Assembly (NCBI GenBank): GCA_963696385.1
Contig: CAVOKF010000007.1
Coordinates: 1,152,001 to 1,216,000 of the forward strand
DNA: 64,000 bases
Source of the DNA: an uncultured delta proteobacterium
GTDB taxonomy: Bacteria; Myxococcota_A; Polyangia; Polyangiales; Polyangiaceae
Direction of reading: 5' to 3'
Each line of letters starts with the position of its first letter. Within the stretch, counting starts at the first letter, position 1. The notes under the pieces were generated by a model. That model had not been told where the DNA came from, made no database searches, and was given only the letters and a program-made list of their open reading frames with translations. A program made the position numbers and the translations under genes. Positions 1 to 64,000 of this stretch are shown here, one piece after another.

Positions 1-421
1 CCACCAACGTGACAGGCACGCTGCGCTCTCCGAGGGCGTCGGCAAGCCGGAAGTCCTCGTCGATCAGCTGGGCAAAACCGACGCCGCGTTCGCGCACGAA
101 CGCGGCTACCGTCTCCGGCGACTCGCCGACCGCGACGCCCACGATCAGCGCATCCGGACGCGCCCTCGCCTGGGTGTCGAGCCGCTTGAGAGCGTCGATC
201 TCGCCGACGCACGTGTCACACCAGGTCGCCCAGAAGTCGATGACCGCCGTGCGACCGTGGATGAACGTGCTCAGATCCGTGCGTGTTCCTTCGAGCGTGA
301 TTAACGGCGTCGCCGGCAGCGAGTCCGGCACGACGCGCGACGGCGACCACGGGGGCTGCGGCGAGCATCCGATCGCCAAAGCGGCGGCGAACGCGATCAG
401 AAGCGGTAACCCGTGGCGCAT
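1..421 (-). CDS. TlpA-family thiol-disulfide oxidoreductase lipoprotein (3' end runs off window)
   Basis: Manual translation from ATG at 421: MRHGLPLLIAFAAALAIGC (lipobox) ... VIDFWATWCDTC (thioredoxin CxxC). Not in the ORF track because it is truncated by the window edge. Confidence 0.85.
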   Translation of the reverse strand, partial: MRHGLPLLIAFAAALAIGCSPQPPWSPSRVVPDSLPATPLITLEGTRTDLSTFIHGRTAVIDFWATWCDTCVGEIDALKRLDTQARARPDALIVGVAVGESPETVAAFVRERGVGFAQLIDEDFRLADALGERSVPVTLV

Positions 422-1587
422 GTGACGACGTTGATGTGAAGATCGTTGGTTCTGACGTATCGATCGTAGCCGACTTCGAAGTGCAGAGCGCGAAGGGCAG
501 GACCGGCCGGAACGTCCACGACCACTTTTCCACCGACGGTTTGCGAGTCGAGCGGCGCGAGGTCGCTGTCGGCAGTACGCAGACCCGCGCTCGGATCCGC
601 GAGCTTCGTGAAGAAAGTGACCCCGGTCTGCGTGTGAAACCGATAGAGCGCGCCGACGTAGACGAACGGCGAGATGCGCTGCATGAGCTCCGCCTCCGTC
701 GAGTGCGCGGACAAGCCCCAGTCGTCGGCGTAGAACCGGTACGATACGTGGAGCGCTCCATTCCATGGAAGAAACTGAGCAGCGCGCGCGACGACGGCGT
801 GGCGAACGCGTTCGTCGGGCAAGAGCTCCGGGCCACGCTCGCCGGTGGAAAGCGGCACGCTGTTCCAGGTGTTGCCCATCTCACCGCGCTGCACGGTCAG
901 CCCGTAGTTGATGTTGACGATCGTCGTAGGGGTCAGGATCTGCGTGACTCCGACGCTGGCCGTCGCGCTCGATCGTTCGGCACGGCCGTGCCGCACCCCG
1001 TGAATGTCGAAGCGATCGAACCAGTCGAAGACCTCGAGCACGTCCACGGATACGACCGTGTCGCCGTCGGCGAAAGCCCGGCTGCCCGCGAGCCCGCCTT
1101 GCCACGAGCGAAAGGGGTTCTCGAGGTGAATGCCGCCCAGGATCGTCGCGTCCGAAACGGGACTCGTCTGATAGGTTGCGGCCCAGTCGATGGACCCGGA
1201 CTCCACGTGTCGGGACGCGCTGCTCAACACGTCGATCGCGTGCGGCGACGCATTGCTGACGATGTCGACCGGGACCCAGATCCGATGTTTCAGGCGCGCC
1301 CCCTGCGTCGCATCGATCTCGGCTTGGGGTTCGAGGATCGTGGCGCGCTCCGACCCGGGCGCCGTCGGCGTGGGCCCTCCCTGCGCCTGCCACCCGGAAC
1401 CGAACTGGTCGAACCCGGAGATGCGCGTCATGATCGACTCGACGTGCAAGGCGTTGTCGATCGGGCCGAGGATCTGCGCGTCCCCCATCGCCGCGGTCGG
1501 CGCCGGCGATGAAGGACCGTCGGCCCGAACGCGCGCACCAACTGCCAGGAAAGCGACGACGACCGCGCTGGCGGAGCGCGCCTTCAC
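397..1587 (-). CDS. DUF3570-family outer-membrane beta-barrel protein
   Basis: C-terminal part of ORF 397..2298; GTG start at 1587 with signal peptide; VDIVSNAS, YRFYADDWG, YRFHTQT motifs; ends GYRF; next to a DUF4266 gene. Confidence 0.75.
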   Translation of the reverse strand: MKARSASAVVVAFLAVGARVRADGPSSPAPTAAMGDAQILGPIDNALHVESIMTRISGFDQFGSGWQAQGGPTPTAPGSERATILEPQAEIDATQGARLKHRIWVPVDIVSNASPHAIDVLSSASRHVESGSIDWAATYQTSPVSDATILGGIHLENPFRSWQGGLAGSRAFADGDTVVSVDVLEVFDWFDRFDIHGVRHGRAERSSATASVGVTQILTPTTIVNINYGLTVQRGEMGNTWNSVPLSTGERGPELLPDERVRHAVVARAAQFLPWNGALHVSYRFYADDWGLSAHSTEAELMQRISPFVYVGALYRFHTQTGVTFFTKLADPSAGLRTADSDLAPLDSQTVGGKVVVDVPAGPALRALHFEVGYDRYVRTNDLHINVVTCATGYRF

Positions 1588-1598
1588 CGCGGCGCCCG

Positions 1599-1811
1599 TC
1601 ACTGGCAGCCGCAGCCGCCGCCCGCGGTAGCGCCGTTGCCACCGGCGGCACCTTCGCGCGTGTCGTAAAGCTTTTGACGACGTGCGGCATCGAGTGGCTC
1701 CGACGTAAGACTCATCATCGGATCCGCGAAGTGAGCACGCCGGTTCTGTGGAACGATGGCGCAGCCGGCAATCGGTGCGGCGGCGAGCGCCACGACGGCC
1801 CACAGCCTCAA
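1599..1811 (-). CDS. DUF4266-family small lipoprotein
   Basis: TTG start overlaps upstream TGA; lipobox IAGC; ADPMM and C-terminal REGAAGG..GGGCGCQ signature. Confidence 0.85.
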   Translation of the reverse strand: MRLWAVVALAAAPIAGCAIVPQNRRAHFADPMMSLTSEPLDAARRQKLYDTREGAAGGNGATAGGGCGCQ

Positions 1812-2320
1812 AGACTGCCTCGCATGTCGATCCCCACGCGGTCTTTCTCGATGTCGAGCGCAATCGCGGGCACGCCCGTGCGCTCGCCGGCGAGTGCCGC
1901 GTCGACCACACCCGCGACACCTGTGAGCAGGCCCACACAGAAGAACGACCACAGCCAGCGTTGCTCGACGAGAGTCCCGGTATTGATCGTCCCCGGATTG
2001 TACTGAAATAGCGCTGCCGTTGCCCCAATCGCCGCAGCCGGCGGCGCGCTGAAGACAACGCCGCGCACCCACTCGCCACCCGCCGCGTGCGCCGCCATCG
2101 GAGCCAGCGCAAACCCCGACTCCATGGTGAACCACCCTGCATTGGTCGGCGTCCTGTTGCCGTTTGCCCCAGCGACAATCGCTCCGCCGACCCCCAAGCC
2201 GAGGACCAAGGTCGAGGCGCCGACGAGAAAACGCGCACCCGGATCGGGCTCGTCTGCGCGAGAGGACGACGGCATCGAAAGGAGCGCCGCGACGACAACG
2301 GAACCGCGGAAGGGGCGCAA
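1808..2320 (-). CDS. Hypothetical membrane protein with signal peptide
   Basis: 170-aa ORF with several hydrophobic segments; stop overlaps DUF4266 start. Confidence 0.65.
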   Translation of the reverse strand: MRPFRGSVVVAALLSMPSSSRADEPDPGARFLVGASTLVLGLGVGGAIVAGANGNRTPTNAGWFTMESGFALAPMAAHAAGGEWVRGVVFSAPPAAAIGATAALFQYNPGTINTGTLVEQRWLWSFFCVGLLTGVAGVVDAALAGERTGVPAIALDIEKDRVGIDMRGSL

Positions 2321-2407
2321 GCCGGCAGGCTATATCATGACCTCGATCCAGCTCAACAAGCCACCCCATGAGGGCACGCACCCTGGCGGGGGCCCAACGC
2401 GGCAGAG

Positions 2408-3985
2408 TCAGTCCTCGCGTGGCGCGTCGGGCCAATGGTAGCCGCTCACGTACTCGCGAATGCCCGGATGCTCGAGCGACACAGGGGGCAGAAACTCGCC
2501 GACCCGCTCGCGCGTCCACCAGGCGCCACCTTGGCGCGATGTCGAGAATCGGTAGCGCCAGATTCCCGCCCGGATCCAACGCGGGGGATCGACAGGAAAC
2601 GGATCGCGAAAAAGCAACGGCTTGGGGGTTGGTTCGCCGTCGAGCAGCTGCCACACGAGATGCACGAGCCACGGCTCGTTTTCCACGCGCTCGCCGCGCG
2701 CCGCGCCGTTGCCGACGAACCACATCTGCCAATCGAGCCTGTAATGATAGGGGCTGATGGTGCAGGGCCTCCGTCGGACGTCGCCGGGCATGCACGGCAG
2801 CTCGTATTCCAGCCATGGGCCGGCATCCGGGGTTTCGGCGCGCGTTCCTTCGAGAGCCACCTCGTAACGAGCCCGATCGACGGTGCCGAACGCGCCGTAC
2901 GTATTCACGAGATCGAGCGGATCGAACGGACGGTTCATCGCTTGGTCGCAGGACGCGAGGTTCGCGACAGGACCGACGCTCAAGAGCGCGACGACGACGG
3001 CGAACCCGTTGGCCATCCGCGCCTGCGTGCGCGACGCGAGAAGCCCCTCGAAGCGCACGAGAAGCGAGCGCCCGATGCGCTGCGGCAACAGCCGGACGAA
3101 CGCTGTGTCATCGAAACAAGCGAGAACCGGCACGAGAGTCAGCCAATTGAGAAACGACAAATTGCCGCTCAAGATCAAACTGATCTGCAGCGCGGCGAGC
3201 ACCCCGCCCGCCGCATGTCTCATGCGACGAAAGCCGAAGACGAACCATGGGGCGACGAGCTCGGCCAAGTAGAGGAAAAGGGCGCCGGCGACATGCACCC
3301 AGTGCGGAGCGTGATGCAGCCACCACGAGAGCGGGTTGGGGTTCGGCTGGGTCTCGAAGTGCGCATCGAGGCAGCTGAGCTCCCGCCAGCAGGGATCGCC
3401 GCGGAGCTTGATGAGCGCCGAACCAAGCATCACGCGGAAGATGATCCAGCGGAAAAGCCACACCACGACCTTCGGGGTGGCGGAGCCGGGAAAAGGGCGG
3501 ACGCTTCGGAGCGGGCAGAGGAACGCCGCCAAGAATCCGGTCTCGAGCAGCTGAATCTCCCAACCGTACCCGTAGAAAATTTGTCCGACGTGGACGAACG
3601 ACGAGTAGAGGACCCAGAGCGCGATCTGCAGGGCCGCGTGGGTGACGCCCAAAAGCGCCGCGGCCGAGAGCACGATACCCGCCCAACAAGCGGTGCGCAG
3701 CACGGCATCGGAGGCCCCCCACCAGAACAGCGTGGGCAGTCGCCAATAGGCGTCGCCACCGAGCTCCGCGTGCTTGGCCGCGAGAAGTTGTGCGGCCGGC
3801 AGCAGTCCGCGCGAGCCGATGAGCGCCGGAAACTGATTGGCCACGCAGATGAACGCGACGAGGTAGACGAACGCGAGAAGGCGCAGAATGGCGACCCGCG
3901 TGATCTCGTACGTCGCGGGCTCCTGCTGGAGCCTCTGCCACCACGCGGTGCGGAAGTGCGCCCGCGCATCGTACGGCTCGTCCAT
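2408..3985 (-). CDS. Lipase maturation factor (LMF1) family membrane protein
   Basis: GWEIQLLETGF, HFETQPNPNPLSW, GNLSFLNW, NTYGAFG, PYHYRLDWQMWF motifs. Confidence 0.92.
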   Translation of the reverse strand: MDEPYDARAHFRTAWWQRLQQEPATYEITRVAILRLLAFVYLVAFICVANQFPALIGSRGLLPAAQLLAAKHAELGGDAYWRLPTLFWWGASDAVLRTACWAGIVLSAAALLGVTHAALQIALWVLYSSFVHVGQIFYGYGWEIQLLETGFLAAFLCPLRSVRPFPGSATPKVVVWLFRWIIFRVMLGSALIKLRGDPCWRELSCLDAHFETQPNPNPLSWWLHHAPHWVHVAGALFLYLAELVAPWFVFGFRRMRHAAGGVLAALQISLILSGNLSFLNWLTLVPVLACFDDTAFVRLLPQRIGRSLLVRFEGLLASRTQARMANGFAVVVALLSVGPVANLASCDQAMNRPFDPLDLVNTYGAFGTVDRARYEVALEGTRAETPDAGPWLEYELPCMPGDVRRRPCTISPYHYRLDWQMWFVGNGAARGERVENEPWLVHLVWQLLDGEPTPKPLLFRDPFPVDPPRWIRAGIWRYRFSTSRQGGAWWTRERVGEFLPPVSLEHPGIREYVSGYHWPDAPRED

Positions 3986-4053
3986 GGGTCATCGCTCCAC
4001 GATGCAGGGATACCGGAGGTTCGCGTACCGAGGGCCGCAGAAGCAATGGTAGG

Positions 4054-4668
4054 ATGCGCGGCGTGATTCGATCTTTGAGCCATTCGCACGCGTGTCGATG
4101 GGGTGCTCCGGTGGTCGATCGCGTGGACACCGCGATCTTCACGCGAAGGTACTTCGTTCACTGCATGCAGTGCGAATACTGCCATGATTCGTGCTGCAAG
4201 TACGGCACCGACGTGGACGTGGAGAATGTGGCTCGCGTCGAGGCGCGAGCGGCGGAGATCGAGCGGTACACCGGAGTGACGCGAGATCGATTTTGGACCG
4301 GCGAGTGGAACGACGACACCGAGTTCCCCGGCGGCCGGCAGACGCGCACCCGCGTGGAAGACGGGGCCTGCGTTTTCCGCAGCCGGCGCGGCCGCGGATG
4401 CATGCTTCATTCGTTCGCGATCGAGCAGGGGCTCGATTACCACGAGCTCAAGCCGATGGTGAGCGCGCTTTTCCCGGTCACATTCGACTGGGGCCTTCTG
4501 CACCCGTCGAACGAAATCATCGACCGTTCGCTTCAGTGCATTGACGACGGCCCGACGATATACCGCGGCGTGCGCACGGAGATCGACTGGTACTTCGGTG
4601 GCCCGCTCGTGGCCGAGTTGGACGCCATGGAGCAAGGCGTGCTTGCGGGAAGCATCGGCGCAAAGTAG
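4054..4668 (+). CDS. YkgJ/DUF3109-like cysteine-cluster (Zn/Fe-chelating) protein
   Basis: [24 protein letters not shown], LKPxxxxLFP; start uncertain. Confidence 0.7.
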
Positions 4669-4777
4669 GCTATCGCCCCCTTGCCGACTGCGGCTTGTCG
4701 CGGCGTGGATGCCTCCCGACAAAAGCCCGCGCGGGCCCGGCCACCCCGGGTTCCGAAGGCGCACTCCAGGAGCACCT

Positions 4778-5020
4778 ATGGCCCGTGTCACCGTCGAAGA
4801 CTGTCTCGAGCGCGAGGAAAACCGCTTCGCTCTGGTCGTTTTGGCCGCGCAACGAACGCGCCTGCTGATGAAGGGCGCTACGCCCCTCGTGCACTCGAAG
4901 AACAAGGCCGCGGTGACGGCGCTCCGCGAGATCGCCGCCGGCAAAATTCACTATGACCGCGCCAGCAACGACGCGGTTCGCGAGTATATCGAGGCACTGA
5001 ACAAGCGCGAGTTCGGTTGA
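4778..5020 (+). CDS. rpoZ: RNA polymerase omega subunit
   Basis: [23 protein letters not shown]...[16 protein letters not shown] upstream. Confidence 0.97.
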
Positions 5021-5829
5021 CGTCGGCGCGCCGAAAGCTCGATCGCGAGCTCGAGGCGGGGTCGTTCGCGCATTACGAAGATCCGGCGTATTACACCGCC
5101 ACCTACGCGCCACGCGTAGACGACGTGACGTTCTATGTCGCTCTCGCGAAAAAAGCGGGGGGACCCGTACTCGAGTACGGAATCGGCAACGGACGGATCG
5201 CCATTCCGATGGCACGAAGCGGGGCCGAAGTCACGGGCGTCGACCACTCGCGGCCGATGCTCGCCGACCTTCGCGCCCGGCTCGCGCGCGAGCCGCCCGA
5301 GGTTCGAGCGCGCGTCCGAGCCGTTCGCGGCGATCTGCGAACCGCCCGGATCGGGCGCCGGTTCCCGCTGATCGTCGCGACGTTCAACACGGCGCTTCAC
5401 CTCTACACGCGCTACGACGTCGAGCAATTCCTCGCGTGCGTTCGGCTTCATCTCGCGCCGCGCGGGCGCTTCGTCGTCGATCTGTCGATGCCCTCGCCTG
5501 CCGATCTGGCCCGGGACCCGTCGCGTCCCTTTCGCGCGCCACGCTTCCGACATCCGACGGCAGGAGTCGTCGTCAACAACCGGGAGCGGTTCGACTACGA
5601 TCCCGTGCGGCAGGTGTTGTTCGTGGCCATGGAGTTCGAAGCGGTGGACGACCCGTCCCATGCTTGGATGACCCCCCTCTCGCATCGCCAATTCTTCCCG
5701 GCTGAGTGGGAAGCGCTCCTCCACTACAATGGTTTCGAGGTCGATCGGGTGGACGGGGATTTCTTCGGAAGCCCTCTCTCGAAGAGCAGCGACGTCATGA
5801 TCTGGCACACGCGCCGGAGAGTTCGGTGA
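5017..5829 (+). CDS. Class I SAM-dependent methyltransferase
   Basis: [11 protein letters not shown] motif [20 protein letters not shown]. Confidence 0.88.
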
Positions 5830-6518
5830 GCATCGCCGATCAGTTGTCCGCCGTTCGTTCGCGCATCGCCCTTTCGGCCCGAGACTGCGGCCGGGACCCG
5901 CGATCGATTCGGCTTGTGGCCGTATCGAAGGCGAAGCCGACCGATTGCATCCGGGAGGCGTATGCGGCCGGGCAACGCGCGTTCGGCGAGAACTATGTGC
6001 AAGAGCTTGCCGCGAAATCGGCAGAGCTCGCCGACTTACGGGATCTCGAGTGGCACTTCATCGGCCATCTGCAGACGAACAAGGCCAAGATGGCCGCGCG
6101 GTTCGCGCACGTCGTTCATACGGTCGACTCCGTGGTGATCGCGCGCGAGCTCGGGCGGCGTGCGGCTCGAGAGCGGTCCACGCCTCTTCCGGTCCTGGTC
6201 GAAGTCAATATCGGTGGTGAGCCGCAGAAGCCGGGCGCCGCCCCCAGTGAGGTCGACGAGGTCATGAGCGCTGTCGCGACGCAGCCTTCGCTGCTTTTGC
6301 GCGGGCTGATGACCGTCCCGCCGGCAGGCGATCGGGAGCAGTCGCGTCGGGCGTTCGAAACACTCGCCTTGCTTCGAGCCTTGCATGGCGGCGCGGCCGT
6401 GCTCCCCGATCTGTCGATGGGCATGAGCGGCGACTTCGATCTCGCGATTCGCGCCGGCGCCACGCTCGTGCGCGTGGGAACCGACATTTTCGGGCCGCGA
6501 CCCGGGCGCCCGTACTGA
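5826..6518 (+). CDS. yggS: YggS/PLPBP pyridoxal-phosphate homeostasis protein
   Basis: LVAVSK, FGENYVQE, WHFIGHLQTNK, LSMGMSGD, VRVGTDIFG; GTG start overlaps upstream stop. Confidence 0.96.
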   Translation: MSIADQLSAVRSRIALSARDCGRDPRSIRLVAVSKAKPTDCIREAYAAGQRAFGENYVQELAAKSAELADLRDLEWHFIGHLQTNKAKMAARFAHVVHTVDSVVIARELGRRAARERSTPLPVLVEVNIGGEPQKPGAAPSEVDEVMSAVATQPSLLLRGLMTVPPAGDREQSRRAFETLALLRALHGGAAVLPDLSMGMSGDFDLAIRAGATLVRVGTDIFGPRPGRPY

Positions 6519-6534
6519 TAGGCTTTGCGGTGGC

Positions 6535-8074
6535 TTGAGTGCGCCTCGATCGACCGTCGCTCGCCGCGTGCTGGCGTCGTTCGCCGTCACCGTAGTCGCA
6601 TTCGCCGTGACGCTCGGTTGGGGAATCGCCGCGCAAAGGCGTGCCGCCGACGACAGCGTCGAGCTCGGCCGCGGGTACGTGCCGGTGGCCATGCGTCTCG
6701 CGCAACTGCGCGCCGCTCAAACGACGCTATCGACCCTGGTCGACGGCATTCCGGACGAGCGAGAGCCTGGGTCCACGCGTGCGCTGCTCGAGACGCTGGC
6801 CGGGGCACGGCGCACGATGCTCATCGAGACCCGATTGGCCTTGACGCAAACGCTCCCGGCGGTCGGCAGCAGCATGACTCGCGACCTCGCACGCCGGCTG
6901 GCCGGTGAGCTCGATGCCATCGACGCGGCGCTCGACGCCGACCCGGCGCTTTTCGAGCGCTTGTTTACGGCGGTCGCCAATGGGGATCGGGATGGCATCA
7001 ACCGTACGATCGTTTCGCTCGGCGCACTCGAGCACGACGCGGACAAGCGGCTACGCTACCTCGCCGCCCGCCTGGGAGCGTCGATCGACGAGCTTTCCTC
7101 TGCGGCGCGCGACCGCGAACTGCGTTCGATCTGGGGGCTCGCGGTCCTCGCCGCCCTCACGCTCGCCGTCGGGGTCGTCGTGTCGCTGCACGTGCGGCGT
7201 CTGCTTGCGCCGCTGGCTCGTGTCACGGCGCGCGCTCAAGCGGTCGCCGGCGGCGATCTCGACGGCCCGTGAAGTCGCCCCGAGCGACGACGAGATTGGC
7301 CAGCTCGAGATGGCCTTCGAAAAGATGGTGGCCGGACTCGCCGGCGCGCAGGCGCTCGCGTTGTCGAATGAGCGTCTCGCCGCCATCGGCAAAATGGCGG
7401 CTCATGTAACGCACGAGATCCGCAACCCGCTGTCGGCAATGAGTCTGAACGTCGAGCTGCTCGATGAGGAGATCGGGCACAACGACGCGGCGCCACGCGC
7501 CGAAGTGAAGAACCTTCTCGCTGCGATTCAGCGCGAGGTGCAGCGGCTCGAATACCTGAGCGAAGAATATCTGCGCGTCGCGCGCCTGCCTCAGCCGCGC
7601 ATGGAGGCCGAGGACGTCTCCGCCGCCGTGCGGGAGGTCGTAGAGTTCGCGCGTCGCGAAATCGAGAGCGCTGGTTGCGTCATTACGCTTCGAGTCACAG
7701 AGGCGATCCCGCCGGCGCTGTTCGACGAGGGCCAGATTCGGCAAGCGCTCTTGAACCTTCTGCGCAACGCCCGCGAAGCCATGCCCGCGGGCGGGGAGGT
7801 CGATGTGAGTGTGGCCGCAGAGGGCATGAGCGTCGTGGTCGAGGTGGCCGATCGCGGCGGCGGTATTCCCACGGACATCCGGGCTCGGGTATTCGACCCT
7901 TTTTTTTCCACCAAGGGAGAGGGCACGGGACTCGGCCTGGCCATTACACGCCACATCGTCGACGCCCATGGCGGAAGCGTCACCTGCGAGCCTCGTGAGG
8001 GCGGGGGAACTCGGTTTCGGATCGCCCTGCCCATTGCGCCTGCCAAGAGCACCTGGCAGCCGGCGGCGTGCTAG
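6535..8074 (+). pseudogene. Membrane sensor histidine kinase (TM-periplasmic-TM-HAMP-HisKA-HATPase) split by a +1 frameshift near 7261
   Basis: ORF 6535..7272 has two TMs and the HAMP start (AVAGGDL). The frame of ORF 6905..8074 continues TAREVAPSDDEIGQL, then THEIRNPL, NLLRNA, DRGGG, GTGLGL. Removing G7261 joins them. Confidence 0.85.
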
Positions 8075-8088
8075 AGCCCCAGACTGCC

Positions 8089-8823
8089 ATGGCACGCCCC
8101 GACGGCCGTTCCTTCCAGACCTGTCGACCGGTCGAAATGATTGCACACTTCCACCGCCCTTCGGAGGGCTCGGTGCTCTATCGCGCGGGCGGAACGGTGG
8201 TGCTCTGTACCGCGTCGGTCGACGACAAGGTCCCGGCATTTCTCGAGGGCAAGGGGCAAGGCTGGCTGACGGCCGAATACCAGATGCATCCGCGCGCAAA
8301 TCCCAAGCGTCAGGATCGGGACGGCCGGGGCAAAGCGCTCAGCGGACGCACGCAAGAAATTCAGCGGCTCGTCGGCCGAGCGCTGCGCGCCGCGGTGGAT
8401 TTGGGCAAGCTTGGACCGCGCACCGTGACGGTGGATTGCGACGTCCTCGAAGCGGACGGCGGGACCCGAACCGCGTCGGTGACCGGCGGATTCGTCGCTT
8501 TGGCGTTGGCCTTGGCGCGAGTCGGCGCCGTCGCATTGCGGGAACCCGTCGCGGCGGTCAGTGTCGGCCACCTGGACACGGCCGGTCTTGCGGTCGATCT
8601 CTGTTACAGCGAAGACTCGGCGGCCCGAGTCGACCTCAACGTGGTTGCGACCTCGAGCGGCAAGGTGGTCGAAGTGCAAGGGACCGCCGAAGGCGCCCCG
8701 GTAGACCGGCGCGAGATCGATACCATGATCGATCTCGCGCTCGCGGCCATCGCCGATCTCACGCGGGCGCAGCACGAGGTGCTCACCCGTGCCGGAGTCG
8801 ATCCGTGCGCGCTCATCGCGTGA
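8089..8823 (+). CDS. rph: Ribonuclease PH
   Basis: GWLTAEY, GRTQEIQRLVGRALR, DCDVLEADGGTRTAS, DLCYSEDS. Confidence 0.96.
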   Translation: MARPDGRSFQTCRPVEMIAHFHRPSEGSVLYRAGGTVVLCTASVDDKVPAFLEGKGQGWLTAEYQMHPRANPKRQDRDGRGKALSGRTQEIQRLVGRALRAAVDLGKLGPRTVTVDCDVLEADGGTRTASVTGGFVALALALARVGAVALREPVAAVSVGHLDTAGLAVDLCYSEDSAARVDLNVVATSSGKVVEVQGTAEGAPVDRREIDTMIDLALAAIADLTRAQHEVLTRAGVDPCALIA

Positions 8824-9449
8824 CGCTCGTCCTCGCCACGAACAATCGCGGCAAGATCGAGGAGCTCCGATCTCTCCTCGCCGACTTGCCCGTCGACGTC
8901 GAGGGGGTCGCCGATCGGCTTCCAGATCCGCCTCGAGTCGTCGAGGACGGGGTCACGTTCGCCGACAACGCGCTGAAAAAGGCACGCGCCGTCGCCCACG
9001 CGACCCGCATGCTGTCGCTCGCTGACGATTCCGGGCTCGAGTTGGACGCCCTGGGCGGACGACCGGGGGTTCGGAGCGCGCGCTTTGCAGGCGAGCATGC
9101 CACCGACGAGGAGAACAACGCCGCGCTCCTCGCGGCACTGCAAGCGCTCGGAGATCCGCGAGCGACTCACGCCGGCCGCTTTCCGGCCCGATTCCGCTGC
9201 GCGCTGGCGCTCGTCGATCCGTCGGCGCAGGGCAGCGAAGGGCGCGTCTTCGAGGGGGTATGCGATGGCACGATTGCACGCACCCCCCGGGGCCACGCGG
9301 GGTTCGGTTACGACCCGATCTTCGTCGTCGCCGGATCCAACCGGACGATGGCCGAGCTGTCGCCCGAAGAAAAAAACCGCATCAGCCACCGGGCCCGCGC
9401 CCTCGCAGCCCTGCGGCCGGTGCTCGAGCAGCTCGTCCGCAAAGGTTGA
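8820..9449 (+). CDS. rdgB: RdgB/HAM1 non-canonical purine NTP pyrophosphatase
   Basis: ATNNRGK, ADDSGL, PGVRSAR, GFGYDPIF, KNRISHR; follows rph. Confidence 0.96.
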   Translation: MTLVLATNNRGKIEELRSLLADLPVDVEGVADRLPDPPRVVEDGVTFADNALKKARAVAHATRMLSLADDSGLELDALGGRPGVRSARFAGEHATDEENNAALLAALQALGDPRATHAGRFPARFRCALALVDPSAQGSEGRVFEGVCDGTIARTPRGHAGFGYDPIFVVAGSNRTMAELSPEEKNRISHRARALAALRPVLEQLVRKG

Positions 9450-9571
9450 GCCGCCTTGCATCGCCGAACGGCGACCCCGTCGTGCTGCCTTTTGCGTCGG
9501 GCGGCGCCGGATCCGCGATGCGGAAAGAGACGGCGTCACCTCGTCATCTCCAGTCCTCGCGAATTCTCGCT

Positions 9572-10447
9572 CTATCGGCCAAGCAGGTCCGCGTGAAGCC
9601 CACAACCGATGACGACTGCGTAGTAGCTCTGCTGCGCGGACCCTGGGATCGCAGCGCCGTTGGCGTACGGAGGGCCCGTCAGTCCGTCGCGCTGGTTGGG
9701 CCCGAAAGCGACATTGCCCTGGGTTCCGGTGAGCGTTCCCCCCGAAACGGTCGTCATGGGTGACAGGGTCAAATTCCGTGTGAGACGCACTTCGATACCA
9801 AGGCCGAGACGAAGGATTTCGAAGCCCGTGGCGCTCCAGTCGGCCGCCGCTTCGGTGAGCTCGAACCGACGAAATCCGAGCGAGATCTCGCCGGCCAGTG
9901 CCATCGAGTGGATGTTTCCCACCACGTACCGAAAACCGCCGCCGAAAAACGTGGTGTCGGCCTTGGCGTTTTCCCCGTCGAAGCGACGGCCAGCACCGAC
10001 CACTCCGATCTCGACGACGAGATACGGGATGTAGTGCGTGGCCAGCCGGGCCCCGACGTCGGCTTCCAAACCCAGGCCGGGAGTAACGAAATTCCCGGTG
10101 GTCTCGAGCCCCCCTCCCGGGTCGACGTACAGGCTGCCCCCGTACGCCAGCACTCCGGCGCGGCCGCCAACCCACAGAGAATAGGGGGGTGCCCGAATCG
10201 GGTCGGCGACGGGGGCTCCATGCGGAGCCGCAACGGCGGGCGCACTTGCGGTCGCCTGGCCGACTGCAGTATTTTGGGCCCGAGTCGCGGAAACCGGAGC
10301 CAGGGTGCTTCCGGTCGGTGCTGTCGAGGTCGGCGCCATCGAAACCGCGCCGGCGTCCGGTTCGGGCAGCGGCGGCACGGGGTCCGCTTGCGCTTGGGCC
10401 GCCACACTGCACACAAAAGCCAGGGGGATTGCGAAAGCTTTTCGCAT
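9572..10447 (-). CDS. Hypothetical secreted/outer-membrane beta-barrel protein
   Basis: Signal peptide MRKAFAIPLAFVCSVAAQAQA, Pro/Ala linker, amphipathic beta-strand pattern. Confidence 0.6.
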   Translation of the reverse strand: MRKAFAIPLAFVCSVAAQAQADPVPPLPEPDAGAVSMAPTSTAPTGSTLAPVSATRAQNTAVGQATASAPAVAAPHGAPVADPIRAPPYSLWVGGRAGVLAYGGSLYVDPGGGLETTGNFVTPGLGLEADVGARLATHYIPYLVVEIGVVGAGRRFDGENAKADTTFFGGGFRYVVGNIHSMALAGEISLGFRRFELTEAAADWSATGFEILRLGLGIEVRLTRNLTLSPMTTVSGGTLTGTQGNVAFGPNQRDGLTGPPYANGAAIPGSAQQSYYAVVIGCGLHADLLGR

Positions 10448-10547
10448 GGGAAAGGGCACGGAATTCAGAAGGGGCGCCGGGCGCGCACGTGCCAGACTAG
10501 CGGACGGACTCGACGGATGCCCAGCGTGGCGCCATTAAGCGGTGACG

Positions 10548-10898
10548 ATGGCGAAGCCTTGGGCCGAAATCGGCCGCTACGGCGGCGTGGGCATCGAGTT
10601 CGTTCTGACCATCCTCATCGTGTCGTGGCTCGGTCATTGGTTGGATGGTCGGGTTAGGCTGCACGGATACGGCTTGGCGATCGGCTTCTTGGTCGGGGTG
10701 GCGGTGGCCTTCCGGCTTCTCTTTCGTACCGCCCAGCGAATGCAGGGCGACATCGAGCGCGCGGAGGCGCGCGATCCGGGTTCGAGCCGCTGGACCGTGG
10801 ACCCGAATTGGTTGCACAAGGATCCGAGCGAAACCGCCACGCCGTCGAACAGCACGCATGCGATGCCACCGCCGAAGGACGACCACGATGCCGGCTGA
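10548..10898 (+). CDS. AtpZ/AtpI-family ATP synthase accessory protein
   Basis: GVGIEFVLTILIVSWLGHWLD..GFLVG; heads the atp cluster. Confidence 0.85.
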   Translation: MAKPWAEIGRYGGVGIEFVLTILIVSWLGHWLDGRVRLHGYGLAIGFLVGVAVAFRLLFRTAQRMQGDIERAEARDPGSSRWTVDPNWLHKDPSETATPSNSTHAMPPPKDDHDAG

Positions 10899-11319
10899 AC
10901 CACTGGGGATTCGCCCGCGATCACGCGGGCTCGATGCACGAATGCGCACCTCCATCGCCACCGTCGCCTCGTTGGGCGCCGGATCCGCGCTCGTGACGGC
11001 CGCATTCGCGGGGCCCAAGTCAGCGGTTTCGGTCGCCGTCGCGGCCGCCCTGGCTGCGGGCAACCTGTGGGCGCTCGCACGAATCGTCGTGGCCCTTCTC
11101 CCCGACGATGGTTCGGGGCCGAACACCCCACATCGCGGAGGCTGGGCGGTCCTCGCGGCGCTCAAGATGGGAGGCCTTCTCGCGGCGTCGTGGCTGCTCA
11201 TGCGTCACGGGCTCACCGGACCGGTGACGATGGCTATCGGGTTCCTGTCCTTGCCGATGGGCATTGCCATCGGCACGCTCGTGAGCGATAGAAGCGCCGC
11301 GTCGCAAGATCCCCACTGA
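10888..11319 (+). CDS. atpI: ATP synthase protein I
   Basis: Four hydrophobic segments, GNLW and LK motifs; directly upstream of atpB. Confidence 0.75.
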   Translation: MPAEPLGIRPRSRGLDARMRTSIATVASLGAGSALVTAAFAGPKSAVSVAVAAALAAGNLWALARIVVALLPDDGSGPNTPHRGGWAVLAALKMGGLLAASWLLMRHGLTGPVTMAIGFLSLPMGIAIGTLVSDRSAASQDPH

Positions 11320-11322
11320 GCC

Positions 11323-12162
11323 ATGCCCGAGCACGCCTCCTTCTTCGGATACCTCCTCGCGCAGTTCCCTGCCCTGAACGAGAACATGCGCGTATTTGGC
11401 GAGAGTTTCCTCGGCCACCAGCCGGTCTACTCCCACGGCGCGGAACCGCTCGCAGCGAGCCTCGCCGTCATGCTGCTCGTGCTGGCGCTCGCGTTGCTCG
11501 TGCGCCCGGCGCTGGCTCGCCACGAGCAAGCCGTCATCCCGGAATCCAAGCTTACGCTGCGTACGTTCTTCGAGGTCTGGATCGGCTACTGGTACGGGCT
11601 CATGAAGGACATGATGGGACCGAAGCGCGCGAAGCGATACTTTCCGCTGATTGGTTCCCTCTCGCTCTTCATCGTGTTCGGAAACTTCTTGGGGCTCATC
11701 CCAGGATTCACGCCGCCGACGTCGAACTGGAACATCACGCTCGGCTGCGCGGCCATCGTGTTCGTGATGTTCAACTATTATGGGATCCAGGCGAACGGAC
11801 TCGGGTACTTCAAGCATCTCTTTGGACCGTGGCTGGGTTGGCCGCTCATCCCCGTCAACCTGCTGCTGTTCGTGGTGGAGACCTTCTCGCTCTGCATCCG
11901 TCCGTTGACGCTCAGCATTCGTCTGATGCTCAACATGGCGGTCGACCACCTCCTCGTAACGATCGCACTCGGCATGAGCGCGCTGTTCCTGCCTGTGCCC
12001 GTCCTCGTGCTGAGCACGCTTGTGTGCATCGTTCAGGTGCTGGTATTTTGCATTCTGACCTCGATCTACATCGCACTCGCCACCGAACACGAAGAGCATG
12101 AGGCCGACGCGAGCGGTCACGGATCCTCCGGCGCCGCCCACGCCGCGGGGGCCGCGTCTTGA
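11323..12162 (+). CDS. atpB: F0F1 ATP synthase subunit a
   Basis: NFLGLIPG, PPTSN, RPLTLSIRLMLNM, QVLVFCILTSIYI. Confidence 0.97.
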   Translation: MPEHASFFGYLLAQFPALNENMRVFGESFLGHQPVYSHGAEPLAASLAVMLLVLALALLVRPALARHEQAVIPESKLTLRTFFEVWIGYWYGLMKDMMGPKRAKRYFPLIGSLSLFIVFGNFLGLIPGFTPPTSNWNITLGCAAIVFVMFNYYGIQANGLGYFKHLFGPWLGWPLIPVNLLLFVVETFSLCIRPLTLSIRLMLNMAVDHLLVTIALGMSALFLPVPVLVLSTLVCIVQVLVFCILTSIYIALATEHEEHEADASGHGSSGAAHAAGAAS

Positions 12163-12267
12163 GCCCGTTCGATTCGGACCGGCTAGCCCCCCGGTCAAAA
12201 AGCGACTAAGAGGGGCCGGCCCGAACCGCAGTGCTTCAACTCTTCACGCACGAAGGAGTCAGTGACG

Positions 12268-12609
<342 letters not shown>

Positions 12610-12637
12610 AACGGCGCCCCCCGGCGCACTCTCAGTA

Positions 12638-12762
12638 CAGCGCCCCCTTAAGCGGTACCCAGCTGCGCTGCCTGCGTGGCAGGCTGGCGCTGCTCTAAGA
12701 CGGCTTCCTTGGGGCTTCGCCCCAAACCCCCAATCGCCTCCCGGCGATTGAAGTACACCGTC
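12638..12762. repeat. Cluster of nested inverted repeats (REP/MITE-like or terminator) between convergent genes
   Basis: CAGCGCC/GGCGCTG, GCCTGC/GCAGGC, TTGGGGC/GCCCCAA, CAATCGCC/GGCGATTG, GACGG/CCGTC. Confidence 0.55.
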
Positions 12763-12793
12763 CGGCTGATCCCTTTGTTCTGGGGCGGTCTAC

Positions 12794-14074
12794 TCAGCGA
12801 ACCCGCACGATGCTCCCGGGGTCGAGGGGCGTCGGAAACACCGCCGCCCATCCGGACGGCATGCGCGGTGCCGTGAACGAGAAGAGCCAACGCGCGTCGC
12901 GCGGAGACAAGTTCACGCACCCGTGGCTTCGGACGTGGCCAAAGTCTCCATGCCAGTACGTCCCGTGAAGGGCGACGGCGCCGTCGAAGAACTGCACGTA
13001 GGGCACCTCGTCCATGGAATAGCTCTCTTCGGCCTCCTCGCGACCGACGTTATCCATGTCGGACGCGCGGATCTTGACCCAAATACGGTGCACTCCAGCC
13101 GGAGTTTCGGCGCCGCTTCCCAAGGCGCCGCGCCCCGTCGATGCGAGGGTCGCGTAGACCGGCCGGATTCCTTCGTACGCAACCAGGGTCTCGGACGCGG
13201 TGTCGACGTCAATCCAATGCTCGTCGGGAGCGACGAGTTGAACCGGTGGCTCCGCCATGGTCGGGCGCGCCAGGTCGCGGGCCATCATCCAACCGTCGTC
13301 TTCGACGCGCACCATGGGGCCACGGTCCTCTTGGATGACGACCCTGTCGAAGCGAGCATGGGTGCGGTTCGGCTTGCCCTTCGGACTGGGCTCCGACCAG
13401 ACCTGGGCCGGATCGGCGAGCACCCAGGCGAAGTCGAGACGACCCCCTTCGACGGCCGTGCCGTGAAACGCGGAAGGACGCGCGGGCACGAGATCCCGCA
13501 ACGAGAGCCAGACCCCCTTGGACGTTCGCGCCCATGGCTGCCCGTCGACCATCCGTTGCTCGGCCACGCCGACCGCCCAGCCGCCCTCGAGCTCGTGATC
13601 GGAGGTGCCCTCCCGCGCCAACTCCAAACTCGCGTACGCGCTCGTTCCAGCCGGGACGACGAAAAAGTACTGCAGCCACAAGCCATCGTCGCCCGTTTGC
13701 GATTCGCGAGATTGCGGCTCGTCCGCCAACAACTCGGCGTCGTCCGAACAAGCCCACGCGAGCGCCCCGACGAGCCACCAACGACCGGAACAGCCGGATC
13801 CACGTTTCGCCCCGTAGAATGGGAGCGAGGCTCCAGGCAACGTCGTGCCGCGCCGCGCACTCGCGCCGCTGGGTCCTGCAAACAGCGTGAGGGTGCCGGA
13901 GTCACCGGGGTCACCCCGCGTCGACCCCACCGAGCGAGCCCACGAAGGCGGCGGCAAGTCTCCCTCTTCCATCCACGGGGGTAGCAAAACATCGGAGTGG
14001 GCCGAGCCCGCGACCGCCGTGACGACGGCGAGACAAGAGATCATCGACCCGCGGCCGGGGCGCATGCGGCTCAC
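12794..14074 (-). CDS. L,D-transpeptidase (YkuD domain)
   Basis: [27 protein letters not shown] catalytic motif. Confidence 0.93.
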
Positions 14075-15870
14075 ACCGAAGGCTGCGGCAAGCGCAGCTT
14101 GAACGTTGCGCCCCGGCTCGACGACTGCACGGTGATCGTGCCGCCATGCTCGTCGGCGATTTTCTTGACGATGGCGAGTCCGAGGCCAGTGCCGCCCTTT
14201 TTGCCGCTGGTCACGAACGACTGGAACAATCGGTGCTCGATGTCTTTCGGAATGCCCGGGCCCGTGTCCGAGAACGAAACCACCAGCGCACGATCCACCT
14301 TGTCGCGCGTGACCTTGATGACGAGCTTGCCACCGCCGGGCCCCATGGCCTCCGCGGCGTTGCGTGCCAGGTTGTGCACGACACGAAGCAGTTTTCCCTC
14401 GTCGAAGCGTGCGGTGCCCCGCTCTTGGACGTCGACGACGAGTTCGACGCCGCGCTTGGCCAGATCTCCCTCGAGCTGCTTGCGCACGTCTTCGAAGAAC
14501 TTCTGAACGTAGACCTTACGGATGAGCACGCTCTTTTCGCCGCGAGCGAATTCGAGCACCTCGCGCTGCATGGCGCCGATATGGTCGAATTGGTCGAGGA
14601 TGAGCCGTGCGAAATCTCGGCGGCGCGACGCCTCGTTGGTCGACTGCATGAGCTGGACGTACCCGCCGATGACGGTGAGCGGCGTCTTCAGATCGTGGAT
14701 CACGCTCGAGAGAAGCCTGCCGATGGTCGTCAGCCGCTCCTCGCGTTCACGTCCCTCGCGCGACAGTTGGAGCCGGATGGCCGTCGACGCATTCGCCGCA
14801 ACGAGCTCGAGGAGCTCACGGTCCTCGTCGTTGAACGGCCGGGCTCCCCGCTTGTTGTAAATGGCGATCGCGCCCATCGGCGCGTTGTGCTCGCCTTCGA
14901 GCGGGACGACCAGTGCGGTCTTCGCCCGGCCGGCCCCGATGCGCAAGTCGAGCGCTTCGTCGCGTCGTGGATCGCTTTCGGCGTCGTTCGAGACGAGAAC
15001 CTCGTCGTTGCGAATCGCCCAGCCGATGAGTCCCGCGTCCTCTGGATACGGCAGACGGCGCATCTTTTTGGCACGGTCGTCGATGAAGTGGAGGTCGCCG
15101 ATCCGCTCGTGCGAATCGCGCAACGCGACGGCCCCCATCCGGGCCTCGCACGCCCGCATGGCTTCTCCCAAGACCGCGATGAACAGCTCCTCGAGCGACG
15201 CGGCACGCCCCATCGCGTGCTCCAAGTCGAAAAGCAGCTTGAGATCGTGAACCCGGTGCTCGAGTTGCTCTTTGGTGTCGAGCAACTGGATGTTCTTCTG
15301 CGTTACCGACATGAACAGCCGCGAATTGTCGATGCTCACGGCCGCCTGGGTCGCCAGCGCCGCGAGAATCTCCGCGTCGTCGTCTGTGAATTCGTCTCGC
15401 TTCTTGTTGAGGACCTGCACGACACCGATCGTCTTGCCCAGGTGATTCTTCATCGGGGCCGCCAGAATCGATCGCGTGCGATAGCCCGACAGCAGGTCCC
15501 ATTCGGCCCCGAATCGAGGGTCCTTGTAGGCGTCGCGCACGTGGAGCGGCTTGCCCGTGCGCGCGACATGACCGGCAATTCCGTGACCGATCTTCAGACG
15601 AATCGAGCGCACGGCACTTCCGTGAGCGATGCGCGAGACGAGCTCGTTATTCGCTTCGTCCAAGAGGTAGAGCGTCGCGCGATCGGCTTCGAGCGTCTCG
15701 GTGATTTTTTGCAGGATGAGCTCGAGCAGGTGGTCCAGATCGAGAGTCGCACCGAGCGCCACCCCGACCTCGCGCAGCGCCTTGCTGACACGCAGCTCGC
15801 GCGCGAGCGCCGCCTCGACGTCCGCCAAACGAGCGTCGAGAGCGCGCGCGGGGGCGGGTTTCGGCGGCAC
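14071..15870 (-). CDS. Cytoplasmic GAF-GAF sensor histidine kinase
   Basis: [25 protein letters not shown], second GAF (YNK..PF), [24 protein letters not shown]. Confidence 0.93.
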
Positions 15871-15989
15871 GCTACCTATCCTATCAGCCGCGGCCCCCGC
15901 GCCGGCAGAGGCAACTTGCCCCGCCCACCTCTGCCCTTCCGCTGATTGCGACAGAGCTCGGTTTCGCGTAGCGTCGCGCGCCCGATCTC

Positions 15990-16709
15990 ATGCCCCGCAC
16001 GCTTATCGTTACTCCGACATACAACGAGCGACAGAATCTAGAACGCTTCGTGAGCGGAGTGCGGAGCGCACTTCCCGAAGCCGACGTTCTGGTGGTCGAT
16101 GACAACTCGCCGGACGGGACTGGTTCCCTCGCCGACGAGCTGGCGCGTGCCGACGCGCACGTGCGCGTCGTCCATCGCGCGGGCAAGCTTGGATTGGGAA
16201 CGGCGTACGTCACTGCATTCACGCAGGGCCTGGCCGAGGGCTACGATCGGTTCTTCGAGATGGACGCCGATTTGTCGCATGACCCCCGGTATTTGCCCGA
16301 GTTCGTTCGCGCGCTCGACGACGGCTTCGACGTCGTCATTGGCTCGCGCAACGTGGCCGGCGGCGGTGTCGAGGGCTGGGGGCCCGGACGACACTTCATC
16401 TCCAAAGGCGGCAGCCTCTATTCGCGTCTCGTTCTCGGCCTGCCGGTGCGCGACCTGACGAGCGGGTACAAGGCATTCGCCCGGCGCGCTCTCGAAGCAC
16501 TGGACCTCGAGGGCGTCCGCTCCAACGGCTACTCGTTTCAGATTGAATTGACCTACCGCGCGGTCCTCCGTGGAATGCGCGTCAAGGAGGTCCCGATTGT
16601 CTTCGTCGATCGAACGCTCGGCCGCTCCAAGATGAGCCGGAAAATTTTCATCGAAGCGGTGGGCATGGTCTGGAAGCTTCGGCTCGATGCGATGCGCGGC
16701 CGGCTGTAG
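15990..16709 (+). CDS. Polyprenol monophosphomannose synthase (GT2)
   Basis: PTYNE, VDDNSPDGT, GKLGLGTAY, EMDADLSH, GYSFQIE, PIVFVDR..SKMS. Confidence 0.93.
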   Translation: MPRTLIVTPTYNERQNLERFVSGVRSALPEADVLVVDDNSPDGTGSLADELARADAHVRVVHRAGKLGLGTAYVTAFTQGLAEGYDRFFEMDADLSHDPRYLPEFVRALDDGFDVVIGSRNVAGGGVEGWGPGRHFISKGGSLYSRLVLGLPVRDLTSGYKAFARRALEALDLEGVRSNGYSFQIELTYRAVLRGMRVKEVPIVFVDRTLGRSKMSRKIFIEAVGMVWKLRLDAMRGRL

Positions 16710-17462
16710 TCAAACCTTGGTTGCCGCGATCACGACGTGCGGATACGGCAAAATGTCGGGGACGCGCACCATGCGGACGGCAAAGCCGAGCGAGGTCAGC
16801 ATGCGAGCCCACTCGCGGTGATGACGATAGGAAAGTGGCTCGTCCCAGCCGACCATCAGCCGATCGAGCGCCTCGGTGAAGAGCAACCCGAGCCGCGGCT
16901 CGGTCGTGATGTCTTTGACGAGCAGCATGCCCCCGGGCACGATGAGCGACCGCAATCGCTCGAGGACGCGCCATTGATCGTCGGCGGGCAGGTGATGCAT
17001 CACGTCGAGCACGTAGGCCGCGTCGAAGGGTCCCTCGAGCGCGACGTCGCGCACGTCGCCCACGACGAACGTCTGCTGGCGCATTCCGAGTCGATCCGCC
17101 ACGCGCCGCGCGAGGCGAATCCGCCGAGGGTTTGGATCCACACCGGTAATGCGACGGCCTGGTTGCGTTTGTCCAAAGTACGCTGCAAATAGACCGAATC
17201 CGCAGCCGACGTCGAGAATGCGACCCTGATCGGTGAGCATCAAGTCCATGACGCTCAGAAGCTTCGGGCGCAGGATGGAGAAACGCACTCGCGAATAGGC
17301 TCTCTCGACGAGCGGTAGAGCGCGAACGATTTGGGCGATCGCGCCACGGCCGTAGATTTCAGGAGCCTCGAAGGTCGCCGGGGCAAGCCGCGCCCGCCAC
17401 GACCGGAAGCCGCGGAGCGGACTTGAAGTGCGACGGGGTACCCAGGCGGACGCGGAGGGCAA
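16710..17462 (-). CDS. Class I SAM-dependent methyltransferase (start uncertain)
   Basis: ILDVGCGFG, GVDPN, LDVMHHL, PGGMLL. The track ORF extends into the tRNA, so the start was moved to the in-frame TTG at 17462. Confidence 0.82.
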   Translation of the reverse strand: MPSASAWVPRRTSSPLRGFRSWRARLAPATFEAPEIYGRGAIAQIVRALPLVERAYSRVRFSILRPKLLSVMDLMLTDQGRILDVGCGFGLFAAYFGQTQPGRRITGVDPNPRRIRLARRVADRLGMRQQTFVVGDVRDVALEGPFDAAYVLDVMHHLPADDQWRVLERLRSLIVPGGMLLVKDITTEPRLGLLFTEALDRLMVGWDEPLSYRHHREWARMLTSLGFAVRMVRVPDILPYPHVVIAATKV

Positions 17463-17502
17463 CGGGGCACCCTCGTAGGACGCACCGACGAACCGCGTCA
17501 AG

Positions 17503-17576
17503 CGCGCCCGGAGGGATTCGAACCCCCGACCCGTGGCTTCGAAGGCCACTGCTCTATCCAGCTGAGCTACAGGCGC
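17503..17576 (-). tRNA. tRNA-Arg, anticodon TCG; CCA not encoded
   Basis: Minus strand GCGCCTG TAGCTCAGCTGGATAGAGC A GTGGC-CTTCGAA-GCCAC GGGTC GGGGGTTCGAATCCCTC CGGGCGC G: full cloverleaf. Confidence 0.97.
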
Positions 17577-17784
17577 AAACGGCGACTGGACGCCGTATCA
17601 CGCGCGCGACGTCGATACCAGGGCGGCAACCCGAGGCCCGGAAAATCGCGCCGGGCCCGGCCTTTTTCCCCGCGCCGATCGCTGCGGCGCGTGATCGCCC
17701 GCGCGCGCGATCGGCATGGAACTAGGACGGCCGCGCTGGAGCTGGAGGCCGCGCACGACTGCCCCAAATCCGTCCGGTCCGCAA

Positions 17785-18066
17785 TCACTCGGCGGCGTTG
17801 GAGGCTGCGTCCTGCTGCGCGCGATTGCGTCCCCGCGCCTGACCGCCCGCCCGGCCGATGACGGCCATATGGCCTCGGTCGCGGCTGACGACCTCCCCCC
17901 CCTTGCGACCGGCGACGCGGGCCTCGTCCGCCGTGAACTCGTGGGCCCGCCCTTGCCGATGAGCGGCCTTACCGCCTTTGCTCGCAATCTCCCGCTGTTT
18001 TCCCGCGTCCATCGACGCAAATCCACGGTTGCTCTTGTTACGCTCGGCGCTGTTCTGCAAGGTCAT
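17785..18066 (-). CDS. KGG-repeat general stress protein
   Basis: RGFASMD..KQREIASKGGKAAH, EAR.AGRKGG, HMAVIGRAGG; GAGGAG RBS. Confidence 0.92.
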   Translation of the reverse strand: MTLQNSAERNKSNRGFASMDAGKQREIASKGGKAAHRQGRAHEFTADEARVAGRKGGEVVSRDRGHMAVIGRAGGQARGRNRAQQDAASNAAE

Positions 18067-18200
18067 GGGATGATCTCCTCTGTGTGGTCGGTTGGCGCGT
18101 AAAGAGCCCCAAGAGAGGCGCCAGGCTTTCTGCCGCTCCGGATCGAACCTTCTTGTGCTCTGTGCCGGCTGCTGCATTCGCGCCGACGGCCTGGGCACAT

Positions 18201-18216
18201 TGCAGCGCTCATGCCT
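18201..18216 (-). promoter_or_regulatory. Possible sigma54 -24/-12 promoter for the KGG gene
   Basis: Minus strand AGGCATG-AGCG-CTGCA with canonical GG-N10-GC spacing. Confidence 0.35.
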
Positions 18217-18327
18217 TCGCGGACGGATGCCCAAGATCGCGGAATAACTTCATAATCGCGAACCTGCCCGGCTACGCGGACGTGGCGGATTGCCACGTTG
18301 GGGCGTATCGGCCGCGCTCGCTCGGAA

Positions 18328-19101
18328 TCAAAACTCGAAGGCGAGACCGAAATTCAAGGCCGTGCCGCCGACGCGCAGGGGGTTGCTTTGCACACCCAGG
18401 CCGTCCAGATCCTCGCGACTCCACTCGAAGAACAAATAGGTATTGTTCACGCCCATGGCATCGTCGAATGCCGACGACGCGTACGAATCGAACGGGTTCA
18501 GGTTCAGCGCGAGACCCAGCGCCACGTGAGTTCCGAACGAGTGCCCTTCGCCGACGACCCCGCCAGACCGCGACGTGCCGAGGGTGTTGGATGCCCGCCA
18601 GAGCGCCAGGCCGAGCCCGACCTTGGCGTAGGGCACGATCGGCACGCGGGCCATGCGCCAAAGCGCGTCCGCTCGCAAGACGACCGCTCCATAGAAGGGG
18701 AAGATCGTGATCGAGGTGTTCTCCTGGGAGGTGTAGGTGCCGTCATGTTCCTGCTGAAAGAGCGCGGGGTCGCTCTTGGTCGCAAAGCCCACTCCGAGGC
18801 CCGGTCCGACCGTCCCGAAATACGGGATTCGATAAGCTTGCCAATCGAGTTCGGCACTCACCAGAATAAGCGGCGTCGTCCCGAAGACCTGCTTGTACGG
18901 TGTGGCGCCATGAAGCGCGGGGTCGCTGTCGATGTCCGGCCAGAATGGGGCAACGCGAATCTCTGCGGCGAAGTTCTGCGGGGACTCGGCCTTTCGCGCG
19001 TGGCCGCCGAGGGGATCGACCAGATCCTGGGCACTCGCATCTGCGGGCAGGATCAACGCCACAAAGGAGAGTGCCCCCGTCCAGCATCGGCGCGTGATCA
19101 C
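18328..19101 (-). CDS. MXAN_2562-like outer-membrane beta-barrel protein
   Basis: ESPQNFAAEIR..PDIDS, VPYAKVGLG, LNPFD...FD..MGVNNTYLFFEW, ends LAFEF. Confidence 0.8.
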   Translation of the reverse strand: MITRRCWTGALSFVALILPADASAQDLVDPLGGHARKAESPQNFAAEIRVAPFWPDIDSDPALHGATPYKQVFGTTPLILVSAELDWQAYRIPYFGTVGPGLGVGFATKSDPALFQQEHDGTYTSQENTSITIFPFYGAVVLRADALWRMARVPIVPYAKVGLGLALWRASNTLGTSRSGGVVGEGHSFGTHVALGLALNLNPFDSYASSAFDDAMGVNNTYLFFEWSREDLDGLGVQSNPLRVGGTALNFGLAFEF

Positions 19102-19256
19102 CTCGGCCTCCGGCGACGACGTGCGGCTGCGTGGCTGCCGCCCCCCGCCAGAGCCCCGGTGCGCGCCGGGGCCATGGCGCGGCGAACCGCGGTCGCCGAG
19201 GCGAAAGCAAGCGTCGGGCACGCGCGATGAGGCATGGGGCTGGGACGAAGCATGGA

Positions 19257-19271
19257 GCATGGCACATGCCA
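19257..19271 (-). promoter_or_regulatory. Possible sigma54 -24/-12 promoter for the beta-barrel gene
   Basis: Minus strand TGGCATG-TGCC-ATGC. Confidence 0.4.
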
Positions 19272-19450
19272 CGCTTGAATTCCCCATCGTTGAAGGCCTC
19301 GGCACTCTCGCGGCGCCGGCCGAAGCAGCCAAGCTGTCAGCCCCTGCAAACGACCACGCGCGTCTCATGACAAAGTGGCAGAACGAGCACGCGCGCGCGG
19401 TGACGGTGCGGGCCGCCCTTCGCCCCAACCCGCGCTAGTACCCCCGCTCG

Positions 19451-20680
19451 ATGTCCTCGCACCTCATCGCCTCCCACCAGAACCGCCCGTCCGACGATCC
19501 GATATTTTCCCTTCATCAAGAAGCCGATCGGCGCAAAAGGAGCGGCGAGGCCATCGTCGACGCGACCATCGGCGTGTTGCTCGGCGAGGACGGCCAACTC
19601 GCGATATTGCCCGAGGCTGCGCGCGCCGTGCGACAGGTGCATGAGGCCGAATGGGCCGCTTATGCGCCGATCGCCGGGACCCCCGAGTTCCGCCGCGCGG
19701 TGATCGAGGATCTGCTGGCCGACGCCCCCGAGCTAAGGGCTTGTGCCGTCGCGGTGGCGACGCCGGGGGGGTCGGGCGCGCTGCGGCATGCCATCGTGAA
19801 CTTCCTCGAGCCGGGGCAGGCGGCGCTGACGGCAAGCTGGTACTGGTCGCCGTACAAAACCCTGTGCGACGAGTCCGACCGCACGCTCGAGACCTTCGAG
19901 ATGTTCTCGCCGACCGGTTCGTTCGACGTTGCCGCCCTCGACGCCGCCATCGGCCGACAATTGGCGACGCAGGGGCGATCGCTCGTCTTCGTCAACGATC
20001 CGGCACACAATCCGACCGGCTACTCGCTGACCGACGAGGAATGGCAAGCCATCGCCTTAGCGATCGCGAGTCGTGCGGCCAGCGGCCCCGTCACGCTCGT
20101 CGTCGATTGTGCGTACATGCTGTACGGACCACGGTCTGCGCGAAGTCTGCCGGCCCTGTTGCGGCCGCTCGCGGGGACAGCTGCCGTGCTCTTTGCGTGG
20201 AGCGCAAGCAAGTCCTACACGCACTACGGTTTGCGCGTCGGCGCGCTGGTCGCGTGCCTTGGCGATGACCGTGAGCGGGCGAGGGTCGAGGCGGCGCTCA
20301 GCTATTCTTGCCGCGGCACCTGGTCGAACTGCAACCGGGGCGGGCTCATCGCGATCACACGCCTACTCGTCGATCCGTCCGCGGCACGATCGTGCACGGC
20401 GCAACGCGATGGCCTCAAGGCCACGCTGCTCGCGCGGGTCGACGTGTTCAACCGGCTCGCACGCGAGCGTGGACTCCGCTACCCCCGTTACGATGGCGGC
20501 TTCTTCGTCACCGTCTTCGTCGACCGCGCGCGAGAGCGTGCGGCTTCGATGGCGAAACGCGGCATTTACGTCGTGCCGCAGGTGCTCGCGAGCGGCCGCG
20601 GAGCGCTGCGCGTGGCGCTCTGCGCTTTGGCGTCTCGTGACGTACCGCGTCTCGTCGAAGCGCTGTCGGATGCGACATAG
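19451..20680 (+). CDS. Class I/II PLP-dependent aminotransferase
   Basis: DATIG, YAPIAG, TPGGSGAL, NDPAHNPTGYS, DCAY, SASKSYTHYGLRVG. Confidence 0.92.
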   Translation: MSSHLIASHQNRPSDDPIFSLHQEADRRKRSGEAIVDATIGVLLGEDGQLAILPEAARAVRQVHEAEWAAYAPIAGTPEFRRAVIEDLLADAPELRACAVAVATPGGSGALRHAIVNFLEPGQAALTASWYWSPYKTLCDESDRTLETFEMFSPTGSFDVAALDAAIGRQLATQGRSLVFVNDPAHNPTGYSLTDEEWQAIALAIASRAASGPVTLVVDCAYMLYGPRSARSLPALLRPLAGTAAVLFAWSASKSYTHYGLRVGALVACLGDDRERARVEAALSYSCRGTWSNCNRGGLIAITRLLVDPSAARSCTAQRDGLKATLLARVDVFNRLARERGLRYPRYDGGFFVTVFVDRARERAASMAKRGIYVVPQVLASGRGALRVALCALASRDVPRLVEALSDAT

Positions 20681-20690
20681 CCCACCCGGA

Positions 20691-20951
20691 TCAAGTCTTA
20701 TTCCACTTTTCGCGCAAGCGCCCTGCCTTGTCCAATGCCGCGAGGTCGTCGTAGCCGCCGATCGCTTCGTCGCCGATGAAAATCTGGGGCACGGTCCGCC
20801 TTCCAGTGGTCTGCGCGAGCCATCCGCGTCGGTCCGGGTCGGACGTCACGTCGACCTCTTCGTACGGAATCTCGCGCTGCGAAAGCAAGCGCTTCGCTGC
20901 GACGCAGTATGGACAAACTCGCGTGGTGTAGATCGTTACGTCGGCGGGCAC
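20691..20951 (-). CDS. grxC: Glutaredoxin 3
   Basis: IYTTRVCPYC, RTVPQIFI, GGYDDL. Confidence 0.94.
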   Translation of the reverse strand: MPADVTIYTTRVCPYCVAAKRLLSQREIPYEEVDVTSDPDRRGWLAQTTGRRTVPQIFIGDEAIGGYDDLAALDKAGRLREKWNKT

Positions 20952-20981
20952 GGGAAACTCACATGCTAACTTGCCACCGCG

Positions 20982-23663
20982 ATGGCCGCGGAGCAAACGA
21001 TTCACCTCGACCGCTACGCGCCCGACGCGAAGGCGCTTGTCGCGGGGGCGCAAGGGCTGGCCGACGATCGGAAGCACGCCCAGGTCGAGCCGATTCATTT
21101 GCTCGCTCGCGCCATCGAACGAGATCGCGGGGTCCAAGAGGTCTTTCGGCGCGCGGGCGCCGACCCGGCTGACCTGTCCGTGGAGACCGAGTCCGCGCTT
21201 GGGCGCATCAACAGGACCACCGCCGGCCTCGCCTATTTGTCGAACGCCATGCTCCAGCTTCTCAGCCGAGCGGAGAAGGAAGCGGACGCCAGGACGGTCG
21301 AGGTCGAGCACCTGTTGAATGCGCTCTCACAAGAGATCCGCGGTTCCGCAGCGGTCGTGCTGCAAGCCTTCGGTCTGGGGCCCGGAAGCCTGCGCCCTCA
21401 CATGGCTGCATTGAGAAGCGTCCCGCGTGAGGCGACCGCGACGTCCGCCGCCGGCGGCACCGCCGAAGTGCTCTCGCGCTTCACTCACGATCTCGTCGAG
21501 CGAGCTCGACAGGGCGGGTTCGACCCGGTCATCGGGCGCGACGTCGAAGTGCGCCGGCTGCTGCAGATCCTCGAACGACGGCAGAAAAACCATCCCCTTT
21601 TGGTCGGAGAAGCCGGCGTCGGCAAGACCGCTATCGTCGGCGCTCTGGCCATGCGCCTCGCGGCCGGCGAGGTACCCGAAAGTCTCGCCACACTGAGCTT
21701 GCTGGAGCTTGGAACAGGACTCCTGGTCGCCGGAGCAAAGTTGCGCGGCGAGATCGAAGAGCGCTTGCGCCAGGTGCTCTCCGCCGTCTCGGCGGCGCCG
21801 AGTCGCGCGGTCGAAGATCCGTCCTCGCGGTCCTCCCAGGGCGATCCGGCAGGCCGCGCGGCGTCGGCGTCTTCCTTCGGCCGAAGAGACACGCTTCTCT
21901 ACATCAACGGCATCGACTCGTTGCTGGGTCAGGGAGCCGCGGGCAGCGGCGTCGGTGACTTGCTCAAGCCGATGCTGGCGCGCGGCGAAGTGCGGATCCT
22001 TGCGTCGACGACCCTCGACGGCGCGCGAAAGATGCAGGAGCGCGACCCCGGATTGCTCCGCAGGTTCAGCGTCCTTTCGATTGAAGCGCCGTTGCTCGAG
22101 CCAGCCATCGAGATTCTTCGCGGAATCGCCTCGAAATACGAGGCACACCACAAGGTGCAGATCGGGGAAGGGGCCATCGAGGCCGCGGTCCGCCTCGCCA
22201 AGCGCTACCTGCAGGACCGCGCCCTACCCGACGCGGCGATCGATCTGCTGGACGAAACGGCGGCGCGCAAGCGCGTCGAGATCGACGGGGTCCCCGCGAA
22301 GGTGGACGAGGCGATTCGCCGTCTAGCGTCGCTCAAGGCGCAGACGGCGTCGCTCGCCGGAGACACCGACGCGTTGAGCGTCAAGACGCGCGATCGACTC
22401 GAAAAGGAGATGCGCGCGCTCGAACCCGTGGTCAGCGAGATGCGGGCCAAACTCGACTCGCGCCGGGGAGCGATGGCCGCATTCGCCACGTTGCGCGGCG
22501 AAGAGCAGCGTCTTCAGGACGAGATCCGCCAGGCCCGTCAGACGCAGGCCTTCGCCCGGCTCGGCGAACTCGAGCACGTTCAACTCCCCGACGTCCAGCG
22601 CCGGCTGGAAGCGGCGGGCACGGCCGTGGGTCGCGAGGCACCGAGCGGCGTGTCGAACGTCGTGACCGAGGAAGACGTGGCCGTCGTCCTCGGCGAGTGG
22701 ACGGGCATCCCCGTGAGCAAGATGCTCGAGGCAGAAAGCGACAAACTGCTCAAAATGGAATCGCGGCTCGCCGAGCGTGTCGTGGGGCAAGACGAGGCGG
22801 TCCGCGCCGTGTCGCGAGCGGTTCGCCGCGGCCGCGTCGGACTGCGTGATCCTGGAAAACCGATCGGCTCCTTTCTTTTTCTCGGCCCGAGCGGCGTCGG
22901 CAAGACCGAGCTCGCGAAAGCGCTCGCCGAGTTCTTGTTCGACGACGAGCAGTCCCTGACTCGACTCGACATGAGCGAGTTCATGGAAAAGCACATGGCG
23001 CAGCGCCTCGTCGGAGCGCCGCCCGGGTACGTCGACAGTGAAGAGGGCGGATTTCTCACCGAGGCCGTGAGGCGGCGACCTTACAGTGTGCTTCTCTTCG
23101 ACGAGGTCGAAAAGGCGCACTCGGACGTATTCAACTTGCTTCTCCAGGTACTCGACGACGGACGGCTCACCGACGGGCGGGGGCGCACCGCGAATTTCTC
23201 GAACACGGTCGTCATCATGACGAGCAACGTCGGAAGCAAGCGTCTGCTCGAAACCGACCCGAAGCTTTTCGGCACGCCCGAAGGACTCGAGGCGTTGCGG
23301 GAGGTGCTGCAAGAGGAGTTACGCGCTTTCCTGAAACCCGAGTTTCTCAACCGCATCGACGACGTCGTCCTCTTCCGCCCCTTGTCGAAGGCGGACTTGC
23401 GCGGAATCGTCGACATTCAGCTGCGCCACCTCGACAAGCTGATGAGTTACCGGGAGCTCAAGATGCAGCTGACGGAGGCGGCAAAAAACAAACTCGTCGA
23501 CCTCGGCTACGAGCCGGCGTTTGGGGCACGACCGCTCAAGCGCGCCATCCTCAAGAAATTGCAGGATCCGCTTGCGGAAGAGATTTTGCGCGGCGAGCAC
23601 CCACCCGCGACCATCGTCAAGGTGGATCTGAACGGGGACGATTTCGTGTTTGCCAAAGGCTGA
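20982..23663 (+). CDS. clpB: ClpB-like AAA+ chaperone with degenerate first ATPase domain
   Basis: Clp N-domain, DPVIGR, GEAGVGKT, coiled-coil M domain, GPSGVGKT, GAPPGYV, FDEVEKAH, GARPLKR. Confidence 0.9.
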   Translation: MAAEQTIHLDRYAPDAKALVAGAQGLADDRKHAQVEPIHLLARAIERDRGVQEVFRRAGADPADLSVETESALGRINRTTAGLAYLSNAMLQLLSRAEKEADARTVEVEHLLNALSQEIRGSAAVVLQAFGLGPGSLRPHMAALRSVPREATATSAAGGTAEVLSRFTHDLVERARQGGFDPVIGRDVEVRRLLQILERRQKNHPLLVGEAGVGKTAIVGALAMRLAAGEVPESLATLSLLELGTGLLVAGAKLRGEIEERLRQVLSAVSAAPSRAVEDPSSRSSQGDPAGRAASASSFGRRDTLLYINGIDSLLGQGAAGSGVGDLLKPMLARGEVRILASTTLDGARKMQERDPGLLRRFSVLSIEAPLLEPAIEILRGIASKYEAHHKVQIGEGAIEAAVRLAKRYLQDRALPDAAIDLLDETAARKRVEIDGVPAKVDEAIRRLASLKAQTASLAGDTDALSVKTRDRLEKEMRALEPVVSEMRAKLDSRRGAMAAFATLRGEEQRLQDEIRQARQTQAFARLGELEHVQLPDVQRRLEAAGTAVGREAPSGVSNVVTEEDVAVVLGEWTGIPVSKMLEAESDKLLKMESRLAERVVGQDEAVRAVSRAVRRGRVGLRDPGKPIGSFLFLGPSGVGKTELAKALAEFLFDDEQSLTRLDMSEFMEKHMAQRLVGAPPGYVDSEEGGFLTEAVRRRPYSVLLFDEVEKAHSDVFNLLLQVLDDGRLTDGRGRTANFSNTVVIMTSNVGSKRLLETDPKLFGTPEGLEALREVLQEELRAFLKPEFLNRIDDVVLFRPLSKADLRGIVDIQLRHLDKLMSYRELKMQLTEAAKNKLVDLGYEPAFGARPLKRAILKKLQDPLAEEILRGEHPPATIVKVDLNGDDFVFAKG

Positions 23664-23668
23664 GGCAC

Positions 23669-25156
23669 ATGCACGTTCATCTCATCGGGGTATCCGGTAC
23701 CGGGATGGGCGCGCTCGCCGCTTTGCTGCGTGCAGCGGGCGACGATGTAAGCGGATCGGATGTCGCGTTCGACCCCCCCGTCGGTCCGACACTCGAGGCG
23801 ATCGGCGTGCGCTGCTTTCAGGGATACGACGCGGCGCACTTGTCGCCGAAGCCCGATTGGACCGTCGTCGGAAATGCGATCCGCCGCAACAATCCGGAAG
23901 CGCTGGCGCTCGAAAGGCTGGACCTGCCGCGTGGCTCGATGTCGGCGACGCTGCGCGTCCGCTTCTTGGCCCAAAGGCGGCCGCTCGTCGTGGCAGGCAC
24001 CCATGGCAAGACGACCACGAGTGCCATGTGCGCGTGGATCCTGTCCGGTGCGGGACTCGATCCTGGTTGGTTCATCGGCGGGGTTCCGAAAGGCTTGGCC
24101 GGTGGCGCGGCCATCGGCTCGACGCGTGTGCGACCCGATCATGGGCGCGCTCCGTTCGTCGTCGAGGGCGACGAATACGACTCAGTCTATTGGCACAAAC
24201 GGCCCAAGTTTCTCGATTACATGGGTGTGTCGCACGACGACGTGGCCATCGTTACGAGCGTGGAGCACGATCACGTCGACATCTACCCGGACGTCGCGTC
24301 GTACGAGGACACGTTTGTCCAATTGGTGCGTTCCGTCCCGCCGGGCGGCCTCGTCGTCTGCGATGCAGCGGACGCACGCGCTCGTTCGATCGTCGTCCGC
24401 GAGGCCAGGTCGCGCGTGACCTGGTACGCGCTCGATGGGGACGATACCGGCGAAGTAACGCCCGTCTGGCTCGGCTCACCGGCTGCGAGCTTGCCCGGCG
24501 GCCTGCAGACGTTCGACTTGTTCGCAGCGGGCGTTTCGTGTGGACGCTACACCTTGCGCGTTCCGGGCCGTCACAACATACGGAACTCCATCGCGGCCAT
24601 AGCGGCCTGCGCGGAGGGGTTCCGCGTAGGTGAACGAGAGGCCCGCACGTGCCTCGCTTCCTTCGAGGGCGTGCTCAGGCGGCAGGAGTTGCTCGGCGAG
24701 CCCGGAGGCGTACGGGTCTACGACGACTTCGCCCATCATCCGACGGCCGTCGATGCGACGCTTCGCGCATTGCGCAGCCGCCACGCGAGCGGGGCCCTCT
24801 GGGTGGCGTTCGAGCCTCGGAGCGCGACGGCGTGCCGCGCGCTGCACCAAGAAGCCTACGCGCGGGCCTTCGATGTCGCCGATCACGTCCTTTTGGCCCC
24901 TCCGGCACGCACCGCGATCCCCGAGGGCGAGCGTCTCGACGTCGGGCGATTGGTCCGTGAGCTCGGCGCGAAGGCTCGTGCCATCGGCGGGACCGGCGCG
25001 GTCGACGCCATCGCATCGCACCTGGCGAACAACGTGCGCCCGGGTGACACGATCGCGCTGCTGTCGAACGGGACGTTCGGCGGCATTCATCGCAAGATTC
25101 TCACGCTGCTCGCCGAAAGCGAACACGCCCAACCTGACAGGTACGACGATGGCTGA
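23669..25156 (+). CDS. mpl: Murein peptide ligase
   Basis: IGVSGTGMG, AGTHGKTTTS, VEGDEYDS, DHVDIY, RRQE, DDFAHHPTA, FEPRS. Confidence 0.92.
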   Translation: MHVHLIGVSGTGMGALAALLRAAGDDVSGSDVAFDPPVGPTLEAIGVRCFQGYDAAHLSPKPDWTVVGNAIRRNNPEALALERLDLPRGSMSATLRVRFLAQRRPLVVAGTHGKTTTSAMCAWILSGAGLDPGWFIGGVPKGLAGGAAIGSTRVRPDHGRAPFVVEGDEYDSVYWHKRPKFLDYMGVSHDDVAIVTSVEHDHVDIYPDVASYEDTFVQLVRSVPPGGLVVCDAADARARSIVVREARSRVTWYALDGDDTGEVTPVWLGSPAASLPGGLQTFDLFAAGVSCGRYTLRVPGRHNIRNSIAAIAACAEGFRVGEREARTCLASFEGVLRRQELLGEPGGVRVYDDFAHHPTAVDATLRALRSRHASGALWVAFEPRSATACRALHQEAYARAFDVADHVLLAPPARTAIPEGERLDVGRLVRELGAKARAIGGTGAVDAIASHLANNVRPGDTIALLSNGTFGGIHRKILTLLAESEHAQPDRYDDG

Positions 25157-25955
25157 CGGTTCTCTGGACGCGTCTGGACTGGTGCAACTGGCGCTCGGAG
25201 CGGCACGGGCCGCGGGGGAGGTCGCGCGCAAGGGCTGGCGCAAGCACCCGGCCACGTCTCACAAGGGACGCATCGATCTGGTGACTCAGTTCGATCTCGA
25301 CAGCGAAGCGCTCTTGCGCGAGCGACTCTCGGCGGCGTCATTCCCGATCGTCGGCGAAGAGGCGGGCGGACGGCGAGCGGACGGCCCGGATGCCCCGACG
25401 TGGTACGTCGATCCGATCGATGGCACGACCAATTTCGTGCACGGTCACCCGTTCTGGTGCGTGTCGGTGGGCCTCGCGGAGGGGGGCCGCCCGGTGCTGG
25501 GCGTGGTCGTCGCGCCGTCGCTGGGCGTCGAATGGGTGGGGGTCGCCGGGCAAGGCGCGACACGCAACGGGGAACCGTGCGGCATCAGCTCGGTGGACCG
25601 CTTCGAGGACGCGCTTTTGGCCACCGGCTTTCCCTACGATCGCCACACGAGCGCGGACAACAACTTCGACGCGTTCGTGGCCATCAAAGCGAAGTGCCAA
25701 GCCGTCCGCCGCTGCGGCTCTGCGGCCATGGACCTTTGCCTCGTGGCCGACGGCACATACGACGGATATTGGGAGAAAAAAGTCAAGCCGTGGGACATCG
25801 CCGCAGGCAGCGCGATCGTCCTCGCGGCGGGTGGTCGGGTGACGACCTACGACGGGGCTCCAGCCGATGTCACGGCAGGCCAAGTGATCGCGACCAACGG
25901 CCGGATTCACGACAGGCTCATCGCAGAGCTCGGCGCGGTTCACGGCCGGCGCTAG
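25149..25955 (+). CDS. suhB: Inositol monophosphatase family protein
   Basis: DLVT, GEE, WYVDPIDGTTNFVHG, TGFPYD, RRCGSAA, PWDIAAG. Confidence 0.93.
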   Translation: MADGSLDASGLVQLALGAARAAGEVARKGWRKHPATSHKGRIDLVTQFDLDSEALLRERLSAASFPIVGEEAGGRRADGPDAPTWYVDPIDGTTNFVHGHPFWCVSVGLAEGGRPVLGVVVAPSLGVEWVGVAGQGATRNGEPCGISSVDRFEDALLATGFPYDRHTSADNNFDAFVAIKAKCQAVRRCGSAAMDLCLVADGTYDGYWEKKVKPWDIAAGSAIVLAAGGRVTTYDGAPADVTAGQVIATNGRIHDRLIAELGAVHGRR

Positions 25956-26081
25956 GAGCCGGGGGGTCCGTTCCGAGAAGTCGCGCGAATCCACAAGTGC
26001 CCTGGTTCTTCCGGGATGGGCCACGAGCAAAACCGCGGGAGCGGCTGTGGGGGTACGTGTCGGATCCCCGGAAAAACAAGG

Positions 26082-26648
26082 CTAGGAAGCCGATTCTCGG
26101 CGGGCGCTGCTGAGCGCTGCGTGGGCCCCGCCCAACTTGGCCAATGCCGTCTCGCATTCGTCGGCGATGAGCTTGTGACCCGTCCGCATTGCGGCCGCAC
26201 GCGCTCGCTCGTATTCCGCGCGCGCCGCATCGGTTCTGCCGCGACGGTGCAGCAGCTTCGCAAGCAACGCGCCACCCCCCACGAGCTCCCAGACGAACTC
26301 CTTGCTCTCCGCGTAGGCCAACCCCTGGACGAGCAGTTTGTCGGCGTCTGCCGCCCCCTGCATCCCGTCGAGGTAGGCGAGAAACATGCGGTTATGGTTG
26401 GCGAGGCGCTCGTAGCCATGTTCCTCGCACATCGCGAGCGATTCTCGAAATGCCTGAACCGCTCGGGGCGCGTCGTCGAGTTGCACCAGGGCCACGCCGA
26501 GGTTGTGCAAATTGAGCATCGCCTCGTGCGTCAGGCCCATTTCGCGGCTCATGTCGATGGCCATTTCGCTATGCAAAACCGCCGATCGAAAGTCGCGAGT
26601 CAAAAGGTCGACCACCGACCGGACGTTCACGCGCTCGAGAGCGGCCAT
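26082..26648 (-). CDS. TPR-like helical C-terminal segment, in frame with the upstream kinase
   Basis: Starts at the ATG immediately after the kinase TGA; TPR pattern LHNLGVALVQL..AVQAFRESL. Confidence 0.7.
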   Translation of the reverse strand: MAALERVNVRSVVDLLTRDFRSAVLHSEMAIDMSREMGLTHEAMLNLHNLGVALVQLDDAPRAVQAFRESLAMCEEHGYERLANHNRMFLAYLDGMQGAADADKLLVQGLAYAESKEFVWELVGGGALLAKLLHRRGRTDAARAEYERARAAAMRTGHKLIADECETALAKLGGAHAALSSARRESAS

Positions 26649-29600
26649 TCAATCGTCGGGCAACGCATGCTCGGCCTCGCCGAGCCTTGCCACGGCCCCG
26701 ATTCGATCGCCGACACCGGCGCTCGCCTGGGCCAGATGCAGCGCCACGCGATGTTTCTCCCGCTCGTCTGCGAGCGTCGGAGCGAGGTTTCGCAGCTCGT
26801 CGAGCAACTGCGCCGCCCGTCGTAGATCGCCGCGATTGGTGGCCAAGTCGGCGCCCGCGATCAGGACTGGAACCATGAGCTGCGGATCCGTCCCAGCCAG
26901 CGCTCGCGCGTCGTCGAGACGGCGACGGGCTTGATCCATCAGTTGAACCGCGGTGAGCAGCTGCCCCGCTGCGACGTGGGCACGCACCCGGACTCGACGG
27001 TCCTGAGCTTGGTCCACGCGCTCGATGACGCGCCGGCACAGCTCGGGCGCCTCGGGACAGGAGCGGACCAGGCGCACGGCCGCCGCCAGCCCGGCGAGCC
27101 ACGCTGCGAGCTCCTCGGGAGTCCTCGTCACGACGTCTGCGAGAACGATGGCCCGAGCGTAGTCGCGCGCGGCAGCATCGAGCTGGCGCGTTTCGAGACG
27201 GCGCTCACCGCTCTTCGCGAAATACGTCGCGGCGCGCTCGCGATCGCCGGCTTCGTACAGATGGCCCGCGATACGAGCGGCTTGCTCCCACGCGCGTGCG
27301 CCGAGCGTGCTCTCGAGTGCTTGACCCGCAGCCGCGTGCATCTCGCGAGCCGCTTCCGGGGTCAACGCGTCGGCGACAATCTCCGGCACGATCGGCGAGG
27401 TAAATCGCAGCTCGCTCGGCCCTCGGTCGACCACGAAATGATGGGCCTTCAACGTAGCAATCGAACGCTCGAGCGAGGGCATCGCCCGGCCGAGCATGCT
27501 CGACAAGACGTTGACGTCAATCGGGTCGCGGAGCACCGACGCCGCCTGCAGCATCGCCCGGTCATCGGGGCTCAACCGGGAGACGCGAGACGCCACCAGA
27601 CCGCGCAGCGTCTTCGGCAGGGCCAGATCCTGGCCGACCAGATTCATCTCGACGACGCGCCGTTCCTCCACCGTGACCGCGCCGGCGTCGACCAGGCCCT
27701 TGATGACCTCCTCGACGAACAGCGGATGGCCCCCGGCGCGAGCCCGGACGAAGCGCAGAATCTCGTCGGAGACGCTGTCGACGCCGAGACGCATGGCGAC
27801 GAGCCGCTCGACTTCCGGCGCGGCAAGATCGCCGAGGTCGATGGCGACGTGACCGTTGGTCCTTTCGAGCGGATGCGAAAACCCGGCACGCGCCGCGAAG
27901 AGGAACACGAGACGCGCCTGCCGCAGTCGGCGGAGCACCTCTTCGAGTAGAGCGAAGCTCTCCTCGTCCATCGCATGGGCCACGTCCCACGCGAACGTGT
28001 GGGGGCGGTCTTCGCAAAGGCTCTGCACCATACGCACGAACGCCTGACGCAGCGGCGCGTTGCCGTCCCCCGTCGCGGCAGGAACGTTCGCGCCGAGAAC
28101 GGTGAGGACGGCGTTCACCTCGTCGGCGTCCAGCCCGAGCGCGCGCAGGCGCGGCTGTACGGCCAGGATGCGATCGTTGGCGTCACCCTCGTTCGTACCG
28201 CACAGCACCTGCAGCATGCTGACGATGCCGGAAAGCGGAAAATCGTTGCCGCGCGGGGGGCACGACGCGGTGTGGAAGCCGACGTTGTAACCGCCTTTCC
28301 GCAGGCGCCGCTCCACCTCGTAAAGAAGACGGGTCTTGCCGACGCCATTGTCGCCGCGAATCGTGATGACTCGCGACGTGCGCTTCGTCGCGGCCGCGAG
28401 GACCTCGCCGACGCGACGGAGCTCGTCTTTGCGTCCTACGAAGCGCCCGTACGTTTCAGCGGGGCCTCGCAGGGCCTTTACGAGAACGGAGGCGACGTGC
28501 GTCTGCTGGTCGCTCTCGGTAATCGGTTCGAATTCGAAGAGGGCGCGGACTTGCCTCATCGCGTGCGTGCTGATGGCCGCCTGACCGTCGCGTACGCGCG
28601 CGAGCTCGCGCGCGGTGTCGAAGAGCGCGCCCATCCGATCGTCTTCCGTGGGTTCCCCCGACGCGGAGATATGGATCCGTCCGATGTGCAATCCCGCCCC
28701 CGGTGCGCGCGACGCGTCGAGACTGCGCAGCGCGACGAGCGCGCATCGCGTGGCCATCTCGGTGTCGCGACCGTCGGGGTCCCCGAGACCGAAGAGCGCT
28801 GCGACGTGACCCGCCTCGCGACGTGTTACGCGGCCACCCCACCGCTCGATGACGTGGGCCGCTTTGTCGACGACGTGGTCCGGAGTCTCGCGAGGCAGTT
28901 CGAGTACGAGTGCCGTGACTTCGCGGCGCTCCCCCAAGTCGATGGCGCGCTCGATCGCGGCGAGACCCGAGCCCCGATCCAGGCGAACGCTCGCCGCTCG
29001 ACGCGTCGCGGGAATCTCGACCGGAGTCCGTTCGACGCGGGGATTGGCCGCATCCGCTTCGAGCATCGGATCGCGGCCGGCGGCGCTCGTGCTCGCCTCC
29101 ATCGAATCGCGGAAGCGCGACAGAAACTCGGCGAGCTCGTGGGCGCCGTAGCGACTGCCTTGCGTGTAGAGAAACGCGAGGAGAGCCTCGTACAGGCGTC
29201 CCGCATCGGGATACCGATCGTCGGGGTGCTTCGCCATCGCGATTTTCAGGATCCCAACGAGCTCCGGCGGCACTTCCGGGCGCAGCAGCTCGACCGGGGG
29301 GTACTCGCAGGCCTGGACTCGGCGCAGCGTTTCGAACGTGGTCGGTCCGCTGAACGGGTTTACCCCCGCGACGCACTCGTAAAGGATGGTACCGAGCGAG
29401 AAGAGGTCACTGCGGGCATCGACCGATTCGCCCTGCGCCTGCTCGGGGCTCATGTATCCGAACTTGCCTTGCAGGGCGCGCGCATGAGTGTCCTCGTGAC
29501 CCGACCGGTCGAGGGCGCCTCGCGCCTTGGCGATGCCGAAATCGGTGACTTTGACTTCGCCTTCGAACGAGAGAAGGACATTCTGTGGCGAGACGTCGCG

Positions 29601-30056
29601 GTGCACGATACCAAGCGGCCGCATTTGTTCGTCGCGGCGGCGGTGAGCGTGATCGAGCCCCTTGGCCACTTCGGAAGCGACGTAGGCCCCCAGCTGAATG
29701 GGCAAGCCGCCTTGAGACCGGCGGGAGCGCCCGAGGACACTCGCCAAATCGAGGCCCTGCACGTACTCCATGGCCATGTAGTAGGCGTCCGACCCGACGC
29801 CCCCCTCGCCCCCCGATGCCTTGCCTAGGTCGAAGACCTGCACGATGTTCGCGTGAGACAGCCGGACGGCGAGCTTTGCCTCGTGAACGAACATGTCCAC
29901 GAATTCCTGACTGCGCGCGAGCTCAGGCAGGATCCGCTTGATGACGAGAATTTTCTCGAAGCCTTCGACTCCGTAGCTCTTCGCTTTGAAGACCTCCGCC
30001 ATGCCCCCCTGCCCGAGCCTCTCGAGCAGGCGATAGCGACCGAATGCCGCGTTCAC
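26649..30056 (-). CDS. Ser/Thr protein kinase fused to a cyclase-like domain, STAND/AAA ATPase and TPR region
   Basis: LGQGGMAEVF, VIKRI, VHRDVSPQN, DFGIAK, YMSPEQ; FVGRKDEL..GDNGVGKT; GGHPLFVEE. Confidence 0.92.
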   Translation of the reverse strand: MNAAFGRYRLLERLGQGGMAEVFKAKSYGVEGFEKILVIKRILPELARSQEFVDMFVHEAKLAVRLSHANIVQVFDLGKASGGEGGVGSDAYYMAMEYVQGLDLASVLGRSRRSQGGLPIQLGAYVASEVAKGLDHAHRRRDEQMRPLGIVHRDVSPQNVLLSFEGEVKVTDFGIAKARGALDRSGHEDTHARALQGKFGYMSPEQAQGESVDARSDLFSLGTILYECVAGVNPFSGPTTFETLRRVQACEYPPVELLRPEVPPELVGILKIAMAKHPDDRYPDAGRLYEALLAFLYTQGSRYGAHELAEFLSRFRDSMEASTSAAGRDPMLEADAANPRVERTPVEIPATRRAASVRLDRGSGLAAIERAIDLGERREVTALVLELPRETPDHVVDKAAHVIERWGGRVTRREAGHVAALFGLGDPDGRDTEMATRCALVALRSLDASRAPGAGLHIGRIHISASGEPTEDDRMGALFDTARELARVRDGQAAISTHAMRQVRALFEFEPITESDQQTHVASVLVKALRGPAETYGRFVGRKDELRRVGEVLAAATKRTSRVITIRGDNGVGKTRLLYEVERRLRKGGYNVGFHTASCPPRGNDFPLSGIVSMLQVLCGTNEGDANDRILAVQPRLRALGLDADEVNAVLTVLGANVPAATGDGNAPLRQAFVRMVQSLCEDRPHTFAWDVAHAMDEESFALLEEVLRRLRQARLVFLFAARAGFSHPLERTNGHVAIDLGDLAAPEVERLVAMRLGVDSVSDEILRFVRARAGGHPLFVEEVIKGLVDAGAVTVEERRVVEMNLVGQDLALPKTLRGLVASRVSRLSPDDRAMLQAASVLRDPIDVNVLSSMLGRAMPSLERSIATLKAHHFVVDRGPSELRFTSPIVPEIVADALTPEAAREMHAAAGQALESTLGARAWEQAARIAGHLYEAGDRERAATYFAKSGERRLETRQLDAAARDYARAIVLADVVTRTPEELAAWLAGLAAAVRLVRSCPEAPELCRRVIERVDQAQDRRVRVRAHVAAGQLLTAVQLMDQARRRLDDARALAGTDPQLMVPVLIAGADLATNRGDLRRAAQLLDELRNLAPTLADEREKHRVALHLAQASAGVGDRIGAVARLGEAEHALPDD

Positions 30057-30198
30057 TTCGTTTCGCTCCGGAGTCGCTAAGCGCGGGTGGTGTCCTCCGC
30101 CCGTCGTCGCCTCGTCGGCGGCGCATGAGCTCGGGCTTTTGCTCGCCCCAATGGCTTAGGACGCTATCACCTCCGAGAGACCGGTGCGAGGCTCGGGG

Positions 30199-32682
30199 TC
30201 ACGGCACGGGCGACTGGGTGCCTGCCGGATCTCGACCCGCAGGCGGGGAGTTGACCGGCACACCGGGAAACGGCGGCGGTGCCACGGCGTGACGGACGAC
30301 GTAGACCGGGTTCGTGAACCCCATCGGGGGAACTGGAACGAAGGGCAGCACGTCGTCCATCGGCCGGTCGCCCCGAACCACGACCTGCACCCAACCGTTC
30401 TCCGGCCCGACCGACACCGCGAGATCGCGGTCGAGCCGAATGGTGCGATCCTGCGCCTCCGCGAGCGTGCCCGGCTCGGGTCCGAGGGCCGTAGGGCGCG
30501 AAGGCACCTCGAACGACCCGACGATTTTGTAGGTGCCCCCGATCTGGCCCGCGACGACGTCCACCCGCGTCACGTCGATCCACGGCGCGGCGCGCACGCG
30601 AACGTGACCCAAGATCGGGTCGTCTGTGGTGGACAGCTCGTCGCCAGGGCGTACGCCGTCGAGTTCGAACTCGATCATCGGTCCGCTCGTGACGACCGCG
30701 TGCCCTTTTTTGATGTTCGCGACCACGACGAGAGGGTCGACGGCCTTCTCATCCTCCAAAGCGGACGGATTGGAGTCGACGGTCACCATCGTGCGCGGAT
30801 AGCCGGCCCAATGGTATTGGATACGATGCGAGTCGCTGCTTCCGGTCGCGGCGTAGCGCCATCCGAAATCGAGAAGCGCCCAGTAGTCGCGCAGCACCTG
30901 ATCGACGCGTTCGGGTAACTCGCTGTCGTAACCGTTGTACACTTCGATGCCGTCGAAATCGACTCGATTGTGGATGCGGGTGCGCGGCGCTTTCGGGTCG
31001 AATCCGATGTTGTTGAAATAGCCTATTCCCTTTGGAAGCCTCGGATGGTTCAATTGAAAGTAGCGATTCGGGTCATTGGCGCGGACGGCCCGAAAGATCG
31101 ACGCCATGTTCGTGTGCTTGTACGGCGGCACGGGTGCCGCCAAGGGGTAGGGGAATACCCCAAAATGGCCGAAGCCCTTGCTGTAGGTCGTTACTTCCAC
31201 GCCTGGGACGCTGAGAAGCTCCCGCCCGAGATCCAGTGTTTCGATCGACGGGGCGTAATTGCCGACCACGTTGTGCTCGGTCGGAACGGCGAAATCGATG
31301 CCGGCCGCAACGAGCGAGAGCACTCGGTCTTCGGGCACGACGGGTGAATCGAAGCTCGGCCGCGCATGCACGTGCAGATCGCACCCGAGGACACCCGGAG
31401 TCGGTACGACGTGGCGCGGAGCGAGATCCACCGCTGCAACGCGCCCGGGCACGATCGTCACGGTTTTCGCATCGATGCTCCATTCGATGCCTCTCGTGGC
31501 CGCGATGCGGTAGCGGCCCGAGGGCAGCGGCGTCGTCACATCACCGCGCAGCGCGTCAATCACGGGGCCCGCCCCCGAAGCACGGTAATCCGGGCCGAAG
31601 CTCGGGTCGACGGTGCCTTCGACGCCGTGCACGACGAGGCGCGCCGTCAACGGGGCACCCGTATCGGCATCGGTGATCGCGACGTGCAGATCTCCCCCGG
31701 GGGACACGTCGAGCACCAGGTCACGGGGCGTGCCGGGGACGAAGGAGGCCAGACCGCTCGCGCGTCCCGGATCGACGGCCGCGTACCACTGCACGACCGA
31801 CTTCGGCACCTGCAGCGCGAAGGCTCCGCCGGGGTCGACGTGCGCTCGCACCTGGGGTCCCCCTTGAGCGTCGCGACCGAAAACCAGCGACCGCTCGGTC
31901 GCGCCGGTCACGTGGCCGCGCACGAGCGCCGTCGGCTCGCCCGAAAGCTCGGCGATCGACTGCCACGCGGCGACACTCGACGTGGCAACGACAATCGACA
32001 GGTCGGTTCGATGACCTGCGCTCGCCTGCACGTCGGGACTGGTGACGAACAAGTGAATGGGCTCGACGGGCATCGCCGTGTTCTCGGGAACGGCGTCGAT
32101 CCCGATGGCCCCCACAGTCGACAAAAGGGCGATGGGGTGAGGTTCCGAGTCGACGATCACGACGTGTCCAGCCACGGAGGCACGATCTGCGATTTGCCCC
32201 ACACCCGACACGAAAACGACCTCCCCCTCACTCGCCAGCTCAGCGGTCAGAGCGAGCGTGTGCCCGCTCGTGGAGGAAGCCGTATCGAGCGAGATCACCA
32301 ATGCGTCATGAGCGGGGTCGGACCTCAGCTCGAGACCGACGTCGACGGTCGAATCGCCGAGAGACACGGGAACCGTCGCACGCACGGAATCCGTGGCGGG
32401 GCGCAGATCTTCCCGCGCGAGCGCGAGCGGACGCCGTGCTCCGTCCACCAGCAGAGCGAGATCGATGTCGCGACTGACCAATCCGTCCCGACTGCGGGCC
32501 GCGATCTGGGCGGCCCCGAGGTGCAACTCGAAGCTTGCAATGCCCGTCTCGAAAGTCGTCGGCGCGTGATGTCGAGAGGGCTTCGAACCACGAGGGCCCG
32601 ACGCATAGCCCAAGCCGAAGGCAACGAGCCCGGCGATCACGCCCATGGCGAGCCGCTCTCCGATCGAACGCTCAGCCGGCAT
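30199..32682 (-). CDS. CehA/McbA-like PHP-fold metallohydrolase, exported
   Basis: DLHVH, TEHN, GVEVT..GHFG, NHPR, IEVYNG, GSSDSH; N-terminal TM. Confidence 0.85.
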
Positions 32683-33202
32683 CGACGCTCAAGACGATAC
32701 CACCGGCCCGGGCGCCGCCGAGCGTCGCGACGCGCCTGCCGGCCGCTTCGGAACCCGTCGCGGCGGCCGAGTCGATCGCCAGTGAGACGACGACGGCCGG
32801 ATCGGCTCCGAGCGCGACGACCGCGTCTTGGCCCCATTCGACCAGCAGGATCGCGCCCTCGTTGCGTCGCTCGCGAAGGCCCAACCGGCTCACTTCGATC
32901 AGAAGGCGGGCGTCGTCGCCCATCAGCCGATAGAGGTCCACATGGACCAACGTACCGGCCGGGGAGGGGTATTCGTTGACGAGCGTGAACGTCGGGCTCG
33001 TGATGGGCTCGGCCACGCCGAGGGCCCGGGCGACCGCACGCACTAGAAATGTCTTCCCCGCACCGAGTGCACCGATGAAGAGCACCAGATCACCGGGGCC
33101 GAGGACCCGCGCAACGGCCGCTCCGAGCCGGCGCGAATCCCGGCGCGTCTTGAGCTCGAGCGTCCGCTCAAGTGGGATCGGCTTCGGATCGCGCGCCGTC
33201 AT
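32672..33202 (-). CDS. tsaE: tRNA t6A biosynthesis ATPase
   Basis: [28 protein letters not shown]. Confidence 0.94.
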
Positions 33203-34583
33203 CCGGGCCCCGTGCCCCGCTTTCACCGACATCGCCTTCGTCCGAAACCGCTTCGTCTTCGCCGACCGGATGGCCGGAGATCGCTCCGGGGGTCTCGCCA
33301 CCGAGCGCTCGGATGGCCTGGGGATCGCCCAAGCTCATGGCGGCGACGGGATGCTTGCGGGATTGCTGCCACATTTGCGCGTAAAAGAACGAAACGACGA
33401 GCGCGCTCAGTAGACCGATGAGCTGGCTGGTCGACAGCTGGTACGGCTCGCTCTGAGCAAATTCTGATGGTTTGAGCGCCACGTACGCGACGACGGGAGG
33501 GACGAAAGCCAACACCCGCGCGATGGCACGCGCTCGCTGGTTGGGGATCCCGAGCGAGACCCCGACGGCGAACCCGATCGCCAAGAGCGTCAAACACAGG
33601 GGAACGTACACGTGCGCATCGATGGTAGGACCGTAACTGCCTCGCTCGACGTCATCCCGAAAGAGCTCGAGAAGGAATCGGAGAAAGCCATACGCGTAGA
33701 CGAACAGGAAGAACACCTGACCGCGAAAGCGCGTGTATTTCCGTTGCCAAAGGAGGAGCACCAGAAGAAAAAGGCCGACCAAGGATTCGTAGAGCTGGGT
33801 CGGATGAACGGGAAAGCTGGTGTTCATCCGAGTAAGCTCTGCCGCGAGCGGCGACCCCCGGTAGATATCCAGGTGGCGCACGAAGGCCGGACTCCCATCG
33901 CCGTTCGCAAGGGTGCCGGGCGCCCAGTGGGGGAACGTTCCAAGCGTTTTCAGCCAATGCGGGGAACCGTCGGGCAGCCGCTTTCCGAAGTCGCAGCCGA
34001 AGAGATAACAGCCGATGCGGGTGATGAGCAGCCCCGACGCGAGGCTCGGGACGGCGTCGTCGGCCCACGCGAGCAGCCGGATGCCCTTGCCTGCGAGATA
34101 CGCCCAGCTCCCGAGCAAACCACCGAGAAAGCCCCCGTATGCGACCAGTCCCCCGTTGCGCAGCGCGATGAAGTCCCAAAACGAGTGGAAGTCATCCAAG
34201 TTGGTCACGATGTAGAGAACACGGGAGCCGGCGAGCGCGGCCAACGCCGTGACCACGTAGCAATTGGCCATCGTCTCTTTCGGCAAGCCGTCGTGGGCGG
34301 CGAGCGATAACGTCAGGTACCAGCCGACCACCAGCGAGGCGCCGAGCATGACCCCGTAGGCATAGATGGGGAGGTTGGGCGCCTCGTAGGCGACGGCATG
34401 CGTCCTCCATGCCGCGATGGCCGCCACAGCGGCGGCGACGAGCGCCGACGTCAGCGCGTTGCGATCTCGACGGATCGAGCCGAGGACGGCATATACGGCG
34501 GCAATGGCAACGGCCGCCGCGAACGCCCACCAAAGCCGCAGCGGCGTATGCGGAAGCGGGATTCGAAAGAGAATCGGATGCAT
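33168..34583 (-). CDS. lgt: Prolipoprotein diacylglyceryl transferase
   Basis: [44 protein letters not shown]. Confidence 0.93.
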
Positions 34584-34690
34584 CGGGATGCCCCTCTCCC
34601 CGTTTACAAGATAACGAGAGAGTGCGCACCTCGGCGGCTCGCATTCGCTCGACGCTGCGGGCGGTTCAGTGTGGTAGATCCGTGGTCGAG

Positions 34691-35521
34691 ATGCACATCC
34701 GGCCAACTGAGGGGATCGTGGCTTGGGCGGTTGCGATTCAGGGATGCGTACCGTCGGGCAGTGCCGGACCGTCGGACGCCGGGCCATCGGGCAGCCAAGC
34801 CCTCACACGCACCCCGCAGATCGTGAAGCCGGCCGTCCCCGCTGCGGATTTGTTGAAAGTGCCGTTCGAAGACGACTTCGAACACGGCGCCGTCCCGGCT
34901 TCGTCCGGGGGCCCCGACTCGGGTTGGGACGGGGCGGCGTCCGACGGCGCCATTTCGCGCTGGCTCGAGCCTTCCGCCGACTGGGTCGCGACGGCTACAG
35001 GCATCTGGCGAATCGAGTCGGGCCACCTTTGTGGCGAACGCGCACACAACCACGGCATTTGGCTGAAACGAACGCTTCCCATCAACGCTCGGATCGAATT
35101 CGACGCGGTCAGCCAGTCGCCGGATGGCGACCTCAAGGCCGAGTTCTGGGGTGACGGGCGCTCGTTTGCGACCGGCCTTTCGTACACGAACGCGACCAGC
35201 TACCTGACGATCCTCGGAGGCTGGCACAACAAGTTTCACGTGCTTGCGCGAATCAACGAACATGCGAGCGACCGCAAGGAGATCACGGTCGACCCCCACT
35301 CCGATGACCCCCGAGAGAAGCCGGTGGTGCCGGGCCAGACCTATCACTTCAAGGTCGAGAGAAGCGACGGGCGGACCATTCATTGGTGGGTCGATGGCAA
35401 CGAAATGCTTACCCTCTCCGACTCCTCCCCGCTCGCTGGATCCGGACACGATCACTTCGGCTTCAACGATTGGGAAGTGAAGGTGTGTTTCGACAACGTC
35501 CGCGTGGTCCCCTTGCCCTGA
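34691..35521 (+). CDS. Hypothetical lipoprotein, probable beta-sandwich (ConA-like) domain
   Basis: Lipobox-like IQGC; FEDDFE, WRIESG, GGWHN, HFGFNDW..FDNVRV. Confidence 0.65.
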   Translation: MHIRPTEGIVAWAVAIQGCVPSGSAGPSDAGPSGSQALTRTPQIVKPAVPAADLLKVPFEDDFEHGAVPASSGGPDSGWDGAASDGAISRWLEPSADWVATATGIWRIESGHLCGERAHNHGIWLKRTLPINARIEFDAVSQSPDGDLKAEFWGDGRSFATGLSYTNATSYLTILGGWHNKFHVLARINEHASDRKEITVDPHSDDPREKPVVPGQTYHFKVERSDGRTIHWWVDGNEMLTLSDSSPLAGSGHDHFGFNDWEVKVCFDNVRVVPLP

Positions 35522-35534
35522 GGAGCGCCGCGGG

Positions 35535-37166
35535 GTGGATTCGACTGAAGTCGACAGGCTGATCGGCGAGCTCGAGATCGCGCTCGACCGGCTCCGATCG
35601 CTCTACGAGCAATACTTCATGGGCATCGAACGAATCGAGCCCGGGGTGGCTCGTAAGGACGTAGACCGCCGAATTCACCTGCTCCGGAAGGAGCAAATTC
35701 GCAACACGGCTCTTCGGTTCCGATTTCAAATGGTCCTGCAGAGGTACAATACGTACCAACCCCACTGGCAGCGGATCTGCCGAGAGATCGAAAACGGGAC
35801 GTACAAGCGACAAGCGTCGCGCGCGCGTCGCCGATTGGGCTCTGACGCGCCCCGTGCGCGAATCGAGAGCTCGCGCCCGCCCGCGCCGGTTTTGCGCCCC
35901 GGCGACCCGCTACCGCCCGATCTGGCGGCCGAGTTGGCGGAGCTCGACAAGGATTTCGCGCCGGCGCCCTCGCGACTTCCGAATGGAAACGAACCGCGAC
36001 CGATCGCTGCCCCACCGCGCCCGCTCGATCCGGCGGCCGAGTTGGCGGAGCTCGACAAGGATTTCGCGCCGGCGCCCTCGCGACTTCCGAATGGAAACGA
36101 AGCGCAACGGATCGCCGCCGCACCGCGGTCCCCTCCCCAAGCTCCGATCGCCGCTCGAGCCCAGGTCGTTGCGCCCGCCAAACCGCCGCTTGGCACGGCT
36201 CGTAACGTTGGCGCACCGCAGCCGAATCCGCGCGCAACGGGTGCACCCCTGCCGGCGGCCGGCGAGCCGGCACTTCGCGCTCAGCCTCCGCCCTTCACCC
36301 GAGAAGCCGCCCCAACCAGAGCCGTTTTCTCACCCGCGGCGCCCGGCCGGCCGCCGGGATTGCCCATCCCAGTCCTCCATGCGCCCTCGCCGCCTGCCGC
36401 TCGCCCGCAAACCGCGGAAACGGGATCAGGGACCGTGAACCATGCGGCCCTCCACGCGCCAGGGTTGAGCCCCTCGAACGTGGGTGCCGGTTCAGTCATC
36501 CACGCGCCGGCGCCGACTGGGCCCCAAGCCTCGCCGGGCCTTTCGGCCCGCGCGCCCGCGCCTTCGGCCTTGTCGGCCTCGATCCCCCATCCCGTCCCAC
36601 GTGTCCCGACACCCGCCGTGGCCGCTACGGCGGTCAGCCGGGGGGCCCCCGTCCCGGCCCCCCCCCCAGCCGCCCCCACCGGCGCCGCGACCGGCGCTCC
36701 GGCACCCGCAGCGGCCCAGGCATCCTTCCCGGCCAGAGCCGCGGTTGCCCCTTCGGCGCTGTCCGGTTCTTCCGCGCTGGGACCGGTGGCGACTCGACCC
36801 GCTACCCCCGCCGCGCAGACGCCTGCGCCGCGGGCGGCCGCACAGGCCGGAACCCCGTCCTCCTCCGGGGACATCCTCCGCGCCGACGCGCGGTCCCCGA
36901 CCGCTCCGTCGCCGCCGACTCCGCCGCGGGCAGCAATCCCCCACCCGCAAGCCGACGACCTCACCGAAGATCGGGTCCGCCAGATCTATTCGCAGTACAT
37001 GGAAACGCGACGGCGACAGAACGAATCGACCGCGATGCCGTTCGACTCGGTCGCGAAGAACCTGCGCGAATCAAGCGCGCGCTTGCGCCAAAAACATGGA
37101 AAGCCCGTCGACTTCGAGGTCATGATCAAGGACGGGAAGGCGTTTCTCCGACCCGTCCTCAAGTAA
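35535..37166 (+). CDS. MXAN_5187 C-terminal-domain-like protein with Pro/Ala-rich linker
   Basis: LYEQYFMGIERIEP, NTALRFRF, REIENGTY; C-terminal VDFEVMIKDGKAFLRP. Confidence 0.8.
   Translation: MDSTEVDRLIGELEIALDRLRSLYEQYFMGIERIEPGVARKDVDRRIHLLRKEQIRNTALRFRFQMVLQRYNTYQPHWQRICREIENGTYKRQASRARRRLGSDAPRARIESSRPPAPVLRPGDPLPPDLAAELAELDKDFAPAPSRLPNGNEPRPIAAPPRPLDPAAELAELDKDFAPAPSRLPNGNEAQRIAAAPRSPPQAPIAARAQVVAPAKPPLGTARNVGAPQPNPRATGAPLPAAGEPALRAQPPPFTREAAPTRAVFSPAAPGRPPGLPIPVLHAPSPPAARPQTAETGSGTVNHAALHAPGLSPSNVGAGSVIHAPAPTGPQASPGLSARAPAPSALSASIPHPVPRVPTPAVAATAVSRGAPVPAPPPAAPTGAATGAPAPAAAQASFPARAAVAPSALSGSSALGPVATRPATPAAQTPAPRAAAQAGTPSSSGDILRADARSPTAPSPPTPPRAAIPHPQADDLTEDRVRQIYSQYMETRRRQNESTAMPFDSVAKNLRESSARLRQKHGKPVDFEVMIKDGKAFLRPVLK
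35924..36101 (+). repeat. Intragenic duplication: 70-bp identical core, 108-bp period
   Basis: 35924-35993 equals 36032-36101; encodes AAELAELDKDFAPAPSRLPNGNE twice. Confidence 0.9.
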
Positions 37167-37178
37167 GGCCCGGCCCGG

Positions 37179-37466
37179 TCAATGGTACGCACGAGGCGGC
37201 GTCGGCGGAGGTGCCGACCGGCGCGCCGCCGAAGGCGGCGGTTCGTCGATGGCTGCCCGCTGGTCGCAAAACAAAATGGCGCAATGTTTGCTATCGCTGT
37301 CCTGCATCCGGCTGCAAAGAGCGACGAGATCCTCGTCGGCATCAATCACGGTCCCCTCGCTCGGACGAGACGTCCGGGGGTCGTAGGTGCATTCATCCAG
37401 GGCGACCCAACGGCCGCGAAACTCTTCTCTCCGACATATCTGTGGCCACGTCATTCGACTGCCCAT
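37179..37466 (-). CDS. Small hypothetical protein (DUF5678-like)
   Basis: FRGRWVAL..GTVIDADEDL..LC; GAGG upstream. Confidence 0.65.
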   Translation of the reverse strand: MGSRMTWPQICRREEFRGRWVALDECTYDPRTSRPSEGTVIDADEDLVALCSRMQDSDSKHCAILFCDQRAAIDEPPPSAARRSAPPPTPPRAYH

Positions 37467-37707
37467 GCGGTGTTCCTCGAATTCCGCCTCGACCCCCGCG
37501 AGCCAAACGGTGCTCGTTGAGCGGTGTGGCGATTCCCCACTCCCAAGGCCAACGAATAACCGGCTCGCGCGAGGCGGTCAAGAAGGGGGTGTTGCTCCAG
37601 CGCGACATGAGACTATGCGTTCAGTGACCCTCGGCCCCGGGACGCCGCTTGATGCATGGGCCCAGGCAGCGAGCGCGGCGCACGAGGCATGCTAGAGACC
37701 TCACGCT

Positions 37708-39072
37708 GTGACTACCGTGCCGTGGAGCCTCGAATCGTGGAAGACCCGGGCCGACGCGCAGGCGATTGAGTACGCCGATCCCGTGGCACTTGGCGCCGCA
37801 TGTACGCGGCTGCGCGAGCTTCCCCCACTTGTGACCTCGTGGGAAATTGAACGGTTGAAGCGGCTTCTCGCCGAAGCCCAGGCGGGCAAACGATTTCTCG
37901 TCCAGGGCGGCGACTGCGCCGAGACGCTGTCGGATTGCCGCTCCGCAAACATCGCCAACAAGCTGAAAATATTGCTTCAGATGTCGCTCGTGATGGTGCA
38001 CGAGGGCAAGCGCCCGGTCATCCGCGTCGGCCGATTTGCTGGACAATACGCCAAGCCACGAACCAAAGCCGTCGAGTCGCGCGAAGGCGTCATCCATCCG
38101 AGTTACTTCGGCGACATGGTCAACCGGGCCGACTTCACCGAGAACGGTCGCCGGCCGGACCCCGACAACATGATCGTGGCGTACAGCCACGCCGCGCTCA
38201 CCCTGAATTTCATCCGGTCGCTTTCCGCGGGCGGATTCGCGGACGTGCATCATCCGGAATATTGGGAGCTCTCGTTCTTCCGTCGAGCCGGAATGCCGGA
38301 CTCGCTTCGGGAGGAGTACGAGCGCACGACGAGCCAGCTTGCCAACGCCCTGCACTTCATGGAGGCACTCGGCGAGATCAGCGTCGAGGAGCTGACCCGC
38401 GTCGACTTTTACACGAGCCACGAGGGGTTGAACTTGCATTACGAGTCTGCCCAGACTCGGCAGGTGCCTCGACGCGAGGGATGGTATGACCTCACGACGC
38501 ACTTCCCGTGGATCGGAGAACGGACCCGCGCCTTGGACGGCGCGCATGTCGAGTTCTTCCGCGGCGTGGCCAATCCGCTCGGCGTGAAGCTCGGGCCGAC
38601 GACGACGGGCGACCAAGTGCTTCGGCTCATCGATGCACTCAACCCACACAACGAGGCGGGCAAGATCGCACTCGTCACGCGGATGGGGGCGCGCAAGGTC
38701 GGCGACGTGTTGCCCGGCCTCGTCGAAGTCGTCAAGCGCGCGGGACGCACGGTGCTGTGGGTCTGCGACCCGATGCATGGCAACACGCAGGCGACGTCAT
38801 CCGGGCTCAAAACGCGCGACTTCGATGACATCGTGCGCGAAGTCGAGTGGACCTTCGACGTCCACGAGGCCTGCGGGACGCACCTCGGCGGCGTGCACTT
38901 CGAGATGACCGGCGAGGACGTGACCGAATGCATCGGGGGTGCGGCCGGAATCACGGTCAACGACCTCGACAGAAATTACGCCACGGCCTGCGATCCGCGA
39001 CTGAACTACCGGCAGGCCCTCGAAATGGGCTTTCGGATCGCAAAGCGCCTCGGCAGCCATCCGATACCGTAG
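37708..39072 (+). CDS. Class II DAHP synthase
   Basis: QGGDCAE, GRFAGQYAKPR, TSHEGL, WIGERT, CDPMHGN, GGVHFEMTG, CDPRLN. Confidence 0.96.
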   Translation: MTTVPWSLESWKTRADAQAIEYADPVALGAACTRLRELPPLVTSWEIERLKRLLAEAQAGKRFLVQGGDCAETLSDCRSANIANKLKILLQMSLVMVHEGKRPVIRVGRFAGQYAKPRTKAVESREGVIHPSYFGDMVNRADFTENGRRPDPDNMIVAYSHAALTLNFIRSLSAGGFADVHHPEYWELSFFRRAGMPDSLREEYERTTSQLANALHFMEALGEISVEELTRVDFYTSHEGLNLHYESAQTRQVPRREGWYDLTTHFPWIGERTRALDGAHVEFFRGVANPLGVKLGPTTTGDQVLRLIDALNPHNEAGKIALVTRMGARKVGDVLPGLVEVVKRAGRTVLWVCDPMHGNTQATSSGLKTRDFDDIVREVEWTFDVHEACGTHLGGVHFEMTGEDVTECIGGAAGITVNDLDRNYATACDPRLNYRQALEMGFRIAKRLGSHPIP

Positions 39073-39142
39073 CCTTCTCGAAGAGGGTGGCGACGGGCGA
39101 CGCGTTTCGCACTCCCGGCGAGCCGGACCCCAACGCCGCGCC

Positions 39143-40147
39143 TCAACGAATGCTCAGGCGTTCGGCAATCTGCACCGCGTTGAGGGCGGCACCTTTGCGC
39201 AGGTTGTCACTGACGACAAAGAGGTTGATGGCACCGGGAACGGCCAAATCATCCCGTACGCGACCGACGTAGACGGGGTCGGTGCCCGACGCGTGCACGG
39301 GTTGCGGGTGCTTGCCCGGGCCATAGGGACCCTCGGTCAACACGACGCCCGGCGCGTCGCGAAGCAGGCGCCGCGCTTCCTCGGCCCCCATGGGCCGGTG
39401 AAACTGAACGTGAATCGCTTCGGAGTGCCCGTTGAGCACCGGTACGCGCACGGTCGTGGGAGAGACCCCGATACGCGGATCTCCCAGAATCTTGCGCGTC
39501 TCCTGGATGATCTTGGTCTCCTCCTCCGAGTAGTCGTCTTCGCCTGACTTCCAGTCGCAAAGCACGTTGAAAGCGATGATCCCGGGGAATACGCGAGGCT
39601 CAGGTGGACGGCCCTCGAGCACGGCGCGCGATTGCGCCAGCAGTTCTTCGGCGGCGGCATGCCCCTTGCCGCTGGTGGCTTGGTATGTGGAAACGACCAC
39701 GTGCCGGATGCGCGCGGCGTCGTGCAACGGTTTGAGTGCGACCACCATTTGAATGGTCGCGCAGTTCGGGTTGGCGATGATCCCCTTCGGCCGGTGTGCG
39801 GCGGCCCCCATATTCACTTCGGGCACGACGAGCGGCACCGCGGGATCCATGCGCCACGCGCTCGAGTTATCGATCACGACGGCTCCCGCTAAAGCGGCGA
39901 TGGGGCCGAATTCGCGCGATACGCTCGATCCCGCGCTGAACAGCGCCACGTCGACTCCGGCAAAAGCCTGCGGCGTGAGCTCGGCCACGGTCACTTCGCC
40001 CGATCCGAATCGAAGCGTTTGGCCGGAGCTCCGCGGACTCGCGAGCGCAACGAGACGCGTCAGCGGGAACTTACGTTCTTCCAGGATACGCAGCATCTCG
40101 CGACCGACTGCGCCGGTCGCGCCAACCACGGCGACAACGAGGGACAT
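39143..40147 (-). CDS. asd: Aspartate-semialdehyde dehydrogenase
   Basis: VGATGAVG, IDNSSAWRM, ANPNC, STYQATSG, GHSE, DNLRKGAALNAVQI. Confidence 0.97.
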   Translation of the reverse strand: MSLVVAVVGATGAVGREMLRILEERKFPLTRLVALASPRSSGQTLRFGSGEVTVAELTPQAFAGVDVALFSAGSSVSREFGPIAALAGAVVIDNSSAWRMDPAVPLVVPEVNMGAAAHRPKGIIANPNCATIQMVVALKPLHDAARIRHVVVSTYQATSGKGHAAAEELLAQSRAVLEGRPPEPRVFPGIIAFNVLCDWKSGEDDYSEEETKIIQETRKILGDPRIGVSPTTVRVPVLNGHSEAIHVQFHRPMGAEEARRLLRDAPGVVLTEGPYGPGKHPQPVHASGTDPVYVGRVRDDLAVPGAINLFVVSDNLRKGAALNAVQIAERLSIR

Positions 40148-40213
40148 CGTCGAGACATTGGCTCAACTTGGCCGGCCGGTCCACTCGTGAAAGCCAACTG
40201 CTACGATCGGTTT

Positions 40214-43200
40214 GTGAAGCACGCGGCACGGGGCCCACGGGTCGCGCGGGGAAACTCGCTCACCTGGTCGGCCGCGGTGCTCGGTGGGTCCGCCGCCTGC
40301 ACGATTTCACTCCCCGTGGCTTTTCGCCCGCCCTCCGATGTAGGCGATGGTGAGAACACCTCCACCTTGCGGGGAGTGCAGGGCGCCGACATCTCCGCGC
40401 CCACGGGCGGCGAGGGTGCCCGTCTGCTTCCGGTGAGTCTGCAGGAGGCGCGCGCCTGGGGGGCAGAGTCGGACGGAGGAGTTCGCGCCATCGTCTCGGG
40501 CCTGCGCATCGTCGTCGAACCGGACGGCGCCCTCACCGCCGCGTCGGACCGATTGCCCGCGTCGCCCTCCAGCGTCGCGGCCATTCCCGAGCGACTCGGT
40601 GCAGGCTTTCTCTTCGCCATCGGCACACAAGTGTGGCGCTCCGATACCTGGCTCGGTCGGGCGACCCCGATCTTCGCGTCGATTGCGTCGGGTGCGCCGA
40701 TCGGATCGATCCTCGTGGGCCTCGACCGGGCGTATCTACGGTACGCGCCGGGATCGCTCGTGGCGGTCGATCCACGCAACGGCGAATCGCTCGATCTCGG
40801 GCCACTCCCCGCCTCGCCGCACCTCGGCGCCGTCGTCGCCCTCGACGCCTGGCGAGCGCTGGTCGTCGCGGATCTACGTGGCGCGCTCGTGACGATGGAC
40901 GCGGGTGCCTCGTGGCATCCGACCACGCTGCCGATGCCGCCGACCGAGATCGTCGCCATGGACGACGCGTTCGGGGCGTGGGCGCCGGACGAACGCGGCC
41001 ACGCGCAATGGTGGCTTGTCCGCTCGGACGGTCAGAGCGAAGGGCTTCCTTCGCGGCCGCCTCACACCCATTTTCCCCTTTCGCGCCCGGTGCATCCCCA
41101 GGAGAAGTCCGACGCGAGCCCGCGACGGATGGACGATCGAAACGCGATGCGGGCCATCTTGGGCCAGCGTCCCCTTGCCGCGGCCATCGAGGATGGCTGG
41201 CCCCTGAGTGACGGGACGGCGATGGTCGCACGCGGTGGGGCTGTCGCGCGGGTTCGTCTCTCGGACGGGGCGGTGCTCGACACCGTAATGGACGCGTTTC
41301 CGCTCTCCCCGGCACGGTGCCACGGGATTTCTCTGTCGCGTCCCGGCGCCCGCAGCGCCTTCGGTTTTGTCTGCGGCGAGCCACTCGGCCGCACTCGGAT
41401 TTACGGGTGGAATTCGTCATCGGGCACCTTGGTCGAGCTTCGCCGGTTTGACGACGCCCGGCAGGTGACCGCTTGCGGCAACGGGGCTCTCGCGGTGCGA
41501 GGAGGATGCGCCGGCGTGGCCCAGGCGGGGACGCGCGCGGACCAAGCGGCGTGGTGCGTCATGGGTTCGGATCAGCGGTGGCAGGAATTGCGCACTGGCG
41601 CGCTTGACGGCGGCGACAGGGCAGAGCTCGTCGCGCTGTCCGACCAACGCATCATCGTCATCCGGTCTCCCATCGGCGGGGACTTGGCGACCGCGACATT
41701 GACCATCATTCCTGCGGGACCCGGGTCTCCGGAGACCGTTCCGGTCCGGCTGCCGCCGCTGCCCGCCCAGGTGCGAGACGTGCTGAGGTTCGGCACTTGG
41801 ATGGATGGGTTCGAGGAGCGGCGCCCCGGTGTCCTCGGGGGCTGGGTGGACGCGGGCGATGTGGTGATCGGCATCGAGATCGACGGCACCGGCACCGCAC
41901 GCGTCGGCGAGTACCTCCGCGACGCAGGCCCGCCCATCGTCTCGGGACGTTGGGCACTCGGCTGGACGGCGTCACGGCGCGGCTTCGAGTCCGTCGATGG
42001 CGGAATGACGTGGAGCAAAGCGCTCACGCTACCCGATCCCATCGCCGAGCCGGATGCCGAACGTGAGCGTGGATGCGGGCCCATCGGCTGCGTGGCCGCC
42101 GGCTGGATGCGAATCGGCTGGGGGACGCACGACGCACCTCGTCCGCCGGCGCCACCTATGTTTCTCGCCGCACGGTCGGCCCCGATCGCTCCGGCCGATC
42201 TGCGCCTCCGCTGCGAGCCTCTCGCCCCGAGGCCGCCTATCGTCGCGTCGGGCCCATCGCCGTCGGCGCTCCGAGTCACCGCCACGCACCTGGATCCCGC
42301 GCGCTCCCGCACCTCGCAGGCGGCCGGTGTCGACACCTGGGGCTCCGTTGCCGATTTTCCTTCGTTTTCCGGATTGGCCGGCCCGGCTCTCGTCGGCGGC
42401 GACCTCGGGCTCACGGTCGAAGCGTTCGTCGGGACACGCCCGCTCGGCCGGGTGTACGCCTGGGGCCCCGCCACGGGCGATTGGGACTCGTTCGGAGGGT
42501 GGCAGGTGCGTTGGGATTGGGCCTGGGGTGGGTGGCAGGACGCACGATCGTCGGCCGCTGCGCCCTCCCCTTGGCCCACGCTCGATAGCGCGCGGCGCGG
42601 GCTGGGAATCGGCTCCAACATGCCGATTGCATGGACCCTCCTGCCGGGCGACGATCCGGATCACGCACTTCTCGTATCGAAACATGGCCCGGGGTCCTCC
42701 ATCGCTCGGCTCATGGTGCTCGAGAGCCATCGAGCGCCGCTGCCCGTGCAAAGAGACGGCAGCGATTCCTTTCCCGCGGTGGAAGGGGCGTTGCGCACCG
42801 ACGGCCGGTGGTTCGTCGTAACAGCCGAGGATCCGTCGGAGGGATTGGCCGCGGCGCTCTGGACCATCGAAGGGGATCGCGCCCGTGTTTGGCTCCGAAT
42901 ACCGCGATTGGGGTTCGACGCTCGCGCCGACCTCCGACTGGCCTCCCGAACCGATGGGCGCGCGGTCGGCTTGATCGCCGAGGGTCAACCGGACCTCGCC
43001 CGAGCGCCGAGTGCGTGGGTCGTGAGCGTCGACTTGCAAACGGGTCAGATGGCCGAGCCCGAGGCCCTGGCTGCGCTGGGCGCGTCCAAGCACGAGGTCG
43101 AAGTGTGCGCGCCCGACGATCCCGGTTGGGATTTCGACGTGCCGTACCCGGGCGTCATCGAGATCGAGGTCGGCGATCAATGGCGCTCAACCCTTCAGGC

Positions 43201-43414
43201 CGCGCGGGCACGAGTGCGCTCGACGCGGGATCGTGCATGCATCGTTCGGATCGCGGCCTCGGTCGACCCCTACGCGTCGATCACGCCCGAGGCGCTGACG
43301 GGCGGGGCAAGCCCCGGTGCGCCGACCCGGCAAGCGACAGGGCCCCCGCCGGTGCAACTCAGCGTCTTTTCGGCGCGCACGCGCTTTGCTTTGAATTGTG
43401 TGGCACGGCGATAG
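40214..43414 (+). CDS. Large exported hypothetical protein (BNR/beta-propeller-like)
   Basis: Long ORF, probable lipobox SAAC, Asp-box-like TMDAGASW and SVDGGMTW, CGPIGC; start approximate. Confidence 0.7.
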   Translation: MKHAARGPRVARGNSLTWSAAVLGGSAACTISLPVAFRPPSDVGDGENTSTLRGVQGADISAPTGGEGARLLPVSLQEARAWGAESDGGVRAIVSGLRIVVEPDGALTAASDRLPASPSSVAAIPERLGAGFLFAIGTQVWRSDTWLGRATPIFASIASGAPIGSILVGLDRAYLRYAPGSLVAVDPRNGESLDLGPLPASPHLGAVVALDAWRALVVADLRGALVTMDAGASWHPTTLPMPPTEIVAMDDAFGAWAPDERGHAQWWLVRSDGQSEGLPSRPPHTHFPLSRPVHPQEKSDASPRRMDDRNAMRAILGQRPLAAAIEDGWPLSDGTAMVARGGAVARVRLSDGAVLDTVMDAFPLSPARCHGISLSRPGARSAFGFVCGEPLGRTRIYGWNSSSGTLVELRRFDDARQVTACGNGALAVRGGCAGVAQAGTRADQAAWCVMGSDQRWQELRTGALDGGDRAELVALSDQRIIVIRSPIGGDLATATLTIIPAGPGSPETVPVRLPPLPAQVRDVLRFGTWMDGFEERRPGVLGGWVDAGDVVIGIEIDGTGTARVGEYLRDAGPPIVSGRWALGWTASRRGFESVDGGMTWSKALTLPDPIAEPDAERERGCGPIGCVAAGWMRIGWGTHDAPRPPAPPMFLAARSAPIAPADLRLRCEPLAPRPPIVASGPSPSALRVTATHLDPARSRTSQAAGVDTWGSVADFPSFSGLAGPALVGGDLGLTVEAFVGTRPLGRVYAWGPATGDWDSFGGWQVRWDWAWGGWQDARSSAAAPSPWPTLDSARRGLGIGSNMPIAWTLLPGDDPDHALLVSKHGPGSSIARLMVLESHRAPLPVQRDGSDSFPAVEGALRTDGRWFVVTAEDPSEGLAAALWTIEGDRARVWLRIPRLGFDARADLRLASRTDGRAVGLIAEGQPDLARAPSAWVVSVDLQTGQMAEPEALAALGASKHEVEVCAPDDPGWDFDVPYPGVIEIEVGDQWRSTLQAARARVRSTRDRACIVRIAASVDPYASITPEALTGGASPGAPTRQATGPPPVQLSVFSARTRFALNCVARR

Positions 43415-43552
43415 CTCGTCCGCTCCTCCGCCGCCCCCCCGCACCCGAGGCGACTCGTCGCCCGCACTCGCGATCGTGCACCCGAGCGGCCAGGTCTTTC
43501 AAAGTTGCACGGCCGCCAGCCGCTTTCCTCGTGTTTTCCGCGAAAAAGTCGG

Positions 43553-43567
43553 TGGCACGACCACTGC
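43553..43567 (+). promoter_or_regulatory. sigma54 -24/-12 promoter
   Basis: TGGCACG-ACCA-CTGC; one mismatch to TGGCACG-N4-TTGC. Confidence 0.65.
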
Positions 43568-43577
43568 ACTCAACCCG

Positions 43578-43634
43578 AGTGCCCGTGTGGAGTGAGGCTG
43601 CCCCCCCGGCCCCTCTGCGCGGGCACTTTTTTTT
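43578..43634 (+). ncRNA. Candidate ~57-nt hairpin sRNA with C6 loop and T8 terminator tail
   Basis: 15-bp stem 43578-43592/43613-43627 with 3 G:U pairs, inner 5-bp stem 43596-43600/43607-43611, loop CCCCCC, T8 at 43627-43634; starts ~11-12 nt after the -12 GC. Confidence 0.55.
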
Positions 43635-43637
43635 GGT

Positions 43638-43994
43638 TCATCGAGCGGGCGACCCATCGGCCCCGATGATTTCGACGCCCGGGCCCGGATCCCACACGAC
43701 GACGTCGTCCCCTTCGACGAGGGCGGTCAATCGACGCTGATCGCCACATAGACCGCGCGGCCACAAGAGGCGCCCGGTGACCAAGTCGAACGCATAGGCG
43801 TGCATCGGACACAGGACGCAGGCTCCGCGTCGTTCGCCTTCGCTCAGACTCGCGCCCGCGTGATTGCAGGCGTCCTCGATGGCGTGGGGCGTATCGTCGA
43901 CGAGCGCGACGAGCGCGTGAAAGGGTGGATATTCGAGCCGCACCATGGCGCCGTTCGCGAGACGCGCCCGCGGCACGCGCCCGATCCATTTCAT
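43638..43994 (-). CDS. Rieske [2Fe-2S] ferredoxin
   Basis: CNHAG..LSEG..CPMH..FDLVTG. Confidence 0.9.
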   Translation of the reverse strand: MKWIGRVPRARLANGAMVRLEYPPFHALVALVDDTPHAIEDACNHAGASLSEGERRGACVLCPMHAYAFDLVTGRLLWPRGLCGDQRRLTALVEGDDVVVWDPGPGVEIIGADGSPAR

Positions 43995-43998
43995 GGGG

Positions 43999-44553
43999 TC
44001 ACCGCCCCACCGCGAGCGCTGCGTACACGACCGAGTCGTCGACTTGCCCCCCGGCTACGGCGAGCGTTTCGACCCGCGATCCATGGGCCCGTTCGCCCCG
44101 TGCAATCATGCAGGCGTGGCTCAACGCGATTCGGCACGCGGACCAGCGAGGCGACAAGTGCTTTTGAAGCGCGGCCACGACGCGTTCGCCGACCTGCTCC
44201 TGAAGCGACAGCCTTCGCGAGTAGGCTTCGACGAGGCGTCCGACCGTGCCCAGCCCGACCAGATGCTCGTCGGGAGCGAATGCGACGCACGCGGTGCCGG
44301 TGGCAGGCATGAGATGATGCGGGCAGGTCGTCGTGATCGGCAGATCACGGACGACGACCAGTTCAGAGCGCCCCGGGAAGACGCTGGCCGCTAGAAGGGC
44401 GTCGGTATCCACCGCATATCCCGTGAGAAGCTCGTCCGCAAACGCCGCCGCGACCCGATCGGATGTCCCGACCAGGTGAGGGTCGTGGGCCGGATCGCGT
44501 CCGAGTGCGCACAAGAATGCGTGAATCGCCCGAGCCGCCGCGTCACGGTCCAT
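43999..44553 (-). CDS. folE: GTP cyclohydrolase I (divergent)
   Basis: ELLTGY, TCPHHLMP, RRLSLQE, HACMIARG. Confidence 0.85.
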   Translation of the reverse strand: MDRDAAARAIHAFLCALGRDPAHDPHLVGTSDRVAAAFADELLTGYAVDTDALLAASVFPGRSELVVVRDLPITTTCPHHLMPATGTACVAFAPDEHLVGLGTVGRLVEAYSRRLSLQEQVGERVVAALQKHLSPRWSACRIALSHACMIARGERAHGSRVETLAVAGGQVDDSVVYAALAVGR

Positions 44554-44647
44554 CGAAGGCAGCTTAGTACACCACCCCGGAGCAAGGGATCCGCCCGGGC
44601 GGTGGACTTGCCCGATCCGCCACTCGCCGCCCTGGTGCGCCGACGCC

Positions 44648-45088
44648 TCAGTTGAGGTGCCGCTGGCGCACGGTCGCCTCAATCGGCCTTCGCCCCGCGA
44701 AGCCTTCGTCGAAGCCGTGGAAATGGGTCACGGCATCCTCCCCATACTTCCAGCACAACCAGACGAACCGACCGTCGACCTGTCCATAGAAATCGACGAG
44801 TCCACGTCGAGGGTCTTTGAGGACGACGCCCAGCTCCTCGACTTCACGCCATGCGGCGCGGTAGCTCTCGACCCGCTCGATCAGGTCCCGCTTCAGCTCG
44901 CGGACCGGTAACGGATCGGAGTCTTCGATCCGAACGGAGTCCGGCGCGGCGCCGATGCGCTGCGCGAGCCGTTCGAGTCCGCGCTCGATCTCGGACCGCC
45001 GATCCATTTGGGCTCCCACGAGCGCCTTGAGTCGCGGCAAAAGGGCGTTGGCCTCTTCAATCGTGAAGACGGGCGGGGAGTCGGGCAT
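44648..45088 (-). CDS. DUF2203 family protein
   Basis: FTIEEANALLP, GVVLKD..GLVDF, LCWKYGE..HFH..GFAGRRPI. Confidence 0.9.
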   Translation of the reverse strand: MPDSPPVFTIEEANALLPRLKALVGAQMDRRSEIERGLERLAQRIGAAPDSVRIEDSDPLPVRELKRDLIERVESYRAAWREVEELGVVLKDPRRGLVDFYGQVDGRFVWLCWKYGEDAVTHFHGFDEGFAGRRPIEATVRQRHLN

Positions 45089-45153
45089 GACGGCGCCATG
45101 ATGGGACCTCGTGACTGGACCGTCAACGGGTGGCGCGCGGGGGCGATGCCAAA

Positions 45154-46011
45154 TCAGCCAGGAAGAAAACTTACGAAGATGCGGGTCATGAAATAGTCGG
45201 AGACCAAGATCGCGATGGATACGACCACGACGGTCCTCGTCGTGCTTTGTCCGACGCCTTCGGTCCCCCCCTGGGTCGTCAAACCGAAGTGACAACCCAC
45301 GATCGCGATGATGAATCCGAACACCGGTGTCTTGGCCAAGCCGGAGAAAAAATCGATCAAGTAGACGCTCTCGAGCGCGGTCTGCAGGAACAGTCGGGGG
45401 CGGATTCCGTACTCCACGTCGCCGACGAAGATGGCTCCGAGCGTTCCGAGGGTGTCGGCAAAAACGCTCAAAAATGGCATCACGATCATCGCCGCGAGAA
45501 TCCGGGGCAGCACGAGCTTCTTTGCAGGGTCGCCGCCCAGCGCTCGAATGGCATCGACTTGCTCGGTGACGTTCATGGCGCCGACCTCGGCCGCCATCCC
45601 ACTACCGATGCGCCCGCCGACGATCACTGCGGTCAGCGTCGGTCCGAGCTCGCGCAGAAATGCGAGCATGATGACCCGCGGGATGTAGTCGATTCCGCCG
45701 AAGCGTTGCAGCCCGTAAGCGAATTGGATGGTCATGACCATGCCGATGAAGATCGACGTCACGGCGACGATGCCGACCGATCGGACGCCGAGCGACTCGA
45801 TTTGGTACACGGTCGACCGAATCTCCAAGGGCCGGCGAAACAGGGCTCGAGCGGCCCCCCTCGTCAGCATGCCGATCTGGCCCATGCGCGACACGAAACT
45901 GATGATGCGCGACTGCCAGATTTCGATGAGCGCCGGCGGTGGCGGAGGCGGCGGGATCTTGGAAACGTGACCGGAGGCCGGGGGAATCGAAGGCGGAGCG
46001 TCGGTGGTCAC
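45154..46011 (-). CDS. mlaE: MlaE-family ABC transporter permease
   Basis: RELGPTLTA, GRIGSGMAAEVGAMNVTEQVDA, LVLPR, GGTEGVG..TT. Confidence 0.93.
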   Translation of the reverse strand: MTTDAPPSIPPASGHVSKIPPPPPPPALIEIWQSRIISFVSRMGQIGMLTRGAARALFRRPLEIRSTVYQIESLGVRSVGIVAVTSIFIGMVMTIQFAYGLQRFGGIDYIPRVIMLAFLRELGPTLTAVIVGGRIGSGMAAEVGAMNVTEQVDAIRALGGDPAKKLVLPRILAAMIVMPFLSVFADTLGTLGAIFVGDVEYGIRPRLFLQTALESVYLIDFFSGLAKTPVFGFIIAIVGCHFGLTTQGGTEGVGQSTTRTVVVVSIAILVSDYFMTRIFVSFLPG

Positions 46012-46553
46012 GGATCCCCCGACGGCGGCACGTCGGCACCCTTGGCGGCGGACGACGACGCGGGCAAGGTATGCAGCCCGTTGACGAATCGTTCGAAATC
46101 CGCCTCTCCGGCCGGAAAAAACGCCGGGGGCGCGACGTAGACGACGTCGTAAACGCAGGTGTCCTTCTTCATGACGTAGATGTCGTACTGCATCGGGACG
46201 CCATCGAGTTTGGCGCGGAGCACGGTGCGCATGGCCTCGCGGCCGTCGAACGGCACGACTCTCTGACTTCCAAAGTCACGCTCGGTCGTGCCCATGATGA
46301 GGTTCTCAGTCAGTATGGAGAGCGGCGCGTCGTCGCGGCGTTCGCCACAGTGAACGTCGAAGAGGGTCGAACCGGCTCGCGCATCGTCGCGGAACGCAAG
46401 ATCGGCCCCTTCGACCGAAACGCGCGTCCACTCCCGAGGCACCGGGCCGACTCCCACACGCAGATCGCCCTTTCGAAGCACCCCATCTCGAAATGTGTCG
46501 GCGTGCGCGCAGCCGGCGAGCAGGGCCAAAACGATGGGCAGAAACCGGCGCAT
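46008..46553 (-). CDS. Hypothetical lipoprotein
   Basis: MRRFLPIVLALLAGC lipobox; DAPL..L, DGREA, KDTCVYD; stop overlaps mlaE start. Confidence 0.75.
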   Translation of the reverse strand: MRRFLPIVLALLAGCAHADTFRDGVLRKGDLRVGVGPVPREWTRVSVEGADLAFRDDARAGSTLFDVHCGERRDDAPLSILTENLIMGTTERDFGSQRVVPFDGREAMRTVLRAKLDGVPMQYDIYVMKKDTCVYDVVYVAPPAFFPAGEADFERFVNGLHTLPASSSAAKGADVPPSGDP

Positions 46554-46621
46554 TCGCCCCGGATGGATATCACGCACGTGTCAAATCGCCCTGGTTCGGC
46601 TATGCACCGGCGCTGCCGACC

Positions 46622-48154
46622 ATGCCGCCAAGCGCCGTCCGCTTGTATAACACCATGACTCAGCGGCTCGAGCCGCTCACGCCGATCGAGCCGGGGCATG
46701 TGCGTCTGTACCTTTGCGGACCCACGACGTACGACCACGCTCACGCGGGACACGCGCGCACGTTCGTGGCCTTCGATGTCCTGGTCCGCTTTCTTCGCGC
46801 GCGCGGGTACCGGGTCACGTTCGTTCGCAACGTCACCGACGTCGACGACAAGATCCTCCAGCGGGCGCGCGAGAAGGGCGAACCCCCGCTCGAGTTCTCG
46901 CGGCGAATGGGTGAGATCAACGCCGACGAGCTGCGCTCCTGCGGGTGCTTGCAGCCCGACTTCGAGCCGCGCGTCAGCGAGAACATCGGCGTCATCATCC
47001 AGCTCATCGAAGACCTGGTGGCGAAAGGCGCCGCTTATGCCGCACCGACCGACGTGCGCCGGGACGTCTACTTCGCCGTCCGCGCGTTTCCTGGTTACGG
47101 CAAGCTGTCTCATCGCGTCATCGACGACCTGGTGTCCGGAGCGCGGGTCGAGCCCGGCGAGGCCAAGCGCGATCCGCTCGATTTCGCGCTATGGAAGGCG
47201 AGCGCTGGCGACGAATGGGGCTGGGACAGCCCGTGGGGCCGCGGACGTCCCGGCTGGCACATCGAATGCTCGGCCATGGCCGCTCAGATCCTGTCGCCTC
47301 ATTTCGACGTGCACTGCGGTGGAATGGACCTCATCTTCCCTCACCACGAAAACGAGATCGCCCAGAGCGAAGCCGCCTGGGGCGCGCCGTTTGCACGACT
47401 GTGGGTTCATTCGGGCTTCCTCAACGTCGACGCCGAGAAGATGAGCAAGTCCCTCGGAAACTTCGTGACCATCGCGCAGATCCTCGAACGCAACGACGCC
47501 GAGGCGCTGCGGTACTTCGTGCTCGGATCGCATTACCGCGGTCCGCTGAACTTCGATGTGGACAAGCGCGCCGATGGGCGCGTCGTCTTCCCCTTGCTCG
47601 ACGAGGCCGAGCGTCGAGTCGAGTATCTGTACTCGACTCGAGAGTCGCTGCGTGGGGCCGCATCGGCCGCTCAGCCGTCCGCAGTGGGAGACGATCCGCT
47701 CGCGCGCACCGTGCGCGAAGCCTCGGATCGCGTCATCGACTCGCTCGACAACGACTTGAACACGTCGGTCGCGCTCAGCGTGATCGGAGAGGTCGCGCGC
47801 ATCGGCAATGAGACCGCGCATCAGCTCGCCAAGCCGCGCAAAGGGTCCCCGCCGCGCCCGTTCCTCGAGAGCCTCGCCGCTGCTACGGTCGAGGCCCTCG
47901 ACGCGTGCTGCCGGCCGCTTGGACTGATGCAAGCGGCGCCAACGGAGTTCTTCGCCCGCACGCGGGAGCGGCGACTGAGGGTGCGCGGCCTCGATGCGGG
48001 ATGGATCGAGGCCAAGGTCGACGAACGGGCAACCGCTCGCGCCGCAAAGGACTTCGGGTGCTCCGACCGCATACGCGACGAGCTCGCTCGGGCGGGCGTG
48101 GAGCTTCAAGATGAGCTTGGCGGCGGGGGGACGACGTGGCGTGTCGTCATCTAA
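46622..48154 (+). CDS. cysS: Cysteine--tRNA ligase
   Basis: LYNT, CGPTTY..HAGH, DFALWK, GRPGWHIECS, FPHHENE, KMSKSLGN. Confidence 0.97.
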   Translation: MPPSAVRLYNTMTQRLEPLTPIEPGHVRLYLCGPTTYDHAHAGHARTFVAFDVLVRFLRARGYRVTFVRNVTDVDDKILQRAREKGEPPLEFSRRMGEINADELRSCGCLQPDFEPRVSENIGVIIQLIEDLVAKGAAYAAPTDVRRDVYFAVRAFPGYGKLSHRVIDDLVSGARVEPGEAKRDPLDFALWKASAGDEWGWDSPWGRGRPGWHIECSAMAAQILSPHFDVHCGGMDLIFPHHENEIAQSEAAWGAPFARLWVHSGFLNVDAEKMSKSLGNFVTIAQILERNDAEALRYFVLGSHYRGPLNFDVDKRADGRVVFPLLDEAERRVEYLYSTRESLRGAASAAQPSAVGDDPLARTVREASDRVIDSLDNDLNTSVALSVIGEVARIGNETAHQLAKPRKGSPPRPFLESLAAATVEALDACCRPLGLMQAAPTEFFARTRERRLRVRGLDAGWIEAKVDERATARAAKDFGCSDRIRDELARAGVELQDELGGGGTTWRVVI

Positions 48155-48206
48155 GTTTTGCAGGAGATTGGTAGTGCCGTCGGGTCCGAGGGCGATCGCG
48201 CAACCC

Positions 48207-48788
48207 ATGCGCCCATGGCTCCGCTCATCGCCGGCACTCATCCTGTGGGCCTGCCATCCCGGCGTTCCGTCCGAAAGCGGCAACGTGGCGGGGACTTGCC
48301 CCAACGCCTGGCTCGACCCACCGGCCGTAGAGCCGTCGATTGCCGTGCCGAGTGGCAACGGCCGCGTGGTCCTGCACGCGACGGCGAAGGGGTCGCAGAA
48401 CTACGCTTGCACTCCAGTCGCGGTCGACGGTGCCATGACCTATACCTGGTCCTTGCTCGGCCCTGAGGCCACGCTGAGCGATTGCCACTCCGAGGCGCTC
48501 GGCCACCACTTCGCGAGCGATGCGGGCACCCCCGAATGGCAGTGGCTCGACGGGGCAACCGTTCGGGCGCGAAAAATCGCGGCTTCGACCCCGGACAGCG
48601 GCTCCGTGCCGTGGCTCCTGTTGCGCGTCGACGGCCGCGGCGCAGGTGCGCCCTTCACAGACGCTCGCTACGTCCAACGGGTGCGCACGAGTGGGGGCCT
48701 CGCGCCGGCCGGGGGCTGCGACGCGAGCCATGCGGGAACGGTGCGGAAGGTTGCCTACTCGGCGGATTACTTCTTTTACGGGCCCTAG
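48207..48788 (+). CDS. DUF3455 family exported protein
   Basis: GSQNYAC, GPEATL, GHHF, PEWQ..DG, VPWLLL, YVQRVRTSGG, YSADYFFY. Confidence 0.85.
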   Translation: MRPWLRSSPALILWACHPGVPSESGNVAGTCPNAWLDPPAVEPSIAVPSGNGRVVLHATAKGSQNYACTPVAVDGAMTYTWSLLGPEATLSDCHSEALGHHFASDAGTPEWQWLDGATVRARKIAASTPDSGSVPWLLLRVDGRGAGAPFTDARYVQRVRTSGGLAPAGGCDASHAGTVRKVAYSADYFFYGP

Positions 48789-50303
48789 TTCGTCGCCCAG
48801 GTTCCGGCACCGACGTCGAGCTTCCAGCTGACCTGGTAGGTCGGCATGGACATCAGCGTCCCGGTGAAAACCAGGGGCTGAAACACATAGGTGGTCAGAT
48901 AGTTGTGCTGGCCCGGATCGCCAGTGTTTTGGCCTTGCCAGTGATCGCCCCAGTACATGTAGACCGTTCCCTCGCTGCCTGCGATCGGCATGACCCATGT
49001 GGACTGGGTCATCCAGGTCAACTTGCCGGCGGGAGCGACATCTCCCTGGTAGGTCCAGGGACCGGTCATGGCCGGAGCCGTGGAATAGAAGTCGTCGTTG
49101 GCCTGCCACCCCGTCTTGGCGGATCCGATCCAGTAGTACGTGTTGCCGGCTCGGAACACGGTGGGGGCCTCGCTGCCGCCGGTCGTTCCGTTGACCGCGG
49201 GATATTGTTTGGCCGATAGCCAGCTGTGGCAGTCGCTGGCGAGGGTATAGACCCAGCCACTTTCGGTCACGACATAGGCATCATTGCCGTCCGTGAGGGC
49301 GCTCATGTCGCTGTGAGCGGCGATCGCCCCGCTCGCGTTCAGCAGGGACCCCTTGAACGAGTAGGTGCCGTTCACCGTCGGGGAGGTCGCGTAGACGACC
49401 TCCTTGTCGACCTCGTACGTCATGTCGGCGGAGTGCGCGTAGAGAACGAACTCCCCCGTACTCGGACACTGGATGATGTGGGGCCTCTCCCCTTTTCGAT
49501 TGGGCCCGAGCTGACCGCTCGGCTGCTGGGGCAGGATGATTCCCTCGTACTTCCAAGTCGCCAGGTCCGCGGACGAGTACATCGAGAAGCCGTTGAAGTC
49601 GTTGTTGGTCGCCGATTCCAGAAAATACTCGCCGTGCAAGTAATAGGTGTCACACACTTTGATGATGCCGCCGCCATGGGCGTCGACCAGGTTCCCGTCG
49701 GTGTCCTTGAAGGTGATGCCCGGCGGATTGGGTGGCGCGATGTCGGTCGTCGTGACGGGATCGGTGAAAACCCCAATCTCCGATCCGGGGGCGACCGTGC
49801 AGCTTCCCCCATCGCCACCGGTGCCGCCGGACGACCCGGTATCCCCCGCCGCGCCTGCTGCGTCGCCGGCGCTCCCCGCTTCGCCTGCGGCTGCCGCGTC
49901 GCCGCCGTCGCCACCGGGACCCGCGTCGATCGCGACGCTTCCCCCCGATGCGCCGCTGTCCTCTCCGGCGCCGCCTCCCGCTTCGACTCCGCCACCTCCC
50001 GCTTCGACTCCGCCGCCTCCCGCTTCGACTCCGCCGCCGCTCGACGCTCCGCTGGAGCCCCCGGCGCCACCGGCGGTGCTTGCGCTGCTGCCCGAGCCGA
50101 AGCTCCCATTCACGGAGGAGGAGGCTCCACTGGACGTCGTCGATGCCGCGGAAGTTCCGCTTGATGGGCCGGCCTGTTCCGAGCTGGCACCGCCGTCGTC
50201 CGCTGGAGCGAAGCCAGGCTGCGCGGTGTTGTTACCGCACGCAACGAACGCACCATAAGACATTGAAAATACACATAGAAGAGCGATTCTTTTGTCGGTT
50301 CAT
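48785..50303 (-). CDS. GH43 glycoside hydrolase lipoprotein (galactanase-like); signal peptide apparently frameshifted near 50300
   Basis: DAHGGGI, YYLHGE, YSSADLATW, ERP, EAP, W..Q; intact frame from 50263, upstream in-frame TDKRIALLCVFS, ATG at 50303 one base out of frame. Confidence 0.85.
49971..50038. repeat. 21-bp tandem repeat x3 encoding GGGVEAG linker
   Basis: CC(G/A)CCTCCCGCTTCGACTCCG units. Confidence 0.85.
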
Positions 50304-50497
50304 CGGTAGCTTCCCGAGGTCGATCCCATGGCGATGCCGGTGTCCGGCTCCATGATGGAACAGGGCCGGGGCTTCCGGCTCACCCAGCGGTGTGCGGGCA
50401 ACGTAGAACCGGATAGCACATTTCGCGTCGGCGGCCCTCGAAACGGGGAATGTTCCATTCTGGCTGTAGGTCGCGGGAAGCGGCGGCTCGTTTTCGA

Positions 50498-50535
50498 TTT
50501 ACGCACTATTTATGCATGGGCACACGCTATTTATT
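50498..50535 (+). promoter_or_regulatory. Putative KdpE box upstream of kdpE
   Basis: TTTACG (50498) and TTTATG (50509) 11 bp apart, third TTTATT at 50530, in an AT-rich patch. Confidence 0.5.
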
Positions 50536-50585
50536 GAAATAGTACACCCGACCTTGCATGCCGAAGTCATCATCTGGCGACGACG

Positions 50586-51371
50586 ATGGAGGGCGAGGTC
50601 ACGATGAGCGAGGACACGACCGTAGGCCGCGCGAGCGAACCGCCGCCCCGAACGGCGGGGGCCCCGAGCACGCGGGCCATGATGCCCTTGATCCTGGTCG
50701 TCGAGGACGACGCTCGAATGCGCAAATACCTTCGCTCGACGCTCATCGACGAGCGCTTCCGGGTCGTGGACGCCGAAACCGGGTCGCAGGCGCTCGCCCA
50801 GGCGGGGGGTCACAATCCCGACTTCGTCGTCCTCGACTTTGGCCTTCCGGACCTGGACGCCGTGCAGGTAACGACCAAACTGCGCGAATGGTCGGCCGCG
50901 CCGATCCTGGTTCTTTCTGCGCATGACGACGAGCAAGACAAAATCGCCGCCCTCGATGCAGGCGCAAACGACTTCTTGACCAAACCGTTTGGGACGGGAG
51001 AGCTTCTTGCCCGCATCCGCGTCTGGCTGCGGCATAGCCAGCGGGCCGATGCGGATTCGCTCGAATCGGTGCTTGAGGTCGGAGACCTCCGAATCGATTT
51101 TGCGAAGCAGAGCGTGTCCGTTCGGGGCCAAGAAGTCCGGTTGACTCCGACGCAGTACAAGTTGTTCGGCGTCATGATACGAAACGCCGGCAGGGTGCTC
51201 ACGCACGAGCAGATCCTCTTTATGGTCTGGGGCTCCTCCTATGCCAAGGAGACGCAGTATCTGCGCGTATACATGGGCAAGCTCCGGCAAAAGTTCGAGG
51301 TCGATCCGGCGCGTCCAAAGTATTTCCTGACCGAGCCTGGCGTGGGGTACCGGCTGCGCGGCGAGGGTTGA
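50586..51371 (+). CDS. kdpE: KdpE-like OmpR-family response regulator (start may be 50604 or later)
   Basis: LVVEDD, LDFGLPD, LDAGANDFLTKPF, GRVLTHEQIL..VWG, YLRVYMGKLRQKFEVDPARPKYFLTEPGVGYR. Confidence 0.9.
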   Translation: MEGEVTMSEDTTVGRASEPPPRTAGAPSTRAMMPLILVVEDDARMRKYLRSTLIDERFRVVDAETGSQALAQAGGHNPDFVVLDFGLPDLDAVQVTTKLREWSAAPILVLSAHDDEQDKIAALDAGANDFLTKPFGTGELLARIRVWLRHSQRADADSLESVLEVGDLRIDFAKQSVSVRGQEVRLTPTQYKLFGVMIRNAGRVLTHEQILFMVWGSSYAKETQYLRVYMGKLRQKFEVDPARPKYFLTEPGVGYRLRGEG

Positions 51372-51473
51372 ACCGCGCGGGCGCCCGAGCGGCTCTCGAT
51401 TTTGACAGGACGGTCCAGTCGATCGCTTCACGTTCGCGATGCGCCAGCTCTGTTGGATTCGTGCGCACGGAGG

Positions 51474-51617
51474 GGCAGAACTACTGGACGGCGGACGTCG
51501 GGCATCCACAACGGATGCGCCTCGGCGAACGCCATGGCGCGGGCGGCAGAACTACTGGACGGCGGACGTCGAGCTCCGCAACGGATGCGCCTCGGCGAAC
51601 GCCATGGCGCGGGCGGC
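51474..51617. repeat. ~71-bp imperfect tandem duplication of a gene 3' end
   Basis: GGCAGAACTACTGGACGGCGGACGTCG...CAACGGATGCGCCTCGGCGAACGCCATGGCGCGGGC starts at 51474 and at 51545. Confidence 0.88.
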
Positions 51618-52079
51618 GAGCTTGATGTTGGAGGGAGCGTCGTTCGCCTCGAGCGTGACCGAGTAGTTGCCATTCTCGGGCTTCACTTCCACAGTCACCC
51701 AGGTGTCGGGAAGCCAGAACGGGTCCTCGGGCAACGAGGCGTGGTCGAGCTTTCCGAGAAGCGCGCGTGCGCCGTGGCACTGCAGGATTCGCGTCATCCG
51801 GTCCGCCGAAACGCCTTCGGGCGGGCGGATGACCAGTTTGGCCCCATCGACGCGCCGCTCGGCGTCATTGCCGCCGTGGGTAAGAACGTGGGAATAAAGA
51901 GGCTCGGCCTGAATGACGGAGGCACTTTGCACGATCTGGAGCTCGGCGTCGCTCGCCTTGCCGGAGTCGCACTGGACGCGTTCAACCTCGGCAGCCTGAG
52001 TGGCGGGCGGAAGAGTGGCGGCGCAACCGACCATCGCCGGTAGAGCCAGCGGCAGGAGCCCGAGAAAGACTTTGTTCAT
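51552..52079 (-). CDS. Uncharacterised lipoprotein, paralog 1
   Basis: GAGGTG RBS; MNKVFLGLLPLALPAMVGC lipobox; CDSG, AEPLYS, GAKLVIRPPEGVSAD, LQCH, DPFWLP. Confidence 0.85.
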   Translation of the reverse strand: MNKVFLGLLPLALPAMVGCAATLPPATQAAEVERVQCDSGKASDAELQIVQSASVIQAEPLYSHVLTHGGNDAERRVDGAKLVIRPPEGVSADRMTRILQCHGARALLGKLDHASLPEDPFWLPDTWVTVEVKPENGNYSVTLEANDAPSNIKLAARAMAFAEAHPLRSSTSAVQ

Positions 52080-52104
52080 GATTTGCACCTCTGCGAAGTG
52101 CCTT

Positions 52105-52119
52105 ACAAGCATCATGCCA
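52105..52119 (-). promoter_or_regulatory. Possible sigma54-like promoter for paralog 1
   Basis: Minus strand TGGCATG-ATGC-TTGT (GT instead of GC at -12). Confidence 0.35.
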
Positions 52120-52452
52120 AGATCGTTTCGACAAGAACCGGGCCGAAACATATCGGAAACGAAGTCTCAGGACGGGGCATGCTGGTGCGGCAGCCCGTTT
52201 CACTGGGACCGTTTGCGACGGACCGTCTCGTGGCCTCGGGCTCGAAAGGCAAGGGCCGCCTACCCTACATCTGGCTCCACCGGCATACGCGAGAACGTCC
52301 CACGCTGGGATTTCGCCTGAGAGCGCCCGCTCGCCCAGCAAGAACTCTATGCCGTTGAGGCCGGATGCTTGATATCCGGGTTTATTCCGCAACCCCCTTG
52401 TTTCGCGGTGATGGCATGTTCATGGTGTTCGACACGATTCTCGAGGTGCACC

Positions 52453-52958
52453 TTGAAAACAGCCGTTCTCGCGGTTCTCCCGATGGCAGCGCTGACCGTG
52501 GCTTGTGCGTCCGCATTTCCCCCGCGGAACAGGCCGCCGAGGTCGAACGAACTCAGTGCGATTCCGGCGCGGTTGCGGAGGGCGTCATTCGCTCGGTCAA
52601 GGTGATCGAAGCCGAGCCTCTCTATTCGTATTCGGCGTCGAACGCAGGCGACAACGACCTGAAGATCGTTGAAGGTGCCAAGATCGTCGTCAGGCCTCCT
52701 GAGGGGGTGTCTGCGGATAAGCTATTGAGAATCTTGCAATGCCACAGTGCTCAGGTGTTGCTTGGGCAGCGGGCCAACGTGGCCACCGACCCGTTTTGGT
52801 TGCCGGGCACGTGGCTGAACATCGATGTGAAGCCGGAGCACGGCAACTATGCCGTCACACTCGAAGCGGACACGGTTCGCGACAACCTCAAGGTCGCCGC
52901 GCACGCGATGGCATTTGGCAAGGCGCAGGCTCTCGCCGGTAACTCCATCGACCAATAA
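52453..52958 (+). pseudogene. Uncharacterised lipoprotein, paralog 2, frameshifted in a C5 run (52519-52523)
   Basis: GAGGTG RBS and TTG give MKTAVLAVLPMAALTVACASAFP; the body AEQAAEVERTQCDSG... is in another frame; adding one C restores FPPAEQAAEVER. Confidence 0.82.
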
Positions 52959-53018
52959 GCGGGGATACGGACGGAACCTCGATCAAGTCGGCGCCTTCGG
53001 TCGCCATCGAAACGGTCT

Positions 53019-54437
53019 CTACGGCGACGCCGGCGGACTGCGAGGCGCGGGCTTGACGGCGGCTTTGACGAATTTCAACGTCATCCGATCGCTTTCGCCG
53101 ATGGCCTTGTACTTTTCTCGGTCCTTGTCGCCGAGGCGCAGCGTCGGCGGCAGCGTCGAGACGCCTTCCGGATAATCCTTGGTATCGTTCGGATTGGCGT
53201 TGATCTCGGACTTGGCTGCGAAATCGAACCCCGCAGCCTGGATCTGGGCAATGGCCCATTTCTCGGGCACATATCCCTTCTTTGCGCTCTCGACGGGATC
53301 GGCGTCCGCCACGGCGCGATGCTCCTCGATCCCCAGAACGCCGCCCGGCTTGAGCACGCGGTGAATCTCCTCGAGCCAGGACGTGAGCGTCCCGTTGTTC
53401 TGCCACCCGTGCAGGCCGCGCATGACGATTACCAGGTCGAACGTGTCGTCGCTGCCGAGCTTGGGGGCCTTTGAATCGACCACGACCGTCTCGACCTTGC
53501 TGTAGATCTCCGGCGCCGTATCGAGCAATGCCCGGAAGCGCTGCCCTTCGAAGGTGTCGCGTGCATCGGGGGGGCCGTTCGGGTCGCCGCTCGTCGCGAC
53601 GTAGCGGCCGTGCTCGTGCAGCGCCGGGGCGAGCAGCTCCGTGTACCAGCCGTCGCCGGGCCCCACGTCGAGCACCGTCATCGTCGGCTTGAAACCGAAA
53701 AAAGAGAGGGTCTCGACCGGGTGACGGTACGTGTCGCGCTCGGCATCACCCGGATTGCGGTGCGCCCCTTTTGCGACCGCGGCGATCGCCGCCTTGCCGC
53801 TTGCGTACGTTTTGCCGGCAAGGGCCTTCGCCTCCGCATGGATCTGGGGTGTCCAGCGGTCGAGCTCGGCCTTGTGCTCGGCCTCCCACTTCGCACGATC
53901 TTCCTGAAGTTCGCGATTCCGCCTGACGGCACGGTGAGGACGAGCCACGTGACGCTCGGCCCGATCGAGGACCCTTCTGGCGTCGGCGATCGAGTCGATC
54001 GTCACGCGCACCGAGAAGCCGTCGCCTTCCGAATGCGTGTCGATGTCGAGCCAGCGATCGGGCAGCACGTACGGGTCGTCGTCCCGCACTTCGATCTGCC
54101 CGAGGATCGCTCGGACCTGATGGCATTCGAGGCTGCGCGTAATCTCTTCGGGTGCCTGGCCATGGCCGGCCGCTGGGAGCAGGTACATCCGAGCGCCCAT
54201 CAAGTTCGCACGTCGGTCGTTGCCCGACGGCACGATCGCGTTGTCCGGCTCCACGCGTTCGATCACCGCAGGAGCCATCAGCGTGGCGGCGGCGGCTTCT
54301 GAAGATGCCTTGCACTTGGGCTCGACCTCATGGGCCCGGTCGATCGCCGTTCGAGTGTCCGGCAAAATGGGCCCCAAGACGCTCCCGACGCTCCCGCAAC
54401 CGGCAAGCGTCAGACAGAAGGCGATTTCTTTACCCAC
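53019..54437 (-). CDS. Fusion of lipoprotein paralog 3 with a class I SAM methyltransferase (COG4798-like)
   Basis: N-terminal LAGC lipobox, VEP, GARM, LECH, DPYVLPDRW; C-terminal RDTYRHPVETLSFFG, LDVGPGDGWYTE, LKPGGVLGIEEHR, SEINANP.D, IGESDRMTLKFVK. Confidence 0.8.
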   Translation of the reverse strand: MGKEIAFCLTLAGCGSVGSVLGPILPDTRTAIDRAHEVEPKCKASSEAAAATLMAPAVIERVEPDNAIVPSGNDRRANLMGARMYLLPAAGHGQAPEEITRSLECHQVRAILGQIEVRDDDPYVLPDRWLDIDTHSEGDGFSVRVTIDSIADARRVLDRAERHVARPHRAVRRNRELQEDRAKWEAEHKAELDRWTPQIHAEAKALAGKTYASGKAAIAAVAKGAHRNPGDAERDTYRHPVETLSFFGFKPTMTVLDVGPGDGWYTELLAPALHEHGRYVATSGDPNGPPDARDTFEGQRFRALLDTAPEIYSKVETVVVDSKAPKLGSDDTFDLVIVMRGLHGWQNNGTLTSWLEEIHRVLKPGGVLGIEEHRAVADADPVESAKKGYVPEKWAIAQIQAAGFDFAAKSEINANPNDTKDYPEGVSTLPPTLRLGDKDREKYKAIGESDRMTLKFVKAAVKPAPRSPPASP

Positions 54438-54622
54438 GGGGCCCGACTCTAGCCGATGTCCACCGAGGGGCCAGCCAAGCCACCCCGGCGGCCACATCGC
54501 AAAACGGTCGTGGAGCTCCGGGGCCGTGGCACACACGTCCCCAGGCTCGCGCCGTGAAGGCCGAACTCGACACCCGAGGCGAGCCTACGGCCGGCGCGAG
54601 CGTGAAGAAGATCGAGTCTCTC

Positions 54623-55300
54623 TCACTGCCCCGAAGCGTCAGAGGGGGCTCCATCCATCGACGAGCCTTCAGCCGGAGCATCCATGGCGGAACTGTCCGA
54701 AGACGCGCCGTCGGTGGACGAGCTCTCAGGAGACGCACCGTCCGTAGACGAGCTCTCAGAAGCCCCCCCGTCGGTTGAGGAGCTCTCAGGAGACGCTCCG
54801 TCGGTTGACGCGTCCTCTGAGGAGCTGCCCGCATCCGTGCCCGCTTCCGCCATCATGGCGAGGCAAGCGATGGGGTCCGGCGCTTGGACGCACGAGCAAT
54901 CCACGCCCGGCGGGTATTGGCTCGCGGGCAGCGGTCCGTAATTGACGGGCGCCGGATAATTCTCTCCCATAATGCACGGACACAACGGCGATTGGTTCGC
55001 CGTGGTGCACGACGCGAAGATGATGGAGAGCGCGCCCCCGGCGCAGCCGGGCTGACAAAACGCGTTGCTGCTCATGCCCGACACGGGACAACAATAGGTT
55101 TCCGGACAATCGGTCACCGGTCCGCAAACGAGATCGCTGCTGGCGCAGTCGTTGTGGCTGAGGGCCATCACACAGCGATCGCCTTCGTGTCCCTCGTTGC
55201 ACCCCGCCGCGGCGAGAGCCAGCGCGGCCGCCACGGCCCAAAGCAGGCGCTCGACCCGAGCGCGGCCGACCTCACGAGTAGAAAAAGCCGACGTTTTCAT
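54623..55300 (-). CDS. Cys-rich lipoprotein with acidic Ser/Asp repeat tail
   Basis: LAAAGC lipobox, 14 further Cys, tail of STDGASPESS-like repeats. Confidence 0.75.
   Translation of the reverse strand: MKTSAFSTREVGRARVERLLWAVAAALALAAAGCNEGHEGDRCVMALSHNDCASSDLVCGPVTDCPETYCCPVSGMSSNAFCQPGCAGGALSIIFASCTTANQSPLCPCIMGENYPAPVNYGPLPASQYPPGVDCSCVQAPDPIACLAMMAEAGTDAGSSSEDASTDGASPESSSTDGGASESSSTDGASPESSSTDGASSDSSAMDAPAEGSSMDGAPSDASGQ
54690..54810. repeat. 30-bp degenerate tandem repeat x4
   Basis: GAGCTCTCAG(G/A)AG..C.CCGTC.GT.GA. units at 54720, 54750, 54780 and a diverged unit at 54690. Confidence 0.8.
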
Positions 55301-55363
55301 GCCGCCTCTCTGGATGGACCTGGAAACACGGAAAGTGCTTTTCTTGGTATGCATGGTGTCGCC

Positions 55364-56972
55364 TCAAAATCGCACGAGGGCGGCGAAAATAATCCGGTCG
55401 TCGTTTTTGACCAGATCCGGCCTCCAGCCCGTCGGTACCGGGGTGGTGATGTAGCCGTCGGGCGACGTGACGCCGCCGTGGCCCGCAAAGTACGGCACGT
55501 TCGCCCCGCGGTGGTTCCACTCGACGCTGTAGGTGACCTGCTCGATCGGCATGTACTGGAAGCCGAAATCGTAGTCCACGCCGTCGAACTTGGCGCCGGG
55601 GTTGTAGTCGTAGGGATTGGTCGCAGGGGTGTAACTGACGCCATCCACGCTCAAGTTTTGGGGGACCCCCGACGCCTGGCCGGTCGGCGCGAGGAGCAGG
55701 TAGCGGCTCGGCATGTGCACGAAGCCACCTCCGAACGTGAACGCGAGGTGATCGCCGAACCAGGTGCGGTGGTAGGCCATCCCGCTCAAAAACTGCGATG
55801 TGCACGGGGTCTTGGTGGTGCAGTGCCCCTCGGTGCCGCTTCCGCCGAACGCGGTCACCCCGTCGCCTTGCTGCCCTCCAATGTCGAACGTCCACGATTC
55901 CGCCATCTTCGTGATGAACCCCCCGCTCGGGTTATCGTAGAGTTTAATGGTTGCGCTGTTGTCGCTGTGGAAGCGAAGCTGTCCCGGGTTGTCCTGGGTG
56001 TCCCATCCGACGTACTGGTTGGCAAGCACCGAGACCCACTCATTGGGTCGCCAGAGGATTTGGTCGCCGAACCCCGGCATCTCGTTGAACACGCCGTACG
56101 TTTGCCACCCGTTGATCGAACCACGGCTCGATCTTGAGCCTGTCGCTCGGAAAAATTTGGATGCGCACCCCGTTGAAAAACCAGGGCGTCATATCGGACG
56201 TGTACGACGCCAGGTAATTCCAGTTTTCGAAGTTGTCGTATGAAAACAGTCCCACGTACGACATGAAAATACCGGCGTCGATGTTGATGCCGTTGAGTAC
56301 GTCGAGGTGCACGCCGCCGTTCGCTTCGCTGATGTACCGGAAGGCGTCTTGCAAGTCGAACTGACCGCGAAATGTGCTGAAGTCGTTGCGGGGCACGAGC
56401 TCCGACCGAATGCCGAACTGAGTCAACAGCCGGGCGCGCGCATTTTTGTAGTGAAAGTCCCCTCCAAACCCGACGAAAGCGAGCGTGACTTCGTTGTCGC
56501 GGGACAGCGCCGTCGAGCCGACGACCGTGTCGTCGATGGGATGGTCGAGCGACGATGTATAGTTGACGTCGAGAAGGAAGGTGCCGGTAAATATGTCGCT
56601 GTCGAGGAGCGCCTTGTGCTGGCGGTTCGTGCCGTTGAGCCAGGTGAAGTCCCCATACGCGAAGGGCTCCGCGGGTTTCTCCTTGGTAGGGGCAGGCCCT
56701 TCGGCGGGCTCACTGGGAGGCGGGGGCGCATACGGCATGGCCGGCGATGGCGCGGCCGTGACGGGGGGCGCTGGCGCCGGAGCTGGCGGCGCCGTGGGGG
56801 CGGGTGCCGTGGGGGCAGGTGCCATGGCCGCAGGGGGCGCGGTGGGTGCAGCGGCCGACGGCGGCGCCTCGGGGGCAGGTGGTCGAGCGAGCGACGTGCC
56901 CTCGGACAGCACGATACAGGCGATCGTGCCGACCCATGCGCTGTGAGTGCGCAGCGAACTAAAGCGAACCAT
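55364..56972 (-). pseudogene. Outer-membrane beta-barrel porin (BBP2/DUF1597-like, kdp-associated type) split by a frameshift near 56117
   Basis: ORF 56040..56972 has a signal peptide, PFAYGDFTWLNG, AGIFMSYVGLFSY, TPWFFNG, KIEPW; the other frame continues INGWQTYG...ALVRF. Removing one base joins them. Confidence 0.82.
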
Positions 56973-57121
56973 GCATTTGACTCCTCAGTGGGGTCGCGAA
57001 TGGAACGTGAGCATCGCGACGTCGTGGGCGAGAAGAGTGGCGGGTGATGACAGAGCGCCACGCCCTCAACAAGGAACGTTTGAGGATGTGTCGCATGCGC
57101 CGGACTCTAGAGGCATACGTT

Positions 57122-57137
57122 CTAAAAATTCGCTAAA
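57122..57137 (-). promoter_or_regulatory. Putative KdpE-type box upstream of the porin
   Basis: Minus strand TTTAGCGAATTTTTAG = TTTA-N7-TTTA in an AT-rich patch about 150 bp upstream of the ATG. Confidence 0.45.
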
Positions 57138-57482
57138 TAGGCTCTCTATTGTAATCAATATTCCGTGACAATCGATGTCCGGGTACGGCGCGTGAGACAT
57201 GGAGATACCGTAGCGAAACATTCATGACATGCACATTGCACGGTCGGCCAAAGCAAACGACCGAACGGGCGTGCCGAACACCGGGTGACGAATTCCGTCA
57301 AGGCGCGCTGCGCATCGGTCGACGCGCCACATGGGAGGGAGGGATGGGACGGATCGCAAACAGCGATCGTCTGCTGGCGTGACGGCTCACCTCGTGCTCG
57401 ACCCTGGGTCCGATGTCCTCTCCCGAGCTCCCCTGAGACGGGGCACGAGCCCATGCCGCTGGAGCGGATCGGTGGACATCAT

Positions 57483-57782
57483 CTACCGATGGCCGCTCGA
57501 ACACTTCCAGGAGAACCCCAATTCGAGTCGACGGATGACATAACCAGAAGAACGCCTTCTTTCCTTTGGGGTCGAACGTTCGCAACGACGCAGTTTTCCT
57601 TTGCAAGCCATGGCCGGCAGCTCGCAGTCGAGCAGCACGAGGTCGGCAGAAGGACCGCTCGCCCGTGCAAGCGCCTCGCCGCCCATTGCGGCTCCGATGA
57701 CTCGGAGGCCCTCCGAGCCGAGCACCCCACCCAGACACGGGCACATGGGGGCGTCCTCTTCAAGGACCCGCACGCGCGGCAA
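57483..57782 (-). pseudogene. Decayed response-regulator receiver domain
   Basis: PRVRVLEEDAPMCPCLGGVLGSEGLRVIGAAMGGEALARASGPSADLVLLDCELPAM aligns by eye with the KdpE N-terminus; similarity is lost afterwards and there is no KP motif. Confidence 0.6.
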
Positions 57783-58257
57783 CTGAGGCCCATCGGCCGA
57801 CTTTGACAGCGGGTCGACAGGGTGGGGGCGCCCGTCCGGAACGCACGGGCGGCTGCGGCGGTGGGTCGGGTTTGCACACACGTGACGCTAAGCGAACCCG
57901 TCCTGCAGGAGATGTAAAAAAAGCCCGCTTTTTTGTGTATTACATATAAATGATCCGGCTTGCGTCGGAGCCCGCCTTACGACGAGAACGGAAGCAATAT
58001 CGATGAGATCGACGTGGCTCACGGGGAGCGCAGGGAGCCCTTCGTGGCCCGATGCGTCGGGCGCTGCGATCGCTCGGGGCAACCGTCTGCCACGAGACCT
58101 TGCGCGGATGCAGACCACGCTCTTGAGCCACAGCGGCCACTGGGCCTGGGTTCGGTCGCGAACGTGAGCGCCTCCTTGCTCGCCCAGCGGCTCATGGAAT
58201 ACCTTGGAGCACCTCTTAGCCCGCACAGCAGCTCACGGCGCAGCTTCGCCGCTCGAC

Positions 58258-59178
58258 ATGAACCTACCGTCTTTGAAACTGACCCGTACTCTTGCCAGGA
58301 CCCTCCTCGTCGTGCAGAGCGTTGCCGCGAGTGCGTTCGGTCAGAGCCCTCCGCAGGGGCCCGCGACAGCCCCCTCATCGGCCCCATCCGCCGCGCGCTC
58401 TCCGGCAACGGCCCCCTCATCCGCCCCGACCAGCGCGCCCTCACCCGCCACAGGCCCCTCCCCTCTCTTCACCGTGGTGCCGCCGCCCCCAATCGTGCCG
58501 CTGCGTCTGCTCGTCCCCGTGCCCGTTCCCGCCGCGAAGCCTGGACCTTCGACCCCGTCCCGCCCCGCTGCGGTACCCGCCCCCGCCCCCACCCCCACAC
58601 CCCCCGCCGGGGTCGAGATTCATTTCGACGCGAACCAAGAAGGCGTCGCTCTGGCGTGGCGCCGCGACAACCCGGCGCGAGCGCAAGACACGTACAAATA
58701 CGTCGCGGATGACTCCGGCGACCTTTGCATTGCCCCGTGCGACACACGATTGCCACAGGCCAAACTGAGGATGGCCCTCTCGCTTCGAGGCGACGATCCC
58801 GTCGAAGTCAAAGAGCCCGTGATGGTGTCCGCGGCGACGACGTTGAGGGGCACCTACCTGTCCCAAGGCAAGACGCGCGCGCTCGGCATCCTGGCCATCG
58901 TCGGCGGCATCGTATCCGGCGCCCTATTGGACGCGATCGGAGTGACCGTCGCGACAGAAAACAATCCGTGGTCCGGCTGGCTGGTCTTCGGAATCGGCAA
59001 CGCCCTTGGGATCGGCGCCGTCGTCGTGGGAACGGTCCTTGTGCTCAAGAAGGATACCGCCACGATTGAGGTCATGCCGCAGACCATCGCGCCCGTCGGG
59101 GCGACGTTGGGGTGGAGCCCCGAGCGCGTCGCGGGGCTCACGGCAGGCGAGGGGCTCGTGCTGCGGGTGCGGTTCTAA
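58258..59178 (+). CDS. Hypothetical exported/membrane protein with Pro-rich N-terminus
   Basis: Signal peptide (ASAFG), PATAPSSAP repeats, LCIAPC, two C-terminal TM segments, ends LRVRF. Confidence 0.7.
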   Translation: MNLPSLKLTRTLARTLLVVQSVAASAFGQSPPQGPATAPSSAPSAARSPATAPSSAPTSAPSPATGPSPLFTVVPPPPIVPLRLLVPVPVPAAKPGPSTPSRPAAVPAPAPTPTPPAGVEIHFDANQEGVALAWRRDNPARAQDTYKYVADDSGDLCIAPCDTRLPQAKLRMALSLRGDDPVEVKEPVMVSAATTLRGTYLSQGKTRALGILAIVGGIVSGALLDAIGVTVATENNPWSGWLVFGIGNALGIGAVVVGTVLVLKKDTATIEVMPQTIAPVGATLGWSPERVAGLTAGEGLVLRVRF

Positions 59179-59207
59179 CCGAAAGGGCCGGACCCTTCGC
59201 GGGCCGC

Positions 59208-60824
59208 CTACTCGAGCGAGTCGGCCAATTCGTTGATGTACACCTCGAGATTCGTGTAACCGGTGCATAAGGTCTCTTCGAGGGCGTCGGAAGCGTCGGT
59301 GGCGCTCAGGCCATGAGAGGTCTCCCACGCATCCGGGATCCCGTCGCTGTCCGTGTCCACGGGCGCGGTGCCCCCCGTGATGGTGCCATAGCCGCCATTG
59401 GCGAGGTTGGTCGCGGCTTGCGTCGTCCACAGGCTGCCCGTCTTGCCGAGAGACGTCACGTCGGCGATCACCGACGTGTCCACCTGGTCGCGGGGCAGCG
59501 CGCCGGCGTGCGCCACGTCGTAGGCATAGGCCTGCGCGGCGGTGGCGGTCGCGAGCGACGTCGTCGTCGGTGCCCACGGTGCGGTAAGCGCCGTCGATCC
59601 CATCGCGACGATCGTCGTTCCACTCAAGGTGCCGTCCTTGTTGTTGTCGATCTCGTTGCCGGAGCTGTACACGGACTGATTGCTCATCTGGAAGAACGCA
59701 TCGGCTGCGCTCGTGGTCGAGGGACCGGTGATGAGGTAGTTGTTGACGATGTCGTGCGTGAAATCTCCGGACGAATCGCCCGCCGTGTAGCCCGCCTGAA
59801 AGTTGTAAATCACGTTGTTGATGAACTGCGTATTGCCCTTCGCGAGCGGGTTGCGGTTGTGGGCACTCGACCAGACGTTTTCGTACCACGTGACACTGGT
59901 GCTCGTGGCGTGGGCGTTGAACTGCTGTCCGATCGGATCCGCGATGATCGACCGCTGCATCGTGACGTCCATGCCGGCGTTGATGTCGCAGTTATCCCAC
60001 TTGCCGAACTCGATGGACACATGGTCGAGGATGAGCTGCATCGAACTGTCGGCGGACAAGGAGCTCTTGCCCGTATCGGGATCGTCTGTGCCCTCACGAA
60101 AGCGCATATGCCGGACGATGATGTTCGACGAGTTGCTGAACGACACTTCGGCCGCTTGAACGGCGATCCCACCACCCGGTGCCGTTTGGCCCGCGAGGGT
60201 CAGATCCCCGGAGACACTCAGCGGAGAAGCGAGCTGGATCGCGCCTCCGACGGAGAAGACGATGACGCGGTGGCCGACGCTGACGGCATCGCGCAACGAT
60301 CCGGTCCCCGAGTCGTTCAGGTTGGTCACGTAAACCGCGGCGCTACCCCGACCGCCGGTCGCGGTGGCTCCGAAGCCGACGGCTCCGGGGAACGCCACCG
60401 CAGGACCGCTCGGACACGCCACCGACGCATCGGCGGCGAGGGTGGATCCGCCGCCGGGCGAGCCCGTCGAGGCATCGTCACCGACCGGGGTGCTGCTGGA
60501 GCCCGAGGACGAGGGCCCGGTCGAAGTCGAAGTCGAAGTCGAAGACGACGACGAAGCGTTTCCGCTCGACGCGGAGCTCGTGGCGGAGCTCGACTGCGTG
60601 CCCGTATGGGGGCCCCCCGCGCTGCTGCTGGCGGCGCTTTGAGTCGCGGGAGTCGTCGCGCTTGGGGCTGTCGCGGTCTGAGTCGCCGTGCCGGCGGAGG
60701 TTGGATTGTTCGAAGTCGCACTGTTCGAAGTCGAACCGGATCCGCTCGTTGCCGACGTCGGCCCTTGACCGCATGCGCCGACTGCGATGCCCCCGAGTGC
60801 CACGAGCGCCGCGAAACGAATCAT
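59208..60824 (-). CDS. Pectate lyase (PL1-like) lipoprotein
   Basis: Lipobox VGAC, Ser/Thr linker, AFPGAVGFG..TGGRG, VTNLNDSGTGSLR, IVRHMRFR, DHVS, RNP, DSDGIPDAWE, GYTNLEVYIN. Confidence 0.9.
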   Translation of the reverse strand: MIRFAALVALGGIAVGACGQGPTSATSGSGSTSNSATSNNPTSAGTATQTATAPSATTPATQSAASSSAGGPHTGTQSSSATSSASSGNASSSSSTSTSTSTGPSSSGSSSTPVGDDASTGSPGGGSTLAADASVACPSGPAVAFPGAVGFGATATGGRGSAAVYVTNLNDSGTGSLRDAVSVGHRVIVFSVGGAIQLASPLSVSGDLTLAGQTAPGGGIAVQAAEVSFSNSSNIIVRHMRFREGTDDPDTGKSSLSADSSMQLILDHVSIEFGKWDNCDINAGMDVTMQRSIIADPIGQQFNAHATSTSVTWYENVWSSAHNRNPLAKGNTQFINNVIYNFQAGYTAGDSSGDFTHDIVNNYLITGPSTTSAADAFFQMSNQSVYSSGNEIDNNKDGTLSGTTIVAMGSTALTAPWAPTTTSLATATAAQAYAYDVAHAGALPRDQVDTSVIADVTSLGKTGSLWTTQAATNLANGGYGTITGGTAPVDTDSDGIPDAWETSHGLSATDASDALEETLCTGYTNLEVYINELADSLE

Positions 60825-60976
60825 AGAAACACCTTAAGGCCCAAAAACGGCCTTTGACAGTATGGCGGAGCGATCCGCATGCTTCAAGGCTTCACGGACG
60901 CGGCACCGCGGGGGGAATTCGACAGTGTGGCTGGTTGAAACGGCCCCCCGGACCGTCGAGACGCCGAAGGGCCCGT

Positions 60977-61098
60977 GCGCTGTCGCTCGCGAAGACGCGC
61001 TGTCGCTCGCGAAGACGCGCTGTCGCTCGCGAAGACGCGCTGTCGCTCGCGAAGACGCGCTGTCGCTCGCGAAGACGCGCTGTCGCTCGCGAAGACGC
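60977..61098. repeat. Perfect 20-bp tandem repeat x6 (intergenic VNTR)
   Basis: GCGCTGTCGCTCGCGAAGAC six times, 60977-61096, with no spacers. Confidence 0.97.
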
Positions 61099-61501
61099 AA
61101 GGGAGAGAACTTCTCGACGGGGATCGAACGCATCCAGCGCTCGCGATCGCCGGCTTTCCAACGTTGCGGACCCGACGCGGTCGCTCGATCCACCCGCGAT
61201 CGGCATCCGTGTCGAAGCGACGCCGGGCGATCGCGGATGAGCCGACCCTATCGTTGGGCGGCCTCAGGCTCGACGCGGTCCGGCACCGTTCGCGCTCGCG
61301 ACGATCGAACGCGCGGCTGGCGCCCGCGCAAACTCGCAAACGATCGGCGCGCGCGATCGGGCACCTTGCGCGTCGGCCGTTCGGGCACTATTTAGTGGCT
61401 GCACCGAACAGCGTTCACCGTGCACGACGACGCTCTCTCGATTCTGGGATTCGCGAAGTTGCAGGACGGCAACGACGCCAAGCGAAATCGAGAATAATAT
61501 C

Positions 61502-61801
61502 ATGGGCAATCGTCTCTATGTGGGCAACCTTTCGTTTCAATCGAACAGCGACTCGATTCGCACGACGTTCGCAGCGTTCGGCTCGGTCACGGACGTGCAC
61601 GTCGTGATGGATCGCGAGTCGGGTCAATCCCGTGGCTTCGCGTTCGTAACCATGGGCTCCGCGCAAGAGGCGGCAAAGGCCATCTCCCAGATGAACGGCG
61701 CGACCCTCGACGGGCGAGAGCTCCGGGTGAACGAAGCGGAAGAGCGTCCGAGCCGTGGTGGTGGTGGTGGCGGTGGTGGCGCCAAGCGGGAGCGCTGGTA
61801 A
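61502..61801 (+). CDS. RRM RNA-binding protein with Gly-rich tail
   Basis: RNP2 LYVGNL, RNP1 [19 protein letters not shown]. Confidence 0.96.
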
Positions 61802-61816
61802 TAGAGAGGCGCACCG

Positions 61817-62014
61817 ATGGCATCGAACACCACCTTTGCCAAACGCCAGAAAGAGCGCGCGCGCCAGGACAAGCAGCGCGAGAAGGACGCCAAGCGAAAG
61901 CAGCGTCGTGCAGAGGGGCCTGCCCCGCGCGCCGACGTCGAACCCGGCGTCGATCCGGACATTGCGGGAATCGTTCCGGGACCTCAGCCGGTCACCGACG
62001 ACTCAGGAACATAG
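61817..62014 (+). CDS. Small basic hypothetical protein
   Basis: GAGG RBS; TFAKRQKERARQDKQREK..DPDIAGIVPGPQP. Confidence 0.75.
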   Translation: MASNTTFAKRQKERARQDKQREKDAKRKQRRAEGPAPRADVEPGVDPDIAGIVPGPQPVTDDSGT

Positions 62015-62048
62015 CGGATTTCTGGGCCGGTCCGGATAGGCGACCGCC

Positions 62049-62858
62049 GTGGCTGCGCCGATCTCGCTCTGCGGTTCGTTATCGCGCTTCGCGAGTGTCC
62101 TCGGGCGCTCGATGCATGAAGCGGGCTATCGTGCGCTCGAACTCCCGTTCACCTATGTGCCCTTCGAGGTGCGCGAGCTCGGCGATGCCATCGCAGGGAT
62201 GCGTGGCCTGGGCATCCGGGGCTTGGGCGTATCGCATCCGTTCAAGCAAGACGTATTGCCCCTGCTGGACGAACTCGATCCGGTGGCCGAGCGAATTGGC
62301 GCGGTCAACACGGTCGTCAACGAAGACGGCCGGCTCGTCGGACACAACACGGACTGGATGGGCGCGATTCGCGCGCTTGAGGAGGTGTCCTCGGTCGCTG
62401 GCGCCCGGGTCCTGCTTCTCGGCGCCGGGGGGGCCGGACGCGCGATCGCCTTCGGTCTGCGCGACCGAGGCGCGGATGTCACGATTGCGAATCGAGGTCC
62501 CGCTGCGGCGCAGGCTCTTGCCCAGGAGACCGGCGCTCGCGCCGCGGCATGGGACGAACGCCTTCGGGCCGCCGACTACGAGACGGTGATCAACGCCACG
62601 GCTCTCGGTCAAGCGGACATCGACCCCGCAAGTCCGATACCCGACGATGCGATCCGATCGGGGCAGGTCGTGATGGACATCGTTTACAAGCCCGTTCGGA
62701 CGCGTCTTCTGGCGGCGGCGCGCGCCCGCGGCGCCCGCGCGATCCACGGAGGGCGAATGCTATTGCACCAAGCCGCGGCGCAATTCGAAATGTACACGGG
62801 CCGGCAGGCACCTCTCGCGGCGATGGACGCGGCGCTACGCGCCGCGGTCGGCGATTGA
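62049..62858 (+). CDS. aroE: Shikimate dehydrogenase
   Basis: MHEAGY, PFK, GAVNT, GHNTDWMG, LGAGGAGRA, INAT, DIVYKP, MLLHQA..QF. Confidence 0.93.
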   Translation: MAAPISLCGSLSRFASVLGRSMHEAGYRALELPFTYVPFEVRELGDAIAGMRGLGIRGLGVSHPFKQDVLPLLDELDPVAERIGAVNTVVNEDGRLVGHNTDWMGAIRALEEVSSVAGARVLLLGAGGAGRAIAFGLRDRGADVTIANRGPAAAQALAQETGARAAAWDERLRAADYETVINATALGQADIDPASPIPDDAIRSGQVVMDIVYKPVRTRLLAAARARGARAIHGGRMLLHQAAAQFEMYTGRQAPLAAMDAALRAAVGD

Positions 62859-63024
62859 CCCGGATCGGCTGACACCCCGACTCCCGGCGCGATCCGCGCG
62901 ACGAGAAGTCGCGCGGTGCAGTACCGCCGGTCCCTTCGGCTCTGCGCAAACCCCGAATTGGCTCCCGCGAATCCGCTCGTGCAACGCCCGCTACGAAGCG
63001 GGACGCGACCTCCACGCCGGCGCA

Positions 63025-63195
63025 CTACCGAGGCTCGTCCTCCGACGGACGGCCGAGCATGCCCATCACGGCGAAGACGTGGCCACGCGGGCACCGGACC
63101 CGCCCCTTTTCCGCCTCGGCAGCCGTCGTCTTCACGAGAGCGCCGCATTCGGTGCACTCGAGCTCGATGGCTTCATCGTCACGCCTTCCAATCAT
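63025..63195 (-). CDS. Small zinc-ribbon protein
   Basis: GGAGG RBS; CTECG...CPRGH. Confidence 0.65.
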   Translation of the reverse strand: MIGRRDDEAIELECTECGALVKTTAAEAEKGRVRCPRGHVFAVMGMLGRPSEDEPR

Positions 63196-63257
63196 GGTCT
63201 CCACCTCCCGCGGATTCAACTTCGCGCCGCCGAGCGTCGGGCGCAAGATCGGAGGCC

Positions 63258-64000
63258 GTGCACCCGCTCATCTTGCCGCCGAGGATCCCCGAACTCGCAC
63301 CGCCCGGCAGAGCCCTCGTGCTCCTCGACGGACCCATGGGCACCGAGCTCGTGCGACGGGGAGTTTCGCTCCCCGCGTTGGCCTGGAGCGCGGCGGCACT
63401 CGACATGGCGCCCAACGTGGTCGCGGCGATTCACGAGGAATACGCCAAAGCGGGGGCCACCGTCCACACCGCCAACACGTTTCGCACGAAGCGCCGAGCG
63501 GTCGGACAGCGATGGGACGAACTCGCGCGTCGGGCGGTGCGGATTGCGCGTGCGAGCGTTCCGAGCGGGCAGCGCATCGCCGGCAGCATCGCTCCGCTCG
63601 AGGACTGCTACATGCCGCACCGAAGCCCCGGACGGGGTTCGCGCGCGGAACACAGAGAGCTCGCACGCGTGCTGGCCGACGAACGAGTCGACCTTCTATT
63701 GTGCGAAACGTTCGCGGCTTCGCAAGAGGCCGCCACAGCGGTCGAGGAAGCCTCGCTCACCGGCGTGGAAACGTGGGTGGCGCTCACGGCCGGACCGGAT
63801 GCGTCGCTGCTGACGCCTGCGGCGATGCGAGAAGCGGCCCGATCGTGCGTGAGTGCGGGCGCTCGTGCCGTGCTTGTCAACTGCACCCCGGCGTCACAAA
63901 CCCTACGATTCGTGGAAGCGGTCTCGGGCCTGGGCGTACCGTACGGTGCGTACGCCAACGCAGGCGACCCCGGCGAGGGCATGGGGTGGGGCGCCGAGAC
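63258..64000 (+). CDS. Homocysteine S-methyltransferase family protein (runs off window)
   Basis: Manual translation from GTG 63258 (GGAGG RBS): LLDGPMGTEL, IHEEYAKAGA, TANTFRT, AGSIAPLEDCY, LLCETF, LVNC, YAN. Confidence 0.9.
   Translation, partial: MHPLILPPRIPELAPPGRALVLLDGPMGTELVRRGVSLPALAWSAAALDMAPNVVAAIHEEYAKAGATVHTANTFRTKRRAVGQRWDELARRAVRIARASVPSGQRIAGSIAPLEDCYMPHRSPGRGSRAEHRELARVLADERVDLLLCETFAASQEAATAVEEASLTGVETWVALTAGPDASLLTPAAMREAARSCVSAGARAVLVNCTPASQTLRFVEAVSGLGVPYGAYANAGDPGEGMGWGAE

Follow-up and report, generated by a model that had tools for sequence, protein, structure and literature searches.

The locus lies in a 64-kb window, by which we mean the whole stretch of DNA analysed here, in the region between two genes that face each other (Table 1). 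The plus-strand gene on its upstream side encodes a large lipoprotein-like protein, for which we found no family match in Pfam or NCBIfam; in a protein atlas comparison its scores, 0.85 or lower, went to BNR/Sortilin-like clusters, and we take this as a lead only. On the downstream side the next gene is on the opposite strand, as an earlier note on this DNA had recognised: it is a Rieske-domain ORF that ends at 43638 and is followed by genes for GTP cyclohydrolase I and a DUF2203 protein. Between the two genes the plus strand carries a sigma-54-type promoter, a hairpin with a C-rich loop and a T tract, preceded by several further sites. We treat the lipoprotein-like gene as a syntenic neighbour of the predicted RNA and not as a part of it.

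Table 1. Features of the locus, with positions in the window.
Feature	Position	Strand	Basis or remark
Upstream gene, large lipoprotein-like protein; syntenic neighbour, not part of the RNA	40214-43414	+	GC3 periodicity supports the frame
Distal block TCGTGCA, near -102 relative to the predicted start; candidate second activator site	43474-43480	+	Conservation
Proximal element CTTTCAAAGTTGCACGG; candidate enhancer or operator	43496-43512	+	Majority fraction 0.89
T-rich patch TTTTCC between upstream element and promoter	43534-43539	+	Alignment A1 consensus TTTT
Promoter word TGGCACG-ACCA-CTGC (TGGCACGACCACTGC)	43553-43567	+	Read in the sequence
Sigma-54 promoter, -24 TGGCAC and -12 CTGCA	43553-43568	+	Alignment conservation
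Predicted transcription start	43578-43580	+	12 nt after the -12 C (43567); hairpin base
Hairpin, body of the predicted RNA	43578-43627	+	Conserved core 43581-43624
Outer stem, 15 bp, AGTGCCCGTGTGGAG / CTCTGCGCGGGCACT	43578-43592 / 43613-43627	+	Read in the sequence
Inner (apical) stem, 5 bp, GGCTG/CGGCC	43596-43600 / 43607-43611	+	
C-rich loop CCCCCC, presumed seed or recognition site	43601-43606	+	
T8 tail; with the hairpin, an intrinsic terminator	43627-43634	+	
Convergent Rieske [2Fe-2S] gene	43638-43994	-	Pfam PF00355, E 2.3e-10

The promoter word, the outer and inner stems, the C loop and the T8 tail that the earlier note had read from the letters are all present in the sequence, at the positions listed in Table 1. 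From the predicted start to the U tract there is one hairpin only: a single G-C pair sits between the 15-bp outer stem and the apical stem, and the C6 loop is closed by the pair G43600-C43607, which makes a C7 run in all. The free energy of the hairpin is -35.6 kcal/mol, as compared to -19.8 +/- 2.8 kcal/mol for shuffled sequences (z = -5.73; none of the 200 shuffles equalled it). The three stem pairs that are not Watson-Crick are U-G, U-G and G-U on the plus strand and become A-C mismatches if the element is read on the minus strand, confirming the remark in the note that they are wobble pairs on the plus strand only. On the transcribed strand a U tract comes after the GC-rich stem, which gives the element the make-up of an intrinsic terminator; a simple terminator scan missed it because the loop limit of the scan disallows internal structure. 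In relatives, CACTTT hardly varies in the T8 region, and the remainder is T-rich but interrupted in many cases (majority fraction 0.66). The C run, which is invariant in all 35 sequences of our wider alignment (A2, see below), is 7 to 10 C long in other genera, and the element is therefore not coding; a reading as a small protein was ruled out on the same grounds.

The exact promoter word TGGCACG-N4-YTGC is found once in the 64-kb window, with 0.22 matches expected and at least one match in 19 of 100 shuffles. On its own, the word is little proof, and what takes the observation beyond chance is its conservation in relatives. In the 30 sequences of alignment A1 the T, GG, C and TGC positions are invariant and the spacer is variable; over the 29 genus members the majority fraction is 0.98 for the -24 element and 0.99 for the -12 element, as compared to 0.51 for the promoter spacer. 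We surveyed the members for [ACT]GG-N10-GC-type words upstream of the hairpin. The motif is present in 29/29 members of the genus (27-29 nt from the apical stem), in 8/16 from other genera of the family (27-30 nt), in all six members from a second family (26-30 nt), and in the paralog on contig C3 of this genome (28 nt), with none detected upstream of the three C6-type paralogs. A loose sigma-54 word has 13131 matches over the 13.9 million positions of this genome, or about 1e-3 per position, so that chance alone would put a match at a given position in far fewer than 1% of cases. The genome encodes one rpoN (a single Sigma54_DBD match, 215 bits) and 52 matches to Sigma54_activat, of which 44 are strong (E 2.1e-39 or better).

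Judging by sigma-54 geometry and by the constant distance between promoter and hairpin, transcription is predicted to start at about 43579, which is three bases ahead of the conserved stem. The eight members of the family that have no sigma-54 motif bear on this prediction: all eight have TTGNNN-N16-17-TANNNN, mostly as TTGCAA-N17-TACCTN. The end of this sigma-70-like promoter is 21-22 nt away from the apical stem, which would again place the start at the stem base. Read in this way, the promoter class has turned over within the family, sigma-54 in some lineages and sigma-70-like in others, with the predicted start point unchanged. Such turnover around a fixed start is as expected for a unit whose transcription begins at the hairpin, and is not expected for a terminator that merely follows a promoter-like word.

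Conservation is confined to a narrow footprint. A 321-nt query retrieved the hairpin from 28 of the 30 other genomes of the genus; of the remaining two, G010 yielded no more than 20 nt, at the end of a contig, and G002, which is 66% complete, yielded no match. The genus matches typically cover 43551-43637 only, that is, the promoter and the hairpin, and several show 100% identity along some 50 nt. The mean pairwise identity of the 44-nt core is 0.974, and 19 of the 29 species have exactly the same sequence there. Over the 29 genus members of A1 the majority fraction is 0.99 in the hairpin core, 0.43 in the 12 nt around +1 and 0.25-0.47 in the flanks. The 29 rows include one unpublished genome, G027; if it is left out, the tallies become 28/28.

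The pairing itself is supported by alignment A2, which comprises 35 sequences from the genus, two neighbouring genera and four paralogs. Of its 629 stem cells, 99.2% are paired, a level that was reached by none of 500 shuffles and that compares to 34-56% when the partner columns are slid; furthermore, seven of the 18 pairs change on both sides in a compensatory manner. Covariation is seen in the mid-stem, most clearly in the paralogs; the base, GCCCG/CGGGC, and the apical GGCUG-C7-GGCC do not vary. In this genome our covariance model, R1, scores the locus at 82.8 bits and retrieves two further copies, C6:56103-56168 (63.4 bits) and C3:701595-701663 (31.4 bits); the fourth match is a 16-nt apical fragment. 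In the order sample 22 of 151 genomes match (this genome counted), including 15 of the 23 other genomes of the window's family, which come from 12 further genera, and weak matches appear in a second family. The class sample gave 6/151 matching genomes and the phylum sample, at E up to 0.05, 10/151, with strong matches only in the window's own family; the sample searches scored about 34 first-look candidates per genome, so that misses are weak evidence. The sequence pattern GGCTGNCCCCCCN{0,3}GGCCC, tried as a search tool, was too loose and was rejected: it gave at least 120 matches, with one true family member among the 80 loci that we scanned with R1. The covariance search that the earlier note had suggested recovers the hairpin in the window's family. 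The -24/-12 motif and the C loop, on whose conservation that note had staked its reading, are kept together with the hairpin at fixed spacing in 29/29 genus members, and also in further genera and in the second family.

Upstream of the promoter the alignment contains further conserved sites, of which the strongest, CTTTCAAAGTTGCACGG, is absent from the earlier note. It includes a palindrome-type site, TTKCA-N4-TGMA (TT[TG]CA-N4-TG[AC]A), centred near -75. Within 200 nt upstream of the RNA this site is found in 29/29 members of the genus, 14/16 from other genera, 6/6 from the second family and one of the four paralogs, thus accompanying the RNA in 50 of the 55 members examined overall. In this genome there are 53 TTKCA-N4-TGMA words and 58 strict sigma-54 words, with seven pairs 15-110 nt apart; the palindrome is combined with a TGGCA[CT]-type -24 element only at two RNA genes, on contigs C7 and C3, and the site is therefore specific to this RNA family. 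The palindrome persists in the lineages with the sigma-70-like promoter, and so it need not be a sigma-54 enhancer: we regard it as a candidate operator or enhancer. Farther upstream, the distal TCGTGCA block has a mean majority fraction of 0.98 over its seven columns in the 29 genus members, as compared to 0.25-0.51 for the neighbouring columns. On the promoter side of CTTTCAAAGTTGCACGG lies the T-rich patch, possibly an intrinsic bend.

The earlier note had instead proposed two dyads as enhancers, and these fared less well. The A/T dyad at 43534-43546 exists in this genome and its T-rich half is conserved, but its GAAAA half, an A-run that A1 shows only in this genome and in G003, is not; similarly, the GCAC-N8-GTGC palindrome at 43464-43479 exists here and its TCGTGCA half is conserved, but not the dyad. 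As neither is conserved as a dyad in A1, a role of the two as enhancers is unsupported. The 3-kb loci of true family members contain no Sigma54_activat domain within 1.5 kb of the RNA. A Sigma54_activat match at locus L061 was discounted, since the RNA match there scores only 26.7 bits, which is chance level. A scan of this genome for the palindrome adjoining activator genes gave nothing convincing.

Eight metatranscriptome runs hold part of the stretch, with a share of 0.23 or less each, and for four runs we compared the unstranded, assembled Logan contigs. RNA library X1 contains an identical 297-nt contig that ends at 43467 and thus covers the 3' end of the upstream gene plus 53 nt. Library X2 contains a 496-nt contig (six differences, depth 13) that starts at about 43540, reaches past 43745 and runs on through the Rieske gene. 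The 171-nt contig in library X3 comes from a relative: it comprises 90 nt upstream, the hairpin and 19 nt past the tail, and carries its own TGGCACG-N4-CTGCA promoter. Run X4 had no matching contig. Neither the X2 nor the X3 contig has the bounds of the small RNA. The region does occur in RNA libraries, and the contigs could fit read-through, the 3' end of an antisense mRNA or DNA carry-over. A 55-nt RNA would be lost from standard RNA libraries.

Could the element be explained without an RNA gene of its own? It could do no more than serve the upstream lipoprotein-like gene as intrinsic terminator and 3'-UTR stabiliser, with the sigma-54-like word making no RNA of its own. The linkage with that gene is real: the gene precedes the element on the same strand in 18 of the 19 3-kb loci of the genus and in 10 from other genera, and an RNA that is nearly always found behind the same gene would also fit a 3'-UTR element. 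The structure is, moreover, that of a textbook terminator, and the X1 contig runs past the end of the upstream gene. Terminators, however, are not kept at 97% identity while their gene is 35-45% identical, and this is the situation here: the hairpin is 97% identical on average, as compared to 35-45% for the upstream protein in 17 of 18 genus loci (88% in G003; 23-33% in the 10 other-genus loci) and 65-76% for the Rieske protein across the genus loci. It also speaks against a mere terminator that the -24/-12 elements and the upstream blocks are conserved and the spacers between them are variable. In two relatives there is no co-directional upstream gene at all: a divergent asd gene lies upstream of the RNA in G061 and a divergent enoyl-ACP-reductase-like gene in G123, so the hairpin cannot be their terminator and would end only its own transcript. 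Finally, the orphan paralog on C3 has the same promoter type and palindrome as the RNA at the locus. The divergent neighbours, the orphan paralog and the identity figures contradict this explanation, which the earlier note had named as the alternative to its own, and we consider it very improbable. Even less credible, and to our mind almost negligible, is the idea that the RNA regulates the convergent Rieske / GTP cyclohydrolase I operon in antisense, with the mRNA of the operon extending across the hairpin on the other strand. The X2 contig, which runs from the Rieske gene through the hairpin, would agree with this, as would a terminator-like site on the minus strand at 43564-43552, but that site is specific to this genome and G003. 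The Rieske gene is a neighbour in part of the genus only, as it lies downstream in 17 of the 19 3-kb loci of the genus and is absent from those of other genera, and the RNA is conserved in other contexts.

The promoter could also drive a downstream co-directional gene, with the hairpin acting in cis as a 5' leader or attenuator that controls read-through or translation. At least eight relatives do have a co-directional gene about 40-200 nt downstream, and many of the tails are interrupted T tracts. In G021, G022, G184, G109 and G070 it is a gene we refer to as gene X, which encodes a secreted or lipoprotein-like protein with no Pfam family (36-74% identity among the five copies compared); G139, G129 and G172 have other co-directional ORFs. 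The present genome, on the other hand, has no copy of gene X anywhere, as judged by tblastn, and in five of the six genomes of the genus that have it a separate motif resembling a promoter, TGAGAC-N21-TACAGT, lies between the terminator and gene X; a leader function cannot, for these two reasons, explain the conservation. Nor does the hairpin change in the 17 genus loci with the convergent Rieske gene, and the C3 paralog has no convincing same-strand ORF within 3 kb downstream (the nearest ORF, at 768 nt, is on the opposite strand). While the element could act partly as a leader in those relatives that have a co-directional gene downstream, we find it improbable that this is its general role. 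A more serious rival accepts the independent sRNA and differs in its function: the RNA would be a ligand or decoy for a protein that reads the near-invariant stem and loop. Both stem arms, besides the loop, are almost invariant in the genus, which exceeds the need of loop pairing and keeps a role as protein ligand open; the paralogs keep the base and the apical GGCUG-C7-GGCC and let the mid-stem covary, which fits two recognition points; and the search for a complementary target in the genome found no distinctive one. The documented precedent for C-rich loops is, however, pairing with mRNA. CsrA is encoded in the genome, but its GGA motif is not kept throughout the RNA family, and we rejected a CsrA sponge for this reason. 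Overall, a role as protein ligand strikes us as unlikely, although it deserves to be kept in mind.

The reading that we prefer is that 43553-43634 on the plus strand is an independent gene for a trans-acting sRNA of about 52-56 nt, found across a family. We judge this probable: the sequence comparisons show a conserved promoter, spacing, structure and upstream sites, and independence from the flanking genes, and thereby support the proposal of an unannotated ~57-nt regulatory sRNA made in the earlier note. That the transcript exists with the predicted ends is, in our estimation, likely as well. Sigma-54 RNA polymerase would bind TGGCAC-N5-CTGCA, and a regulator would probably activate it from the conserved upstream sites at about -75 and -102. 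Transcription would start at about 43579 and terminate at the hairpin and its U tract. Starting at the base of the hairpin and stopping at its U tract, the whole RNA would be one hairpin and its own terminator.

As to function, the exposed C6-C7 loop, perhaps together with the adjacent CCCCUCU arm, may pair with G-rich sites in mRNAs, such as ribosome-binding regions, and do so without Hfq, of which we found no match in the genome (96% complete). We favour loop-mediated pairing because of the precedents of the 6C and Pxr SL1 loops and because the C run is the sole conserved single-stranded element; by this analogy it is quite possible, if short of probable, that the RNA acts in this way. G runs of six or more number 1508 and 1497 on the two strands of the genome, and 253 of them lie 2-15 nt upstream of a possible start of a plausible ORF. 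No outstanding complementary target emerged from the genome, the best being 19 nt at 95% identity (E 0.23).

Going further, one may speculate that the RNA is a riboregulator reduced to its minimum, with the terminator hairpin doing the regulatory work itself. The RNA would then be an ancient relative or a convergent twin of Pxr SL1, and sigma-54-driven C-loop RNAs would control social or developmental decisions across Polyangiaceae as well as in Cystobacterineae. A dedicated regulator would have a tiny regulon (two RNA genes here), promoter class would have been exchanged with start and operator kept, and a conserved partner, either a protein or ribosomal, would account for the tRNA-like constancy of sequence in the two stem arms. 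This larger picture is conjectural and, taken as a whole, we think it rather doubtful.

A search of 42800-44300 against Rfam at E up to 10 returned nothing that overlaps the element, with four weak matches elsewhere that are far below the gathering scores, and six paralog or relative loci gave no match at E up to 1. The earlier note had pointed to the myxobacterial RNA Pxr; the Rfam comparison leaves kinship with it unsupported, as the Pxr model, RF01812, has no match in that interval. The same model gave 0 matches in this genome and 150 other genomes of the phylum, in a search with 23 first-look candidates per genome and no positive control. We found no paper on small RNAs in Polyangiaceae and, among the papers listed for Sorangium sRNA, none that by title or abstract is about such an RNA. 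To our knowledge, Pxr is the sole sigma-54-driven sRNA with a studied function in myxobacteria, a group that relies very extensively on sigma-54 and its activators. A second, structurally simpler RNA family would therefore offer a handle on post-transcriptional control in Polyangiaceae, all the more as the enhancer-like site belongs to the RNA gene itself and is shared by paralogs. It would also provide a clean natural example of an sRNA whose only structured element is its terminator, and of promoter-class turnover with a fixed transcription start. Covariance model R1 could serve to annotate the family.

How does the element compare to known systems? The sigma-54-dependent sRNAs Qrr, GlmY/GlmZ, CrcZ and NrsZ have a -24/-12 promoter and upstream activator sites, and the Qrr RNAs are present in several copies per genome that are co-regulated through the same site. 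Two features of this class are found here: GG-N10-GC lies at a fixed distance, and rpoN and enhancer-binding proteins are encoded; the palindrome and the TCGTGCA block are candidates for the activator sites. These known RNAs are longer, with single-stranded seeds or repeated motifs separate from the terminator, and most of them adjoin an activator gene. MicL and DapZ are sRNAs embedded in the 3' end of a gene and transcribed from their own promoter. Like them, the RNA described here is located directly behind a same-strand protein gene, whose terminator it would share; unlike in their case, the promoter is intergenic and not within the upstream coding sequence, and the RNA persists without that gene. 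The 6C sRNA has more than one C-rich loop and is not known to be tied to sigma-54. It resembles our RNA in its high-GC hosts (the Actinobacteria Mycobacterium and Streptomyces) and in having a C-rich hairpin loop, and differs in that ours has one loop only, no Rfam match and comes from another phylum. The C-rich loops of 6C are reported to pair with mRNAs via G-C pairs, without Hfq or ProQ (PMC6486639).

The closest comparison is Pxr. Pxr is described as 108 nt long, with three stem-loops and a predicted sigma-54 promoter with an upstream enhancer (PMC5568312, PMC5684412); it lies next to its activator gene nla19, on the downstream side of that gene, and is reported only in Cystobacterineae (PMC5568312). 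A single C-to-A change in the loop of SL1, the first of the three stem-loops, is stated to abolish its function (PMC5684412), and its host, M. xanthus, to be without hfq (PMC5684412, PMC5568312). The published G-rich Northern probe, as given there, pairs within SL1, which thus carries a C-rich stretch. Like Pxr, the RNA at our locus is a putative myxobacterial small RNA with a sigma-54 promoter (29/29 genus members) and a hairpin with a C-rich stretch. Unlike Pxr, it would have one hairpin and about 55 nt, and its neighbour is not nla19 but an upstream lipoprotein-like gene without a Sigma54_activat domain, with no activator within 1.5 kb. By analogy, the RNA would work like Pxr SL1, 6C and the other sigma-54-dependent sRNAs; yet it is a member of none of these: it has no covariance-model match, one hairpin in place of three and different neighbours. 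We regard it as a new, uncatalogued RNA family that is unusual in its minimal one-hairpin design, its extreme conservation and the turnover of its promoter.

The promoter class of the small-RNA gene has turned over among relatives (loci L031, L045, L047-L051, L053 and L054, cut around matches to the RNA): in eight family members, the sigma-54 word is replaced by promoters resembling TTGCAA-N17-TACCTN. Both promoter types are present in the relative G184, and in G139 the former -24 element is still recognisable, with the GG alone altered.

We also found related sequences elsewhere in G000, the genome that carries the window. The strong hairpin paralog on contig C6, which is also kept in the relatives G003 and G001, shares both its base and its apical loop with the window hairpin, and the middle of its stem covaries; neither a sigma-54 word, nor the palindrome (TTKCA-N4-TGMA in the window), nor a T tract was found at its locus. 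A candidate second sigma-54-driven C-loop hairpin gene lies on contig C3, with two TTTCA-N4-TGAA-type sites upstream, in a stretch of approximately 1.2 kb without a convincing ORF and with an adjoining DDE transposase gene. With the third exact copy of the apical 16-mer, GGCTGCCCCCCCGGCC, on contig C4, this sequence occurs three times in 6.9 Mb, which is above the composition-based prediction (approximately 0.1, a rough estimate).

Features in the window and elsewhere in G000 (bits, score from the covariance model of the hairpin family)
Feature	Position	Strand	Remarks
Upstream lipoprotein-like gene	window 40214-43414	+	
Second sigma-54-like word, TGGCACGGCGATAGC	window 43401-43415	+	one mismatch to the pattern; overlaps stop codon of upstream gene
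Terminator-like site, GTGGTCGTGCCAC then T run	window 43552-43564	-	overlaps -24 element of small-RNA promoter
Candidate second sigma-54-driven C-loop hairpin gene	C3:701595-701663 (L040 1501-1569)	-	31.4 bits; promoter TGGCAT-N5-TCGCA
Third exact 16-mer copy	C4:1111788-1111803	-	outside any long hairpin
Strong hairpin paralog	C6:56103-56168 (L039 1501-1566)	+	63.4 bits

Since a minus-strand terminator-like site overlaps the -24 element, and the metatranscriptome contig X2 ends close to this site (at approximately 43540), the mRNA of the convergent Rieske operon may end antisense to the small RNA in G000/G003-type strains. On the other side of the small-RNA gene, the upstream gene encodes a 1066-aa protein with a basic N-terminus followed by a lipobox-like LGGSAAC; its BNR/Sortilin-like features are only faint (Pfam BNR E-value of 0.023, protein atlas scores of at most 0.85). 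The protein is fast-evolving, yet its linkage to the RNA holds across genera.

In genus relatives (loci L016, L018, L026, L028 and L029), a TGAGAC-N21-TACAGT motif is conserved approximately 25-80 nt 3' of the RNA. Approximately 8-20 nt further downstream lies the ATG of gene X, a co-directional gene with no Pfam family and no copy in G000, the product of which looks secreted or lipoprotein-like. The motif may be the promoter of a leaderless or near-leaderless gene X mRNA.
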